DNA from: Pseudomonadota bacterium
GTDB taxonomy: Bacteria; Bdellovibrionota_B; Oligoflexia; Oligoflexales; RGVZ01
DNA: 64,000 nucleotides
Reading direction: 5' to 3'
Assembly: GCA_041178085.1 (NCBI GenBank)
Contig: JBEGVZ010000104.1
Coordinates: 3,719 to 67,718 of the forward strand
The position numbers were made by a program, and so were the translations under genes. Positions 1-64,000 of this stretch are shown piece after piece. Under the pieces are notes generated by a model, which was given only the letters and a program-made list of their open reading frames with translations, searched no databases and was not told the DNA's origin. The first letter of the stretch is position 1. Each line of letters opens with the position of its first letter.

Positions 1-2
1 AC

Positions 3-659
3 GATGATCATGGCCTGATCCTGTTCAACGAACGAAATGGAGCCACGTGTTTCTTCGATGACACGGATGGCGTGACCAACGACAACAACAATCCCGATAT
101 CGACCTGACCAGCGGGGACACCGGGAAGGTAAAAGCATTCCTCGGTACATACTACCGGCAAGAGGGCGGATCCTGCATTGGTTGCCATGACAACGATCCC
201 TTCATGTACAGTCCATATCTCAAGGGCGCGGACTGGCAGAGCAGTCCGTCTTACACTCTAGGCAAGTATTTTGCGGTCCACACCGGTCAAGAGGAACAAT
301 CACATGTCCGGTACCTGACGTCCGAGAAAGCGGCACCGTGCCTGATGTGCCACAGGATCGGCCAGGGAAATACCTGCGGGAAATTCGTGGGCGATTCCGC
401 TGGAAACCCTGAAATCGAAAGCTTGCAGTCATGGATTCGCGGAAACCCCGGGGCAAAGCCATCAAGACCTGCACGTTGGGGCCTGGCGCGTGACCCTCAT
501 GGCCACACATGGTCTACCCCGGCATGGATGCCGCCCGACATGGACGAGGAACAGGTAACGGAAAAAGCCTGGAATGATGAGTACCGCGAGGCCATCGAAA
601 CCATCGAGAGCTGCTGCGAAAACCCCAAAGCCGCCGGTTGCGAGTGGTCAACCCTCTGA
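3..659 (+). CDS. Cys-rich hypothetical protein with two CxxCH heme-binding motifs (5'-truncated)
   Basis: Frame is open from base 3 (DDHGLILFNERNGATCFFD...); contains CIGCH and CLMCH plus extra Cys; stop at 657-659. Confidence 0.65.
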   Translation, partial: DDHGLILFNERNGATCFFDDTDGVTNDNNNPDIDLTSGDTGKVKAFLGTYYRQEGGSCIGCHDNDPFMYSPYLKGADWQSSPSYTLGKYFAVHTGQEEQSHVRYLTSEKAAPCLMCHRIGQGNTCGKFVGDSAGNPEIESLQSWIRGNPGAKPSRPARWGLARDPHGHTWSTPAWMPPDMDEEQVTEKAWNDEYREAIETIESCCENPKAAGCEWSTL

Positions 660-688
660 TTTAAAAGGACTTTATTTTATAAAAACCC

Positions 689-715
689 TTAATTTTTGCC
701 CCTGGTTGCCGATAA
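689..715 (+). promoter_or_regulatory. Putative sigma-28 (FliA-type) promoter
   Basis: TTAA-N15-GCCGATAA, about 25 nt upstream of ORF 740. Confidence 0.55.
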
Positions 716-739
716 GAAGGAAGTAACCAGAGGGGAAAT

Positions 740-1249
740 TTGATGGGTTCCGAACACCAATTCGACGACCTGATCGCTTGCGTCCGAAACCTCAAGTCGA
801 ACAGGCTATTCATCGTGATCGATGACTCGCGGACGGACCGTTACACTTTGATTGCGCCGGATGGCGTCACACGTGAATTGCCTGCGGAGCTATTCGGCGA
901 GGAAGAAAATCACCGCTTGGCGGAAGTTCTGCCGGAGCAGCGCGAAGCTTACAAGGAGTGGATGGCGGAGGAAGCAATCCGGATCAACCTTGCCGCGAGC
1001 AAGGATTCGGTGGTTGAGTATGAATATCCGCGCCTGACGTTTATCAAACAAGTCATTGAAGCACTCGGTCCCGAAGAGGTCTTCCGTGTGAGGTGCAGAG
1101 ACGGTATCTTTGAGTTCACGCGCAGCGAATTTGAAGCCGACTTCCAGAAGGTGATTCACAGCAAGCAGTATCAGAATTACGGTTTTTATGCCTACCGCAC
1201 AACGCCGGAACGCGCTCACTACTACAGGATCAGCAGGGCAGCAGCATGA
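740..1249 (+). CDS. Hypothetical protein
   Basis: 169-aa ORF with AGAGGGG RBS; ATGA overlap with the next gene. Confidence 0.7.
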   Translation: MMGSEHQFDDLIACVRNLKSNRLFIVIDDSRTDRYTLIAPDGVTRELPAELFGEEENHRLAEVLPEQREAYKEWMAEEAIRINLAASKDSVVEYEYPRLTFIKQVIEALGPEEVFRVRCRDGIFEFTRSEFEADFQKVIHSKQYQNYGFYAYRTTPERAHYYRISRAAA

Positions 1250-2103
1250 AGCAAACCACAAGGACGTGGACGAACGACGAAAGACTGACAACCTTCAGCC
1301 AGGGCTGGCTGCCAGAAGGCGAGCAGGATGCATTAAAATCGGGGGTCAAGGACCTCGTGATCATCCTGCACGGACTGGGTGAACATTCAGACCGCTATCA
1401 AGCCTGGGCAAAACGTTTTGTTGACGCAGGCATGGCTGTTTACGCACTGGACCTGCCTGGTCACGGCCGAACCGCAGGACGCCGCGGCCACGCAAGATCC
1501 TTCGGTGCCATCTTCGACGACATCAAAAACTTGATCGCGCGCTGCCGGCAAGACCACCCTGCAGCCCGCATACACTTTTACGGCCACAGCATGGGTGGCG
1601 CCATTACGCTTGGATATGCGACCATTCGCAGAGACGACGCCCTGGCAGCGGGCGTAACGTCCCTTACACTTTCCGGTCCTGCCATCAAGCCTGGGTTTGA
1701 GCCGCCCGTCTGGAAGATCAAGCTTGCTGCGCTGCTGGAACGACTGGCGCCGGGACTCACCCTTCCCAGCGGTCTTGATCCCGATTGGTTATCGACAAAT
1801 CCCTCTGTGATCAGTGCCTACAAGGCAGATCCGCTGGTGCACGACATGATTTCTGTGCGCTGGTACAACGATTGGATGCGCACGCTCGCCGCTGTCGAAG
1901 CCGCGGCCGCGGAGAACAAGTTTCCAGTGTTGGTGATGCACGCGGGAGATGACCAGGCGACTTCACCGGCCGCGTCAGAAAAAATGGCTCGCCTGCTGAA
2001 GGCACGTTTCCATCTATTTCCCGGCGCACGCCATGAGATCCACCACGAATCCTGCGCTGATGACGCCTTTCGCATGGCCCTGTCGTTCATGCAGGGGGCT
2101 TGA
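1246..2103 (+). CDS. Alpha/beta hydrolase, lysophospholipase/monoglyceride lipase family
   Basis: HGLGEH, DLPGHGRT, nucleophile motif GHSMGG, catalytic H in GARHEI. Confidence 0.92.
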   Translation: MKQTTRTWTNDERLTTFSQGWLPEGEQDALKSGVKDLVIILHGLGEHSDRYQAWAKRFVDAGMAVYALDLPGHGRTAGRRGHARSFGAIFDDIKNLIARCRQDHPAARIHFYGHSMGGAITLGYATIRRDDALAAGVTSLTLSGPAIKPGFEPPVWKIKLAALLERLAPGLTLPSGLDPDWLSTNPSVISAYKADPLVHDMISVRWYNDWMRTLAAVEAAAAENKFPVLVMHAGDDQATSPAASEKMARLLKARFHLFPGARHEIHHESCADDAFRMALSFMQGA

Positions 2104-3724
2104 CGGGGATTCTGGACATGGCAAGTTCAGTCATCGCCGTAATGGTCAGGCTGGGGTTCACCCCCAGATTGGCTGGAATGACTGATCCGTCGCAAACATA
2201 CAATCCCTGGTAACCGAAGATCCTGTGATGATCGTCCACCACGCCCTCTGATGGATCACGTGCGATGCTGCACCCACCAAGGATGTGGGCTGTCGTCGGG
2301 ATATTGAGCATGACTTCGTTGATTGCGCTTTGCGGGGCTCCACCAAGCTTGAGCGCGTAGGCCCGGGCCACCTGGTTTGCCACTGGAATGTAGGCCGGAA
2401 CCGGCAAAACACCGGCTTGCGGGGCAGTCGTCATCGCACGACGAAATCCGGAGCCCAGGCTGCGTGAAAGCCGCAGGCGCATGCGGTTGTCGATGGTCTG
2501 CATGACCAACAGAATCACCGAGTTCTCCGCCCACGTCCAGGAAAAATAGAGTTTGGCGAGCTGAATCGGGCTGGTCGCCATGACCAGGATGGCCTTGACC
2601 GCGCGAATGAACGGCGATCCACCGTCTACCATCGGCGCAGCCAGGAGCCGCATCAGGTCGGATCCACGATTATAAACCACTGGTTCGATGTGCGTGTCCT
2701 CGTCGGGGTGAAAGATGGATGTGATGGCCACGCCAGGCGCATAATCCGGTCGTTCGCGGGCGTCATCCCTTGCAACACCGACAAGCGCCTCACTATTGGA
2801 ACGGACGTTCCAACCCAGACGGTCTGAAATACGCGCAAGCGAACCCGTCTGGTGTTTGCACCGCAGCAGCAAATCCACCGTCCCCAGTACCCCTGCTGCG
2901 AACACCACATTTTTTGCGATGATTGCTTGCGGGTCTTTACGCCACCATGCCGTCGAACGAACTGTGTGAAGGGCGTAGCCCTCTTTCGTCGCGGAATCCT
3001 TGCCCAACGGGCGAACGTCGACAACCTTCCTTTCGGCAAGGATCTCTGCTCCCTTCCGCATGGCAAACCAAAGGTAATTCTTGACCAGCGTATTCTTGGC
3101 CCCGTGGCGACAACCGACCATGCAACCACCACAATAGATGCAGCCACGCCTTGGCGGCCCTTCACCACCAAAGTATGGATCGGGCACTTCCTTGCCTTCC
3201 TGACCGGGAGCCGCGAAATAAACACCCACCTGCGCGGGACGAAAAGTGTCACCCTTGCCCATGTCACGCGCCACCTCAGCGAGGACATGATCCTGTTCGC
3301 CGAGCCTTGGGTTGGTCGCCACGCCAAGCATGCGGCGAGCCTCGGCGTAATGCGGTGCCAGCTCCCCCTGCCAGTCGCGAATCCCAGCCCACGAGCCCGT
3401 CCGATAAAACGTCTGTCCCGGCTCAAGCAACGTATTGGCATAGACCAGGCTACCACCGCCGACACCCGTACCGCTCAATACGAGTATGTTACGGAAGAAC
3501 GTCATGTTCTGAATGCCGAAGCACTTGAGCAACGGCGCCCAAAGATATCTACGCAGGTCACGGTTGGTGCGGGCAAAATCGCGGTCGTCAAACCATTTAC
3601 CCTGTTCAAGTACGATCACCCGGTAGCCTTTCTCTGAAAGGCGCAAGGCGGCGACACTTCCACCGAAGCCAGAGCCCACGATCGCAAAATCAAATACAGA
3701 ATCATCCGATCGACGATCTGTCAT
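2087..3724 (-). CDS. GMC oxidoreductase, cholesterol oxidase (ChoD)-like
   Basis: GSGFGG FAD motif, GVGGGSLVYAN, CxxCGGCMVGC, TAHILGG, NLGVNPSLTI. Confidence 0.9.
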   Translation of the reverse strand: MTDRRSDDSVFDFAIVGSGFGGSVAALRLSEKGYRVIVLEQGKWFDDRDFARTNRDLRRYLWAPLLKCFGIQNMTFFRNILVLSGTGVGGGSLVYANTLLEPGQTFYRTGSWAGIRDWQGELAPHYAEARRMLGVATNPRLGEQDHVLAEVARDMGKGDTFRPAQVGVYFAAPGQEGKEVPDPYFGGEGPPRRGCIYCGGCMVGCRHGAKNTLVKNYLWFAMRKGAEILAERKVVDVRPLGKDSATKEGYALHTVRSTAWWRKDPQAIIAKNVVFAAGVLGTVDLLLRCKHQTGSLARISDRLGWNVRSNSEALVGVARDDARERPDYAPGVAITSIFHPDEDTHIEPVVYNRGSDLMRLLAAPMVDGGSPFIRAVKAILVMATSPIQLAKLYFSWTWAENSVILLVMQTIDNRMRLRLSRSLGSGFRRAMTTAPQAGVLPVPAYIPVANQVARAYALKLGGAPQSAINEVMLNIPTTAHILGGCSIARDPSEGVVDDHHRIFGYQGLYVCDGSVIPANLGVNPSLTITAMTELAMSRIPVKPPA

Positions 3725-3786
3725 GCAAATCTCCTGCGTGGAACGCCCCACCGCTCAAAGAGGATTCAAAAAAATAAAGTCATGAT

Positions 3787-6051
3787 TCAACGAAGACGCA
3801 CGCGGTTCAGCCGGAGTGAATTTGCCACGACGCTTACTGATGACAGAGCCATGGCACCAGCCGCGATCATCGGTGACAGCAATCCAACCGCAGCCACCGG
3901 GATCGCAATGACATTATACCCGAAGGCCCAGAAAAGATTTTGCCGGATCACCCTCGAGGTCGCTCGTGAAAGGGTGATCGCGTCTGCAACCCTGGTCAAG
4001 TCACCAGACGGGATGATCAGCCCAGAAGTTCCCATGGCAATGTCTGTTCCCCTGCCAACTGAAATTCCAACATCAGCTTGAGCCAGAGCCGGAGCGTCGT
4101 TGATGCCGTCTCCCGCCATGATAACTTTCTTGCCATCGCCCTGAAATTGCCTGATCAGATCAAGCTTGCCCGCAGGCAAGATATTGGCGTGGAAATTCCC
4201 GATCCCGGTCGCCCGGGCAACCGCGGTGACGGGGCCGTCGCGGTCGCCGCTGGCCATGATGATCTGTATGTTCTCGGCCTGAATCCGGCGCACGGCTTCG
4301 ACAGCAGACGGACGGATGGTCGAGGTAAGAGAAAGCCGCGCCACAATCTTGCCCTCAATGGCAATCCACACCAGGGAATACTGGGATGAGGAATCGAGCG
4401 ACCAGCCATCGGGGCGGGACCAGACAGGTTGCAGTTGGGGATCGATGCCCCGCTCCTGCATCAATGCGGCGTTACCCGAAATCACATCGGCTTCATTGCC
4501 GGAGAAAAAAACCTTTGCCGCCAGACCACGCCCGGGAATTTCCCTCAACTGTGTCACCCGTAATCCTGACACACTCGACGCACGAGATGTTTCCAGCAGC
4601 CACCGATTCACCGCGCGCGCCAAAGGGTGCCGGCTACCTGCCTGGACTTCCGCAAGCACGGCAAACCACTCTAGCGGCAACGACGGATCAAACTGCGCAT
4701 CAGCAACCTCGAAATCGCCCGTGGTGACCGTTCCAGTCTTGTCAATCACGAGCACTGATGCTTTTTCGATTTCGTGCAGTGCGTCCGGATCGCGCACCAG
4801 GATGCCAAGGCGCGCTGCTCGCCCGCTGCCAACAAGGATGGCGGTTGGAGTGGCAAGGCCCAGCGCACATGGACAAGCAATCACGAGAACTGCAAGAAAA
4901 GCCCGCAGGGCCCCGTCCCAACCGTCCCCTAAAAGCCAGTGCACGGCCAGCGTCAACACGGCCACGGCAATGACGGCAGGGACAAACCGTGCGGCGACTG
5001 CATCGACCAGTTTTTGAATGGCGGGCCGGGTTGCCTGGGCATCACGCACCAGGGAAAGGATCTGCGCCAGCATCGTGTCGTTGCCTGTTTTTTCGGTGCG
5101 GACCAGTAGCATGCCGGAACCGCAATTGACGGTCCCACCGGTAACAAGATCACCCGGCTTCTTGAAAACCGGCACTGACTCGCCGGATACCAGCGCCTCA
5201 TCCATCTCTGATTCGCCATCGATGACCCGGCCGTCCGCTGGACAGGCACGACCTGCGGCGACAACCAGGACGTCTCCGATGCGCACTGAATCAACTGGTA
5301 TTTCCTCGTCCCGCCACCCCTCACCGCCAAGTCCATCGCGGCGAACCGTTGCGGTGGCTGGTTGCAGCGCAGCCAACTTCATGATCGCGTCGACCGCCGA
5401 GCTGCGCGCGCGTTCCTCCAGCCAACGGCCCATCAAGACAAACGCGGCAATGACAGCTGCAGATTCAAAATAGAGATGCCTGGACAGGGGATCGGCGGAA
5501 TCTCCAGCCACCAGCTGCCACATGGAATAGACCCACGCCGATCCAACCCCGATTGCCACGAGGGTATCCATGTTGACGTTACGATGACGGGCGAGGGTGA
5601 AAGCCTGCAGGAAAAAAATCCGGGCTGGACCGGCAATCATGATTGTTGTCAGTATGGCCTGGATCAGGTTTGAGGTCGCCATCGGAACCACAAACCAGCC
5701 AAGCATGGGACCCATCGCCAGGAGCATAACCAAGGCTGCGATTCCCATGGCCAGCAACATTGAACGCAGCGTCCCGTTGCGTGCCTTGCGCTCCTGGCGC
5801 AGATCCGCGGCAAGGTCTCTTTGGCCGAACACCGCCTTGTATCCTGCGATCTGAACCACTTTCGCGATGGACTTCTCGTCGATGGCACCGGTGACGCGGC
5901 CAGATTTCATGGCAAAGTTGATGGCCACACTGCTGACACCAGGAGATTCTTCCAGAGCGCGGGTGATGCGCGCCGCACAGCCAGCGCAGGTCATGCCTTC
6001 AATCGCAAAATCAAGGACCGGTGTTTTTTCCCTGGGGTGTGCGGACGCCAT
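3787..6051 (-). CDS. copA: Heavy-metal (Cu+) translocating P1B-type ATPase
   Basis: GMTCAGC HMA domain, CPC, DKTGT, HP, GDGINDAP, YN and MALSS Cu+ signatures; start placed at ATG 6051. Confidence 0.92.
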   Translation of the reverse strand: MASAHPREKTPVLDFAIEGMTCAGCAARITRALEESPGVSSVAINFAMKSGRVTGAIDEKSIAKVVQIAGYKAVFGQRDLAADLRQERKARNGTLRSMLLAMGIAALVMLLAMGPMLGWFVVPMATSNLIQAILTTIMIAGPARIFFLQAFTLARHRNVNMDTLVAIGVGSAWVYSMWQLVAGDSADPLSRHLYFESAAVIAAFVLMGRWLEERARSSAVDAIMKLAALQPATATVRRDGLGGEGWRDEEIPVDSVRIGDVLVVAAGRACPADGRVIDGESEMDEALVSGESVPVFKKPGDLVTGGTVNCGSGMLLVRTEKTGNDTMLAQILSLVRDAQATRPAIQKLVDAVAARFVPAVIAVAVLTLAVHWLLGDGWDGALRAFLAVLVIACPCALGLATPTAILVGSGRAARLGILVRDPDALHEIEKASVLVIDKTGTVTTGDFEVADAQFDPSLPLEWFAVLAEVQAGSRHPLARAVNRWLLETSRASSVSGLRVTQLREIPGRGLAAKVFFSGNEADVISGNAALMQERGIDPQLQPVWSRPDGWSLDSSSQYSLVWIAIEGKIVARLSLTSTIRPSAVEAVRRIQAENIQIIMASGDRDGPVTAVARATGIGNFHANILPAGKLDLIRQFQGDGKKVIMAGDGINDAPALAQADVGISVGRGTDIAMGTSGLIIPSGDLTRVADAITLSRATSRVIRQNLFWAFGYNVIAIPVAAVGLLSPMIAAGAMALSSVSVVANSLRLNRVRLR

Positions 6052-7276
6052 GAGATGCCTCCCGGGTATCTGGCTTGCCGCTGCCATTATAGACCCAATT
6101 CCACTCGGGGTCATGGACCAACACGCAGGAATCACCCAGGTGAGCGCGCCACAATGCGCAGATCCCGCCCACCAACTCATCGACGTTACCGGAACGAAGT
6201 AAAACCCCATCACGCAGCGCCACAGGCAGCGAACTGCGAAGGTAATTCCAAAGCATCTTGGTGCGAGCGCAGGCGCGGCGCCCGGGGTTTACGCGGCCAC
6301 CCGGCAGGCGGCTTTGGATCAGTTCAAGCAGACCTTGCCAGCGAACTGAGTCCGTTCCTGCTGGGGGCATCGCATGAAACACCCCATCCCGCCAAAGGGC
6401 AACCAGGTCTGCGGGGGCATTCCAGTGCAGTTCGTGTAAAAGCGCAAAAACTTGAATGGCATGCGTCAAAGTTCCCAGTTCGATCGACACTGGATTTCCC
6501 GTTCGCAGCTCTTCAAAAATCCAGGGGTTCCGCAATGCGCCGCGACCGATGATCCACGTCCTGACACCGGGAGCGGTAGCCGCAGCGGAGTCAGCTGACG
6601 CAAGGTCGCAAATATCGCCGGAACCAACAACCTTCACAGGATCCAAATTGCGCGCAGCCAGATCGATCAACCCAAGGTCAGCTCGCCCCAGGTATCGCTG
6701 CGGTCGGGTTCTCCCGTGAACGCTGACCTGGGCCAAAGGCAGGCCTTTCAATGCCTCGATGATCCGGGGAAATTCTGCGGGATCGTGAAACCCGGTGCGG
6801 ACCTTGACACTGAGCTTGTCAGCGCCGACATGCTGGAGCGCAAACTCCAAAAATCCCCGCAAGCCAGCAGGATCCTCAAGCAAGCTGCTGCCCGCCCTGC
6901 CCCCGACCACGACGGGCGATGGACACCCACAGTTCAAATCAATGAAGAACCCCGAATTCACGAACGCCTTATCCACTTTCCGTAAGATCAGTTCCGACAC
7001 ACGGATAAAATCCGAGGGATTGGTTGCCATCAATTGTGGAATCACCCTGGCGCTGCGGCCAGTGCCACCAATGGGTTCAAAAAGTTCAGGACACCAGACA
7101 GGCGGCAGCTCTCTTGCAGGGAATGAGTCCGTCACACGCAGGAAAGGAGTCCATAAGAAGGCAGGAGACGATGCCTGGGCAAACCAGATCCGGGCGGGCC
7201 AGTCGGTGACGCCCTCCATGGGCGCAAGACCAAAATCAATTGGTCCGGGGAAGTTTTCCGGCATGCGGCGACCCAT
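6011..7276 (-). CDS. tRNA-dihydrouridine synthase (Dus) family protein
   Basis: LAPMEGVTD, DLNCGCP, VKVRTG, VHGRT, GRGALRNPW. Confidence 0.88.
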   Translation of the reverse strand: MGRRMPENFPGPIDFGLAPMEGVTDWPARIWFAQASSPAFLWTPFLRVTDSFPARELPPVWCPELFEPIGGTGRSARVIPQLMATNPSDFIRVSELILRKVDKAFVNSGFFIDLNCGCPSPVVVGGRAGSSLLEDPAGLRGFLEFALQHVGADKLSVKVRTGFHDPAEFPRIIEALKGLPLAQVSVHGRTRPQRYLGRADLGLIDLAARNLDPVKVVGSGDICDLASADSAAATAPGVRTWIIGRGALRNPWIFEELRTGNPVSIELGTLTHAIQVFALLHELHWNAPADLVALWRDGVFHAMPPAGTDSVRWQGLLELIQSRLPGGRVNPGRRACARTKMLWNYLRSSLPVALRDGVLLRSGNVDELVGGICALWRAHLGDSCVLVHDPEWNWVYNGSGKPDTREASHGVRTPQGKNTGP

Positions 7277-7278
7277 GT

Positions 7279-8820
7279 TCACTTGTCCACAAAGGGGAGA
7301 CGCATCACGAGACAGGCGCCATCGGGACCTGATTCTTCCGTTGCATGAAGGCTTCCCCCGTAACATTCGATCAAGCGGCAGACAAGACGCAGGCCGAGGC
7401 CTTCATGAACAAAGGACAGGTCACTACTCCTGAGGCCAACTGAGGTTAATTGTTCGAAACGTTCCCGGGTCAGGCCGTGCCCGTTATCACGCAAAGACAG
7501 CTCAACAAAACCATCGACCTTGGACAGAAGCGATATCCAAACCTTTCCATCCATCCGGCGAGCCGCCGACTTGATTGAGTTACCGGCAAGGTTCATGATG
7601 ATTTGCATCAATTCGGTGCGCGGCATCGCCACCACAAGGGCCCGAATATCCTCTGAAACATCGACTTCCCAGTTCAAAGGTTGGCCGCCCTCGCTGCTCA
7701 TCTTGAGCAAGGTCAAGGCACGATCAATGCTATCACCAAGAACGCATTGTCCCGCGCCTTCCCCGTCCCGGTTGCGCAATTTGGCACGCAAAGCCTGAAC
7801 GAGAGAATCCATGTGCGAAGCCGATGCTTCCAAAACCTTCAAGTGTTCCGCTTCAGGATTCAGCAGGCTGATCTCCCTCGCCAGGTTTTCGAGCGAAAGA
7901 CGCATCACGGCAAGGCTCGATCCAAGGTCATGAACTACCAGGCCCGTGAACTGCCCAAGTTCTGCAAAGCGAGCCTTGTCCGCAGCAAAGCGTGTCATCA
8001 GTTTAGACTCAAGCTCATAGTCGGTGACGCGCTCTTGCAGAAACTGCTTTTCACGGTACTGGCGCAAAAGCAGAATAGACCACGCCCACACCCCACCCAG
8101 GAAGATGAGGCCGAAGCCTGAGAGCGAAACCACATCCGCCCCCTTTTGAACCAACCCTGCACCATGACGAAGAGTCATCCATGCAGCAGCCATGCTGATG
8201 GTCCAGGATATGGAGGCAAACAACATTTCAAACGCTCCAAGTTGGCGCTGAATCTGCCATGGCACACCTTCACCGGCCAGAGCAGGTTCTCTAAGGTGGG
8301 CTGCCGCCGCCGACTTGAGCTTGGCCGCGACAATCGATTGTTCGATAAAGACAAGCAAACACAAAAAACCGTAAAATCCGGCAAAATGAAAAACTTGGAG
8401 CATTGCGGATTCATGGGGTTCAGGCGTTCTCTGGACTGGCCCCAGGTAAGCAAACACAGCCAAGGGTACGTCACGGAGCAGGCTGGATAGACAAGTGAAG
8501 AGGACCCGGCTGCCAGCCCAACCATCAATCATCTTGATGAAGTCTTCCCGGTTGATGTTGGCAGAATTCTTGGTCAGAACGCCGTGCAGCTGATAGTCAA
8601 ACCCAGCGACGGCCGCCGGATCGCGCCATTTATGGAGCTCTCGGGACAGCCACAGCAAAAGGGGCTGCATCGCTGCCCCAAACAGGAATATCAATGCGAC
8701 TTCTGACCATTCTGGTCTTGCCCAGGTCAGGAACCACGGCAGTGATCCAATGACCGAAACCGCCAATCCGTAGGGGCTCAGGTCACCAACGTAGTAAAAT
8801 CTGAACATTCGGACATTCAT
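7279..8820 (-). CDS. Membrane sensor histidine kinase (orphan)
   Basis: Multiple TM segments; H-box VVHDL, N-box NLAGNS, DNGHG and GLGL G-boxes; start uncertain (8820-8859). Confidence 0.85.
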   Translation of the reverse strand: MNVRMFRFYYVGDLSPYGLAVSVIGSLPWFLTWARPEWSEVALIFLFGAAMQPLLLWLSRELHKWRDPAAVAGFDYQLHGVLTKNSANINREDFIKMIDGWAGSRVLFTCLSSLLRDVPLAVFAYLGPVQRTPEPHESAMLQVFHFAGFYGFLCLLVFIEQSIVAAKLKSAAAAHLREPALAGEGVPWQIQRQLGAFEMLFASISWTISMAAAWMTLRHGAGLVQKGADVVSLSGFGLIFLGGVWAWSILLLRQYREKQFLQERVTDYELESKLMTRFAADKARFAELGQFTGLVVHDLGSSLAVMRLSLENLAREISLLNPEAEHLKVLEASASHMDSLVQALRAKLRNRDGEGAGQCVLGDSIDRALTLLKMSSEGGQPLNWEVDVSEDIRALVVAMPRTELMQIIMNLAGNSIKSAARRMDGKVWISLLSKVDGFVELSLRDNGHGLTRERFEQLTSVGLRSSDLSFVHEGLGLRLVCRLIECYGGSLHATEESGPDGACLVMRLPFVDK

Positions 8821-8873
8821 GAAACAATTTATCGGCTTAGAAATACGAAGGATCAACATATCCGGGCACGCCC

Positions 8874-10163
8874 ATGAAAGAAAATAAATTAATCAATAAA
8901 TTCAAATTGTTAGCAACAGCCATCGCCTGTGCAGTGCCGCATGCTGTATCCGCCAAAGCCCTTGCCCGTGCGGGCGCTGACGATTGTTCAGACTTTAGCG
9001 ACGATATCCCTCTGGCGGGCGAATCCCTGAATGACGCCGCGTCTTATGATTTTCCAGAACATTGGCGGGATTGGTGGGACCTTGGTGGCACAAGCGCGCG
9101 AATCTCTGCAGGTAGTCTGAATGCACGAGAATTCCTGTACTCCGAAGACCTGCGATTTGAGGCCACGTCGAATGATTCCCAAGTATCGTTATTCTTCGAT
9201 CGAGGACTTCGCCAAAACCATTGGCTGAAAAGTTCCGGCACTGAACTCAATCTAAACATCACACCGGGAAACTCCGGGGTGCCCTCTTTCAGCGTGCTCA
9301 TGGACAGCGATGCCATCAAAAAGAATGCCGATCTGGGCCTTGCCATTGGTTGGCGACAATCCCTGGTCGACTATTCTGAATTTTTTTTCTGGTCAATTGA
9401 TCATTACTACAACACCAAGGAAACCTCGGCAGCACGCTGGATAAAAAAACCATTCGCCTGGGGATACCGGTTTTCCAAACCGCGGCCTGAATCCAGTGAG
9501 ACGCCGTGGTTGCAGCAGGCGCAAATTGAAATACAACCCAAGGCAGTCTATGACAATCCAGATGCAGGGACGGTCTGTACAACCTCGCGTCGCAGCCTCA
9601 CCCTGCGCGGAAAGATCACGACTCACATCCTGTGGAACGTTGCCAATTTCAATACCGAAAAGAACGTTACGTCTAAAAGTTCAGCTGGCACAGCAACACA
9701 CACCAAGCGTGACTCTGCAAGCGCGGCGGTGACGTGGATCAGCAGCCCCGCGCAATCAGGTGCAGGCGGCGAGTACGATTCAGTCAGGATTGAAATCCTG
9801 GTCGATAAGTTGGAACGGGAATCTCAGGCCGCCTCCGGTTTACGAAGGGAGGCAATCGTTTCTGCCCGGCGCCACTTGGAGGCAGGTGAGACTGGGCAAT
9901 GGTTTTTCGGCATTATTGCCAGCCGCGGACAGCAAAGTATCGGCATAGCGGAAGCTGACGGCGCCCAGGTGATTGAACAAGCCAAGCTGCAAACAGGCTT
10001 CGAGTACCAGATCGGACGCAATACAAAAGCGGGACGCCCCAAAGGGAGCTTCCGTACACTGGCCAACTGGGACCTGGACCATCTGGTACAGGATTTCCCT
10101 TACTCCAAACGACGATTTCGCCCCTGGGATGGTGGCTTGCTGCAATTCAGCATCTATAACTGA
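8874..10163 (+). CDS. Exported hypothetical protein, probable outer-membrane beta-barrel
   Basis: Signal peptide; alternating aromatic/polar strands; C-terminal strand LLQFSIYN. Confidence 0.6.
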   Translation: MKENKLINKFKLLATAIACAVPHAVSAKALARAGADDCSDFSDDIPLAGESLNDAASYDFPEHWRDWWDLGGTSARISAGSLNAREFLYSEDLRFEATSNDSQVSLFFDRGLRQNHWLKSSGTELNLNITPGNSGVPSFSVLMDSDAIKKNADLGLAIGWRQSLVDYSEFFFWSIDHYYNTKETSAARWIKKPFAWGYRFSKPRPESSETPWLQQAQIEIQPKAVYDNPDAGTVCTTSRRSLTLRGKITTHILWNVANFNTEKNVTSKSSAGTATHTKRDSASAAVTWISSPAQSGAGGEYDSVRIEILVDKLERESQAASGLRREAIVSARRHLEAGETGQWFFGIIASRGQQSIGIAEADGAQVIEQAKLQTGFEYQIGRNTKAGRPKGSFRTLANWDLDHLVQDFPYSKRRFRPWDGGLLQFSIYN

Positions 10164-10202
10164 TAAGATTCCGGAATCACGGCCAACCAAGGAGATAATT
10201 TC

Positions 10203-10628
10203 ATGCTCAAGAGAGAAGCCATCGCAGTCTGGAAGGGAACTGGCAAAGACGGCAAGGGAGTCCTGACAACCCCAAGCGGAACGCTGAACAACACGCCATA
10301 CTCATTCCACACCCGCTTTGAGAACGGAAAAGGGACAAACCCAGAGGAATTGATCGCTGCAGCTCACGCCGGCTGCTTTGACATGGCCCTCTCGTTCATG
10401 CTCACAGGGGCCGGGTTTCCTCCGGAAGAGCTGAAGACCACGGCGACCATCGTGATGACGCAGGAGGGCGTCCACTGGACGGTGACTGAAGCGAAACTGG
10501 ACCTTCATGCCAAGGTGCCACAGATCACCAACGAAAAATTCCAGGAAATTGCCCACCAGGCAAAATCTGGATGTCCTGTTTCCAAGCTTTTCACAGCGAA
10601 GGTTACCCTGGACGCCCGGCTGGTGTAG
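10203..10628 (+). CDS. osmC: OsmC family peroxiredoxin
   Basis: GTNPEELIAAAHAGCF and CPVSK motifs; AAGGAG RBS. Confidence 0.93.
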   Translation: MLKREAIAVWKGTGKDGKGVLTTPSGTLNNTPYSFHTRFENGKGTNPEELIAAAHAGCFDMALSFMLTGAGFPPEELKTTATIVMTQEGVHWTVTEAKLDLHAKVPQITNEKFQEIAHQAKSGCPVSKLFTAKVTLDARLV

Positions 10629-10656
10629 TGCAGATGATCATGAACGGATTGATCGA

Positions 10657-11922
10657 TTAATCAAAGAAACCACGCAGGAAGACGTTTTCGCGCAAGACAG
10701 TCTGGTATGAACCAGCGTCTTCCTCTGGTTTCAACTTGATGACCCGTCCCCGCGCATCGTTGGCCTGAATGAAAACATCTCCCGAAGATACGTCTACCGC
10801 TAGCGCACCGATGTCATCCACGGTCGGGGTCTCATCAAAAGATTTCTCGAACTTTGTCCCGTCAGCGAGCAGGCCAGAAACCTTGAGCGACAAGGCAATC
10901 CCAAAAAAAGACACATCGCACAACGACAGATAAAGATTGGCTCCAGCAAAACCGGGGCCGGCATCCAACAACTTGACGCCATCCAAGATACCGGTGCAGT
11001 CAAGGCCCGGAACGACTCCACTGTTGCCTGCCAAAGCAACGCTCGCATTCGACACGGAAAAAAGGCGCGCGCCGTCCGAACCCCCAAAAACCACTGCCAG
11101 GCTGGATGAATCAGGCGCAAAAATCCCGGAAACATCCTCTTGATCCGGAATGCTTGAATCCAGCCATGCCGCTGGCGGTTTGCAAGCACCGTCTGAAAAC
11201 GGCAAGAAACTTTTCAGCAATCCGGACTTTCCGCCGACAAAAATGCGTGACGACCCAGCATGCAAAAAAACTTTTTTCACCGCAAAAGACAAATCACTGG
11301 ACTGGAAACACTCGAGCGCCGTCGACGCCATGTTCGCAGAGGCATTGCTGGCGGAATAAAGAGCATAACTGCCGGTTTGAGTTCCCATCACAAGCACGAG
11401 CAGGCCATCCTGCGAAACAAACACGGATTTCTTTTTCTCAGAAAAAGCGGATGGCAGGGAGAACGTCTCGTCCTGCCATGTGGACTGACCCAGATAACGG
11501 ATCACTTTGACGGAGTCCGCGCCCGCACTGACAAAGGCCATGGCGGCTGCATCCGCGGCAGAAGCCCAGTTTTGGGTCGTCCGTTGATCCGGAATACTGA
11601 ATTCACGGGCAGCGCCACTGGCGTCTGTCACTGTCAAGGTTGCAGGGCGAACGATGGCAACGGCGTCCAGGTTGGGCATGGCCTGGACCGAAATAATGTC
11701 GCCACTGGCACCGAGGTGAGCCGTCTCTGAAAGATCAACCGCATCAAACCACGAGATTCGCTGCGCGGCTTCACTGAAACCGAGAAAAAAACTTTGCTTC
11801 TGGACCAGGGTTTTGCGGACCACGATCTTTGCAATTGGCTGGTTTCCGGTCGGCGAAATAGCACCAGATGAACATGCCGTGACCAGAGAAAAAGCGATAA
11901 GAATCAGCGCAGCATGGTTCAC
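10657..11922 (-). CDS. Hypothetical lipoprotein B, beta-rich (propeller-like)
   Basis: Lipobox SLVTAC; 421 aa; 4-bp overlap with the upstream caspase gene. Confidence 0.7.
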   Translation of the reverse strand: MNHAALILIAFSLVTACSSGAISPTGNQPIAKIVVRKTLVQKQSFFLGFSEAAQRISWFDAVDLSETAHLGASGDIISVQAMPNLDAVAIVRPATLTVTDASGAAREFSIPDQRTTQNWASAADAAAMAFVSAGADSVKVIRYLGQSTWQDETFSLPSAFSEKKKSVFVSQDGLLVLVMGTQTGSYALYSASNASANMASTALECFQSSDLSFAVKKVFLHAGSSRIFVGGKSGLLKSFLPFSDGACKPPAAWLDSSIPDQEDVSGIFAPDSSSLAVVFGGSDGARLFSVSNASVALAGNSGVVPGLDCTGILDGVKLLDAGPGFAGANLYLSLCDVSFFGIALSLKVSGLLADGTKFEKSFDETPTVDDIGALAVDVSSGDVFIQANDARGRVIKLKPEEDAGSYQTVLRENVFLRGFFD

Positions 11923-13598
11923 TTCAACCTCCTGGCACGCGCACCAAATCGCGCCTCGATGCCAACATAAAGAGCCGCGTTGTCCATACGGACATCGCCA
12001 AATTCACCGTAAGAAAAACTGGTCCGTTCGTAGCGCAAGCCGGCAAGCAAATTGATATCCTCGTCAGCTCTGAGCTTTTGTCCGGCTGATGCATCCAGTC
12101 CAGTCAATAACGAATTACCCTTCAGTGAGGCAGCTGATCCACTCCTGCGATCCTTGAGCGCGACAGAGAGGTCAGCCGAACCGATGGATAAGGAGCCCGT
12201 CACGAAACGACCATCCAGTCTGACCAAGCGCAACCCGCCCTCGACTTTCATCCCCTTCAAGCTGGATTCGGTCCTGATCCCCGCGGCTTCGCCCATTTTT
12301 GAGACCATCGCGGACTGGAAACCGCCGATCCCGAAATAGACGGGCCAAGCTGTCTGCAGGCCAGACCATGTCCCCCGCAATGTCGTGATATTCATTCCGC
12401 TGGCGGGGACGATCTTGCGCGCACCGCTGTCCTGCACCCATGCACGGGACAAGTCCAGGCTGGCAGCCCAAGGCGCTGGCTTGACAACCTCATCAAGCGC
12501 TACGGTTTCACCTTCCCGTGCACGAACAGAAAAAATCGCGACTGGTTTTTCTCCCTCGGGAGGATAAACCTCGACGATGTTTGTCCCCTCCTTCATCACA
12601 AAACCAGATGGAATGGTTCCTTTCTCGCCCCCACGCACCTGTACGGCGTATCCCTGAAGGGAATTTTCGTATGCGGTCAACACCGGCAAGCCACCTTGCT
12701 GCCGCTGTCCGGAGAGGGGAAAGTCAAACTTGCCCACTGCCTTGCCTTCCAAAGTCGGGCGTTGGGCGCCACGGGTCATCGCCCAGGTCTTTTGTCGCGC
12801 GTAGTCGTGAGCCTCGAGAGCCGTCACCTGACCATTGGCATCGCGGTCGCCCGCCTTCAAGGATTCAAGAAAAAAGTGCGTGTAAATATCGCCCTTCAAA
12901 GACACTTCCTCACGCGCAGTCTCGCCGCGTGCTGCCGCTGCAAAAATCAAGAAACCCTCTGATGAGGCCTCGTCCATGTCAAAGGCGCTGGCGGCGACGC
13001 GGCCCTTGTTTCCGGCCATCAACTCCTGGGCTACAGGACTCAACCTGGATTTACCAACTCCAGAGTGGCAGGTCGCAAGGATCAGGAGTTTCCTGCGCGC
13101 CGGGATCCGGTCAAGCATGCGACGCAGTTCATTATGAGAGATCCCGGTCGACAAAGACTTGTCGGACGAGGTGTCATGCATCACCAGAACTTGTGCAAGA
13201 TCGCCACCCTGCCCGCCCGGGGCAAGGGTCCCATGACCAGAAAAATAGACAATCAACCGGTCCGACGGATTTACCCGCTCACGCAACCGCTCGAAAATGT
13301 CACGCACGGCCTTGGCCGATGCCGACTGATTTTCCAGCACCAGTGTCTCGGCCGGAATGTCCGAGCCTCGGGCGATTGAGGCAGCAAAATTGCGGGCATC
13401 CAGCGCCGCAAATTTCAGCGTCGGCCAGAAGCCGTCACGATATCGATCGACACCCACTGACACGATGATTGTCCGTGCTGACTTGGCCTTAGCTTCCGTC
13501 TGCGGCCCCGGAGCCCCAATGGCTCGCGTTGCCAGGACAAAACACAGGCTGCCTGCGAGCAGGAATGCGGACACCGGCATTTTCAGGATTGCCATCAT
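11919..13598 (-). CDS. Exported caspase-family (peptidase C14) protein with beta-barrel-like C-terminus
   Basis: Signal peptide; VGVDRY, LKFAALDA, YFSGHG (His) and LATCHSG (Cys) dyad, YTHFFLESL, QRP; amphipathic strands in the last ~190 aa. Confidence 0.85.
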   Translation of the reverse strand: MMAILKMPVSAFLLAGSLCFVLATRAIGAPGPQTEAKAKSARTIIVSVGVDRYRDGFWPTLKFAALDARNFAASIARGSDIPAETLVLENQSASAKAVRDIFERLRERVNPSDRLIVYFSGHGTLAPGGQGGDLAQVLVMHDTSSDKSLSTGISHNELRRMLDRIPARRKLLILATCHSGVGKSRLSPVAQELMAGNKGRVAASAFDMDEASSEGFLIFAAAARGETAREEVSLKGDIYTHFFLESLKAGDRDANGQVTALEAHDYARQKTWAMTRGAQRPTLEGKAVGKFDFPLSGQRQQGGLPVLTAYENSLQGYAVQVRGGEKGTIPSGFVMKEGTNIVEVYPPEGEKPVAIFSVRAREGETVALDEVVKPAPWAASLDLSRAWVQDSGARKIVPASGMNITTLRGTWSGLQTAWPVYFGIGGFQSAMVSKMGEAAGIRTESSLKGMKVEGGLRLVRLDGRFVTGSLSIGSADLSVALKDRRSGSAASLKGNSLLTGLDASAGQKLRADEDINLLAGLRYERTSFSYGEFGDVRMDNAALYVGIEARFGARARRLK

Positions 13599-13607
13599 GT
13601 GTTGTGC

Positions 13608-14372
13608 CTACTTCTTGTCTCCGTCACTTTGGGGAATTCCGCCGACCTTGACGGTCTGACACTCCATCATCGCCGGCAAATTGCCACCTGGTTCGCGCAG
13701 GGGTGGAATCAACAGGGCAAGATTTTGTCGCGAAGTTGATCCCACCGCACAGAACCTGATCTTTCCAGTGTTTGCTGGCAGAGCCAGCTTCCAGATTTCC
13801 CCGGTCGGGTCGCGGTCGGGAACGAGCAACGCACCCTCCTGCCCCGGCAACAGATAACCTGCCGAAATCACCTGGTGGGACTCACTCTCCCGCTGGAATG
13901 TGACCAGCGCATATTTGCCTTCGGCCCCGCGCACCATGAGGGCCACAAGAGTCCCCGGACGGACTTCAGCCTCTGTATCAATTGCCAGAAAACGGTTACC
14001 AACTTTCACTTCCATGACCTCAAGGGATACTGGAAGGATGTCTCCCGCGCCCTTGAACCCGCCACCAGGAAGAACTGTGTCCGAATCCGTCATGACACCT
14101 GAACCACCTGGTAAATAAACATACAGTGCAATTGCAGCCGCAAGAGGCAGCACAACGGCAAGGGGCCACCAACTACGGCGACCGGCGCTGATTTGCGATT
14201 CAATCCGCTGCCAAACACGGCGACGGGTCAAGTCGTCCACTGCCGGGGAACCCGCTGCGCGGAATCCAGCCTCCGCTGCACGTATGAAGGCCTCATCATC
14301 GAGCAGCCGACCTTGGTCCTTCAACTCATCTGGAGGTGTCTTATTTTCGTCGTTTTTACCCATTGGCTTCAC
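13608..14372 (-). CDS. Putative membrane-anchored anti-sigma factor
   Basis: Short cytoplasmic N-terminus (RRVWQRI), single TM helix (WWPLAVVLPLAAAIALYV), FKG then beta-rich extracytoplasmic domain; overlaps ECF gene stop. Confidence 0.7.
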   Translation of the reverse strand: MKPMGKNDENKTPPDELKDQGRLLDDEAFIRAAEAGFRAAGSPAVDDLTRRRVWQRIESQISAGRRSWWPLAVVLPLAAAIALYVYLPGGSGVMTDSDTVLPGGGFKGAGDILPVSLEVMEVKVGNRFLAIDTEAEVRPGTLVALMVRGAEGKYALVTFQRESESHQVISAGYLLPGQEGALLVPDRDPTGEIWKLALPANTGKIRFCAVGSTSRQNLALLIPPLREPGGNLPAMMECQTVKVGGIPQSDGDKK

Positions 14373-14971
14373 CCATTGCCATCTTCTCTGGTTCCACCCC
14401 GCGCAAGAATCCTTGCGCGCAGCCTTTCACGCAGGCGCGTCAAACGCGAAGTCACAGTTCCGACGCTTTCGCCGCGGCGCCTTGCAATTTCCGCCACGGG
14501 CAGCCCCTGACGGTAAAAAAGAGCCAGAGTATCTCCCCCTGGTTCACTGGCAACCTCGTCCATCAGGTGTCCAACCAGTGCGAGTTCCGCCTCCCGCTCC
14601 GCCATCTGGACAGGATCGTCACTGCCGCCAGCATTAAAGCCCGGTGCTTGACCTTCTGCCGCCATCTCAACCAGATCTGCCGGCTCAACCGGGATTTGCC
14701 GGTGGCTGCGGCGGATCGCGTCAATGCATGCATTCCGCGTTGTGACTGCAAGCCAGCCACGCAAGGACTTTGAGTCCTTGATCGTGCCCGCGCCATTTGC
14801 CAGTTTGATGAACACTTCCTGCACAACATCCTCCCGCGACTCACGATTCGCCAGGTACTTTCCGGCGATGAAGAAAACGAAATCCGCGTGACTTTCCCAC
14901 GCACGTTTCAGCGCGGCGTGGTTGCCGCGCTGAATCTCCACCAGGTCGTCTTCTTCAAGTTTGCTGTGCAT
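14369..14971 (-). CDS. ECF (group 4) RNA polymerase sigma factor
   Basis: Region 2 (EDVVQEVFIK, WLAVTTRNACIDAIRR) and region 4 HTH (AEIA...GTVTSRLTR); start 14971-14989. Confidence 0.92.
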   Translation of the reverse strand: MHSKLEEDDLVEIQRGNHAALKRAWESHADFVFFIAGKYLANRESREDVVQEVFIKLANGAGTIKDSKSLRGWLAVTTRNACIDAIRRSHRQIPVEPADLVEMAAEGQAPGFNAGGSDDPVQMAEREAELALVGHLMDEVASEPGGDTLALFYRQGLPVAEIARRRGESVGTVTSRLTRLRERLRARILARGGTREDGNG

Positions 14972-15010
14972 TAACCCGGAATATAGCACAGCACGGACCC
15001 TGGATCATTT

Positions 15011-16306
15011 CTAAAACTTCGCCTGCAGCGCATCGTCCAGGTTGAACCATTCCATGTTGAGGACGTTCTCGGGCCGCTCAATTTCAATCCGGGACATCGC
15101 ACCAAAAATCGAGGGTTTAATGTCGAACACGTACTGCTCGGTGAGGGCGAATTTTCCTCCGAACTCCATCCTGGGCCGACCGGTCACCAGGCTGTCCTTA
15201 AGGCGAACCTGGTAAATCTGCTGCATTGAACCAGCATAGGCTGCCGCCACAAAGGTCAGTTTGTCCCCTGCCTCATTGACGAAAGACTGAGACGGCTTAG
15301 AGGAGATCGCCAACAGCTTATGGCTGGTGATCTTACCTGACGGACCGACCATGAAGAAGTGGACCAATCGGTTTGGCCCTTGTGAAACATAAGCCATGTG
15401 CGGCCAGCGCCCACGGTACTCACCAACGAAAACCAGCGAAGAATCCAGTGCAACCTGCTCGATCACAGCCATGGAATCCACGTCCACGATGGAGATCTTG
15501 TCTTTCTCCCGCACCAATACCCGTGATTTTTCCCCGCGCAGCGGCAAGGCCGACTCAAAGACCACACCTGCGGGAATGGTAACTGGCACCAGTTCAAGTT
15601 CTCCCTTGGCAATTGCCTGGGACATCGCGACCCGGTAAATTTTTTCGGCCGAACTGCGAACTAACAAAGTGTCTGTGCCGGGGATGACTATCGCCGAGCG
15701 GATTTGCTCGCTAGAATCCGGAATGACTGATCCAGCCAAAACATGGGCCAGGACTTGTCCATCTGGACTGATCTGCAACAACGCCAAGGAACCCAGGTCA
15801 TCGCTCAGCGCCAGGATGCCGTCGGGCTGTGACGATCCCGGCACAGCGGGAAGCTCAGTGTAGGCACGCTGCCCAATCTTGCCCTGGAGACGAACGGGAT
15901 TGCGATCGATTGAGCCGTCTTCCCGCACGATGAAGTATTCGTCGTCCGCAACCGCAATGACATACTTGCCACTGCTGCTGCCGATCACCCTTGCCCCATC
16001 CAGGCAACGACTGCGCGGAGAAGGCGAGTCACAAAATGGAACGGCGAACTGCCGTTCGATCTGGAATTTGGAAATCGACAGAGAATAGATCTTTCCCGTC
16101 GCATCATTTGCCAGCCACAGCCGGTCATTGTCGACGTTTGAGTTCATCGAAGAGGCAAAGTTGACGACGTCGTCCCCAAGGTCAATGGTCGATGAAGCAC
16201 CATTTCTGTCGTTTGAACATGCACCCTGAACAAGGGTCGTGATGATCGAAACAATCAACACCTTTGAAGCGGCAAGCCTCGTTTTTTTATTTTTTTGAGC
16301 TTTCAT
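15011..16306 (-). CDS. Hypothetical lipoprotein A, beta-rich (propeller-like)
   Basis: GGAGGA RBS before ATG 16306; lipobox LVQGAC; repeated short beta strands. Confidence 0.7.
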   Translation of the reverse strand: MKAQKNKKTRLAASKVLIVSIITTLVQGACSNDRNGASSTIDLGDDVVNFASSMNSNVDNDRLWLANDATGKIYSLSISKFQIERQFAVPFCDSPSPRSRCLDGARVIGSSSGKYVIAVADDEYFIVREDGSIDRNPVRLQGKIGQRAYTELPAVPGSSQPDGILALSDDLGSLALLQISPDGQVLAHVLAGSVIPDSSEQIRSAIVIPGTDTLLVRSSAEKIYRVAMSQAIAKGELELVPVTIPAGVVFESALPLRGEKSRVLVREKDKISIVDVDSMAVIEQVALDSSLVFVGEYRGRWPHMAYVSQGPNRLVHFFMVGPSGKITSHKLLAISSKPSQSFVNEAGDKLTFVAAAYAGSMQQIYQVRLKDSLVTGRPRMEFGGKFALTEQYVFDIKPSIFGAMSRIEIERPENVLNMEWFNLDDALQAKF

Positions 16307-16364
16307 TTTTTGTCCTCCTGATAAGTCGATTTTTAATCCCCGAATCACATTTCCGGCGCAGCCT

Positions 16365-17066
16365 TCAGAAGCGCAAGGTAAGTCCCGCCGACCATTCGGA
16401 CTGGAATCCTTTGTCTTCAAAATCAAGAATGTCGATCTTGACCGGCAAAATCCGCGCTGAGCCACCAAGGTCCCCGCTTAAGTGGTCACCAAGCGTGGCA
16501 ACCAGGGAAAATCCGGCAAAAGGACCGACTGTGGCGGACTCTTCCTTCTTTTCAAGATACCCGTCGCTCAGAGTGAAGGTGCGCCGCGCATGAGAAGCGC
16601 CAAGACGCAACACGAATGCACTTGTTTGCGGACGCAGAACCAAGCGGGTCGTCACAGCGGCAGTTGAAACGTCGGAGTAAAACCCCATTCGAAGGGGACC
16701 AGTGGACGGGCGTACGTTCATTGGCTGCTGCCCTGCGGAAGCGAGCATCAATCCAAGGCGTTTTCCGCTCACCTCAATGAAAAGGCCGCCCATGCTGTAC
16801 TGCTCTTTCAATGGGCTATTACGGAATTTTTGGCCGTGATACTGGCCCGTGCCCAAGTAGGCACCTACCGCCGCCTCGATATCCCCGGGCAGAAGTTTTG
16901 CAGAGCCACCCCGGTTTTCTGATACGGTCTCATTGTCTTCATCAGCGTCGCGCCTTGCACCGACAGCTGGGTTTGAAATTGAAACCAGCACTGCGGCCAT
17001 CATGAGCCTGAAAATCACGACAACCACGTTTGACCGGACATCTTTTTTGAAACATGCTTCGTTCAT
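16365..17066 (-). CDS. Small outer-membrane beta-barrel protein
   Basis: GGGAGGA RBS; signal peptide; C-terminal WSAGLTLRF with terminal Phe. Confidence 0.7.
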   Translation of the reverse strand: MNEACFKKDVRSNVVVVIFRLMMAAVLVSISNPAVGARRDADEDNETVSENRGGSAKLLPGDIEAAVGAYLGTGQYHGQKFRNSPLKEQYSMGGLFIEVSGKRLGLMLASAGQQPMNVRPSTGPLRMGFYSDVSTAAVTTRLVLRPQTSAFVLRLGASHARRTFTLSDGYLEKKEESATVGPFAGFSLVATLGDHLSGDLGGSARILPVKIDILDFEDKGFQSEWSAGLTLRF

Positions 17067-17124
17067 GGAAAGTCCTCCCACAAGAAAAGACGCAGGCAGG
17101 ACCGTTTTGCTGCACTGAAATCTA

Positions 17125-17142
17125 AGATATTTGTAAATATCT
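17125..17142. promoter_or_regulatory. Perfect palindrome AGATATTT-GT-AAATATCT, candidate operator
   Basis: 8-2-8 inverted repeat in the AT-rich divergent intergenic region. Confidence 0.5.
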
Positions 17143-17160
17143 GTTTTTAATGGGGTTTTT

Positions 17161-18363
17161 ATGGTGAAAGTGTTTAAAATCAGGCTGGCTGGGCTGCTGC
17201 TGGCAACCACAATCGTTTCTGCCTGCCAATCTTTCCGGCGCGGCATCATCAGCCTGATCCCTTTTGACCAGGCACAAGCAGCCTCCGGCGAAACTGGATC
17301 CTTTCTGCAACCAAAAGAGGCTCCTGCGAACCAGAAAGCTGCCCTGAGGTTACAGATGGTGGCCAAGGGCTTTAACAACATCACCGACGTTGAATTTTTA
17401 CCCGGAGAAAGCAAGCGCGCCGTGGTGCTGGAGAAAAGCGGCACCGCGTGGCTTGTTGACCTGGCTGAAAATCGCCGTGTCGAGCTGTTCAAAGTATCTG
17501 TCGCCACAACTTCGGAGCTCGGCTTGCTTGGCCTTGCTTTCCATCCCGGCTTTGAACAGAACGGCAAATTCTACGTGCACTTCAATCCGCGAAAGGACTT
17601 GTCGCGCGTCTCGGAATGGAACTGGAAAGCAACAAAAGGCGCAAAAAATCGGGAAGTTGAGGCAACGGAAGTCCGTGTGTTGCTGGAACTGGACCAACCC
17701 TATCAGAATCACAACGGCGGCAGCGTGGTCTTCGGACCCGATAAATTGCTGTACATCGGATTTGGGGACGGGGGCTGGCGAGGCGATCCCGAAAATCGGG
17801 CGCAGGATCCGACCACTTGGCTGGGCAAGATGTTGACGATCGATCCTGACAAACCCGGGGCAAAACCCGTGATTTTCGCCAGCGGACTGCGTAACCCGTG
17901 GAAGTTCAGCTTTGATGCGCGCGGTCGCCTGGTGGCCGGCGATGTTGGTCAAGACAAGTGGGAAGAGATCACTTTTGTCGAACGCGGCGCCAATCTGGGA
18001 TGGCGCATATACGAGGCATCCCACTGCTACGATCCCGGGCGCGACTGCGCAAAGAAATTACCGAACGCCCTCGGCCCCATCGCGGAGTACGATCATTCGC
18101 AGGGCGCGAGCGTCACGGGCGGGTATGAATTCGGCGGCAAGGACGTCGACGCCATCCGAGGACGGTACGTCTTCGGGGATTTTGTGTCAGGGCGGATTTG
18201 GAGCATTATCTTGCCTGACAAGACACCAGCCACCCCCGTTGGGATCAAAGATTTCCGGTTTCATGGCAAATGGGAAATCCTGATATCGACTTTTGCGCGC
18301 GATGCCGATGGCCAGCTTTACGTCGCGGACTACAGCGGTGGTGCCATCTATCGATTGCGCTGA
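17161..18363 (+). CDS. PQQ-dependent sugar (glucose/sorbosone) dehydrogenase family
   Basis: ELGLLGLAFHP, NHNGG, GDGG, GLRNPWKFSFD, GDVGQ, WEEI. Confidence 0.92.
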   Translation: MVKVFKIRLAGLLLATTIVSACQSFRRGIISLIPFDQAQAASGETGSFLQPKEAPANQKAALRLQMVAKGFNNITDVEFLPGESKRAVVLEKSGTAWLVDLAENRRVELFKVSVATTSELGLLGLAFHPGFEQNGKFYVHFNPRKDLSRVSEWNWKATKGAKNREVEATEVRVLLELDQPYQNHNGGSVVFGPDKLLYIGFGDGGWRGDPENRAQDPTTWLGKMLTIDPDKPGAKPVIFASGLRNPWKFSFDARGRLVAGDVGQDKWEEITFVERGANLGWRIYEASHCYDPGRDCAKKLPNALGPIAEYDHSQGASVTGGYEFGGKDVDAIRGRYVFGDFVSGRIWSIILPDKTPATPVGIKDFRFHGKWEILISTFARDADGQLYVADYSGGAIYRLR

Positions 18364-18380
18364 AACCCGCAGAAACGAAA

Positions 18381-18412
18381 AAACCCGGAGCCAAACGGCT
18401 CCGGGTTTCTTT
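18381..18412. terminator. Bidirectional intrinsic terminator
   Basis: AAACCCGGAGCC-AAAC-GGCTCCGGGTTT with A/T tails, between convergent genes. Confidence 0.85.
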
Positions 18413-18420
18413 CGTTAAAG

Positions 18421-18497
<77 letters not shown>

Positions 18498-18508
18498 ACG
18501 TTCGAAAA

Positions 18509-18538
18509 GGTATAAAGGTCCATCGTCCTGACTGTCAA
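18509..18538 (-). promoter_or_regulatory. Sigma-70 promoter of tRNA-Asp
   Basis: TTGACA-N18-TATACC just upstream of the tRNA. Confidence 0.6.
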
Positions 18539-18600
18539 TTGATAATTACCCGACACGGGAAAAAGCCCCCAGTCACAGGGTCCGTAGTCCAGCCCAGAAG

Positions 18601-19548
18601 TCAGGCGTCGGCTTCCAACAGTTCCCTCTTCTCTTGGAGCCTCTCTTGGAGCCTCTCTTGGAGCCTCTCTTGGAGCTTCTCCTTGAGCTTCTCCTTGAGC
18701 TTCTCCCGGTGCACCCAGACGAAGAAAACCGCAGTCATGGCAATGAGATCCATGAATTCCCCCGGCACCCACATGATCAGGCCGCCCAGGTGCTGGTCGA
18801 CATGATGGCCCCAGGTCCACCACCCAGGCACAGGACGTCCCTCGTAGGCATACCAGACCCGGTCGGCAAAGGTGAGGGCAACGGACAAGCCGACACTCGT
18901 GGCCATGATCGAGATCAAGAAAAGAATCCGCGCAGGCAAGGGCAAAGGCGCCTTCATCGGGTGCGGGTCTATGATGTTACGCCACAGCAAGATGGACGTG
19001 ATCGAGAACGTCCCGTGCTGGATCAGGTGATAGTAGTCATTAAGAAGGGCCAGATTGTACCAATAAGGAACATGCCAGAAGAAGAAATTGGCTTGGAACA
19101 GGATCAAGGCCGGCAGTGGCCGACTCAGGAAATTGAACACCCACATCAGCCTCCGCTGGCGGACCAGGGGGAAATAGACATGGCGTCGGGTCCAGGGCGA
19201 AATACCCCGAATCACGATGAAAAAAGGAATCCCAAGCATCATCAGGGGCACGCCGATATTGGTAACCATCAGGTGCTGGATCATGTGGACGAAGAACAGC
19301 TGGTCCGAAAGGGGGTCGATGGGCGGTACCAGGGACAGTATCAAGACCACTATGCCAGCGTAAAAACTGGCAATCTGCCATTTCTTGACCGGAAGCGGAC
19401 CCCGAAAGGCCTTGAGGCCACGCCAATACAGCCATGCCATGATCACAAACAAGATCAGAGCCGGATCCCAAGCCCATTTGACCACAAAAGACCCTTCGGG
19501 GAGGCGATCATAAAGGTCGTGGGCGTATGCGGTGCTGCTGAAAAACAT
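18601..19548 (-). CDS. ctaG: caa3-type cytochrome c oxidase assembly factor CtaG
   Basis: LFFVHMIQH, FWHVP, DQHLGGLIMWVPG; follows the oxidase subunits. Confidence 0.88.
   Translation of the reverse strand: MFFSSTAYAHDLYDRLPEGSFVVKWAWDPALILFVIMAWLYWRGLKAFRGPLPVKKWQIASFYAGIVVLILSLVPPIDPLSDQLFFVHMIQHLMVTNIGVPLMMLGIPFFIVIRGISPWTRRHVYFPLVRQRRLMWVFNFLSRPLPALILFQANFFFWHVPYWYNLALLNDYYHLIQHGTFSITSILLWRNIIDPHPMKAPLPLPARILFLISIMATSVGLSVALTFADRVWYAYEGRPVPGWWTWGHHVDQHLGGLIMWVPGEFMDLIAMTAVFFVWVHREKLKEKLKEKLQERLQERLQERLQEKRELLEADA
18631..18702. repeat. 12-bp tandem repeat x6 in the 3' end of ctaG
   Basis: CTCTTGGAGCCT x3, CTCTTGGAGCTT, CTCCTTGAGCTT x2; encodes KLKE-KLKE-KLQE-RLQE-RLQE-RLQE. Confidence 0.95.
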
Positions 19549-19651
19549 TTGGGGCTCCCGGGAGGTTCAACTCCTGAGGCCCCAAACTACCCCGGACAGG
19601 ATCCGGGTCAAGCTGAATCGAACCGCACAAAAACCAAGTCCTCTGACAACC

Positions 19652-20053
19652 TCAGGGGGTCGAGGGCGCCGCGTCGGGGGCGGCAGCCGGCGTTTCGCCG
19701 ATTCTGAAGCAATCAGGCTTCAGGGCATCGCACTCCTTGGGGTGAACCACGAAGTGAAGCACCAGGAAAGTTGCAGATGCCATCACCATGCCGGCCAGTA
19801 GCATGTTGGTCAGCACCTTGTTGTCGTAACGAAGGTGCATGTACCAGCCACAGACCATGGCGAATTTGATCAAGGACATGGCTATCAGCGAAATAACCAG
19901 TACCTGGTTGGAAATGCCAAGAGCATCCTTTTTCTTGAAAATCCACCACTCCATGAACGTAATCACACAAAGAATCACGGCAAAAACAATGTAAAGCTTC
20001 ACTGAAGCATGTTCTTTTTCACCGTGAGAATGGCCAGCTGCATGAGAACTCAT
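19652..20053 (-). CDS. ctaF: Cytochrome c oxidase subunit IV family
   Basis: Three TM helices, KFAMVCGWYMHLRYD motif; operon position. Confidence 0.85.
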   Translation of the reverse strand: MSSHAAGHSHGEKEHASVKLYIVFAVILCVITFMEWWIFKKKDALGISNQVLVISLIAMSLIKFAMVCGWYMHLRYDNKVLTNMLLAGMVMASATFLVLHFVVHPKECDALKPDCFRIGETPAAAPDAAPSTP

Positions 20054-20073
20054 AAGGAATTCCTTTCCTTCTG

Positions 20074-20709
20074 TCAGACGTATACGAACAGATAAACAAC
20101 GGTGAAAATGATGATCCAAACCACGTCGACAAAGTGCCAGTAAAGCCCTGCCACTTCGACCATGGTCGAATTAAACCACTTTTCACCTTTCACCAAGGAC
20201 GTGACCAGGATGGCAAGCATCCAGATCACCCCGACTGTCACGTGAGCACCGTGACACCCAGTCAGCACATAAAAACTGGAGGCAAAAATGTTGGTGGAAA
20301 GGCCAAGACCATCCTTCAACACGAAAGTACTGAATTCGTGGTACTGGAAGCCAAGGAAAATCAGACCACCAATGGCTACAATGGCAGTCCAGAACTGGAA
20401 GAGGCGCAAGCGCTTTTCATTGCAATAATGCAGGGCGAGCACCATTGCCACAGAACTCATCAACAGATCGAAAGTACTTAGGGTCGTGATATCGATCTCA
20501 TAGACCTGCTGGGGTGTAGGGCCGGAAACACTGCGATTTTTGTGAATCAGGTAGTTGCCGATCAGCGTCCCGAACAAAAAGCATTCGGACGCGATCAGGG
20601 TCCACATGGCGAATTTGCGATTGTCCACGCCCGTATTGGTCGGATGCGCATGGGCATCGTGGCCATGGGCCGCCAGTGCGGAACCTGTGTGGTGAGAGTC
20701 GAGCATCAC
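20074..20709 (-). CDS. ctaE: Cytochrome c oxidase subunit III
   Basis: ASECFLFG, TGCHGAHV, LYWHFVDVVW. Confidence 0.95.
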   Translation of the reverse strand: MMLDSHHTGSALAAHGHDAHAHPTNTGVDNRKFAMWTLIASECFLFGTLIGNYLIHKNRSVSGPTPQQVYEIDITTLSTFDLLMSSVAMVLALHYCNEKRLRLFQFWTAIVAIGGLIFLGFQYHEFSTFVLKDGLGLSTNIFASSFYVLTGCHGAHVTVGVIWMLAILVTSLVKGEKWFNSTMVEVAGLYWHFVDVVWIIIFTVVYLFVYV

Positions 20710-20747
20710 TATATCTTCTCCTGTGTCAGGCTTCGTGTCTTCTCAGA

Positions 20748-22568
20748 TCAAGGTTTTTCGTACGACCAGCCAAACGACGCGCCAAGCACCACCAGTGCCC
20801 CGGTCACGCTCGTGCCAATTGCCACCGCGGTGCCAAAGCTGGGCAGGAAGAACCCCGTGCCAATCAAGAGAATCCCGAAAGCCAGCACAATGGGCCAGAA
20901 TGAGGGGTTCGGCAGGTGAATCTTCGAGATGTCAACCTTGGGCGGAGGCGGCAGCGTCTTGCGCTTGCCATCTTCCGTGTATTTCTGATGCCAGAAATCA
21001 TCGAGGTGCTTGACCGTCGGGATGACGTCGAAATTGTGCTCGGGCGGCGGCGACGGCAATGCCCACTCGAGCGTGCGGCCGTCCCATGGATCGTTGCCGG
21101 CAACCTTGCCCTTCCAGAGGCTCCAGAAGACGTTGACGGCGAACAGGATCGCACCAACTGCAGTCATGTAGGCACCCATCGTACAGACCACGTTCCAAAG
21201 ATTCCAACCCTGGTCAGGAGCGTAGGTGTAAATACGCCTTGGCATGCCCTGCAAACCAAGGAAGTGCATCGGGAAGAACGTCAGGTTGAAACCGAGCATG
21301 TACAGCCAGAACTGGATCTTGCCCAGGGTCTCGTTCATCATCCTGCCAGTGACTTTCGGGAACCAGTAATAAATGCCGCCGAAAAGTGCCATCACGGCGC
21401 CGCCGTAAAGGACGTAGTGGAAGTGGGCGACGACGAAGTAAGTGTCGTGATGCTGGGTGTCGATGGCGGGTGACGAGTGCATAATTCCCGACAGGCCGCC
21501 GAAAGTGAACATCGCAACGAAGCTGATCGCGTACATTGCCGCAGTGGTGAAGCGGATTTTTCCACCCCAAAGGGTTGAGATCCAGTTGAAGATTTTCACA
21601 CCGGTCGGGACGGCGATCAACATGGTCGCTGCCGAGAACAGCGCATTGGCCCAGGGGCCCATGCCGACCGTGAACATGTGGTGCGCCCACACGGCAAAGC
21701 CAAGGAACCCGATCGCGCAGGTGGAGTAAACCATGACCGTGTAACCGAAAAGCGGCTTGCGGCTGAACGTGGACAGGATCTCAGACACGATCCCCATGCC
21801 CGGAAGAATCAGGATGTACACTTCGGGGTGGCCGAATACCCAGAACAAGTGCTCCCACATCAGGACGTAACCACCTGCACCTGGATCGAAGAAACCCGTC
21901 CCAAAGGCACGGTCGAACGACAACATCACACAGGCCACTGTGATCACCGGCAAGGCCAGAATCAGCAACACCTGGGTTGCCAAGGTCGTCCAAATGAAAA
22001 TCGGCATCTTGAGCAGCGTCATGCCGGGGGCACGCATGTTGATGATGGTCGTAAAAAAGTTAATGGCCGCAATCAGTGACGCCAGACCAAGAATCTGAAT
22101 ACCCCAGACCCAGAAGTCTACCGACACGGTCGGGCTGTATTGTTTGAGCGTCAGATTAGCGTAGGCGAACCAGCCAACGTTCGGCATCTGACCGATCAAG
22201 TATGAGAAGTTCAGCAGCAAACCGCCGAACAAGAAAATCCAGAAGCTCAATGCGTTGAGTCGCGGGAAGGCGACGTCGGGAGCACCGATCATGAGGGGCG
22301 TGAAATAGTTAAAAAACGCGGCACTGAGCGGCATGATGAACAAAAAGATCATCGAAGTGCCGTGCATGGTGACCAGGCCATTGTAGGTTTCCGCGGAGAT
22401 GATGCCGTTGTTTGGCATCGCCAGCTGCGTGCGCATGAGCAGCGCGTCGATTCCTGCGATCACCAGAAAGGCCAGCGATGATACGGCATAGAGAATGCCG
22501 ATCCGCTTATGGTCCACCGTGGTGATCCAGCTCCAGATTCCTGTTTTCGGATGTGCGTGTGCAGACAT
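20748..22568 (-). CDS. ctaD: Cytochrome c oxidase subunit I (A1 type)
   Basis: TVDHKRIG, FGHPEVY, WAHH, AHFHY, GMPRR. Confidence 0.97.
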   Translation of the reverse strand: MSAHAHPKTGIWSWITTVDHKRIGILYAVSSLAFLVIAGIDALLMRTQLAMPNNGIISAETYNGLVTMHGTSMIFLFIMPLSAAFFNYFTPLMIGAPDVAFPRLNALSFWIFLFGGLLLNFSYLIGQMPNVGWFAYANLTLKQYSPTVSVDFWVWGIQILGLASLIAAINFFTTIINMRAPGMTLLKMPIFIWTTLATQVLLILALPVITVACVMLSFDRAFGTGFFDPGAGGYVLMWEHLFWVFGHPEVYILILPGMGIVSEILSTFSRKPLFGYTVMVYSTCAIGFLGFAVWAHHMFTVGMGPWANALFSAATMLIAVPTGVKIFNWISTLWGGKIRFTTAAMYAISFVAMFTFGGLSGIMHSSPAIDTQHHDTYFVVAHFHYVLYGGAVMALFGGIYYWFPKVTGRMMNETLGKIQFWLYMLGFNLTFFPMHFLGLQGMPRRIYTYAPDQGWNLWNVVCTMGAYMTAVGAILFAVNVFWSLWKGKVAGNDPWDGRTLEWALPSPPPEHNFDVIPTVKHLDDFWHQKYTEDGKRKTLPPPPKVDISKIHLPNPSFWPIVLAFGILLIGTGFFLPSFGTAVAIGTSVTGALVVLGASFGWSYEKP

Positions 22569-22591
22569 GTGTCAACTTCCTTCGCGAAGCT

Positions 22592-23731
22592 TTAATAGGT
22601 CTTGTAAGTCGATTGGCGGAGATACGCAGTCAGCGCCTTGATCTCCGGTTCCGTCAGCCCCAGGTTAGGCATGAGCGACCCGGGCTTGAGTTCCATCGGG
22701 TTGCGCAGCCAAACGGCCAGGTTGTCATCCGTATTCTTGCGTGTACCGGCCGCCAGGTGTGAACGGGATCCAAAGTTGGACAGGTTCGGACCGATCTTGT
22801 CACCCGGGATGCTGGCGCTCGGCGTGCCTTCGATCACGTGGCAGGCGACACAGCGGGCGAACAACTGCTCCCCTTCGCGCTGTGATGCAGTTTCGACTTT
22901 GGGCGCCGTGTTATGCGCCTTCACCCAGCGGTCGAAACCTTCTTTCGTGTGCACCACACCAACATGGCGCATCAGGGCATGGGAGGAACCACAAAGCTCA
23001 GCGCATTGCCCCTGGTAGTAGTCTCCACCAGCGACTTCAGGCTGTACAGCCAACGGAGTCGTGAAAGCAAGGCGGTTGATGTTGCCGTTGATGGCCGAGG
23101 TTTTGCCGCCAAATCGAGGAATCCAGAAGGAATGCGAAACGTCCGCCGAAGTGATCGTCAATTCAACTGGCGTATTCTCAGGAAGGTGCAGTTCGAAAGC
23201 TGTCTTGATGCCGTAGTCGGGGTATTGGAACTCCCACCACCACTGGTGACCTATCACGTGAACCTTGACGGCGTCTTCACGGACCGGACGGCCTTCGTGC
23301 TTGAAGATGTATTTCCAGGTGGGGACTGCGATGAAGATGAGCAGAACCACCGGGATCACGGTCCACAGGAACTCCAGCGCGACGTTACCGTGCAACTGCT
23401 TGGGTGGAGTGTCGTCACCCTCTTTCGCCCGGAAGCGATAAAGCGTGTACACGAGAGGGACAGCGACGGCGAAAAAAATCCCGATCGTGACAACCGTTGT
23501 GATCAGATAGACGTGGTTGATGTCACGCGACCATTCAGTCAACCCCGCAATCGTTGACATCGGGCTGTCGAAGCCACCGTCGATCTTGTAGGGGGCCTCG
23601 TCGAACGATTTTTGCGCCCATGCAGATGCCGACACCAGCCATGCCATCGAGGCAAGCCCGGTGCGTTGCAGCAGACCCATCAACCTTGCGACAGATGAAC
23701 CTGGGATTCCGGTTTTTCTTCTCATTTGCAC
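22592..23731 (-). CDS. ctaC: Cytochrome c oxidase subunit II with fused cytochrome c (caa3)
   Basis: HQWWW, DVSHSFW, CuA motif CAELCGSSHALM, C-terminal CVACH heme motif; exact start uncertain. Confidence 0.95.
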   Translation of the reverse strand: MQMRRKTGIPGSSVARLMGLLQRTGLASMAWLVSASAWAQKSFDEAPYKIDGGFDSPMSTIAGLTEWSRDINHVYLITTVVTIGIFFAVAVPLVYTLYRFRAKEGDDTPPKQLHGNVALEFLWTVIPVVLLIFIAVPTWKYIFKHEGRPVREDAVKVHVIGHQWWWEFQYPDYGIKTAFELHLPENTPVELTITSADVSHSFWIPRFGGKTSAINGNINRLAFTTPLAVQPEVAGGDYYQGQCAELCGSSHALMRHVGVVHTKEGFDRWVKAHNTAPKVETASQREGEQLFARCVACHVIEGTPSASIPGDKIGPNLSNFGSRSHLAAGTRKNTDDNLAVWLRNPMELKPGSLMPNLGLTEPEIKALTAYLRQSTYKTY

Positions 23732-23768
23732 TTCCCTGACTGATTTCGCTTACGCCAACAATTTCGAT

Positions 23769-24209
23769 TCAATCCTGGATTTTGACTTCCAGGGGAACTT
23801 TCACAGATTTTCCAGAGACGACAAAATCAAGGACCCACTTGCCCGGCATATGTAGTTTCACGCCATCCACGGAGAACTGGCCCGCGGAGTCACTTTTGAC
23901 CACAGGCTTCGTCACCATACCGTGATTGTGTTCGGGCATGCGTGCGTCAAACGATTCAAGCTTGAACGACGATGGGGCCGGTTGACCGTCCTTACCAATC
24001 AGGCGAACCTTTAGTTTCAGGATCTTGTCGGGGCCGATGCGCGCCGGTTTGCCGCCTTGCTCTGCCGACCAGGCAAGCGATACCGGAATCCCGGGGATCT
24101 CGTAGGTTTGGGAGTTCGACTTGGCATCGCCTTGCGATCCGCGCGCGATCGCGCTAGATGCAACGAGGAAGAGGACTGCGGACAGGAACTTTCCGTTGAT
24201 TCTCTTCAA
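23769..24209 (-). CDS. Exported YtkA/FixH-like protein
   Basis: TTG start with GGAG RBS, signal peptide, DARMPEHNHGM and LHMPGKW motifs. Confidence 0.75.
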   Translation of the reverse strand: MKRINGKFLSAVLFLVASSAIARGSQGDAKSNSQTYEIPGIPVSLAWSAEQGGKPARIGPDKILKLKVRLIGKDGQPAPSSFKLESFDARMPEHNHGMVTKPVVKSDSAGQFSVDGVKLHMPGKWVLDFVVSGKSVKVPLEVKIQD

Positions 24210-24285
24210 GGAACGACTTCTCCACAACTGAGCAGAAGCAATATCCACCCACAGGCGGCCAGTGCAAGAGACACATAAGAGTACC

Positions 24286-25776
24286 ATGAAAGGGATAAAC
24301 CCCCGCACGGCTTTTCGCAATAAAAAGTCTTTTGGTGGTGGCATGTTGCGGCCCGTTTTGCGAGTCATTCTCATCACTGGTACGGCTGCCGCTTTTTTAA
24401 TCACCTACATCGGTATCCTGGACCCCCAACCCGCCAGCCGGAAACCCATGAGCGACAGGGATCTGCGCCAGATCGTCGCCGGCATGGCACTGACCAGTCC
24501 ACCGCGGCCTCGACCAGGATCCGTCGAGGCGCAGCGCGCCCACATCGGACGACGCCTCTTTTTCGACACCCGTCTGTCCGCCAACCAGCAGGTCGCCTGC
24601 AGCACTTGCCACCAGCCGGACAAATCCTTCACGGACGGACTGCCAGTTGCCAAAGGCATGGGCCTGACGGCGCGAAACGCTCCGACCATCATCAACACCT
24701 TCAAGTCGCCCTGGTTTTTCTGGGATGGCCGTGCAGACTCACTGGAAGCACAAGCCATCGGTCCCCTGGAAAACGCAGAGGAGCATGGGCTAGACCGTGC
24801 AAGCCTTGCCGCAATCTTGCGCCAGAATTACGGCACAGAGTTGCTCGCCTACTTCCCGGCCAGACCTGCCACCGCACGGCCTGAAACGCGGCAAGATTTG
24901 CAAACAGGAAATCTGGACGCATACGTCCTGGCCACCACCGGACCTTACCGCCGGCTGACTGAGATCCTGAAATTTGCCGCCAACGTGGGAATCCAGCCGT
25001 CCCAGGCCATAGGGCAGATCCTTGCGCCGCAACCAGCGGGTGGCTCCCGCATAGACGACGACCTGACGGTTGCCCGTGCCGCGCTTGCACTCGCCGCATG
25101 GGAGAAATTGCAGGTTGCGAACCAGTCAACTTTCGACCGCTTCGTCAATGGCGTGATCAACACACAGGAAAAAAACCTTGAACAGCTGTCCGCGGAAACT
25201 GGATTTGGTCCCGATGCGCTGGCCGGACTACGCATTTTTACCGGCAAGGGCAATTGCATCCTTTGCCACCGCGGACCGACACTCTCGGATCATGAATTTC
25301 ACAACATTGGACTGGGTGACACGCCGCGGCAGGAACAGCTGGAAATCAAGGCTTGGGTTGCCGATGTCGCTGGCCGCGCCAAGGGACTTGACGAAGTCCT
25401 GTCGTCACCCTGGAATTGCCGTTCCCCTGCCTGGCGCCAACTAGACAACGCCCGGGAAGCTCAAGTGCGTGCAGACATGCCCGCATGCCAGGAAATGATT
25501 TTTCTTGATCCCGGAAACCTGGAAAACACCGGCGCCTTCAAAACTCCGACATTGCGGAATGTTGCGCTCACAGCGCCCTACTTTCATGATGGGCGTGCCG
25601 CTACCCTTGACGATGTGATCAATCATTACGACCGCCTTGGAGAACCGGCCGTGGTAGGCCACCGCGAGGAAAGCCTGCGACCACTTTCCCTGACCGATAC
25701 GGAGAAGAAGCAACTCAAGGCATTTCTGGAATCGCTGACCTCGCCGGTCGAGGATCTAAGCCAGACAACGCATTGA
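24286..25776 (+). CDS. Di-heme cytochrome c peroxidase (bCcP/MauG superfamily)
   Basis: LFFDTRLS, CSTCH, FWDGRA, CILCH, FHNIG, FKTPTLRNV, PYFHDG; start uncertain. Confidence 0.9.
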   Translation: MKGINPRTAFRNKKSFGGGMLRPVLRVILITGTAAAFLITYIGILDPQPASRKPMSDRDLRQIVAGMALTSPPRPRPGSVEAQRAHIGRRLFFDTRLSANQQVACSTCHQPDKSFTDGLPVAKGMGLTARNAPTIINTFKSPWFFWDGRADSLEAQAIGPLENAEEHGLDRASLAAILRQNYGTELLAYFPARPATARPETRQDLQTGNLDAYVLATTGPYRRLTEILKFAANVGIQPSQAIGQILAPQPAGGSRIDDDLTVARAALALAAWEKLQVANQSTFDRFVNGVINTQEKNLEQLSAETGFGPDALAGLRIFTGKGNCILCHRGPTLSDHEFHNIGLGDTPRQEQLEIKAWVADVAGRAKGLDEVLSSPWNCRSPAWRQLDNAREAQVRADMPACQEMIFLDPGNLENTGAFKTPTLRNVALTAPYFHDGRAATLDDVINHYDRLGEPAVVGHREESLRPLSLTDTEKKQLKAFLESLTSPVEDLSQTTH

Positions 25777-25874
25777 ATATCTTCCCGGCCGATCCTTTCA
25801 ATGCCGTGACTGCTATTGCGGAATGGGTTCCTGCCTCCGCTTCTTGCATCTGAACATTCCGGGAGGATCCACTC

Positions 25875-26759
25875 ATGCGGATTGTGCTTGGAGTCAGTTC
25901 ACCAGAAAATCATGTCCACGCAATGCAACTCATCGCGGCCTTGCGATTTCCCAAAACGGAAATTCACGCAGTGCACGCCATCGACCGGCTCACCGGGCCC
26001 GAGTATTTCGGCCTGCAACCCGGATCAGGAGATCTTGCGGCACGCATCGAGCTGATGCAGCAACAAGGTGCCGAAGCACAGCTCCGTGACGCCGCGGCTG
26101 CATTGGAAAACCTTGGCATGCGGGCAATCCGCCGCGAAATCCTTGGAGGCTTCCCGGGGTCTGCGTTATGCCATTACGCCGACACCGTCAAAGCGGACTT
26201 GATTGCGCTGGGCTGGCAACAACATGGTCCGGTCGAGGGTTTGCTCGCAGGCAGCGTTGCGCGGAGCGTCATGGTCAACGCGCACCAAAGCGTCTTGATT
26301 GCGAAGAGGTCATACGGCCATGGTCCACTGAAATGCGTGCTGGCCACCGACCATTCGGAGTACATGGACAGTCGCGTCGCGCAGTTCATCTCCATGCATC
26401 CCGTTGGCATCAACGAAGTGACTGTGGTCAGCGCATTCCCTCAGCGCGTGGCCAACACGCTGGGATACTTGATGCCCGAAGCGGCAGGAGATGTCCGTCC
26501 GTGGATTGCGCAGAAGTTACAGGAAAAGAACGAGTTGCTGGTCAAACGGCTGCAGGACCTGGGGCCGGTTTCGTGCCAATCCGTTGTCACCGCGGAACCG
26601 GTCCACAAGGCGATTGCGACGGCCATGAAGGACACCAACGCAGACCTGCTGATCATGGGCGCGCACGGGCACGGATTCTATGCACGCGCGATGTTGGGCA
26701 GCATCAGCTACCAACAGGCAATTTACGAACCACATTCCTTGTTGGTGCTGCGGGGATAA
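25875..26759 (+). CDS. Universal stress protein (tandem USP domains)
   Basis: ADLIALG...GSVARSV and ADLLIMGAHG...LGSIS motifs. Confidence 0.88.
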   Translation: MRIVLGVSSPENHVHAMQLIAALRFPKTEIHAVHAIDRLTGPEYFGLQPGSGDLAARIELMQQQGAEAQLRDAAAALENLGMRAIRREILGGFPGSALCHYADTVKADLIALGWQQHGPVEGLLAGSVARSVMVNAHQSVLIAKRSYGHGPLKCVLATDHSEYMDSRVAQFISMHPVGINEVTVVSAFPQRVANTLGYLMPEAAGDVRPWIAQKLQEKNELLVKRLQDLGPVSCQSVVTAEPVHKAIATAMKDTNADLLIMGAHGHGFYARAMLGSISYQQAIYEPHSLLVLRG

Positions 26760-26787
26760 CTCGGGAAGCCATCGCAAATACAGACAA

Positions 26788-26824
26788 CAAAAAACCAGTG
26801 AGCCCCTGAGGGCCACTGGTTTCG
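26788..26824. terminator. Intrinsic terminator between convergent usp and rplX
   Basis: AAACCAGTG-AGCCC...GGGC-CACTGGTTT hairpin with flanking A-run. Confidence 0.7.
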
Positions 26825-26865
26825 TTCACTGCCGGGGTCCGACAGAGTTCGATGCAACACAGAAA

Positions 26866-27204
26866 TCAGTTAAGGATCGTGCCCGAGCCTTTGGCGAAGC
26901 GAACTTTTTTGCCGCCTTCAACCTTGTAACCAACACGGGTCGGCTTTTTGGTCTTGGGGTCGACCAAGGCAACCTTGCTGATGTGCAGCGGAGCTGCCTT
27001 GTCAACGATTCCACCTTCCTGATCGGACACGGATGGCTTCGTGTGACGCTTCACCAGATTGACGCCAGACACGTAAACCGCGTCATGCTTGCGGTCGATC
27101 CGGTCGATCTTGCCTTTCTGACCAGCACAGCGGCCTGAAAGAACCACAACTTCATCGCCTTTCTTCAGGCGGCACTTCACTTCTTGTTTGGTCACGACGC
27201 TCAT
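26866..27204 (-). CDS. rplX: 50S ribosomal protein L24
   Basis: KKGDEVVVLSG KOW motif, GVNLVKRHTKP, GGIVDKAAPLHISKV, TRVGYK. Confidence 0.95.
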   Translation of the reverse strand: MSVVTKQEVKCRLKKGDEVVVLSGRCAGQKGKIDRIDRKHDAVYVSGVNLVKRHTKPSVSDQEGGIVDKAAPLHISKVALVDPKTKKPTRVGYKVEGGKKVRFAKGSGTILN

Positions 27205-27375
27205 GGGTACTCTTCCGATACGTTCATAAATGGAATCCGGTGTTTATGCCAAACACCGGGTCACGTCAAGCAGGATCCCACGCAAAAGATGCCGCCGCCC
27301 CAATCTTAGGTTACGCCTCCAAGGGACATCTGCTACCATCTGGCAACTGGCCAATTTCTTTGAGGATTGGACAAC

Positions 27376-29274
27376 ATGAAGCTGCTCATGTCGCGACTCA
27401 CTGCCCCCGCCCATGCGGTGGTCTGTACCCTGCTCGTTGCCCTGACCTTGCCCGTGCTGGTCACCCTGGAGGCCTCACTGGCCAAGGCGGCGCCCCCTTC
27501 AGCCGGGCTGACCGTCGATCCGCCCGAGGTCGTCCACTGGACGCCAGCCGGAGCAACCCAGGTGGAAAAGGACCTGGTCGAGGTGGCCTTCCGCCTGTCC
27601 ACCAGCCGCGGTTTTGCTCTTTACGAAGATCGGATCAAGTTCGCCCCACCGTTTGGATTTGAGGAAGTCGCACGGACCGCACCGGTCGGAACCGTCAAAC
27701 CTGACCCGATCTCCGGTGAACCCGCGAAACTGATCGAAGGTGGAGAGTTTTCCCTGCGATTCCGGGGCCCTGTTGCCACCCTCGGCGGAAAAGTTCAAAC
27801 CAGCGTGACCTACACGGCATGCGCCGAAGGCGTATGCCTGTTCCCCTACACTGGCAAATTCGAAATTCCCCTTACCATGCTGGCGCCCGGTACCGCGGAA
27901 GCGGCGATTTTGCCCTCGGGGACGGTTGGTACGCCCGCGGTTGAACCCGCGTTGGAAGCCTCTGGGGAAGTTTCAAAGGAGCCCGCCGGCAGCGTAGACT
28001 TCGAGACGGGCCTTGCGCGCAAACTCAAGTCCGGCACCTTGACCCTGTGGGCGCTGCTGGCAATTGTCTTCATTGGCGGGCTGTTGACCAACTTGACGCC
28101 ATGCGTGGCACCGATGATCCCGATCACCATCCGGATCCTGGGCGGGCATGATAGCCATGGCCTGCGCAACTCGTCGCTGTACGCGGCTGGTATCCTGGTC
28201 ACCTACACCATCGCAGGGGTGGCCGCGGGATTAAGTGGCGGTCTGTTTGGCAGCATACTGGCAAATGCCCAGTTCAACCTTTTCTTCGCTGCAGTCATGG
28301 GTATTCTTGGCCTGACCATGCTGGGCTACGGAAACTTCGCGGCGCTGCAGACGCTTGGCACCAGGTTCGGCACAGGAAAACCGTCTGCCCTGAACATGTT
28401 CCTGATGGGGGCCGGCGCCGGGCTGGTGGCATCTCCGTGCACCGGACCGATCCTTGCTGCGTTGCTTGCTTACACGGCAAAATCAGGTTCCTTCGCGGAA
28501 GCTGTCTCGCTGATTGCCACTTACAGCCTTGGTTTCTCGCTGCCATACGTGGTTCTTGGAAGTGCAGCCGCGCGCGTCACCAAGGTTCGTGTGAATTACC
28601 GGCTGCAATTGGTCACCAAACTTGTCTTCGCTTCCGTCATGTTCGCGCTTGCACTCTACTACCTGCGCGTCCCTGCCTATGGCCTGCTGCAATCCATCAA
28701 ACCTTACTTCGACACGCTGACATACATCTTTGCGCCAGTGGGCATCGCAATGGTGCTCGTTTGGATCGCTGTTCCCGCCCTGCACAACTCCAAGGCGGCC
28801 AGCCTGCCACCCGCAGCCGCACTCGCCATCGCCATCTTCTCTGCGAGCCAGCTTTACCTGGCGGGTCCATCCGCTGCAGGGAGCATCGCGACCCAAGACG
28901 CCCTGAAGTGGCACAAGGAAGAGGTTGCAGCCTTTACGGAAGCCAGAATCAGCGGCAAGCCACTCCTTGTCGACGCCTGGGCTGAGTGGTGCGACGCATG
29001 CAAGAAAATGGATGTCACGACTTTTGCTGATCCTGCAGTGATCGCAGAGCTCAAGTCAGGATGGATCCTGCTCAAGCTTGATCTGACAGAGGGCAGCGAT
29101 GCCAATGATGCTCTCCAGGACAAGTATGGCCTGCAAAGCCTGCCGACGCTGACGATGGTCGGACCGGATGGCGACCTTGAGAAGAAAGAGGCGATATCTG
29201 GCTATACGCCGGCGGAAACGCTGCTGGAGCTGACGCGACAATTCAAGAAACAGAGCGCTGGACAGGCACCTTGA
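27376..29274 (+). CDS. dsbD: Thiol:disulfide interchange protein DsbD
   Basis: N-terminal CAEGVC, TM domain TPCVAPMIP and SPCTGP, thioredoxin WCDAC. Confidence 0.92.
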   Translation: MKLLMSRLTAPAHAVVCTLLVALTLPVLVTLEASLAKAAPPSAGLTVDPPEVVHWTPAGATQVEKDLVEVAFRLSTSRGFALYEDRIKFAPPFGFEEVARTAPVGTVKPDPISGEPAKLIEGGEFSLRFRGPVATLGGKVQTSVTYTACAEGVCLFPYTGKFEIPLTMLAPGTAEAAILPSGTVGTPAVEPALEASGEVSKEPAGSVDFETGLARKLKSGTLTLWALLAIVFIGGLLTNLTPCVAPMIPITIRILGGHDSHGLRNSSLYAAGILVTYTIAGVAAGLSGGLFGSILANAQFNLFFAAVMGILGLTMLGYGNFAALQTLGTRFGTGKPSALNMFLMGAGAGLVASPCTGPILAALLAYTAKSGSFAEAVSLIATYSLGFSLPYVVLGSAAARVTKVRVNYRLQLVTKLVFASVMFALALYYLRVPAYGLLQSIKPYFDTLTYIFAPVGIAMVLVWIAVPALHNSKAASLPPAAALAIAIFSASQLYLAGPSAAGSIATQDALKWHKEEVAAFTEARISGKPLLVDAWAEWCDACKKMDVTTFADPAVIAELKSGWILLKLDLTEGSDANDALQDKYGLQSLPTLTMVGPDGDLEKKEAISGYTPAETLLELTRQFKKQSAGQAP

Positions 29275-30923
29275 AGTATTTCCTTCTATACGTCTGCACC
29301 GCGACAAGGGTGGAAGCCACCAAAGCGGCGCTCGCGCGGCTGGAGGCCAAGCCCGTTGAGTCCGCATTCGTGCGTGCTCCCACCTGGGAGATTGACCACC
29401 CGCTGCTGCAGGGCAGGCTGCTGGAAGTCACCATGCTCTCCGATCTGGACGGCATCACGCCGCACTTGCGCCATTTCCCAGTCGACTTGCTGATCTATGA
29501 CGAACGCCCCATGGGCGAAGAGAAAGCGGTCGAAGCCCGGGCCGCGATCAGCAAGATCCGGGACGACGTGGCGGCATTTGCCGAGCTTTGGGGTCCAGAT
29601 TTCCTGTTCCCGATGAGCCGGGTGGTTGCCATCCTGCGCAGTGATGCGAAAGACATGCAGCCCGGGGACCGCCAGGCGGACGTATCCCGAAGCCTTGAAC
29701 TTGGCCGCGTCCAAGTCCGGGACGTGATCATCGATCCACCGCGCACAGCTCAGCTTCTTCGCTGGATCTTCCGTGTGATCGAAAGCCGGCACACAGATCC
29801 CCTGAAAGAACCGGCAAAAACATCGGACTCAAAGGATCAAGGGCGTCCGCGCGCGGGGATCGCATTCAGCGGCGGTGGACTTGAAGGCTTTCTTTTCCAG
29901 ACCGGTTGCCTGCACGCCCTCGAGCAAGCGTTGGATACGAAAAATGGCCGGGACCTGCGCGATTCCGGGGTTTACTCGGGTGTCAGCAGCGGTTCAATCA
30001 TGGCCGCGATGACAGCAGGCGGCGTGCCGACCGAAGAAGTGATCAAGGCGCTGCACGGCAAGTCCGAAAGGCTGCCACCACTGAGCAGCAAGATCCTCTT
30101 CGATGTCGCAGGAATGGACATTGCAAAGCGCATTGGTTTTGAATCCTTGTCATGGTCTGGGCTGGATCCCCAAAAATGGGTCAACAAGATTTTCCGTGCC
30201 TTTCCCACTGGATTTTTCAAGGGTGAAGCGCTGAAAAATTACTTCAAGGAAGCGATCGAGGCATACAAGTTCAAGGATTCGTTCACCGCCAACACCGATC
30301 GCAACAGCGAATTGTATATCGGCGCAACTGATCAGGATTCGTTTGAACACGTCGTGTTTGGCAAGGCACCCTGGGAAGACGTAAGCATCTCAGAAGCCCT
30401 TCGCGCCTCATGTGCACTCCCGCCATTTTTCATGCCGGCAAAAGTCAAAGACCGTTGGTTTGTCGACGGCCAGATCACCAAATCCTGCAACGTAGACTTG
30501 CTGATCGAGCGCGGATGCCAGCTGGTTTTCATCGTGGATCCCCTGAAACCTTATGGAACTCTGGTACCCGGTTCCGTGGATAAGCTGGGCGGCATCTATT
30601 CGACCATCCAGGCGATCAAAGCCCTGGTCTCGACGCGCTTTCACATCACCCTGATGCACTTGACGGAACGTTACCCGGACGTCGACTTCATCGTCTTCCA
30701 ACCGGACGAGGAATGCGCCGAATTGATGTCGGGTTCGCCAATGCGCTACCGGATCCGCACGCGGATCGTGCAACTGGCATACGAACACACGATGCGCCAA
30801 CTGCGCGAACGCCACCAGGTCTACCAGACCAAACTGGAAAAATACGGCTTCAAGCTGCACCCGGTCATGAGGCTCCTGGAACTGGAAAGGGACAATGCCA
30901 AGTTTTTCAAGTCCCTTGATTAA
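29271..30923 (+). CDS. Patatin-like phospholipase with N-terminal extra domain
   Basis: SGGG oxyanion hole, GVSSG nucleophile, ASCALP, DGQ. Confidence 0.87.
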   Translation: MKYFLLYVCTATRVEATKAALARLEAKPVESAFVRAPTWEIDHPLLQGRLLEVTMLSDLDGITPHLRHFPVDLLIYDERPMGEEKAVEARAAISKIRDDVAAFAELWGPDFLFPMSRVVAILRSDAKDMQPGDRQADVSRSLELGRVQVRDVIIDPPRTAQLLRWIFRVIESRHTDPLKEPAKTSDSKDQGRPRAGIAFSGGGLEGFLFQTGCLHALEQALDTKNGRDLRDSGVYSGVSSGSIMAAMTAGGVPTEEVIKALHGKSERLPPLSSKILFDVAGMDIAKRIGFESLSWSGLDPQKWVNKIFRAFPTGFFKGEALKNYFKEAIEAYKFKDSFTANTDRNSELYIGATDQDSFEHVVFGKAPWEDVSISEALRASCALPPFFMPAKVKDRWFVDGQITKSCNVDLLIERGCQLVFIVDPLKPYGTLVPGSVDKLGGIYSTIQAIKALVSTRFHITLMHLTERYPDVDFIVFQPDEECAELMSGSPMRYRIRTRIVQLAYEHTMRQLRERHQVYQTKLEKYGFKLHPVMRLLELERDNAKFFKSLD

Positions 30924-31647
30924 GGGGCGCCTCCTTCGTCGCTACAAGAGATTCTTTGCCGATGTGGAATTGATCGATGCCCACCCAGGCATGGATCCGT
31001 CGGCGCGTGACGGAACGCCTCCCGTCGTCGTCGCACACTGTGCCAATACCGGAACGATGAAAACCTGTGCTGATCCCGGCAGTACGGTTTACCTGTCGTG
31101 GAATCCCGACCCCAGGCGCAAGCTACATTTCACCTGGGAGTACACTGAAATCCCTGGTGGGGGCTTGATCGGCGTCAACACCGGGCGCCCCAATCAAATT
31201 GTCGCAGAGGCAATCACTGAAGGGCGCATCCCTGCCCTTTCTGGATACTCAAATTTGCGCAGAGAAGCCCCGATCAGCAAGCAGTCGCGTTGCGATATCC
31301 TTCTTGACCGCGATGGCAGCGGCAGGGAACTGTGTGTGATCGAAATCAAGAACACGACTTTGAAAATTGACCAATGCGTTGCCTTTCCGGACGCCGTTAC
31401 CGAGCGGGGACTGAAACACCTGCACGAATTGCAACGGCTTGCCAGCGAAGGCGTCCGCAGCGTGATGCTGTTTCTTGTGAATCGCCCGGACGGCCAGGTT
31501 TTCCGCGCCGCTGACGAGATTGATCCGCGCTATGCCAGCGCCCTGCGGGATGCGGCAAAGGCAGGCGTCGAAGTCATGGCCTGGCGCAGTACAAACACCC
31601 TCGCGGGGATGGAAGTCGGCCGCGAGGTTCAGGTTTCGCTCGATTGA
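30895..31647 (+). CDS. sfsA: SfsA family nuclease
   Basis: RYKRFFADV, HCANTGTM, EIKN, FPDAVTERGLKHL. Confidence 0.93.
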   Translation: MPSFSSPLIKGRLLRRYKRFFADVELIDAHPGMDPSARDGTPPVVVAHCANTGTMKTCADPGSTVYLSWNPDPRRKLHFTWEYTEIPGGGLIGVNTGRPNQIVAEAITEGRIPALSGYSNLRREAPISKQSRCDILLDRDGSGRELCVIEIKNTTLKIDQCVAFPDAVTERGLKHLHELQRLASEGVRSVMLFLVNRPDGQVFRAADEIDPRYASALRDAAKAGVEVMAWRSTNTLAGMEVGREVQVSLD

Positions 31648-31670
31648 CCAACAGGACAGGAGTCGCCCAC

Positions 31671-32333
31671 ATGCCCGGAAAGATCAAACAACCCACACTG
31701 ACCCTGTACCATTACTGGCGTTCATCGAGTTCGTGGCGTGTTCGCTGGGGCCTGAAAATCAAGCGTCTGGATTATCGGGATGTGCCGGTGAACCTGCTCG
31801 CTGATGCGCAAAAGTCGCCGGACTACCTGAAAGCCAACCCGGCTGGCCTGGTGCCTGCGATTGAAGTAGACGGCAAGTGTTTTGGTGAGTCGCTGGCGAT
31901 CCTGGAATGGCTCGATGAAACATGGCCAGAGCCGGCTCTGTTGCCAAAAGACCCGCTGGGCAGGATGCACGTCCGCCAACTTGCCCTGCAAATCGCCTGC
32001 AACACCCAGCCAGTACAAAACCTTTCCGTGATGCGCATGCATAGCCAGGACCAGACAGCCCAGCGCGCATGGGCGCAGCATTGGATTGCGAAAGGCCTCG
32101 ATGGCTATGAGAAAATGCTGACCGCGGGCCAGCCCGGGAAGTTCAGCCACGGCGATCAGGTGACGATGGCTGACCTGTGCCTTGTTCCGCAGGTTTACAA
32201 TGCCAAAAGGTTTGATGTCGATGTCGCGCGCTGGCCAATTCTGGAAGGCATTGCAGCACGCTGCATGGAATTGCCGGAATGCAAGGCCGCCCACCCTGAC
32301 AAACAGCCGGGCGCCATCCTGGTCAGTTCTTGA
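31671..32333 (+). CDS. maiA: Maleylacetoacetate isomerase (zeta-class GST)
   Basis: YWRSSSSWRVR, ESLAILEWL, QPVQNL, ADLCLVPQVYNA, AHPDKQP. Confidence 0.92.
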   Translation: MPGKIKQPTLTLYHYWRSSSSWRVRWGLKIKRLDYRDVPVNLLADAQKSPDYLKANPAGLVPAIEVDGKCFGESLAILEWLDETWPEPALLPKDPLGRMHVRQLALQIACNTQPVQNLSVMRMHSQDQTAQRAWAQHWIAKGLDGYEKMLTAGQPGKFSHGDQVTMADLCLVPQVYNAKRFDVDVARWPILEGIAARCMELPECKAAHPDKQPGAILVSS

Positions 32334-34701
32334 TGACCTTTGCCAACAGAAAATCCAGGTACGGCGTCTGGGGCTTTGCAGTCACATACCAGCGCTTGTA
32401 GTAGAAGTAATTGCGCATGATCAGTTTCACGTAGTTCCGGGTTTCCTGGTACGGAATCCGCTCAACGGCAATGAGAGGGTCGTCGAAGGGGATTTCCCGG
32501 GACCATTTATCTGCAGCTGATGGGCTGGCGTTGTATGCAGACAACATCAGCACTGGGTTTTTGAAATTTGCCATCAACCGATGAACGTGGTGAACACCCA
32601 GGGCGACGTTGAGCTCGGGGTCGTTGAGGTTGTTCCTGTCACGCATGGCGCGGGCCAATTTCTCTCGCTTTTCTGGCCCGACATAACCGCGGGACAGCTT
32701 TTGCATTTCACCCCTCGCAGTAGCCGGCATGAGCTGCATAAGGCCCGTCGCGCCCACCGGGGACTGTGCCTTGGGGTTGAACACGCTTTCCTGACGGATG
32801 ATGGCAAAAATGAAGTCAGGATCCACGCCCAGGCGACGGGAATAATCGTGCACCAGGTTTTCGTGGTCACGGGGGAAGAAGATTCGCTCGAATCCGGCAG
32901 GCAAGGCATTACGGTATGCGCGCGGCAAGCTATCCATCAACTTTATGGCGTCAAGCCACTCCTTGCCTGAGTACAATGCCATCGCCCGCGAAGCTGTCTG
33001 ATCCGGATCAGCTTCATTGGTGGCAACCTCACGCAATTCGCAAATTGCCTCTGATGACAGGCCCGCACGCAAAAGGCCAGCAATACGGACCATGGTCGAC
33101 CGGTCTTCACCGCTAAATGGTTCAAAAAGGAAATCAGCACTGAAGCGCGGTGTGCGCGAAGGTTCAATCACATATTTTTTGTTCGTCGTCCGCTCATGCA
33201 TCACGTGGCCAAGGACACCGTAGTAAGTGGAGTAAAGTTCCGACGACAAGCGACGCCAGTTGTGCAAGGCAAGGTCGTGACGCTTCAGGGCCGCCTGCGT
33301 ACGCCCTGACCAAAACAACGAAAAACCCAGCAGGGACGCTGACTTTTTTGCCGCGGGCAACATGTCCTGCTTGCGGATGACGGAGGACAAGGATTCAATG
33401 ATTTCCTTGTGTTCGCCGTCCTCAAAACGCATCAAGGTCAGCGCGGTCAGTGCAGGCTCAAAATTTTCGTGATTGGGATATCTGGCCACGTACCCGGCAT
33501 ACAGCTCCTTGGCCTCTTTGCGTTCGCGGTTGTCATCCAGGATCCGGGCCAGGAGAAAAGTCGCCTCATCGTGCCGCGCGTCATCCTTTGCCGCCTTTGC
33601 CTCATCCCGGAATTGCCTGGCTAAAGCTTTGGCTTCCTCCATCTGGTCAGCATTCCAGTAAAGCGACGCCATGCGCTGCAAGGCACCAGCCTTCCCAGGG
33701 AACCCGAAAATCTTTTCCAGCCGGGGCATGGCTGAAGTCCAGAATGCAATCGCAGGTTGCACGCCACGGCGACGCAAACAACGGCCTATGTTCTGGCCAG
33801 CAGACAGTAAATCCTCGACGACACCTGCTGATTTGGATCCACCAAAGAACGAATCTTCCTTTTCCAGAACGTCGTTGAAAAGGGTTGCTGCCTCCTTACA
33901 ACGACCGTCCTTGACTTCTTCCTTGATGCGAACAAGTGGCTTGCGCGTCTTGTCACCGGAAATCCCCTCAACCAGGCCAGCGAGCCAGGAATGGCGCGCC
34001 ATGGCGGGTTCGATTTCCCCCACCACCGGAGCGATGGCTGGTTTCAACGCGTCCCTGCGGGGCCCAGAAAGATTCGAGAAAAAGACGTCGTATGCCTGAC
34101 GACGATAGGCACCGAACCTGAAATCCCGGATCCTGGTGAACGAAGACACCAGTTCAGCATCACTCATCCGATCGAGGCGCTCCCGGGCGATAGACTTCAG
34201 GAACACCCGGCGACCTGGGCAGCTGCGCGGCGAGACATCAAGAAGCATCGACTCGAAGCGGTTGACTTCTGAATCAGGGATGAATCCCCTCACGACCAGA
34301 GCCTGGATGATATAAGGCAACATCGGATGAACTGCGCGCGCTTCTTTTTTCGCAATCGCGACTTCCTGATCGACAGCCGCGCCAATTTCCTGGATCCGCG
34401 AACCCTTGATGATCCCGGGACCGCGCTGTAACTCGACAAAAAGCCGCATGAGCTTGTCACCACTGGCGGCCAGCTTCTGGTACCGGGGTTCGTCGAGCAA
34501 AGGGACTTGAAGTTGGTCGACATGATCACCGAGCCAGCTCTTGAGGTCAGGGTCGACCTGAGGGCCAGTGCGTGAATCAAGTTGTGGAGGATAGTGCTCC
34601 GGCAAGACTGCTCCGGCCGAGGCGGACGGAAGCAACACAAGCGGCAGACAGACAAGCAAACCGACCGGATTGGTCACTGGAAACCGGCGACTCACAGACA
34701 C
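32323..34701 (-). CDS. Soluble lytic murein transglycosylase (Slt-like, helical N-terminus)
   Basis: Signal peptide, TPR-like helices, IRQES catalytic motif, GATGLMQLMP, AYNA, ETRNYV. Confidence 0.92.
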   Translation of the reverse strand: MSVSRRFPVTNPVGLLVCLPLVLLPSASAGAVLPEHYPPQLDSRTGPQVDPDLKSWLGDHVDQLQVPLLDEPRYQKLAASGDKLMRLFVELQRGPGIIKGSRIQEIGAAVDQEVAIAKKEARAVHPMLPYIIQALVVRGFIPDSEVNRFESMLLDVSPRSCPGRRVFLKSIARERLDRMSDAELVSSFTRIRDFRFGAYRRQAYDVFFSNLSGPRRDALKPAIAPVVGEIEPAMARHSWLAGLVEGISGDKTRKPLVRIKEEVKDGRCKEAATLFNDVLEKEDSFFGGSKSAGVVEDLLSAGQNIGRCLRRRGVQPAIAFWTSAMPRLEKIFGFPGKAGALQRMASLYWNADQMEEAKALARQFRDEAKAAKDDARHDEATFLLARILDDNRERKEAKELYAGYVARYPNHENFEPALTALTLMRFEDGEHKEIIESLSSVIRKQDMLPAAKKSASLLGFSLFWSGRTQAALKRHDLALHNWRRLSSELYSTYYGVLGHVMHERTTNKKYVIEPSRTPRFSADFLFEPFSGEDRSTMVRIAGLLRAGLSSEAICELREVATNEADPDQTASRAMALYSGKEWLDAIKLMDSLPRAYRNALPAGFERIFFPRDHENLVHDYSRRLGVDPDFIFAIIRQESVFNPKAQSPVGATGLMQLMPATARGEMQKLSRGYVGPEKREKLARAMRDRNNLNDPELNVALGVHHVHRLMANFKNPVLMLSAYNASPSAADKWSREIPFDDPLIAVERIPYQETRNYVKLIMRNYFYYKRWYVTAKPQTPYLDFLLAKVIKN

Positions 34702-34711
34702 TCACTCCTGC

Positions 34712-35431
34712 TCAGCGATTCTGGCCAGCCCGCCTGATCGGGGTAACGTCCCCCATCGTAGCACAAGAAGCCGATCCGGTCGCCGGAAGGTTGAGCTGAG
34801 GTTGCAATGCCAAGGTACGAATCTGGAGGGTTTCGGACTCCATCAGGAGGTCTCTCAACAGAGGCTCGAAGCGGTTCAACATGACCTTTGCGCAGGCTTT
34901 CCAGTCGGACTGGCTGCGAGCAAGGGAGAAAGAAGCAAGGTTCTGGTCCAGAAGACGGCCAATCCCCGCGACCGGACCGGGATCGATGGTATCGCTGCCA
35001 GGCAGCCCACCAAGGAGCCCGTGAACGTGATTGATGAGATCCACGACCAGACGGACATCTTCCTGCAATATGCCAAGCTCTGGCAGACGCTCCGCAGGCC
35101 TGCTTTGCCAGGAGTGCACAGCGAGTCCCTTGAGGGTCCCCAGCACAGCTGCCGCGAGGGAGTGGATGGAATCCAAGGTCTGGGCTGCAAGCGTCGAGGG
35201 TGAATCGACCTGGAACTCGAGGCGAGAACCAGCCTGCAACGGTTGCGATCCCGCCGCCCTGGACAAACCATTTTCGCCATACTCCATGACGTTGTTGTCC
35301 AGCACTATGCGAGTCACAAAGCTGCCAGCAGGCACCAGCGTGGACTCAACCCAGGCGATTGCCTGGGCCAGATCCAGCACCGGAACCGGCACGGGAACAA
35401 CGCGGTTATTGACCAAGATTCGCTTGAGCAT
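34712..35431 (-). CDS. Hypothetical protein
   Basis: ATG 35431 (MLKRILVNN); co-oriented and tightly packed between the GT and slt genes. Confidence 0.7.
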   Translation of the reverse strand: MLKRILVNNRVVPVPVPVLDLAQAIAWVESTLVPAGSFVTRIVLDNNVMEYGENGLSRAAGSQPLQAGSRLEFQVDSPSTLAAQTLDSIHSLAAAVLGTLKGLAVHSWQSRPAERLPELGILQEDVRLVVDLINHVHGLLGGLPGSDTIDPGPVAGIGRLLDQNLASFSLARSQSDWKACAKVMLNRFEPLLRDLLMESETLQIRTLALQPQLNLPATGSASCATMGDVTPIRRAGQNR

Positions 35432-35447
35432 CGCCCTGATCCCGCCG

Positions 35448-37307
35448 TCACTTCCTCGTAATTTTTTTCGCCCTTGAGGTGTTGGTGCTGGAAATCTCTG
35501 CAACCAGCTCCAGCGCCCGCTCATCCTGCGGATTGGCCTGAAGGATCTTCTGCAGGGCCTCCATGGCTTCCCCTGCCTTGTTATTCCTGTAATAAGCGCC
35601 AGCAAGGGTGAAGAGCATGTTCCAGTCAAGCGGATGGCGATCGAGGTAGCGGTTGAGCACTGCCTCGAGTTCATTGAACTCATTGCGTTCGTACGACACC
35701 TTGACCAGCGAGAAGATTGCAGCGGTGTTTTCCGGATTCAGCTCAAGCGACTTGAGCATCCAGTTGGCGGCTTCCTTCAACTCTCCCATGCCATGGAACG
35801 CAAGCCCAAGGCCCAGGTTTGCCATTTCGTCTTCCGGAGAAAGGCTGATCGCTTTCTGGAAGTTGATCACAGCAAGGTCATAGCTGTTCTTGAGCAATGC
35901 AACCGTACCGAGGCCAATGAAGCCCCTTGCACAATAGGGATCCTGCATGGTTGCCTTCAGGTAAGCAGCCTTGCCGGACTCCGGGTCGCCAAGCTTGGTG
36001 AAGGAATCACCGATCAGGCGATGCAAGGTTGCCTCATGATGGGCTGGCAGGGTCTGGGTCTTGAGCATGCCTTCGATGATCTCAATGGCAGACAAGTATT
36101 GCTTGGACTGGACCTTCGCCTCGACTTCCTGAATCTGGATGTCGATCGATCCTTTGCCAACAATTTGCGGCACACTGGAGATCCCGTCGAAAACTTCAAA
36201 CATCTCGTCGGCGACGCGGTTCTTTTCAAACAGCTTGGCTGCGGCCGCCGCATTCTTCTTCACAATGTCGTGGACAATTGCTTTGGCAGTGACAGCCTTC
36301 TCGATTGCTTCAGCAATACTCAACGCGGAACCAGGACAGAAGTCGATCCGGTGCTTGCCGACATATTCCTCGATCACCGGGGAACGGCTGGCGAGAATCG
36401 GAATCCCGGCGGACATCGCTGTGACGATGCGGTAGGGGTCGCCCTCCAGACGGTCGCGACTGGAAAGCGCTGAGCAATACAGAGCGTCCGTCGCCATCAA
36501 CACCTTGTTGATCGATTCACGTTCCGGGGCGACATAAACGGCACGCTGATCGATCCCGAGCTGGACAAGGCGCTGGTGCAACTCAGTCGCAAAGCTGCCA
36601 ATTCCACAGAAAACCAGGCGCAAACGGCGTGCGAGTTCGGCGTTGTTATCAACCGCGACCTTGATGCCGTGGGCGAGATCGTAAAGACCTTCCTCCCACT
36701 CCACTTGCCCGATATGAGTGACGACAAATTCACCTTCTGCAATTCCAAGGCTGGCAAGAGCCTTGGCACGGGATTTCGCATCACGGTTGATCCGGGTCTC
36801 GACCCACGGCCGCATGCTGAAGATGCGAGCATCTTCAACGCCCTCCAGCAGCAACGTCTGGCGTGCAGCTGCAGTTTGAACGACGAAGGCGTCGACACAA
36901 TTCGCCACTTCCTGGCGAATGGCAGAGATCTGCTGAAGGTCCGCCCCTGGAAACGGAACCAGGTTGTCGACCCACGCAACCAGATGGAAACGCTTGCGCC
37001 ACTTGGCTTTGACTGCCTGGTAGGCATAGAGCCCAAGGCGCTCCTTGATGACAACGACATCAAACTGCACCAATGTGCTTTCCAGGCCCGGAAGGTAACC
37101 GGGATTGTCGTCGTAATCCTTGAGTGCGATGCACTCAAGGTCTTGGAACCAACTGGTCTGTGTCAAATAACCACAGATTGATTCCGAGGCCACGACACGA
37201 ATATCAAACTTGTCCTTGAGCAGGCGGAACTGGTCGATTTCCTCGACGGTTGGAAGATTGCCGTACACAAGAGCAAGCTTTGGGCGACGCAATTGTTGTC
37301 CACTCAT
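35448..37307 (-). CDS. Glycosyltransferase family 4 fused to TPR repeats
   Basis: GT-B fold features (IGQVEWEEG, AMSAGIPILAS) and several C-terminal TPRs. Confidence 0.8.
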   Translation of the reverse strand: MSGQQLRRPKLALVYGNLPTVEEIDQFRLLKDKFDIRVVASESICGYLTQTSWFQDLECIALKDYDDNPGYLPGLESTLVQFDVVVIKERLGLYAYQAVKAKWRKRFHLVAWVDNLVPFPGADLQQISAIRQEVANCVDAFVVQTAAARQTLLLEGVEDARIFSMRPWVETRINRDAKSRAKALASLGIAEGEFVVTHIGQVEWEEGLYDLAHGIKVAVDNNAELARRLRLVFCGIGSFATELHQRLVQLGIDQRAVYVAPERESINKVLMATDALYCSALSSRDRLEGDPYRIVTAMSAGIPILASRSPVIEEYVGKHRIDFCPGSALSIAEAIEKAVTAKAIVHDIVKKNAAAAAKLFEKNRVADEMFEVFDGISSVPQIVGKGSIDIQIQEVEAKVQSKQYLSAIEIIEGMLKTQTLPAHHEATLHRLIGDSFTKLGDPESGKAAYLKATMQDPYCARGFIGLGTVALLKNSYDLAVINFQKAISLSPEDEMANLGLGLAFHGMGELKEAANWMLKSLELNPENTAAIFSLVKVSYERNEFNELEAVLNRYLDRHPLDWNMLFTLAGAYYRNNKAGEAMEALQKILQANPQDERALELVAEISSTNTSRAKKITRK

Positions 37308-37364
37308 GTCGCAGTCTCCTCCGGATGATTTCGCACCATCACTTAAGAAGGGTCAAAACAGGGT

Positions 37365-37769
37365 TCAAACCTCTCGCTCAACCACAGGCCGGTCAGTCTG
37401 CCCCGACCTGTAATGTCCAATTTTACGGCGGTTCCCCAGGTCCGTGATCACGTCGCGCATCGCTGCCTGTTCCCGCACCAGGGCGGCCGCCAACTCACTG
37501 TCTTGTCGCATCGCCTCGGCGCCAAGAGCTGCCAGCCTCGATTCAAGCTCACCAACCCGCAAGCCCGATGCGCCAAGCCTTTCATCGTGAACACGGAAGT
37601 TGTGCAAAACAAACTTCCTGCGTTCCATCAAGTCCATCGCATCATCCAGGCATCCTGCCGCCAACGCCTGCAGAGCCCGGCCACCCAGGTCCACATAGAC
37701 AGAGAGGGCGTTCACCGCGCTGTCGGCGAGCGGACTCAATTCCAAGTCCTGCAAATTTGCTGGGTTCAT
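37365..37769 (-). CDS. Small helical hypothetical protein (FliT/FlgN-like)
   Basis: 134 aa, coiled-coil character, C-terminal IGHY; family assignment is tentative. Confidence 0.55.
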   Translation of the reverse strand: MNPANLQDLELSPLADSAVNALSVYVDLGGRALQALAAGCLDDAMDLMERRKFVLHNFRVHDERLGASGLRVGELESRLAALGAEAMRQDSELAAALVREQAAMRDVITDLGNRRKIGHYRSGQTDRPVVEREV

Positions 37770-37778
37770 CTTAGCTAT

Positions 37779-37808
37779 ATTTTACGCACTTCAGCTTGCC
37801 CGTGTCAA
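37779..37808 (-). promoter_or_regulatory. Sigma-70 promoter, near-leaderless
   Basis: TTGACA-N18-TAAAAT ending 9 nt before ATG 37769. Confidence 0.65.
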
Positions 37809-37834
37809 AACAGGGCCAGGCCCGGCGCTGGGCG

Positions 37835-38806
37835 TCACATCGTTTGCGTGGAGGGCTGGGACAACGGGCCCTTGACCTGAATCTTCAATTCTCCGTTGCG
37901 GGCAGCGCCACCAGAGAACGCATCCATCAGAAATCCAAACTTATCTGCCAGGGATTTTTGTAGTTTGACCAAAACCTCAATCTGAAGTTGGCTCGTGTTC
38001 AGGGGAGCCTTGACCGCAATTGACCCAGAGGATGTAAGGGTCAATTCATCTGACTCGAAGCCTGAGCCTTTCTCAATGTTCAGGATGCCATTGGTCATGG
38101 CAGCCTGGATCCCGGCCTTGTTGAACTTCTGGTCAGGCAATCCAAGGGAAGGATCGCTGAGTTTCAACACGGCGTCGACGAACTTCAAGTTGACCTTGCC
38201 AGTCGACTGCTGCGGCGCGCTGGCATCGATCGAAAAGTCGAGAGCACCGTCGAGTTTCGCCGCCAATCCAATCCCGTTTAGCACAGGTGCCAGGAGCGGA
38301 TTTGCGTCCGGACCAGAAGCGAGGGTACCCAGGGCAAACGCAGCAATCTCGTCAATCTTGAACTTGTTTGCTTCCAACTCAACGGCGGAAGGAACCGGAT
38401 TACCTTTCATCAATCCGCCAACAGGCAAGGCAAGGAACAAGTACAGGTTTGAACTGTCGCCAGTTGAAACTTGTGTATTCAACGCCAACTTTCCAGCCAG
38501 CAGGTAGACGGGATTCACGGTCACAGAAAGACTCTTGAACTTCAGCGTCTTGGGTTTCGCACCGCCACCTGTGATCGAAACGTCCCCGGCGCGGAAACCA
38601 ATCGGCAGCTTGGCACCAAAATCACCCATGGAGATCGACATGCCCGTGAACCGGGATAGTCCGTTTGAGATGGACTCCTTGAGCATGTCATAGGGAAAGG
38701 TGACGACCAGGAAGAAAAAGAAACTAAAAGCGAAAATAGCACCGATGCCGGCGCGACTACCCAATAGTTTCAAAGCCCGTGATGGATCAATCATGACGCG
38801 CCCCAT
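37835..38806 (-). CDS. gspN: Type II secretion protein GspN
   Basis: N-terminal TM ending TFPYD, beta-taco-like body, C-terminal GPLSQP; last gene of the gsp cluster. Confidence 0.8.
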   Translation of the reverse strand: MGRVMIDPSRALKLLGSRAGIGAIFAFSFFFFLVVTFPYDMLKESISNGLSRFTGMSISMGDFGAKLPIGFRAGDVSITGGGAKPKTLKFKSLSVTVNPVYLLAGKLALNTQVSTGDSSNLYLFLALPVGGLMKGNPVPSAVELEANKFKIDEIAAFALGTLASGPDANPLLAPVLNGIGLAAKLDGALDFSIDASAPQQSTGKVNLKFVDAVLKLSDPSLGLPDQKFNKAGIQAAMTNGILNIEKGSGFESDELTLTSSGSIAVKAPLNTSQLQIEVLVKLQKSLADKFGFLMDAFSGGAARNGELKIQVKGPLSQPSTQTM

Positions 38807-38810
38807 GACT

Positions 38811-39470
38811 TCAGCTGCCAACCGAATACCCCCTGGCTGTCAACTTCGCATCAAAATACAAACGGGTGCCGAATCGGCCACGGATCTCAAGGTCCTGGAC
38901 CCGGATGTAGTTGTTTGCTTTCTCAATCTCGATCAGAAAGTTGAGGAGTTTCGGAATCGAAGTGTTGTTGATGCGCAGGTCCTTGACCTTGACCTCCTGC
39001 ATCTTCGCCCCCAGGGGGTTGTCAGCGTCGAGCGGATTCTTCTGGACGTTCAGGCCTTCCAGTTGAATCAAGGTGTCGCGGGCGACTTTCTCGAAGAACG
39101 GCTTCACCTGAAGATCGGATGTCTTGCGCTGTACCTGCTCGACAACCTTCTGGAATCGAGCATCTTCTACGGCGTACTCTGCCTTGAGTTCCTGCAACTC
39201 ATGTAACGCAGCAAAGGCGTTATTCAGGTCCGCCTTGAGGGCGTTGACCCGGGAGATATAAATTGCAAATGCGACAACAATGACGAAAGCGATCGATCCT
39301 GCAACCGCGGCAAGCACACCCACGCGCTGAGCGGGTTCCAGCTTGTAAAAGCTGTCCATAAGGAAATCGAGGCGCTCGTTGTTTGCCCCGAAAGCCTGCA
39401 TGCGCAACCGCTCAAGAAGCGTGTTGACGCGTTCCTTGAGCTGTTCAAAGAGTTGTTTCAACTCATTCAT
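38811..39470 (-). CDS. gspM: Type II secretion protein GspM-like
   Basis: TM, coiled coil and ferredoxin-like end; between gspL and gspN. Confidence 0.7.
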   Translation of the reverse strand: MNELKQLFEQLKERVNTLLERLRMQAFGANNERLDFLMDSFYKLEPAQRVGVLAAVAGSIAFVIVVAFAIYISRVNALKADLNNAFAALHELQELKAEYAVEDARFQKVVEQVQRKTSDLQVKPFFEKVARDTLIQLEGLNVQKNPLDADNPLGAKMQEVKVKDLRINNTSIPKLLNFLIEIEKANNYIRVQDLEIRGRFGTRLYFDAKLTARGYSVGS

Positions 39471-41161
39471 AATGGTTTTTCCTGCTTGGCCGGTGTACCG
39501 GCAACGACGATCTCGCCCGTGTATGTAAATGTGATCAGGAACTCAATCACCTTGCCGTCTGTACCTGGCTTGGGTCCGCTCTGCTTTTCTTCGATATCCT
39601 TGAAAGCCGACACGGTCTTGAGCGCTGACATGACACTCGCGACGGTAGCGTAACCGTCTGTCTCACCTTTGAGCTTGATCTTGCCCCCACCGTCCGGATT
39701 CGACACAAAGTCGAAGGTCGTGACATCAACCTTTACCGTCTTGGGAAGGAAATCACTGACCAGCTTGAGGGCCATGAGCGCGGGGGTATTGGAATTTTCG
39801 CGGATGAAAGAATCCACAGCAGTGCGGCGCGCCTGCGTTTCCTTCCTTGCCAGGTTCCGGAAGTCAGTCTTTACCTTGGTGAAAGCCACGTTCTCGGTCT
39901 TCATCTTGCGCTTCAGGTCCGGAAACTGTGCTGCGATTTCCTTCACGTACAACTGCTGCACTTGCTCAGTCTGGCGCGAGTAGAAAAATGACTTGATCCC
40001 ATAGCTAACGACCAGCAATAGGACTGCAAAAGCCACTGCCTTCGAGGCCAGCCCTGCGGCCTTGATCAAGGACTCATAATTCTGAACATAAGCAAATTCA
40101 CCGCGCCGCAAGTTGATGGTACTAAGCTTGCGTGAGGACCCGACGGAACGCAGGCCGATGGCAACCGACTGCGGGATCACTGCGGAGTGCGTAAACAGTG
40201 CCGGGTTCATCTTGAGGGCGGTACCTGACAGGTCCATCCTCGTCACTTCCATCTCGAGCCTGTCAGCGAGGTACCGGTCAATGTTATCCAGACGCGTCGT
40301 CCCGCCAGAAATGACAAGCCGTGTGACCGGGGCCTTTTCATATGTCTTGAACGCATACATGGTCCGGCCGAGTTCCTTGACCAGCGTGTTCATTGCAAGA
40401 GTCAAACGTCCTGCTGCGTGCTTTTCCCTGCCACCAAGGCCACCGGCAGATTCCCCGCCAAACTCCAGCCTGCTGACCTGGTGCTTCAGCTCCTGAGCCT
40501 CGCCATAGGAAATTTCCATGTCACGGGAGAGGAATTCCGTCATGAACCGCCCGCCCAGGTTGATGGAGCGGAACATCCGCAAAACATCGCCCTGCACCAG
40601 GCAAACGCTGGTCTTTTCGTGACCGATGTCAACAAGGCCAACGACTTCCGACGGGTTCAGGTTGAGATGGGGACTCAGGTTGTAAAACGACAGGCTGTCC
40701 ACATCGACCAGCTTCGGGTCGATGTTGATACGCTGCAAATGCTCCAGGAAAGTTTTAAGGAATATCTTCCTGGTCAAGACCACCAGCGCAAGGGTCTTGC
40801 TGTCGGCTGCGCCCAGCAACTGGTGATCGATGATCATGTCGTCCAGGTCAAACGGGACGACATCTTCGACCTCAGAGAACACAGCAGCCTGAATCTTGCG
40901 CGGATCGGAAAAATTGAACGGCAAAATCCGGCTGGAAATGTACTGCCCGGGCATTGCGGTGATGATTCGGTCCGCATCGAGGGAATTCTCGCGAAATAAC
41001 TGTTCCATGGTCGACGGAACGATCACATCAGGATCAGTATCCTCTCGAACGGGAATGATCTTCTCGTAGAAATTGGAAATCTCGTAGGACTTGAAGGTGT
41101 TGATGATCTCAACTGCCTTGATCGAGTAACTTCCGATGTCAAGCCCGATGATTTTCTGCAT
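39467..41161 (-). CDS. gspL: Type II secretion protein GspL (PilM/PilN-like fusion)
   Basis: IGLDIGSYSIK and VDIGHEKT actin-like motifs, SGG, INLRRGEF, TM, periplasmic domain. Confidence 0.88.
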   Translation of the reverse strand: MQKIIGLDIGSYSIKAVEIINTFKSYEISNFYEKIIPVREDTDPDVIVPSTMEQLFRENSLDADRIITAMPGQYISSRILPFNFSDPRKIQAAVFSEVEDVVPFDLDDMIIDHQLLGAADSKTLALVVLTRKIFLKTFLEHLQRINIDPKLVDVDSLSFYNLSPHLNLNPSEVVGLVDIGHEKTSVCLVQGDVLRMFRSINLGGRFMTEFLSRDMEISYGEAQELKHQVSRLEFGGESAGGLGGREKHAAGRLTLAMNTLVKELGRTMYAFKTYEKAPVTRLVISGGTTRLDNIDRYLADRLEMEVTRMDLSGTALKMNPALFTHSAVIPQSVAIGLRSVGSSRKLSTINLRRGEFAYVQNYESLIKAAGLASKAVAFAVLLLVVSYGIKSFFYSRQTEQVQQLYVKEIAAQFPDLKRKMKTENVAFTKVKTDFRNLARKETQARRTAVDSFIRENSNTPALMALKLVSDFLPKTVKVDVTTFDFVSNPDGGGKIKLKGETDGYATVASVMSALKTVSAFKDIEEKQSGPKPGTDGKVIEFLITFTYTGEIVVAGTPAKQEKPL

Positions 41162-41196
41162 TAATAGCTATCCCGGCGGAATTGCAGTCAGATTCC

Positions 41197-41270
41197 ATTG
41201 TCGCCCGTCGTGCATTGGCATGTCAACGTCACCAACTGCTCTCCACCCCTGCGCCTGACATCTGATGTCA
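41197..41270 (-). promoter_or_regulatory. Internal sigma-70 promoter for gspLMN plus upstream palindrome
   Basis: TTGACA-N18-GACAAT (41226-41197); TGACATC-T-GATGTCA at 41256-41270. Confidence 0.55.
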
Positions 41271-41504
41271 CTGCATCCCACGTTCTGCCCCGGCTTTTCT
41301 GCTGTCTATTAACCCGACTTTGTTGGGATATCAGACCAGCGACTGCGATATGCGAAGCCTGCGCGCCAGAGAATTAAAAAGAGAATCGACAGGATCGTGG
41401 GGTTATCAACAGGCCGGTCAAAGGCCCAAATCGGCGTAATGACAGGGACTGGGCTCATGTAAAACCCCGCCAAACACCTCAGGCGCAGTTGAGTAGAGCA
41501 GTTC

Positions 41505-42791
41505 CTACAGGAACCGCCAATAAAGGACCCTGAAGGCAGACCTGCTCGACAGGTTCGAACCAACGGCAGTTCCGTCAGGAATGACTCTTTCGATCACAGC
41601 AAGCAGGGTACGTCTGGTATCGCCGGAGGAAGCATTGATCTCGATGCGGTAGGTTTGGGACATTCGACCAAACCAGGAGGATTTGTTTGCCGGATCAGCC
41701 TGGTTGCCACCTCCCCCATCACTGCGGGAATAGCCGAAGAGGTCAGAAATCACCTGGTCCATGGGCTTGTCCTTACCGGCCAGAGATTTGAATTCGGTCT
41801 CCCGCAATTTGAGCATCTGGGCAAGACGCTTGAAACGCTCGGGGCCGGCGTCCTGGAAAAAGCATTGGAGTAGCTCGCGTGGAGCCGAGTTAATGTTGAT
41901 CTTGGGCCGGTCCTCCCGTTTCTTCCAGATGGGAAAAACGGTCAAGTAGGGTGCGAAAACCTTGTGGACATCCTCATCCCATCCCTCAATCATTTTCAGT
42001 TCATCGATGGAGTCCAACGGACCGTTTTTCGCCTTATAAGGCTTCTTGCGCCGGCTATAAGGATCGGACTCGTCGGAAAATCCGGATTCCGATTCAACCC
42101 GTGAATCTGGATCCACCCAATCCTGCACCCGGGCCGACAGCTCCATCGGAGTCAAACGCTTCTTGGACAGGAAGGCTTTTTCCGCGGGGCAGCTTAGCAG
42201 GGCGGTCAACATTGCACGCACGGCCGCACAAGGTTCCCGCGCGCCGCTGGAGCAGTAATTCAGGTCGATCTTCTGCTGCTCATCCGCGATCTTGATCGCA
42301 AAGGATCCCTCGATTGCCTTGAGTTGATCGATGGTGCCAGAATCCATCACATTGCTCAGACCAAATGCCGCAACAAAGGACTGAACCATGTCAGCGTCCT
42401 CCCCTCCCAAGGGCGGCAACTGATTGAGCAGCTCCCACAGGCGCAAGTCCATGTCCCCCAGCCCAAGTGATTGCAAGGCTGGCGTCGAGCTGAGCGTGAG
42501 GTCTTTTGCAAGATCCGCCGACAACATGAAGGTGGAGAGGTTGAAGCCTGACTTTGCCGCATACTCGGCCCGCACGCGATCCCGCTGGGTAACTGCGAGC
42601 TGCAGGTCAACCTGGGATGAAACGATCGACTCGGCTGCAAACAGGATCATGATGGCAATCATCATCACTGCCATCAGCAGGGCAATGCCCTTATCGCCTT
42701 TTTTTTCTGGAGCACATGTCCCATGCGCAACAGGAAATCCAAGAAGCGTTTGAACACTTCTGGAATCACCTTTTTTGCGCAGGAGCCACAT
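41505..42791 (-). CDS. gspK: Minor pseudopilin GspK
   Basis: KG|IALLMAV, DEQQKIDLN, DWVDPD, KNGPLDSIDEL, ININSA. Confidence 0.92.
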   Translation of the reverse strand: MWLLRKKGDSRSVQTLLGFPVAHGTCAPEKKGDKGIALLMAVMMIAIMILFAAESIVSSQVDLQLAVTQRDRVRAEYAAKSGFNLSTFMLSADLAKDLTLSSTPALQSLGLGDMDLRLWELLNQLPPLGGEDADMVQSFVAAFGLSNVMDSGTIDQLKAIEGSFAIKIADEQQKIDLNYCSSGAREPCAAVRAMLTALLSCPAEKAFLSKKRLTPMELSARVQDWVDPDSRVESESGFSDESDPYSRRKKPYKAKNGPLDSIDELKMIEGWDEDVHKVFAPYLTVFPIWKKREDRPKININSAPRELLQCFFQDAGPERFKRLAQMLKLRETEFKSLAGKDKPMDQVISDLFGYSRSDGGGGNQADPANKSSWFGRMSQTYRIEINASSGDTRRTLLAVIERVIPDGTAVGSNLSSRSAFRVLYWRFL

Positions 42792-42792
42792 C

Positions 42793-43599
42793 TCAATACC
42801 ACCTGATGCTGTTGACTGGCTGTTTCAACTCGGCCATCCCGGAGGAAAGAGCCGGTACGACAATAGTCCGCATATCGAAGGTTGCTGCACCCTGGTTGGC
42901 CTCTCCTGACTGCCCCTGGGGGTTGGCTGAAGCAGGCAGGCCAAAGGGGGTCCCGGCGGTGTCAACAAAGGCCGATAACTCGATCCTGACCAACTTCGGC
43001 AGTTTGTTGCGCGTGTCGCCGCGAGTCGAATCCCAGCGGTCTCGCAACCAGTCATCTCCTCGCCAGCCAACGATCTTGAGCGCCTTTACGTTGCGCAAGA
43101 TCATGTTCATCGGTGGATCCTCGCGAAAGTTTGCGCTGCCGATGTTGATTGCCCCACGGTACAGGTCCTTTTCACCGGGACGCCCCTCCGCGTCCTTGAG
43201 TTCGTAGACGACGTAGGCTTGGTCACCCTCATGGTTGTTGGCAAGGAGAGGCAGGTTGGAAAAAGTCGTCAGCGAAAGTTTGTCGCTGTCTCCCGCCGGA
43301 TCGACCCTGAATATCGTCTTCATGGTCCGCTCAACAGGCATCCGTATCTGATCCGTATTGGCAAGGATGAATGCGTGTTCAATGTCGCGCGTCAGCATCT
43401 CCATTGCAAAGTTCAACTGTCGTACCGAGCGCGACTGGGTAGACAAACCCTGACGGACGTCAATTGCCGAACGCATCATCACCACGACAGCAACCGTCAG
43501 GGAGAGCAAGATGGCGATGGAAATCACGATTTCGATGATCGTGAAACCGGCCGTCGACACCGGCCTCCGTTTTTTCAACACAGGTCCGCAAACGTTCAC
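42793..43599 (-). CDS. gspJ: Minor pseudopilin GspJ
   Basis: AG|FTIIE prepilin motif, RDI, WDS, LPKLVRIEL. Confidence 0.88.
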   Translation of the reverse strand: MNVCGPVLKKRRPVSTAGFTIIEIVISIAILLSLTVAVVVMMRSAIDVRQGLSTQSRSVRQLNFAMEMLTRDIEHAFILANTDQIRMPVERTMKTIFRVDPAGDSDKLSLTTFSNLPLLANNHEGDQAYVVYELKDAEGRPGEKDLYRGAINIGSANFREDPPMNMILRNVKALKIVGWRGDDWLRDRWDSTRGDTRNKLPKLVRIELSAFVDTAGTPFGLPASANPQGQSGEANQGAATFDMRTIVVPALSSGMAELKQPVNSIRWY

Positions 43600-44381
43600 G
43601 GCTGACCCCCACCTGTGGAGTTCGGCGGGTTTGACCCCGTCGCGCCGCCTGAGGCGCCCCCGGTTGTCGGCTTTGGACCACCTCCAGTCGTCGCACCGCC
43701 CGTCGCACCACCTGTCGCACCACCGCCGCCCTGTTGCTGGCCTGCCGTACTTGTATTTTCCTTCTTCAGAAGCGCCTCGTAAGCACCCTTCAATCCTGCA
43801 AGAGTGCTATCCATCTTCTCCTGGTTGACCAGTATCATCCCAAGGCTGGTGCTGTTCCGCGTTGCACCCTCTGGCCAATAGACAGTGACCTTTGCCATCT
43901 TGAAGGCATCGTCCCCGATTGCCTGGTCAAGGGCTGTTTTCACGATCTCACCAAGTCCTCCAGCCGCCGAAGAGGACTCACCGTCGGCTCCCTTTTTTGC
44001 TGCAAGAGCACCCGCCAGGATGCTGCCCATGTTGAGTTTCCACTCCTGGATTTCGATGTCGTAGCTGTAATCAGGAGCATCCTCGAATTTCTGATCTTTG
44101 ACGGACGTGGTGAGCTCCTTGAAGGGGCGAAATGCAGCCTGATACTCCACCTGGCCCATAAGCCGCTTCGCCAGCCACGATGCTTCACTGACCCGGCGAC
44201 CGTACTCAGCAAATGAGATGGCATTGCCTTGCACCCCGCCCATCTGGATGATGAGGAAAGCCATCAGGCTAAGGGCAATGACAGTCTCGACTAGCGTGAA
44301 GCTCCGCTCTCCCGGGTTGGCTGAACCAGGAAACCTGCCGGAGGCGATGCGCGCCGTCTTGATTGCTTTGAGCCGATACAT
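43596..44381 (-). CDS. gspI: Minor pseudopilin GspI with Gly/Thr-rich tail
   Basis: S|FTLVE motif, VTVYW; position between gspH and gspJ. Confidence 0.8.
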   Translation of the reverse strand: MYRLKAIKTARIASGRFPGSANPGERSFTLVETVIALSLMAFLIIQMGGVQGNAISFAEYGRRVSEASWLAKRLMGQVEYQAAFRPFKELTTSVKDQKFEDAPDYSYDIEIQEWKLNMGSILAGALAAKKGADGESSSAAGGLGEIVKTALDQAIGDDAFKMAKVTVYWPEGATRNSTSLGMILVNQEKMDSTLAGLKGAYEALLKKENTSTAGQQQGGGGATGGATGGATTGGGPKPTTGGASGGATGSNPPNSTGGGQP

Positions 44382-44418
44382 CTTCAAGGATGAAACAAAC
44401 TCCAACTAGAAAAGATTT

Positions 44419-45270
44419 TCAGTCCAGGACAACCTGAGATTCTTCGCCAGTATCAATGGTATCAAGGGTGCCCGCGTAAGCACTGGTCTTGAATGTATAG
44501 GGCGGGATTGTATCATCCGGCACGCGGTCGTCTTTTTTGTAGGAAATGATCATCCATGCCCGCTCCACATATCCACCAGGAAGAAAGTACAAAAATGCCC
44601 GCCCGTTTTCCTGCATATCAACGACTGATTGCTTTGATGCGTGATGTTCTGCCTGCATCTCCTTGACCATGAGAAACGGTCCTAGTGTACGTTCGCGCCA
44701 TTCCAGGTTCGTGACCCGGGTCCATTTCGGACGGAGCAGACGCGCCTTTGCCTGTACGACTGGCGAAACGGGCTTGAACTCGGTCTGGGTGTCAGGATCA
44801 ACGATCGGTTCCCCGGCAAGTGACTCGTACTCGAGGAACTCGTTCTCCGCTGCCGCTTCCAGATCCTTCTCTTCTTCCTCGGTTGGGTCGTTCTGCAACC
44901 GGGCGTCCCCAAGCACAAAATCTTTCTGGTCAGTGGTCTCCAGCCAGTACCTTCCACTATTGAACTCGAAGACAAGGCGATAAGGGCGGCCAGTGAGCAC
45001 CGAAAGGTCAAAGGCGCTGCGTACGTCTTCGGCAAGCCGTCCCACCTTGGTGGCAGCCTCGGCACCTGACTTGGCACTGAATTGGGGAATTGCGACTGAA
45101 TAGATAAAGGCAACGAGCGCCACCACGATGACCACTTCGAAAAGGGTCAGGCCGCGCTCGTCGCCAAGAAACCGGTTTACCGCGAAAACGCTGCGACGAT
45201 CAGGGATTTCCTGCCGCCCCGGCAGCCTGCTCCGGATAAACGATGTCGTCAGCGTTGCCAATCTGGCCAT
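44419..45270 (-). CDS. gspH: Minor pseudopilin GspH
   Basis: RG|LTLFEVVIVV, YRLVFE, FLPGG; start uncertain and overlapping gspG. Confidence 0.8.
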   Translation of the reverse strand: MARLATLTTSFIRSRLPGRQEIPDRRSVFAVNRFLGDERGLTLFEVVIVVALVAFIYSVAIPQFSAKSGAEAATKVGRLAEDVRSAFDLSVLTGRPYRLVFEFNSGRYWLETTDQKDFVLGDARLQNDPTEEEEKDLEAAAENEFLEYESLAGEPIVDPDTQTEFKPVSPVVQAKARLLRPKWTRVTNLEWRERTLGPFLMVKEMQAEHHASKQSVVDMQENGRAFLYFLPGGYVERAWMIISYKKDDRVPDDTIPPYTFKTSAYAGTLDTIDTGEESQVVLD

Positions 45271-45676
45271 CCGGACCACCACTGATGATCTTGAAATTTC
45301 TTCCGTCGGACTCATATTGGAACTTCACGTTCCATGGGTCACTCAGCTTGTTCGCTTCGATGTACGGACCGCGCCACGTCTTCACGTCCGAAGGTGCAGT
45401 CATCATGGCGTCGAGTCCCTGCTCAGTCGTCGGATAGCGACCGTTGTGAACACGGTACAGCTGCAAGCTCTGTTCAATCACACCCATGCCAAGCTTTGTC
45501 TGGTCCTTCTTCGCCTCTTCCTGTTGCCCGATTAGGTTCCGGACGAGATACGCCATGAGCGTGCCCATCAAGGCCACGACAATGATGATCTCGATCAAGG
45601 ACATACCGGACATGGAGTTCTGGTTTCCGGCAAACGGCCGGCGCATCATCTCGACAAAGTTTCTAATCCGCTTCAT
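45200..45676 (-). CDS. gspG: Major pseudopilin GspG
   Basis: G|MSLIEII, YPTTEQGL, WRGPY, DPW, GPDG...DDI. Confidence 0.95.
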   Translation of the reverse strand: MKRIRNFVEMMRRPFAGNQNSMSGMSLIEIIIVVALMGTLMAYLVRNLIGQQEEAKKDQTKLGMGVIEQSLQLYRVHNGRYPTTEQGLDAMMTAPSDVKTWRGPYIEANKLSDPWNVKFQYESDGRNFKIISGGPDGQIGNADDIVYPEQAAGAAGNP

Positions 45677-45739
45677 GACATCTCCTTGGATTCGACATTC
45701 GCCCAGCAGGACAAATACTACTAGAACCGTTGCAAAAAA

Positions 45740-46960
45740 TCACCGCACACGATTCATGACGCTCAACATCGGAATCATCAACGCCGCCAGGATGCCCCCT
45801 GCACCGCCAGCCATCAAGATCACCATGGCCGGCTCAATCAAGGCAATCATGGAATTCACCTTGCGTTCAACTTCGGCATCATAAGCAGTTGCCACATGAC
45901 CGAGCATCTCTTCAAGCTGGCCCGTTTTTTCGCCAGTCATGATCATATGCGTCACCAGGGGTGGGAACTGTTCACTTCGTTCAATCGTGGCGCTGAGGCT
46001 CTTACCTTCCTGGACAGCGACCTTCGCCTCATCAAGGACACCGGCAATCACTGAATTCGGGATCACGTTCTTGGTGATCTCAATCGCGCTGATGATCGGC
46101 ACACCTGAATTCAGCAGGGTCGACAAGGTCCTGGTGAACCGGGAAACGTTTGTACGTAGTACGATCGGGCCGAACACCGGGGCTCTAAGCAACCATGCAT
46201 CGAATTTCCTGCGTCCGGATTCGCTCCCAACCCAATACTTGAAAAGGAAGTAGCCCATGACCCCGCCGGCGCCGACCAGCCACCAGTAGCTTTGTAGAAA
46301 CTCGGATAGCTTGATGAGCAATTCGGTGTACCAGGGCAGCTGCACCTTGAGGCTGATGAAAACCTTCTGCAACTTTGGAACAACGCTGACAAAGAGGAAG
46401 ACAACAATGCTGGAACTGGCGACGATCATCACCGCTGGATAGGTCATCGCGCTGACGATCTGCCCCCGGATCTTAACCTGGTACTCAATGAAATCAGCAA
46501 GGCGTTCAAGCACAAGCGCCATAGTGCCGGATGACTCGCCGGCCTTGACCATGTTGACATACAGCCGGTCAAATACACCAGGAAACGAACTCATCGCTTC
46601 TCCAAGGGACTTACCCTCGGAGATCTGATCCTTCACCGAAGACAGTGCATTGCGCAGCACCGGGTTTTCCACCTGCTGGGTCAGTGCGCGCAACGATTCG
46701 TCCAGCGGGACTGACGCAGTCTGCAGGGTTGCAAACTGCCGGGTCATGATCGCCACGTCCTGCTGGGAAACACGGGAACTTGAAAAGCGGGACTTGGTCT
46801 TCGCCTTGCTGGCTGACTCTTCCTCTTTGATTTCTGAGACCATGATGCCATCGCGCTGGCGCAGCTTCTGGCGCGCAGCCTTGACGCTTTCAGCCTCTAC
46901 TTTCCCTTTCTTCTGGGAACCGGAGGCAGCGTCATATCCCTTGTAATTAAAAACAGGCAA
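45740..46960 (-). CDS. gspF: T2SS inner-membrane platform GspF
   Basis: TRQFATL, AGESSG, YP, GEKTGQLEEML, IEP. Confidence 0.95.
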   Translation of the reverse strand: MPVFNYKGYDAASGSQKKGKVEAESVKAARQKLRQRDGIMVSEIKEEESASKAKTKSRFSSSRVSQQDVAIMTRQFATLQTASVPLDESLRALTQQVENPVLRNALSSVKDQISEGKSLGEAMSSFPGVFDRLYVNMVKAGESSGTMALVLERLADFIEYQVKIRGQIVSAMTYPAVMIVASSSIVVFLFVSVVPKLQKVFISLKVQLPWYTELLIKLSEFLQSYWWLVGAGGVMGYFLFKYWVGSESGRRKFDAWLLRAPVFGPIVLRTNVSRFTRTLSTLLNSGVPIISAIEITKNVIPNSVIAGVLDEAKVAVQEGKSLSATIERSEQFPPLVTHMIMTGEKTGQLEEMLGHVATAYDAEVERKVNSMIALIEPAMVILMAGGAGGILAALMIPMLSVMNRVR

Positions 46961-46979
46961 TCAAGGCTCCTGCAGGAAA

Positions 46980-48911
46980 TCAAAGACCAAGGTCAAGGTC
47001 GTCCGTCTGCGTCTTCTGGATCGCTTCATCAATCGAGGTGAGACCCTCAACCACCTTTGCCATCGCGGACTCACGCAGAGTCTTCATGCCGCGCTCGATG
47101 GCAACCCGCTTGATCGCCTTGGCATCCTGGGACTTGATGATCGTCTCACGAATCACATCGTCAAAAACCATCAGCTCATAAACACCAAGACGACCGGCGT
47201 AACCCTGGTTCTGGCAACGTTCACAGCCAGACCCTGCACGATAGATCTTTTTTCCACCAAGCTTTTCCCTGGTGGTACCGAGTATCTGAATTTCCCGATC
47301 GCTCGGCTCGTAGGCCTCGCGGCAGTATTGGCATACCTTGCGGACAAGACGTACCGCCGCAACCCCGAGCACGGCTGACGAAATTTGAAACGGCTGGATG
47401 TTGAAATCCATCAAACGCGTGACGGTCGCGGCAGAGTCGTTTGTGTGCAGGGTGGAGAATACAAGGTGACCAGTCATCGAGGACTGCATGGCAATGCCAG
47501 CAGTCGTTGCATCACGGATCTCACCAATCATGATCACGTCCGGATCCTGGCGCAGGATTGAGCGAAGGCCTTCCGCAAAGCCCATGCCGATCTTGTCCTT
47601 GACCTCGATCTGGCCCACACCCGGCAACTGGTATTCAACAGGATCTTCAATGGTGAGGATGTTGATATCCGTCGAATTGATGTGCATCAAAGAAGCATAG
47701 AGCATGCTGGACTTACCGGATCCGGTGGGACCGGTCACCAGGATCATCCCGTGTTTCTGCTCAATCAAGCCGGTCCAGACCTTGAACAAATCTGCTTCCA
47801 TGCCCATCTGGTCAAGACGCTTGGCACCAGAAGTCTTGTCCAGGAGACGCATCACGATGCGTTCGCCGTGGGCGGTTGGCAGCACTGACAAACGGACGTC
47901 GATATCACGGCCTGCAACTTTGATGTTGATACGCCCGTCCTGCGGAACACGTTTCTCAGCAATGTTCAGCTTGCCGAGGATCTTCACGCGTGACGCAAGT
48001 GAGTTACCGTGCCGCTTTGGAATCTGCATCTTGTCGTGCAAGGCGCCGTCGATGCGAAAACGGACGACGATCTCGGCGTCATAAGGTTCGATGTGGATGT
48101 CGGACGCTTTTTCCTTCACCGCGCGGGTGAGCAATCCGTTGACCAGGCGGATGATCGGCTTTTCGTCATCCGTTGACTCGAGCAAGTCCCGTGTCTCCTC
48201 GAGGTCCTCATCGACACCGATTTCAGGGACGTTGAGCTCGTCGATCACCTTCTGAGAAGCATCATTGGAACGTTCAAACACACGGTTGATCGCCGCGTCG
48301 ATGACCGAGGGGGGACTGACCACAATATTGATGTTGGTCGAGAGGATCAGGCGCAGGTCATCAAGCGGAAAGATGTTCAAGGGGTCTGCAACCGCAACCG
48401 TGACATTAAAATCATCTCGCGCCACGGGTAACAGCTTGTTGTCCCGGCAAAACGCAATCGGGATGTTCTCAACCAGGCCTGGATCGATGTCATTGACTGG
48501 CAACCTGGTGTAATACGGCAGGTCGAGCTGGACCGCCAAGGCGCGCAGCATATCCTCTTCGCTAATCAGCGCCTTCTCAAGAAGGATCTGCCCTAGCTTC
48601 TTACCCTTGCCAGCAGCTTGCTGGTCACTCAGCGCCTGATCGAGTTGTTCACGGCTGATGACTGCTGTCTCGACCAGAATTTCGCCCAGGGATTTCTTTC
48701 GCTTGCGCGCTCCCGGAATGCCAGAATCCGCGACCGGCAACTGGGACCACTTGGGCCCGGCGGCTGCCTCCTCTCCGGCGGGATCGTCCTTGGCAGCGGA
48801 ATCTTTACCGGGGTTGTCTGCGACATTTCCCGGGTCAAGGTCAAAAGCGGAATCAAACGCGGCGGGACCAGGAAACTCTGGTTCTTCCCCACCACCCCGG
48901 TTGTCTGTCAT
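46980..48911 (-). CDS. gspE: T2SS ATPase GspE
   Basis: MshEN-like LGEILV/LGQILL repeats, ASDIHIEP, GPTGSGKS, LRQDPD, TLHTND, Cys4 motif. Confidence 0.96.
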   Translation of the reverse strand: MTDNRGGGEEPEFPGPAAFDSAFDLDPGNVADNPGKDSAAKDDPAGEEAAAGPKWSQLPVADSGIPGARKRKKSLGEILVETAVISREQLDQALSDQQAAGKGKKLGQILLEKALISEEDMLRALAVQLDLPYYTRLPVNDIDPGLVENIPIAFCRDNKLLPVARDDFNVTVAVADPLNIFPLDDLRLILSTNINIVVSPPSVIDAAINRVFERSNDASQKVIDELNVPEIGVDEDLEETRDLLESTDDEKPIIRLVNGLLTRAVKEKASDIHIEPYDAEIVVRFRIDGALHDKMQIPKRHGNSLASRVKILGKLNIAEKRVPQDGRINIKVAGRDIDVRLSVLPTAHGERIVMRLLDKTSGAKRLDQMGMEADLFKVWTGLIEQKHGMILVTGPTGSGKSSMLYASLMHINSTDINILTIEDPVEYQLPGVGQIEVKDKIGMGFAEGLRSILRQDPDVIMIGEIRDATTAGIAMQSSMTGHLVFSTLHTNDSAATVTRLMDFNIQPFQISSAVLGVAAVRLVRKVCQYCREAYEPSDREIQILGTTREKLGGKKIYRAGSGCERCQNQGYAGRLGVYELMVFDDVIRETIIKSQDAKAIKRVAIERGMKTLRESAMAKVVEGLTSIDEAIQKTQTDDLDLGL

Positions 48912-49017
48912 GTCCTGAGCATCCACCAAGACGACCTCCACCCTGTCACATAACAACCCAAATCCAGCCAATCAATCTGCCGACAACTCCACAATCACCC
49001 AACAATGACCCAGGGAA

Positions 49018-51906
49018 TCAGTCCATCGGGGGCGGCGGCATCGGCTCCACGGGAGGAGGCGGTTCAAAGGTGCCCCCGTCAGGCATTCCACCGTCGGCAC
49101 CCATGGGCGGTGGCGGTGGTGGCGGTGGTGGCGGCAACGGTGACGCTCCGCCGGCATCCGATCCTCCGCCCCCATCACTACTTCCACCCCCGACAAACGG
49201 GACAGGGATTGAGTTTGCTTGCTGAGCATCATTGCCTTCCGCCGCGTTGCCCTCTGCTGCATCCTCGTCGGTCTTGTTTTCCTCACCGTCGCCTTCTTTC
49301 TTCGCTTCTTCTGCACCTGCATCCGCGGGTGAAGAAGCTCCTGCGCTGCTGCTTCCTGGGGCCTCCGCCTTCAGCTCTCCATCAGCAGGCTTGGGCAACA
49401 GAGCGTAGAAATCATCCTTCTTGAAGCGCGAGCCATAAAGTTGCTCCATGAACTCATCGCGCTCCCGCACTTTCTTCGAGTAAACAGCCGCCAGATCATC
49501 CGGGCCGTGGATGATATGCGGGGTCAAGAAGATCATCAGGTTGTTGCGTACGCTGCCAACCGAGGAATTCCTGAACAACCAGCCAATGATCGGGATATCA
49601 CCGAGCAAAGGGATTTTTTGATAAGTCTCCAACTCGGTTGACTGGACCAGCCCGGATACCACAACAGTCTGAGAGTTCTTGACGGTCAAAACCTGCGAAG
49701 TCTTGCGCTTGTTGATTTTCGGTAGCCCGGTCTGCGAATCAATCTGCGGCGTGCTGGACTCAAGGTCGATCTTCATGGTGACAAAGTTGGCATTGCTGAT
49801 GTTGGGCTTGAGGCTCAACGTCAGGTCAACGTCCTCTTTCTCGACCTTGGGCACCGCGACGCCCGTCTGGGCATTGAATTCCGCCGACTTGAAAAAGATT
49901 TTCTCCCCTACCGTGATCTTCGCCTCTTCATTATTTGCCGTCAGGATGTGAGGCGAAGATAAGACGCGCGTATTGGAGTCAGTCTTGATCAGTTTGATCA
50001 AGGCGCCGGGAGTGAAGTCCCCAAGGCCAGGCACGTTAACGGATGAGCCTGCCAGCACACCGATGGTCATGTCCTCGGCGAAGGCCCCCGCCACCTTTTC
50101 AACAGCTGCTGCTGAACTGCCTGTAGAGCCCGCTGCCTGCGCCGCCACCAGCGGAGCCATCGACTTGGCTTCCCAGGTGGTAATGATGCTGGAACCACCC
50201 TGGCCACCACGTCCGCCGAAGATGCTGGTTCCGAACTTGAAACGATTGTCCACATTGATGTCCAGGATGTCGGCCTCGACAAAAACCTGACTGCGCCGCA
50301 CATCAAGCTTGCGAACAATCGAGTTGATCGCGTTGTATGCGGCGCGGCTGCCGGTGATCAGCAGGGAATTGCTCTGCTCGTCAGCAGTGATCTTGGTGCC
50401 CTCGTCCAGCTCGGCAACGGAAGCAATATCCCCCGCCGGCGCCATCCCCGGCGCACCGGGCGTATTGCTCTGCGGCCTCAGTGGAGTCACCCTGCGGGTA
50501 CCACCGCGATTGCCCTGGGCAAGGTTGGATAAAGTCGCAGACAGCTTTTTCGCATCAGCGTAGTCCAGCGGCCTCACGTGAATGGTTGATTGCTTGGTCG
50601 GGTCATCGATGGGGGAGTCGAATTTCTTGACCAGAGCCTTGACGTCGGAAATCGTCCGCGGCGGGCCGAAAATGATGACAGAATTGGCACGTTCATCCGT
50701 AAGCAACTTGTAGGCTGGTTGCCCCCTGCCCGCGCCTGCCTTCATCAATTCATTCACCTTGTCGACAATCGACTTGGCGTCGGCATATCGGATAGGAACG
50801 ATCGAAACCTGGGGCTGCTGCCCCTGCACGTCCAGAAGTTCGAGGATGTCCAGGATCCGGCGAACCTTATACCCGGTGTCGCTGATGATCAGAGTGTTGG
50901 TCTTCTCGTAAGCGATCATCGAATTTGAGTTCACGATCCGCGACAGCGTATTCTGGATTTCTTTTGCGTCAATGTACTTCAGCGGAACGATCTGCGTAAT
51001 GATCTCGTCTGTGAGCAGAGTCCACTTTGATCCCAGAAACGTTTTCAGGTTGTCCTTCACTGCGTTCCGTACCTGCATGATCTTGATGACCTTGCCGGTC
51101 TCCACGGTCGTCAGCTGGAGCAAGTTCAACGCAGACAGGAATGCCTGGTAAGCCTCTTCCTTGGTCACCTTGCGCGGCGAGATGATTTGCACCTTGCCGC
51201 TGACGTTGCGGTCCAGGATTACGTTCTTGTTGGTCCAGAGTGCTACGGCCTTGATGATGTCCTTGATCTCAGTCGGCTCGGGGAAATCGATATTGATCAG
51301 CTCCTGCCCCGCAGGAATGGTGGAAGATCCGCGCTTGCCCTTGCCGTCAGCAGGAATCTCGACTTTGCCGACGGAATCACCGCTGGAAGATTCAACGGAG
51401 CTTGCCTTGGACGCCTCCGGAGATGGCTCTCTAGACGGCTCTTTGGCCTGCACTGGTTCCTGCGGCAACAGAGGTTCCGTCTTGGCGGTGTCCCGGAAAG
51501 TATTGGCCGCTGCCTTCTGCTTTTTGGAACCAGATTTTCCCTTTGCCGGTTTCGCTGCCGGCGCGGGCGTTGCCGCCGGCGGATTCTGCGGTGCACTGCC
51601 AGCCGGTGGAGCCACTGCCGGTTCAGGCGCTGCAGGGGCGGGCGCCTCCACAGGCGGCGGACCATCGGCAGCTGCAGAAGGCCCGCCGCCCGGAACGGGA
51701 GCCGTAGCAGCAGTTCCGGTAGCGTCAGCCGCTGCTGGCGCGGCCGGATTGGACCCTGCTGCGTCACCCGGCACAGGCGGAGGCGGAGGTGGCAGCGTGG
51801 GAGCGTTTTGCGCGACCAATGGTGTCTCGACCAGCATGCCCAGGAGACAAATTACCAGCAGCCTTGTCGACTGGGTGAACTCCGGCCTGTTGCTCAAACG
51901 CTTCAT
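49018..51906 (-). CDS. gspD: T2SS secretin GspD with Pro-rich N- and C-terminal extensions
   Basis: N0-N3 domains, QVFVEA, LSSPHILT, KIPLLGDIPIIGWLF, NLMIFLTPHII. Confidence 0.95.
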   Translation of the reverse strand: MKRLSNRPEFTQSTRLLVICLLGMLVETPLVAQNAPTLPPPPPPVPGDAAGSNPAAPAAADATGTAATAPVPGGGPSAAADGPPPVEAPAPAAPEPAVAPPAGSAPQNPPAATPAPAAKPAKGKSGSKKQKAAANTFRDTAKTEPLLPQEPVQAKEPSREPSPEASKASSVESSSGDSVGKVEIPADGKGKRGSSTIPAGQELINIDFPEPTEIKDIIKAVALWTNKNVILDRNVSGKVQIISPRKVTKEEAYQAFLSALNLLQLTTVETGKVIKIMQVRNAVKDNLKTFLGSKWTLLTDEIITQIVPLKYIDAKEIQNTLSRIVNSNSMIAYEKTNTLIISDTGYKVRRILDILELLDVQGQQPQVSIVPIRYADAKSIVDKVNELMKAGAGRGQPAYKLLTDERANSVIIFGPPRTISDVKALVKKFDSPIDDPTKQSTIHVRPLDYADAKKLSATLSNLAQGNRGGTRRVTPLRPQSNTPGAPGMAPAGDIASVAELDEGTKITADEQSNSLLITGSRAAYNAINSIVRKLDVRRSQVFVEADILDINVDNRFKFGTSIFGGRGGQGGSSIITTWEAKSMAPLVAAQAAGSTGSSAAAVEKVAGAFAEDMTIGVLAGSSVNVPGLGDFTPGALIKLIKTDSNTRVLSSPHILTANNEEAKITVGEKIFFKSAEFNAQTGVAVPKVEKEDVDLTLSLKPNISNANFVTMKIDLESSTPQIDSQTGLPKINKRKTSQVLTVKNSQTVVVSGLVQSTELETYQKIPLLGDIPIIGWLFRNSSVGSVRNNLMIFLTPHIIHGPDDLAAVYSKKVRERDEFMEQLYGSRFKKDDFYALLPKPADGELKAEAPGSSSAGASSPADAGAEEAKKEGDGEENKTDEDAAEGNAAEGNDAQQANSIPVPFVGGGSSDGGGGSDAGGASPLPPPPPPPPPPMGADGGMPDGGTFEPPPPVEPMPPPPMD

Positions 51907-51945
51907 GGAATTCTCCGTCCTGTTCGCCTGTGATGGCTTCCTGCG

Positions 51946-52950
51946 TTACTTGATCCGCACCGTAATCATTTGAGGAGTCGTGCCATTTCGCAACACACTG
52001 ATCCTGACTTCCCGCTCATTCCGGAACGCCTCATAAAGGGCAAAGCCCTGGTCAGGATTCTTGAGGCTGACATCATTCACCTGGGTGATGATGTCGCCGT
52101 TTTGCAAACCAACTTTCGAAAACAGGCTGCTTGGGTCAATTGCAAAGATCTTGAAACCATTCATCTGGCTGTCGGCAAGGTTTGGCACCAACCTTGCCGC
52201 GTTGATGATTTTACCAAATCCTGCGCCAAGTTCAGACTCGACGTAGGGTCCGTCGACAAGAACCGGGGGTAACTGGTCCCCACCCCCACCCGCTCCCGCA
52301 GGCATCCCGGAGATTGCCTCCCCCGTCTCGATCTGCTTTTCGAGATCGGACTTAAGGCTCAAGCATTCCTTGATACCCTTGTTGTTAATGATCAATTCAT
52401 TACGTTCGACCGCCGCGATAATTGCGTCATCTGAGCCGATGATGACATCACCGACCCGGTAAACATCCGCGTCGGAAAGCCCTTTTTCCTTTACGGTTGC
52501 CAGGGATTTTTCGCGACTTCCCAAATAGATGGTCCCCACCAATTCAATATTGAGGGTGCAGGCCTGGCACGGCGCATTGATGTCAAAAACAGGCCTGCCG
52601 TCTGCCGACCCTGCGGCGCGCTCCAGCTCTTCCTTCGGATACTGACCTTCCGAATTGAAAAGATTGCGTTCAATGATCCCCTTTTTGACTTCCCGGTAAT
52701 TGATCGAGGATATCCCAAGCGACGGAGCCGAACCCGCGGCCTTGGGCCGGGCAACCATTCCCGTTGCCATGGAAACAAGCGGACCAAGAGCAAAAATGGT
52801 CATGATCGAAGATGCCGCAACATAAGCCACGAAAATAGCCAAGGCGCCGCGCAGCGCTAGCTGTACGGCATCAGGCCACCACTTCTGCTGTGGCAGCTGC
52901 TGGATCCGCTCCAGCATGACTTCACGACTTGGAATCAAGGCACCCGCCAA
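51946..52950 (-). CDS. gspC: GspC paralog 2 (TM-HR-PDZ)
   Basis: TM, RNLFNSEG, LVGTI, PDZ GLQNGDIITQVN. Confidence 0.85.
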   Translation of the reverse strand: MAGALIPSREVMLERIQQLPQQKWWPDAVQLALRGALAIFVAYVAASSIMTIFALGPLVSMATGMVARPKAAGSAPSLGISSINYREVKKGIIERNLFNSEGQYPKEELERAAGSADGRPVFDINAPCQACTLNIELVGTIYLGSREKSLATVKEKGLSDADVYRVGDVIIGSDDAIIAAVERNELIINNKGIKECLSLKSDLEKQIETGEAISGMPAGAGGGGDQLPPVLVDGPYVESELGAGFGKIINAARLVPNLADSQMNGFKIFAIDPSSLFSKVGLQNGDIITQVNDVSLKNPDQGFALYEAFRNEREVRISVLRNGTTPQMITVRIK

Positions 52951-52974
52951 TTCACGCCGTCCTTCTTCGTTGTC

Positions 52975-53946
52975 CTACTTGACCTTCATGTTCAGGTTCT
53001 GCTTCGCTCCACTGCGCGAGAATCGCACCTCGATCTCGTTCTCGTTACGCAGCGACTGCAACAATTTGATCGCCTGAGCAGTGTCCGACAGAGGGATCCC
53101 GTTGATCTCCTCGATCACATCACCGTTTTGCAAACCTGCCTTCTGGTAGATTGAGTCATTCCGGATTCGATCCAGACGGAATCCGCGCAATTCGCCGTCC
53201 ACCATGTTGGGCGAGGCTTTGGCATCCTGCAGCACCTGGGTGAAATCGCTCGTCAGCAGCTTGTTCTTGTAGTCGAGTGACATTTCGATGTTGCCGCCTT
53301 TACGATCGAACCCTGGTTCCTGGAACGACTCAGGAGGTGCATCGGTGGCATAACCACGGTCCCCCTCGCCGGCCTTGGACTTCCCGGCCTTTCCCCGCTT
53401 GCGCGTAGACCGGACAATATCCTCACGCTCAAGCACTGCAATTTCCCGCCGTCCGTTGGCGCGCAAGATGACCAGCCGGTCGATCTCGATCTTTTCCAGG
53501 GTCGCATCGGTGTCAATCTGGTCGTTGACCAGAAAGCTGTTGGTCACCTTCTTTGAAGTGTTTTCCACCAGCGCAATGCCGGTATAGGGATCGCCCCCGT
53601 AAATGATTCCCAGCACGCGTATCGGCAAATCCGTGATCGAGAGGTCATCGCCTTCCGCTTTCTGCTTGCCTTTCTCATCCCCAACCTTGCCTTCAGAGTT
53701 AAAAATGTTGCGCTTGAGAATCTCTTCGATCGCGGCGGCATCAAGGGTCAATCCTGCCTGGGGAATCGCTGGGGCCTGCACCACCTTCGTCCCGCGTATC
53801 ATTTCTGCAGGGTCACGCGGCATCAGGAGAAACGCAATCACCGTCGCGGAAACAGTCGCCAGCAGGAACGCACCACCGACCGAAAGGGCGATCATGCGCC
53901 ACGGCAGTGGCTTGAGCAGCCTGGCAATGCGCTCGACGTCGATCAT
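52975..53946 (-). CDS. gspC: GspC paralog 1 (TM-HR-PDZ)
   Basis: TM, RNIFNSEG, VLGII, PDZ GLQNGDVIEEING. Confidence 0.85.
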   Translation of the reverse strand: MIDVERIARLLKPLPWRMIALSVGGAFLLATVSATVIAFLLMPRDPAEMIRGTKVVQAPAIPQAGLTLDAAAIEEILKRNIFNSEGKVGDEKGKQKAEGDDLSITDLPIRVLGIIYGGDPYTGIALVENTSKKVTNSFLVNDQIDTDATLEKIEIDRLVILRANGRREIAVLEREDIVRSTRKRGKAGKSKAGEGDRGYATDAPPESFQEPGFDRKGGNIEMSLDYKNKLLTSDFTQVLQDAKASPNMVDGELRGFRLDRIRNDSIYQKAGLQNGDVIEEINGIPLSDTAQAIKLLQSLRNENEIEVRFSRSGAKQNLNMKVK

Positions 53947-54611
53947 TGCCCAGCTGGCTCCTTGCTGGCTGCGCCCCCGGACTCACGTTTTTTTTCCAGC
54001 AGCAACTTCACAATCGTCTTCACTGTGGCTTCCGGTGTTTCGAAGGCAGGCTCAACGACAATGTCAGCTTCGCGGTAGCGGAAGGCGCGTGCCCCGTGTA
54101 ACGCACGCAGGCGTTCCGCCAGCTTTTTCCATCGTTCGCTCATGAATTCCTGGATTGCGGGACCTGACATGCCCTGGCGCAATGCAGAAACATCAGCAAG
54201 GTCATCCAGCAAAGGACGTTGTGCAAGACGCTCAAGCTGCGCAGGGTTTGGCGCAAGCCGGCGCACGAGTTCCTCAACCGGCGGATTCAACCAGACCACT
54301 ATTGCGCCCTTGCGCATCGCTTCCCATGACTGGTTGTCCTCAACGGACCCACCACCGACGGCAAGAACCTGTCCCGCGGCAGCTGCCACTCGCTCAACAA
54401 CTTGTCGCTCGATCTCCCGAAACCGGGATTCACCTTCTGCCTTGAATATTGCGGCGATGCTTTTCCGCGCCTTCGCCTCGACTTCAGCATCTGTGTCGAT
54501 GAATCCAAGGCCGAGCGCGTGCGCCAGCAGACGTCCAACGGTCGATTTACCGCTGCCCATGACGCCTACGAGAACGATCTTTCCGAACCCATCTGGAGCG
54601 CTCGTGTTCAC
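53943..54611 (-). CDS. aroK: Shikimate kinase
   Basis: GVMGSGKSTVG, DTD, GESRFRE, GGG, RPLL. Confidence 0.92.
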   Translation of the reverse strand: MNTSAPDGFGKIVLVGVMGSGKSTVGRLLAHALGLGFIDTDAEVEAKARKSIAAIFKAEGESRFREIERQVVERVAAAAGQVLAVGGGSVEDNQSWEAMRKGAIVVWLNPPVEELVRRLAPNPAQLERLAQRPLLDDLADVSALRQGMSGPAIQEFMSERWKKLAERLRALHGARAFRYREADIVVEPAFETPEATVKTIVKLLLEKKRESGGAASKEPAGQ

Positions 54612-54744
54612 GAGCTAACCTCTCGATTAACTTGATTAATTCATTCTAGCCCAGATCGCAAAAAAAGAGCAGGATTGCGGACAGGGAAATGCAAACCGGG
54701 GTTCAGGCAGGCTTTTGGGAATTGCCCAAAATCGGAGGTAACCT

Positions 54745-55545
54745 GTGTCTTTCGTGCACGTTAAGGAAGAAGGGAACGTTGAAACCTGGACCATCAGCAG
54801 ACCTGAACGCTTCAATGCGCTGGGTACCACACTGGCGCGCGAGCTGAATGCGCGCGTCGATGACCTTCACCGCCGGATCGTCAACTGGCAGGCAGACCCG
54901 GACAACAACCCACTCCCGATCCGCGCCCTCGTGATCAAGGCAACTCCCTCACGCCGTGGCCGTTCGCCCGTCTGGATCGCCGGCGGTGATCTCAAGGAGC
55001 TCGCGGCGCTGACCGCGCGGGAGGAAGGCCGCAATTATGCCGCAATGCTGAGCCGCTTTTGTCGCTGCATGGAGGAACTACCCATTCCCGTAATTGCGCA
55101 GATACACGGCGCTGCAATCGGTGGCGGTGCGGAACTCGCACTCGCCGCCGACCTGCGTTTTGGCAGCAAGATGACCCGTCTTGAGTTCCGCCAGTTAAGG
55201 GTTGGACTTGCCACCGGCTATGGCGGCACCAAACGCCTGGTCAACCTGGTTGGAAAAGCCCAGGCTCAGAGGTTGATTTTCCTTGGTGGAGATATCCTCG
55301 CCGATGAGTGTCTGCGCCTTGGACTCCTGCACCATGTCGCCACTGATGAGATCCAGCTCGACGAAATTGTCAGCCAGACCCTGCGCGAACTGACCAACCT
55401 GGAGCCGCGTGCCCTGGCCGCGCAGAAGGAAATGTTCCGGATCGCATCCGACGCCCATCCGGGCGCTGCCTACGCGGCTGAACTCGAGCTGTTCGGCAAG
55501 ATCTGGATGAACCCGTCACACAAGAGTTATTTATCTGCTTTCTGA
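54745..55545 (+). CDS. Enoyl-CoA hydratase/isomerase family
   Basis: RPERFNAL, AGGDL, AIGGGAELALAADLR; GGAGG RBS. Confidence 0.88.
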   Translation: MSFVHVKEEGNVETWTISRPERFNALGTTLARELNARVDDLHRRIVNWQADPDNNPLPIRALVIKATPSRRGRSPVWIAGGDLKELAALTAREEGRNYAAMLSRFCRCMEELPIPVIAQIHGAAIGGGAELALAADLRFGSKMTRLEFRQLRVGLATGYGGTKRLVNLVGKAQAQRLIFLGGDILADECLRLGLLHHVATDEIQLDEIVSQTLRELTNLEPRALAAQKEMFRIASDAHPGAAYAAELELFGKIWMNPSHKSYLSAF

Positions 55546-55639
55546 GCGTCTGCCCCAATAAGTGCGCCCCTAAAAAACGGCAGATTGCGGGTTTAATCAC
55601 CCGCGATCTCGTGGTCTTTCATTATTTTTTTCAAAAACC

Positions 55640-55667
55640 TAAAGTTTTGGCCCGCATTTGCCGATGG
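55640..55667 (+). promoter_or_regulatory. Putative sigma-28 promoter
   Basis: TAAAGTTT-N12-GCCGATGG upstream of ORF 55721. Confidence 0.55.
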
Positions 55668-55720
55668 ATTCATGACTTTTTCAAACCTCGCAATTAGCGG
55701 AACACCCTGGGGAGCCTTGC

Positions 55721-56401
55721 ATGGCGCGCTTCTTCGCTTGCATTCTGCTTTGGGGCACGGCCTCCATAGGAGGCGGCTGCTCGAAGTCGTCATTTTCCTC
55801 GACCGCACCAGTGCGTGCACCTGCCGAGCCAAATCCGGGAACACTGTCCGGGACTCAACCCACGCCGATACCAACTCCGTCGCAACCCGTGCCCCCGTCG
55901 TGCAAACCAGGCACAACGATCACTGAAGTGAAGGCGCTGACCAGGTTGGTCGACCAGTCGCAAAGCAGACGCACCATATCTTACGAGATCACTTTGGTTG
56001 ACTGCCCGGGAACGACGCCATCAACGGTGGCTGACGTCATTTTGTTCGACGTGGACGCTTACACGTCTGACACGCTCAGCGCGGGAGCGCCACTGCCCCA
56101 CACGTTCGCCGCCATTTCCGACGGTCAAAGACAAAGCGGCACATTGAGGCCCATTTCAGGTTCCGATTTATTTGGTAACCAGGGAAACTTTTTCCACCAC
56201 CGATCTGACACGCCCATCACCGTCACGGCGAAAACACGCAAGGCACAGGTGGACATCGATTTTTCCAACGCTTACGTGGAGTATCCGCGGGAAGGACGAC
56301 TGGCCCCGGTGATGAAAGTGAAAACTTACTTCAAGTTCGGGAAGGCACCGCCGGTCCAGATTGACATCGACTTCACCGCACAACCCGGCCTGATTTTTTG
56401 A
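55721..56401 (+). CDS. Hypothetical lipoprotein with Pro/Thr linker
   Basis: Lipobox-like GGGC, PTP-rich linker, beta-rich domain. Confidence 0.7.
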   Translation: MARFFACILLWGTASIGGGCSKSSFSSTAPVRAPAEPNPGTLSGTQPTPIPTPSQPVPPSCKPGTTITEVKALTRLVDQSQSRRTISYEITLVDCPGTTPSTVADVILFDVDAYTSDTLSAGAPLPHTFAAISDGQRQSGTLRPISGSDLFGNQGNFFHHRSDTPITVTAKTRKAQVDIDFSNAYVEYPREGRLAPVMKVKTYFKFGKAPPVQIDIDFTAQPGLIF

Positions 56402-56414
56402 ATCAGGCCTTGCC

Positions 56415-57533
56415 TCAGACGTTGAACCGGAACTCCATGACGTCACCATCCTTGACCACATAGTCCTTGCCTTCGATGCGCATCAGGCCCATTTCCTTGA
56501 GCTTGACGCGCGAACCGGCCTTGACCAGGTCGTCACAGGAATAAACTTCAGCACAAATAAATCCGCGTTCGAAATCTGAATGGATCTTGCCAGCAGCACG
56601 TGGGGCCTTGTCGCCCTTGTTAAAGGTCCATGCATGGACTTCTTTCTCGCCAGCCGTGAAGTAGGTTTGAAGATTGAGCGTGGTATAGCCCGCACGGATC
56701 ATGCGGTTAAGGCCGGGCTCCGTCATGCCAAGGGAAGCGATCAGTTCCTTGCGCGACTCCTCATCGAGCTGGCCCAGTTCTTCCTCGAGCTTGCCGCAGA
56801 TGATAACCACCTGCGCACCTTCTTGCTTTGCGTATTCCTTCACTTCAAGGGTCAGCGCATTGTCCTTGTCCCCTGCCGCCATGTCCTCATCGACATTGCA
56901 CACATACAGGACAGGCTTGCCGGTAAGCAGGTGCAGGTCGCGGTATGCGTCCCGAACTTCGAGAACATCACCAACGAACGGCTCAACGTCGAAAGTACGG
57001 GCTGGCACAAGTTTCTGCAGGTGGTTATTGAGTGCCTCCAGCATCGACAGGATTGCCGTGATTTTTTTCTGTCCGCTCTTGGCCAGGCGGCGGTAACGCT
57101 CGAGAGCCGCGTCCACCGTGCCGACGTCTGCATAGACCAGCTCGGCCTGGATTGTTTCGATATCGCGTTTCGGCCCGACCGAACCTTCGACGTGCACGAT
57201 GTCGTCGGACTCAAAGCACCGGACAACGTGGGCGATCGCATCGGTGGCCCGGATGTTACCAAGGAACTGGTTGCCAAGCCCTTCACCCTTGGATGCGCCG
57301 CGCACCAGGCCGGCAATGTCGACAAATTCCATGCTGGTGGGGATGATGACCTTCGTCTTTACAAGGTTGGCGATCACTTGCAGACGGGGATCCGGAACAT
57401 CGACACGGCCGATGTTGGGATCGATGGTGCAGAACGGAAAGTTGGCCGAAGCAGCGCCAGCAGCCGTCAAGGCGTTGAAGATGGTTGATTTGCCGACGTT
57501 AGGGAGGCCGACGATCCCGCAATTGAAACCCAT
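56415..57533 (-). CDS. ychF: Redox-regulated ATPase YchF
   Basis: GLPNVGKST, NFPFCTIDPN, DIAGLV, TGS domain. Confidence 0.97.
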   Translation of the reverse strand: MGFNCGIVGLPNVGKSTIFNALTAAGAASANFPFCTIDPNIGRVDVPDPRLQVIANLVKTKVIIPTSMEFVDIAGLVRGASKGEGLGNQFLGNIRATDAIAHVVRCFESDDIVHVEGSVGPKRDIETIQAELVYADVGTVDAALERYRRLAKSGQKKITAILSMLEALNNHLQKLVPARTFDVEPFVGDVLEVRDAYRDLHLLTGKPVLYVCNVDEDMAAGDKDNALTLEVKEYAKQEGAQVVIICGKLEEELGQLDEESRKELIASLGMTEPGLNRMIRAGYTTLNLQTYFTAGEKEVHAWTFNKGDKAPRAAGKIHSDFERGFICAEVYSCDDLVKAGSRVKLKEMGLMRIEGKDYVVKDGDVMEFRFNV

Positions 57534-57571
57534 TTTTATGACAACCCGATAAAAGAGAAAACGTTGCTTGA

Positions 57572-58063
57572 TCAGCTGCGCATGTTGATGAACTGCAGGG
57601 GGAACTTTAGTTCCTTCGCCTTCAGCATTGCCATGGTTGCCTGAAGTTCATCGATGCTCTTGGAACTGACCCGGACCTGTTCGCCCTGGATCTCTGCCTG
57701 CACCTTCAGCTTCGAGTCCTTGATGGCCTTGGTGACTTCCTTGGCCTCTTCCTTTTCCATCGCCGCCTTGATCTCGATGACTTGGCGAATGGTGTTGCCG
57801 GTCGCAGCCTCTTCCTTGCCATACTTGAGCGCGCGCAAGTCAAGGTTGCGTTTGGCCATCTTGGTGGCGAGCACTTGATGGATCGAGCGGAGCTTCATGT
57901 CGTCATCGGCCAGGATCTTGATCTTCTTGGCCGTCTTGTCGAGCTCGATCGAGCTCTTGCCACCCCGGAAGTCGAACCGTTGCCCGATTTCCTTTTGGGT
58001 CTGGTTAACGGCGTTTTCGACCTCCATCATGTCGATTTCGCTGACGATGTCAAAAGATGGCAT
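57572..58063 (-). CDS. yajQ: YajQ family nucleotide/c-di-GMP-binding protein
   Basis: MPSFDIVS, RFDF, KVQAEIQGEQVRV, LQFIN. Confidence 0.95.
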   Translation of the reverse strand: MPSFDIVSEIDMMEVENAVNQTQKEIGQRFDFRGGKSSIELDKTAKKIKILADDDMKLRSIHQVLATKMAKRNLDLRALKYGKEEAATGNTIRQVIEIKAAMEKEEAKEVTKAIKDSKLKVQAEIQGEQVRVSSKSIDELQATMAMLKAKELKFPLQFINMRS

Positions 58064-58136
58064 GGATGCCCCTCCCCGATGCGTTACACTCGATTCGAAA
58101 CTTTGAAATTACGAACAGTTACCTTAGATTAGATAC

Positions 58137-59318
58137 ATGAACAATTCGTCCGGGAACACCATTCCAGTCGTCCAGCACCGGATCGCCTTGCCCGCACTGG
58201 CAGCGATTACCACCACTGCGTTGGCCCTTGCCTTATCGACCGCCGCGCCGGCCGCCAAGCTGGAGGGCCTGAGCCCCGCCGTCGTGAAACGGATCCAGAC
58301 GGCCAACACCAATTACAAGGAATGTCAGCAGGCGGCAATCACTGCCTTCAACTCGAAGCTAATCAATAAGGTCAAGTTTGACTCTGCGCTAGATGCCTGT
58401 CGGGAACGCTTCCCCGCCATAAGCCTTTACGGACAGTGCAAACGGGAAGCCCTGTCCGCAGCTGCTGCTACGAAAAAAGATCCAGCCACGGCACTTGCCG
58501 AATGCAAAAAACTGCTGATCGCGGCGTCTTTTGACCGGGACCAGGACATTCCTTTTTTCACCAGCCGGGGCCAGTTGTTCTTTAGCGGCATCGGGATGAA
58601 CCGCCCACAGTCGATTGCGACGCTTGACCCACCCAACTTCGACTGTGACCGTTTGAACAAGGCGGTTGCCAACCCGCTGGAAGCGCAACACATCCTGTTC
58701 GGCAACCACCCTAAGGTATTTGCTGGCCTGGGCCGTCTGGCCGCCAAGGAAATTGCCACATTGGCGCGCCTGGAAGCTCCGTCCGGGGGCGACCGCAAAA
58801 GAGGCGCGGGGACAAAGGGGTTTGGGCGCGTGTTTGGGAATCTGGATTCGCCCAACGCGACGGTCTTTTTTCCCAGCGCTCCGTGTGATTTTGACGGTCA
58901 ATTAGGCAAATCATTTTCGGGCCTTAGCGCTTTTTACCTGATCGACAAGGAAGGCGCCGAAGCGACCCCTTATTTCGGCATCGCCTACTACCGTCCCGGG
59001 GTGAAGGAACTGACCACGAAAGGGCTGGTGACCAAGCTGATCGAACTGCTCAATTCCCGGGACAAGGCGGGCGGAGGCTACTCGGCGATCATCAAAAACG
59101 ACACGACCGCGTTTGTCGCGAAAGCGGAATTCCAGGATTTCGACGAGGAAAAGGACCCGCGCAATGTTTGCAGGGATCCTCGAAAACATGAATTCATCGG
59201 GATCGTCCAGGCGACCAAAGATAATCCCGCCAAGCCCCGCTATTTAGTAGTGGCCAACGTCAAGAATTTGTGCGAATACGGAGATCGCCTTGCCGCCCGG
59301 CTGACCGCCGAAAAATGA
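58137..59318 (+). CDS. Exported Cys-rich hypothetical protein
   Basis: Signal peptide; helical N-terminus with regularly spaced Cys; alpha/beta C-terminus. Confidence 0.7.
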   Translation: MNNSSGNTIPVVQHRIALPALAAITTTALALALSTAAPAAKLEGLSPAVVKRIQTANTNYKECQQAAITAFNSKLINKVKFDSALDACRERFPAISLYGQCKREALSAAAATKKDPATALAECKKLLIAASFDRDQDIPFFTSRGQLFFSGIGMNRPQSIATLDPPNFDCDRLNKAVANPLEAQHILFGNHPKVFAGLGRLAAKEIATLARLEAPSGGDRKRGAGTKGFGRVFGNLDSPNATVFFPSAPCDFDGQLGKSFSGLSAFYLIDKEGAEATPYFGIAYYRPGVKELTTKGLVTKLIELLNSRDKAGGGYSAIIKNDTTAFVAKAEFQDFDEEKDPRNVCRDPRKHEFIGIVQATKDNPAKPRYLVVANVKNLCEYGDRLAARLTAEK

Positions 59319-59357
59319 CCGGCAGGTTTTTTTGTCAAAAGTTTTTAAGGAGTTGTA

Positions 59358-59552
59358 ATGCCAGGCATTCGCCTCAGAGACGGAGAAGCATTCGAAGGCG
59401 CCCTCCGCCGCTTTAAGAAGCAGTGTGAGAAGTCAGGTGTCCTTTCTGACGTTCGGAAGCGCGAGCACTACGAGAAGCCCTCGGTTCGCCGCAAGAAGAA
59501 GGCTGTTGCTGCTCGCAAGCGCATCCTCAAAAAACTCCGGAAGATGGGCTAA
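59358..59552 (+). CDS. rpsU: 30S ribosomal protein S21
   Basis: [19 protein letters not shown]; AAGGAG RBS. Confidence 0.97.
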
Positions 59553-59579
59553 GCCCATCTGCTCGGTACGGGTTGAGTC

Positions 59580-61439
59580 ATGACCCAGGGCTCCGGTTCC
59601 ATCGATGATCTGAAAGACCGGATCCTCTCCCGAACATCCCTCGAAAGCCTGGCAGGTGAGTCGATTGCCCTCAAAAAGGGCTCCGGCCGCCTGATCGGGC
59701 TGTGTCCATTTCACGCTGAGAAAACTCCCAGTTTCCATGTTTTTCCCGATCGCTACTACTGCTTTGGCTGCAAGGCAAAGGGCGACATCATCGACTTCGT
59801 GCGCCAGACCAAGGGCATGGGATTCATCGATGCGCTTAAGTTCCTCTGCCAGAAATATGGCGTCGAAGCACCGGAGCTTGAGTCTTCCCGCCTGAACAGT
59901 GCGGAGCGTCATGAAGAGGCTGCTCAGATCAAAGCGCTGCTTGCGGCTCACGAAGAATTCAAGGCCAACATCAAGTCACCTGCTGGTGAGCATGCGCGCA
60001 AATACCTTGAAAAACGGGGTTTCAGTCCGGCCCAGATCGAAGAGTACGGCTTCGGGCTGACTCCTGCGGAGGGGTGGGGCCTGGTAAAAAAGCTGCGCGC
60101 CCTGGGTTTTCAGGAACGCGATCTGAAGGCGGCCTCCCTTGGCACCACTTCGGAAAAGACCGGACGCCTCTATGATTTCTTCCGCGACAACCGGGTAATG
60201 ATCCCGATTCGCGACAGCCAGGGTCGGTTGGTCGCATTTGGGGGCAGAACCCTGGGCGATCACCCGGCAAAGTACATCAACAGCCGGGAAACAAAATTAT
60301 TCGACAAATCCGCGCTACTGTTTGGCATGGACCGGGCGCGGCAGGCCATCAGGCAAAAGCAACGCGCCTTCATCGTTGAAGGTTACATGGATGTGCTGCA
60401 GCTCTGGGCCCACGGCATTCCAGAGACAGTTGCCTGCATGGGGACCGCGCTGACGGTTCGCCACCTGAATCTGCTCAAAGCAGCTTCGACCACAGCTTAT
60501 TTGCTGTTTGACGGCGATGCCGCCGGACAAAAAGCCTCCATGCTGGCCCTTGAGGCAAACCTGCAAGTCCCTGAAATGAAACTGAAAGTGATTCAGCTAC
60601 CTCAGGGCCAGGATCCTGACGAATTCGTCCGCGAACAGGGCGCTGCAGGTGTCGAGAAGCTGGTCGAGGCGTCCGTGGACCTGCTCGACTTCGCGATTTC
60701 AAGCCGGCTCCGCGGGGCTAGCCAGGCTCAGATCCCGGCACTTGTGACGCGCGAATTCATTCCGTGGCTCGTCAGGATTGGCGACCGGATCCAAAAGGGC
60801 GTCATCCTTTCGCGGATTTCAGAACTCAGCGGCCTGTCCCGAGAGACTTTGGCCGCCGAGGCGCGCATGCACATGCGTCACGTGGCGCAAGGCACTCAAG
60901 GAGTGCAGGCGACGCGAAAATCGCCCTCGACGTCTGAAAATTCCACCACCCCGGCACCAACCAGGACGGCTCAACCCCTCGACCGCGTGGACCTGGAGCT
61001 GCTGGGACACATCTACTTCGGGACCCCGGAAGAGTCCGGTTTTGATGCGGCGCGAAGTTACATCGAGCAAGAAGCCCGCTGGGATGCGGTGTGGATCGAC
61101 TTCGCTGGCGCCATGTTTGACATCCTCTCCAGCGGAAAATCTCCGGCCACAGTGGACGCCACTGAGCTGGCAGATGGTTCGGACGAAGTCACCGCATTCA
61201 TTGAGAAATCAAAGAAAACACCGGCAGCCTGGAAGGTTGCCGACCGGGGCGCCGCGGTGGCCCGCATTCTGGGCGACATCCGGATCAGGAGCCTGCGTAA
61301 GACGATCGAAGCCCTGCGCATGCAGGTCGCCGCAGCTTCCAGAAGCCCGGAGTCTGCTGCGGAATGCATGGCACTGCTAGCTTCGATCCTGGAGATGAAT
61401 TCTGAACTAAAACGCCTCGAGACCCGAAATCCGGGCTGA
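59580..61439 (+). CDS. dnaG: DNA primase
   Basis: CPFHAEKTPSF...CFGC Zn finger, KYINS, EGYMDV, FDGDAAG, DPD. Confidence 0.97.
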   Translation: MTQGSGSIDDLKDRILSRTSLESLAGESIALKKGSGRLIGLCPFHAEKTPSFHVFPDRYYCFGCKAKGDIIDFVRQTKGMGFIDALKFLCQKYGVEAPELESSRLNSAERHEEAAQIKALLAAHEEFKANIKSPAGEHARKYLEKRGFSPAQIEEYGFGLTPAEGWGLVKKLRALGFQERDLKAASLGTTSEKTGRLYDFFRDNRVMIPIRDSQGRLVAFGGRTLGDHPAKYINSRETKLFDKSALLFGMDRARQAIRQKQRAFIVEGYMDVLQLWAHGIPETVACMGTALTVRHLNLLKAASTTAYLLFDGDAAGQKASMLALEANLQVPEMKLKVIQLPQGQDPDEFVREQGAAGVEKLVEASVDLLDFAISSRLRGASQAQIPALVTREFIPWLVRIGDRIQKGVILSRISELSGLSRETLAAEARMHMRHVAQGTQGVQATRKSPSTSENSTTPAPTRTAQPLDRVDLELLGHIYFGTPEESGFDAARSYIEQEARWDAVWIDFAGAMFDILSSGKSPATVDATELADGSDEVTAFIEKSKKTPAAWKVADRGAAVARILGDIRIRSLRKTIEALRMQVAAASRSPESAAECMALLASILEMNSELKRLETRNPG

Positions 61440-61596
61440 ACTGGCCCGATTCTTGCCTGCCGCTTTTTTGCCATCAAAGCCTTGATCTGCCGGGGTTTTT
61501 CAGTTTAGATTTGGTGTCTTTTTTGAAACTGGAAATCCGCAGATTTCGGGGCTCCGCCAACGGCTCCCCGGTGGATCTTAGAGAGGATCACGCTCC

Positions 61597-64000
61597 ATGG
61601 CCAATTCGAAGAAATCCGACCGCCGCGTTGTGAAGCCGAAGGCACGGAAGACCACTTCCCTTGCCGCTGGTGGACAGAAGAAATCCACCGCACCGGTGAA
61701 GGTGAAAGTCCGGTCGAGTGACAAGGCCGTCAAGACGGTCGGTTCAAATGTGGCCAGGACCGTGAAACCACTCAAAGTGAAAGTCCAGGTTGCGAAACCA
61801 CAGAACACAAAGGTCGCGCAAGTTACTCCGCGTGCAGGTGGCAAAAAGTTGCCCGCAGTCGAGTCAACCATGAAGGCGCAGTCGAAGCTTCAGGGCAAAC
61901 TTGCCAAGTCTGGAAAATCGGTCCCGGCAAAAGGCAACGCAGGAAAGGTTGTCAAAGCGGGCAAGACACCAGCCGCGAAAGCCCCGGCCAGCCAAAAAAT
62001 GAAAGCTCCTGCGAGCAAGCCACTGGTAGCGAAGGCTCCGGCTGCTAAAGCGCCAGCGAAACCAGCTGTCAAGCCAGCTCCAGAAAAAGCGAAAATCGAA
62101 AAGACGAAAGTTGAAAAAGCGCAAACTGCCAAAGCTCCCGCAGAGAAAGCCGTGAAGGCAACGGGCAAGTCCGCGGAAGCTGGCGCCAAGCCCGTTAAGC
62201 CAGTTAAGGGCGAAGGCCGTTCCGGCAGCGAAAACTTTGAAGTCTACAAGGTTGTCGACGGGCTCGTAAAACTTGCGAAGAAAAACGGCTCGGTCAGCTA
62301 CAAGGACATCGATGCCGCAGTGCCAAAGGCAAACGCCAACCCGGACACCATTGACGAGATCGTGATGGCGCTCAGCGACAAGGGGATCGAACTGGTGGAT
62401 GCCAGCCCCGGACGCGGCCGCCCGGGCAAGGACGGCAAGGACGCGGCAGGCGGCGACGATGAGTTCCTGATGTCCGACGAAGAAGGCGGCTCCGGAGACA
62501 GCGAAGCCGGAGACTCCGAAAACGCATCCGAAAGCGAAGCAGAAACACCGGATACGAGTGATGCTTCCCTTGGCAAGTCGAATGACCCGGTCCGCATTTA
62601 CCTGCGCAAGATGGGCAGCGTTGCGCTCCTGTCACGCGAAGGTGAAGTGGTCATTGCCAAGAAAATTGAAAATGAAGAAAACCGCATCCTGGAGCGCTTG
62701 CTCCGCCTTGATATGGGGATGAACCTCATTGTCGACACGGCGCGCAAGTTTGTTGCCAACGAAATCCGGATGAAGGGTTTCATCAAAGGTTTCGATGATG
62801 ACGAGGCCTCGAACAACGAACAGGTTCACGCGGACAAGTTGCGTGAAGTGACTGCAAGGTTCCTGCTCGTGTACGACGAGTACGCAAGCACAAAGGAAAA
62901 GCAGACCGCCAAGAACAAAGACAAGGGCAACCAGCTGCTCGACAAGATGTTCAACCAGCTGAAGGACCTGAACATCAACCGCAAGCTGCTGATCCATACG
63001 ATCAACCAGCTTGCTACCCACGCCAACTCAGTCCGCGAGGCCCGTCAGGACCTTGACTACTACGCGCGGCGCCTGGGCACCAATTCAGCGGAAATACCGG
63101 GACTGTTGTCACGGTCGAACGGAACGACACCGTTCCCGACCATGTCTGACCGCGAATGGCAGCGCATCAGCCGCAACCTTCAGGCCGCTCAGGACATGAT
63201 CAACCAGGCCAGTGTCGCCTGCGGTCTTGACGCAGACGTGCTGCTTGCAACCTACAACGAACTGGCAGAGATGCAGCGCCGCGCCGAGCTTGCCAAGCGC
63301 GAGCTTGTCGAAGCCAACCTCCGCCTGGTGGTGTCGATTGCCAAAAAATACACCAACCGCGGCTTGCAGTTCCTGGATCTGATTCAGGAAGGCAACATCG
63401 GCCTGATGAAGGCCGTCGAGAAGTTTGAATACCGCCGCGGTTACAAGTTTTCGACCTATGCAACCTGGTGGATCCGCCAGGCCATCACCCGCGCGATTGC
63501 GGACCAGGCCAGGACTATCCGTATTCCGGTGCACATGATCGAAACGATCAACAAGTTGATCCGTACCAGCCGCTACCTCGTCCAGGAAATGGGCCGCGAA
63601 CCAACTCCGGAAGAGATTGCCGCAAGAATGGACCTGTCCATCGATAAGGTCCGCAAGGTTCTGAAGATTGCCGTGGAGCCAATCTCGCTTGAAACGCCGA
63701 TTGGCGAAGAGGAAGACAACCACATTGGCGACTTCCTGGAAGACAAGTCCCAGATGTCTCCATCAGAGTCTGTGACGGCGGGCGCCCTGTCGGAGCAAAC
63801 GAAGAAGGCCCTGGCCACGCTGACGCCGCGCGAGGAAAAAGTCCTCCGCATGCGTTTTGGCATCGGCGAGCGCAGCGACCACACGCTCGAAGAAGTCGGC
63901 CAGAACTTCGACGTGACCAGGGAACGTATCCGCCAGATCGAAGCAAAAGCGTTGCGCAAGCTGCGCCATCCTTCGCGAAGCAAGAAGTTGCGCGCCTTCA
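61597..64000 (+). CDS. rpoD: Primary sigma factor RpoD (3'-truncated) with long Lys/Ala/Pro-rich N-terminus
   Basis: Not in the ORF track because the stop lies outside the window; read from ATG 61597 (GAGAGG RBS): [61 protein letters not shown]. Confidence 0.96.

Follow-up and report, generated by a model that had tools for sequence, protein, structure and literature searches.

In the RseA/DegS/RseP and FecA/FecR/FecI systems, a site-1 cut in the periplasm near the membrane is followed by a site-2 cut by RseP, and the sigma factor is released. Judging from the parts of the published accounts drawn on here, the closest studied system to the one we describe is DdvA/DdvS of Myxococcus xanthus, in which the anti-sigma factor carries a fused periplasmic TPR-CHAT domain and trans-autoproteolysis has been proposed to precede the action of RseP (PMC11506125). 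In the type III-E CRISPR craspase, Csx29 cleaves Csx30, which controls RpoE together with Csx31 (bioRxiv 10.1101/2022.08.17.504292; see also PMC10028731). The former source assigns one class of the C-terminal domains of Csx30 to DUF4384 (bioRxiv 10.1101/2022.08.17.504292), a domain also reported as fused to orthocaspases (PMC7475262). At the level of gene order, four of the five metacaspases of M. xanthus DK1622 lie in predicted operons with sigma factors, and the same metacaspase/sigma-70 operon structure has been noted in Anaeromyxobacter, Haliangium, Sorangium, Ralstonia and Fibrobacter (Asplund-Samuelsson et al. 2012, PMC3501461).

The window, a stretch of 64,000 nucleotides, contains six co-oriented ORFs on the minus strand at 10657-17066. 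A preliminary description of this DNA had called the six genes tightly packed, and our ORF check of the window returned the coordinates as first given, together with two 4-bp overlaps, both of the GTGA start/stop type, between g3 and g4 (ECF/anti-sigma) and between g5 and g6 (caspase/lipoprotein B). The remaining intergenic gaps of the run measure 58, 21 and 9 nt. The genes are as follows.

16365..17066, minus strand: g1, 233 aa, putative small outer-membrane barrel; ORF with Shine-Dalgarno sequence
15011..16306, minus strand: g2, lipoprotein A, 431 aa; ORF with Shine-Dalgarno sequence
14369..14989, minus strand: g3, ECF (group 4) sigma factor, 206 aa; Pfam and NCBIfam
13608..14372, minus strand: g4, single-pass anti-sigma-like protein, 254 aa; hydrophobic segment, AlphaFold2 model and family neighbourhood
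11919..13598, minus strand: g5, exported caspase (C14), 559 aa; Pfam, AlphaFold2, Foldseek and PDB profile search
10657..11922, minus strand: g6, lipoprotein B, 421 aa; Atlas model a propeller

The same description had proposed an ECF sigma factor, an anti-sigma-like protein with one transmembrane segment and an extracytoplasmic domain, and a caspase with a signal peptide, an intact His-Cys dyad and a barrel-like C-terminus, and all of these assignments were upheld. For g3, matches to Sigma70_r2 (55.8 bits, cut-off 24) and r4_2 (26.9 bits, cut-off 25.7) in Pfam and to TIGR02937 in NCBIfam (83.5 bits, cut-off 42.9) all exceed their cut-offs; no equivalog-level NCBIfam model that would assign an ECF group reached its own. 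The product of g4 has a single hydrophobic segment (residues 71-89), flanked in the AlphaFold2 model by cytoplasmic helices (26-39 and 47-65) and by a disordered linker (87-106) that leads into a periplasmic β-sandwich (112-243). With its sigma-gene overlap, N-terminal helices, one transmembrane segment and extracytoplasmic sandwich, g4 fits the layout of a single-pass anti-sigma factor. Pfam detected neither RseA_N nor FecR domains on any of the six proteins.

The g4 family is diverse, with a mean identity of 20%. Of 137 relatives, 65 have a zinc-type motif, H-x4-C-x2-C, which g4 of the window lacks, and zf-HC2 is weakly matched in 4 of 43 relatives (E 0.01-0.05). At E≤1, DUF4384 (PF14326) matched 5 of the 43 relatives, scoring at best 26.1 bits where the cut-off is 27, and these matches cover the second half of the sandwich; Pfam gave no DUF4384 match in g4 of the window itself. 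Based on these sub-threshold similarities, the periplasmic domain of g4 may be a DUF4384-like sandwich. The best 150 of 3728 g4-family representatives are all 139-336 aa long, and no anti-sigma-caspase fusion was seen among them or, in a weak search, among longer proteins.

In g5, a signal peptide is followed by a caspase domain (residues 43-297; 12708-13472), an Ig-like sandwich (306-372; 12483-12683) and an OmpA-like barrel (377-557; 11928-12470). Peptidase_C14 (PF00656) scores 41.6 bits (cut-off 21.4). The motifs SGHG and TCHSG are present, with the catalytic codons at 13233-13235 (H122) and 13068-13070 (C177); both residues are invariant in 41 aligned relatives, and the corresponding columns are invariant in all locus sequences that cover them (150/150 for His and 152/152 for Cys). 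The AlphaFold2 model has a pLDDT of 87.6, with the barrel strands (377-557) above 90, and Foldseek matched it to MALT1 caspase-Ig3, GSU0716, metacaspases, caspase-9 and the OmpA barrel, the last with a TMt of 0.71-0.75. A PDB profile search likewise returned metacaspase-4 (2.4e-6) and OmpA (0.006), and PF13505 is present on some relatives. Assignment to NCBIfam NF047832 (caspase, EACC1-associated type) was rejected at 76.8 bits, below the cut-off of 140. Structurally, the caspase plus Ig-like portion comes closest to the MALT1 paracaspase (caspase-Ig3) and the bacterial GSU0716 (3BIJ), with Foldseek E values of 7e-13 and 9e-12; identity is 9-15%, and neither has a barrel. The likeness concerns the fold and not the pathway. 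The caspase and Ig-like domains are exported and, according to the model, should be tethered at the inner face of the outer membrane by the 8-stranded barrel, whose membrane insertion and orientation we infer. In this topology, g4 and g5 are anchored in opposite membranes, inner and outer, respectively.

DdvA/DdvS, as far as it is described in PMC11506125, resembles this arrangement in that an ECF sigma factor is held by a single-pass anti-sigma factor, with a periplasmic caspase-fold domain bearing a His-Cys dyad, and in the proposed order of a caspase-type cut and then RseP. It differs in that the protease-like TPR-CHAT of DdvA is fused to the anti-sigma factor, is dimeric and has an incomplete active site (PMC11506125), whereas in the window the C14 protein is separate, sits at the outer membrane and lacks TPR, and the anti-sigma factor has a small DUF4384-like sandwich. 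We considered g4 as a DdvA-type anti-sigma factor and rejected this, as it comprises 254 aa with a small sandwich and gave no CHAT or TPR hit in Pfam. In an analysis directed at other questions, no CBASS or CRISPR context came to light around the locus. The craspase, to the extent covered by the sources above, shares with our locus a caspase-fold protease that cuts a linker in a sigma-factor regulator, the candidate cut in our case, and DUF4384, found in Csx30 and weakly matched in g4. However, Csx29/Csx30 is cytoplasmic and RNA-guided, with a TPR-CHAT protease, while the protease in the window is exported, has no Cas7-11 and belongs to a different subfamily.

The core of the locus recurs far outside the window. 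In 101 of the 111 loci with enough flank, the caspase has a same-strand ECF gene no more than 1600 nt upstream, and in 124 of 130 it is directly preceded by a g4-family gene. In a reverse search of four genomes, a caspase was found directly downstream of 11 of 15 g4-family matches, including all five strongest. Counts of this size lie far above what chance would give. Myxococcota, Oligoflexia-type and Gammaproteobacteria-labelled genomes have all inherited the trio as a set, with related loci in Myxococcus, Corallococcus, Archangium and Hyalangium among others, and in large myxobacterial genomes each of the paralogous caspases has retained an anti-sigma gene of its own immediately upstream. 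Around the trio, gene content varies widely (VWA/YfbK, LVIVD, RCC1/PD40, CarboxypepD_reg, NamZ). All six genes are colinear in two near-identical contigs, L096 and L097, with different flanks; in other loci, unrelated genes such as VWA/YfbK or an LVIVD propeller occupy the positions of g1 and g2. A chance or purely syntenic run of unrelated envelope genes would accommodate the poor conservation of g1 and g2, as well as the absence of the cassette from the 6 same-genus genomes searched, but we consider it very improbable, as the trio is conserved across distant lineages, with different flanks and in both search directions.

The idea that the gene set is conserved together thus stood for three genes (101/111, 124/130, 11/15) and not for the lipoproteins (25/118 and 5 loci) or g1 (2 contigs). 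The general conserved unit is the three-gene core only: an ECF sigma factor, a single-pass anti-sigma-like protein and an exported caspase/Ig-like/OmpA-like barrel protein. This cassette is widespread among bacteria. Its sigma/metacaspase association is the same as that in the operons of Asplund-Samuelsson et al. 2012 (PMC3501461); that source, in the part concerned, gives the operon pattern only, and the anti-sigma family, barrel tether, candidate cleavage motif and proposed mechanism are added here. Nothing in the analysis pointed to contact or prey sensing, which had been suggested as a function, and the ActD-like neighbour that had been mentioned for such loci was not seen.

The three remaining genes are of narrower distribution. 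The g6 family was detected in 25 of the 118 loci with room downstream, and in all 25 it lies directly downstream of the caspase gene. Its lipobox (..LVTAC) was identified by eye, and a lipobox-like Cys is found across the family (18 of 25 by regex, the remainder by eye). g6 is a 7-bladed YncE/lactonase-like propeller, the Atlas model of which aligns with propeller clusters at a TM of 0.65-0.67. Relatives of g2 (lipobox ..VQGAC, by eye) lie directly upstream of the ECF gene in five loci (L029 and L096-L099). In language-model space it lies near lipoprotein, PD40 and lactonase-propeller clusters (score 0.92, to be read as a lead only), and g2 is probably a β-propeller as well. g1 ends in Phe (...LTLRF) and shows both a signal peptide and residues in an alternating pattern, features that would suit a putative small outer-membrane barrel. 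It has no Pfam, NCBIfam or PDB-chain match, no match beyond itself among 5.8 billion clusters, and a probability of 2.4% in an hhalign comparison with the g5 barrel; relatives were found only in L096 and L097, at 33-34% identity. Hence g6 is clade-specific, and g1 and g2 are confined to a narrow subclade. We regard g6, g2 and g1 as clade-specific accessories that most likely provide the protease with an input or gate it; a role as outputs is less likely.

Within the core, the family alignments single out one Lys in each of g4 and g5.

14049..14054, minus strand: K107-G108 codons of g4, context GGFKGA, candidate site-1 cleavage site; family alignment
13002..13007, minus strand: K198-G199 codons of g5, context AGNKGR, candidate autoprocessing site; family alignment

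K107 is the only invariant column in the g4-family alignment. Among locus sequences that cover it, Lys is found in 135/135, followed by Gly in 127; among independent library representatives, the figures are 149/150 for Lys and 140/150 for Gly. In the g4 locus sequences, a median of 12 residues separates the transmembrane segment from the site that follows it, and in the AlphaFold2 model this site falls where the disordered linker passes into the sandwich fold. We think that this invariant Lys of the anti-sigma factor is probably the point at which the caspase cuts, although K107-G108, being at the edge of the modelled sandwich, could instead be conserved for structure or binding. In the g5 family, the K198 column holds Lys in 152/152 sequences, followed by Gly, Ala or Ser in 146/152. 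It falls within a loop after the catalytic Cys (197-213) of low model confidence (pLDDT <50), and the P3-P1' pattern here is similar to that at K107. The invariant juxtamembrane Lys of the anti-sigma family, with the Gly that follows, and the invariant Lys-small motif of the caspase post-Cys loop are both new here, as is the sub-threshold likeness of the g4 periplasmic domain to DUF4384. The conserved K107-Gly, K198 of the caspase and the DUF4384-like domain lend indirect support to the idea that the caspase cuts the anti-sigma factor.

The substrate-binding pocket is more equivocal. D67 of g5 aligns with the S1 Asp of metacaspases in the metacaspase-4 alignment and is Asp in 148/148 sequences; we take this position, an Asp after strand 1, to be part of the acidic S1 pocket in Lys/Arg-specific C14 members. 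The Asp two residues before the catalytic Cys (D-x-C) is presumably another S1-pocket residue in such enzymes, and at this position the g5 family has Ala in 152/152. Because Ala replaces the D-x-C Asp, a basic P1 preference of g5 is not assured. Also conserved in the family are E226 and E230.

Upstream of the run lies a promoter-like element.

17087..17114, minus strand: TGCAGC-N16-CGTCTT, candidate ECF-dependent operon promoter; conserved 9+N10+9 element

It is situated ~20 nt upstream of the g1 Shine-Dalgarno sequence. The 9+N10+9 element also precedes the g1 homologue in both L096 and L097, so that its conservation refers to the window and these two near-identical contigs only. As an exact copy the element is unique in the 3.0-Mb genome, as it is in the window, and no sigma-70-type promoter was found in 10300-17400. 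This sequence is a candidate for the operon promoter used by the ECF sigma factor. Since the six genes resemble a single operon with one promoter-like element in front, induction of the caspase by the sigma factor would be expected regardless of how the proteins are coupled.

That arrangement would also be seen if the sigma/anti-sigma pair senses an unrelated envelope signal in the conventional manner and the caspase and lipoproteins are its regulon. The caspase would then serve in the envelope as a protease for other substrates, in protein turnover, defence/cell death or surface remodelling. ECF sigma factors commonly adjoin their own target genes, the genes around the trio vary widely, as expected of diverse outputs, and the S1 pocket lacks the D-x-C Asp, all of which favour such a scheme. 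Yet it leaves three things unexplained: that the sole invariant residue of the anti-sigma factor is a linker Lys mirroring the caspase-loop Lys, that its periplasmic domain belongs to a kind that recurs in connection with caspase-fold proteases, and that paralogous myxobacterial caspases each keep their own anti-sigma gene immediately upstream. We regard a purely downstream role for the caspase as possible, though on the unlikely side.

The alternative that we prefer, and to which we assign about an even chance, is that the caspase is the site-1 protease for its cognate anti-sigma factor, with RseP acting next and the sigma factor then being freed. Activation of the caspase, possibly via a self-cut of its own loop after K198, would come first. 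The active enzyme would cut the anti-sigma factor after K107 (motif G/R-hydrophobic-K-G), removing the DUF4384-like periplasmic domain and leaving a short stub. The genome contains an RseP (Peptidase_M50) homologue, which would make the intramembrane cut, and the released sigma factor would transcribe the operon from TGCAGC-N16-CGTCTT upstream of g1. Weighing against this scheme are the Ala at the D-x-C position, the other possible reasons for keeping K107-G108, the lack of an anti-sigma-caspase fusion among the proteins surveyed, the missing H-x4-C-x2-C motif of g4 in the window, the anchoring of caspase and anti-sigma factor in opposite membranes, and the small set of sequences in which the promoter-like element is conserved. 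Like RseA/DegS/RseP and FecA/FecR/FecI, such a relay would run between outer membrane, inner membrane and cytoplasm, with an RseP homologue at hand; in contrast to RseA/DegS/RseP, the candidate site-1 protease is a caspase-fold Cys protease, not DegS or Prc.

The same topology (outer-membrane protein, single-pass anti-sigma factor, ECF sigma factor) is reminiscent of cell-surface signalling, and the caspase might be coupled to g4 without proteolysis, as a FecA-type binding transducer. Alternatively, coupling might be reversed, with the DUF4384-like domain regulating or inhibiting the caspase, the substrates of which would be the propeller lipoproteins or other envelope proteins; the fusion of DUF4384 to caspases in other proteins also fits a regulatory domain, and translation of lipoprotein B is coupled to that of the caspase. 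However, the strict conservation of the catalytic dyad speaks for the importance of proteolysis. Signalling of the FecA/FecR/FecI kind was rejected, since Pfam and NCBIfam gave no hit to a TonB-dependent transducer or a FecR-type domain on the six proteins. The lipoproteins, present in only 25/118 loci, cannot be a general substrate because they are absent from most loci. Non-proteolytic or reversed coupling is, in our estimation, quite unlikely.

Returning to proteolytic release of the sigma factor, the locus may be a self-contained envelope signalling module, a view for which we find belief and doubt evenly balanced. With somewhat less assurance, we propose that outer-membrane-tethered caspases form a large family of private Lys-directed site-1 proteases, each with its own anti-sigma factor, self-activated at the same hydrophobic-Lys-small motif and, where lipoproteins are present, gated by propellers. 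If true, the cassette would follow the logic of DdvA and of craspase-Csx30 with its components split into free-standing proteins, and bacterial caspases would gain a role in trans-envelope signalling rather than in cell death.

Six ORFs are closely packed on the minus strand of the window, between positions 10657 and 17066.

Genes of the block in order of transcription (window positions)
16365–17066, minus strand: g1, ORF of 233 aa, putative small barrel
15011–16306, minus strand: g2, ORF of 431 aa, lipoprotein A
14369–14989, minus strand: g3, ORF of 206 aa, ECF sigma factor
13608–14372, minus strand: g4, ORF of 254 aa, anti-sigma-like protein
11919–13598, minus strand: g5, ORF of 559 aa, caspase
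10657–11922, minus strand: g6, ORF of 421 aa, lipoprotein B

GTGA overlaps join g3 to g4 and g5 to g6, and the remaining intergenic gaps are 58, 21 and 9 nt. Clear Shine-Dalgarno sequences precede g1 and g2, and no sigma-70-type promoter was found within the block. Curated families (Pfam, NCBIfam) account for only two of the six proteins: g3 is an ECF sigma factor, with Sigma70_r2, r4_2 and TIGR02937 all above cut-off, and g5 scores 41.6 bits against the Peptidase_C14 cut-off of 21.4. The NCBIfam match of g5 to the EACC1-type caspase falls under its cut-off (76.8 versus 140).

An AlphaFold2 model of g5, based on 41 relatives (mean pLDDT 87.6), comprises a signal-peptide helix, a caspase domain (residues 43–297), a small beta-sandwich (306–372) and a long-strand barrel (377–557). 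In Foldseek, the caspase and sandwich domains match the MALT1 paracaspase (caspase-Ig3), Geobacter GSU0716 and metacaspases, and the last domain matches the OmpA barrel (TMt 0.71–0.75). A PDB sequence profile search was concordant (metacaspase-4, 2.4e-6; OmpA, 0.006). Both ends of an eight-stranded OmpA-type barrel lie on the periplasmic side; as modelled, therefore, the g5 protease should hang tethered from the inner face of the outer membrane. The preliminary description had reported an intact His-Cys dyad, from the motifs SGHG and TCHSG, and this is borne out: H122 and C177 are invariant among the 41 aligned relatives and in 150/150 and 152/152, respectively, of the locus sequences covering those columns. 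In alignment with metacaspases, D67 falls on their S1 Asp, and where they have the Asp of D-x-C, the g5 family has Ala. The genome of the window encodes two further caspases besides g5. At L001, a locus on another contig of this genome, an exported caspase of only 288 aa (1369–2235, plus strand) carries the motifs SGHG and DSCYSG and adjoins a large secreted protein; no sigma gene was found in this locus, so not every caspase of the genome is of the cassette type.

The anti-sigma-like protein, g4, has a single hydrophobic segment (71–89). Its model (pLDDT 76.9) shows two cytoplasmic helices, a disordered linker (87–106) and a confident periplasmic beta-sandwich (112–243), for which a fold search against the PDB returned weak RhoGDI-like Ig sandwiches only. 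DUF4384 (Pfam) falls on the periplasmic sandwich of relatives below threshold (5/43 at E ≤ 1, best 26.1 bits versus 27). An N-terminal H-x4-C-x2-C is present in about half of the family members (65/137), with weak zf-HC2 matches, and is absent from g4 of the window. The family is highly divergent, with a mean identity of 20%, and its sole invariant column is K107, followed by the near-invariant G108. Lys occupies this column in 135/135 covering locus sequences, with Gly after it in 127. In an independent library of 1.84 billion cluster representatives, the family numbers 3728 representatives at E ≤ 0.001 (666 at E ≤ 1e-10); the best 150 of the 3728, of which 13 are identical to locus ORFs, have Lys in 149 and Gly in 140. 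The motif, [G/R]-[V/L/I]-K-G, lies a median of 12 residues past the transmembrane segment, where the disordered linker ends. A similar site is seen in the protease itself. K198 of g5 is present in 152/152 sequences, the next residue is Gly, Ala or Ser in 146, and the residues preceding it resemble those ahead of K107 in g4. K198 sits in a low-confidence loop, 21 residues past the catalytic Cys, which is where caspases commonly undergo processing.

Conservation was assessed across 160 related loci, retrieved with the caspase alignment in equal numbers (80 each) from species genomes and from metagenomes. By title, the genome loci are Myxococcota-type (43), 'Deltaproteobacteria' (12), Gammaproteobacteria, Pseudomonadota or Proteobacteria (17), Oligoflexia-type (5) or bacteria without a taxon in the title (3). 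Of the 111 loci having at least 1700 nt of flank, 101 have a same-strand ECF gene whose end lies no more than 1600 nt from the caspase on its upstream side (median gap 842 nt). An iterative profile seeded with g4 identified one ORF per locus in 137 loci, and this ORF lies directly upstream of the caspase in 124 of the 130 loci with room for it. The reverse search, with the anti-sigma profile in four genomes, gave 15 matches; in 11, the five strongest included, a caspase immediately follows the match. With these counts, a chance co-location of the genes is close to excluded. What had been described as a six-gene system is thus a conserved core of three genes (sigma factor, anti-sigma, caspase); g6 (25/118 loci), g2 (5 loci) and g1 (2 loci) are clade-specific accessories.

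Myxobacterial genomes carry several copies of the cassette each. One Archangium genome (13 Mb) has six anti-sigma-family matches (L188, L192, L195, L198, L200 and L201), and in five of these a caspase follows directly; the cassette has therefore multiplied into paralogous sets. At another locus, L193 (G044:C427, 1516–2220), the anti-sigma-family match is interrupted by a single in-frame TGA, and no caspase was found in the 1.5-kb flank; this may be a decaying copy. Closer to the window, the caspase was not found in six same-genus genomes searched (77–100% complete), and the block is therefore accessory. For the same reason, a tRNA-Asp (GTC) at 18421–18497 (minus strand), ∼1.3 kb past the upstream end of the block, could mark its insertion point. 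A soluble-dehydrogenase-like gene (17161–18363, plus strand) lies between the two. A nearby membrane-protein ORF (18601–19548, minus strand) has a tandem repeat, (KEKL)n(QERL)n, at its end, mirrored by opposite-strand ORFs.

Relatives of g6, where present in the 118 loci with room, are invariably directly downstream of the caspase and mostly overlap its stop codon. The lipoprotein g6 has an Atlas model of a seven-bladed propeller of the YncE/lactonase type (TM 0.65–0.67), and its sequence gave chance CheY matches only against the PDB. The language-model neighbours of the other lipoprotein, g2, are propeller-like, which is a lead only; similarity between g2 and g6 was undetectable by BLASTP (best E 0.74), so at the level of sequence the lipoprotein paralogy described for myxobacterial versions of the cassette does not extend to this one. 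The g1 protein has a signal peptide and a C-terminal Phe. A search of 5.8 billion clusters returned no relative beyond g1 itself, and no PDB match or similarity to the g5 barrel was found. The two loci with g1 relatives, L096 and L097, are near-identical to each other; L096 has all six genes in the same order, at 33–54% identity, with unrelated flanks. Their g1 homologues (L096 6446–7243; L097 1172–1933) have an acidic low-complexity insert (TETE/SESE/VEVE), unequal in length between these otherwise near-identical contigs, and a lipobox-like ..GIAC that g1 of the window is without. Elsewhere in the near clade, the g1 and g2 positions are filled by unrelated proteins: YfbK-like VWA, LVIVD propeller, LuxR-type regulator and ceramidase-like. 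The marine-type loci L105 (7187–8638), L106 (7150–8619) and L110 (7300–8748) have a YfbK-like VWA gene upstream of the ECF sigma gene, preceded by an LVIVD-repeat propeller, assigned by Pfam in L105 and L106 and from position and size only in L110. These loci thus hold another set of accessory genes in this position. Myxobacterial loci differ in what lies downstream, with RCC1/PD40 propellers, CarboxypepD_reg repeats, NamZ and others among the genes. A role in prey or contact sensing, as earlier proposed, is unsupported.

Just upstream of g1 is a 28-nt element, TGCAGCAAA-N10-CTGCGTCTT, which we read as a putative promoter of the form TGCAGC-N16-CGTCTT. It is kept in L096 and L097 while the surrounding spacer diverges. 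The single exact copy in the genome is the operon's own site; allowing two mismatches, there were 16 further sites versus 8 for a reversed control, which is not convincing evidence of a regulon beyond the operon itself. The only other site in the window within three mismatches is at 58503–58530 (plus strand). One reading of the arrangement is that the caspase merely belongs to the sigma factor's regulon, which we consider unlikely.

The best explanation, to which we give about even credence, is a three-part envelope switch with the caspase as site-1 protease on the anti-sigma, and the core idea of the preliminary description thus survives. The outer-membrane-tethered caspase would cut the anti-sigma after K107, RseP, a homologue of which is encoded in the genome, would complete its proteolysis, and the sigma factor would then drive its own operon. 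To this core, g1 and the propeller lipoproteins would be lineage-specific additions. Gene content, folds, joint inheritance and the invariant motifs are observed here, and the biochemical steps, the topology and the promoter are inferred from them. A complex prediction for g5 (30–385) and g4 (90–254), both as alignments, counts neither way (score 0.01, mark 0.32). A non-proteolytic or reversed coupling of caspase and anti-sigma strikes us as quite improbable. Overall, the cassette is real, conserved and mechanistically suggestive.

That metacaspases are associated with sigma factors in M. xanthus and other bacteria has been on record since 2012 (PMC3501461). Among studied systems, DdvA/DdvS comes closest: there the anti-sigma is fused to a caspase-like TPR-CHAT, and the proposed order is trans-autoproteolysis and then RseP (PMC11506125). 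In the cassette, by contrast, the caspase is separate and barrel-tethered. No fused anti-sigma-caspase protein was found among the longer proteins searched, which is weak evidence. Craspase cleaves Csx30, an ECF sigma regulator (bioRxiv 10.1101/2022.08.17.504292), the genomic context of ECF54 is said to include CHAT proteins (PMC8999054), and cyanobacterial orthocaspases are listed as having DUF4384 among their accessory domains (PMC7475262). PMC8195603 treats EACC2-caspase systems that include ECF sigma factors; these differ in being cytoplasmic conflict systems. In the literature searched (subscription journals and supplements lay outside it), we found no experimental study of the split, barrel-tethered cassette. 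We regard the cassette as a variation on regulated anti-sigma proteolysis rather than as a system of a new kind.

Little is known of what most caspase homologues do in bacteria, and discussion of them usually centres on cell death or defence. The cassette is common, with a large anti-sigma family and several copies per myxobacterial genome, and its hosts include the cultured, tractable Myxococcus, Corallococcus and Archangium. The hypothesis comes down to three residues, a Lys in the anti-sigma plus a Lys and a Cys in the protease, and is sharply testable. Should the caspase prove to be the site-1 protease, caspase-fold enzymes would have a third way of activating ECF sigma factors, alongside craspase and the mechanism proposed for DdvA, and it would be the first in which the protease is tethered to the outer membrane.
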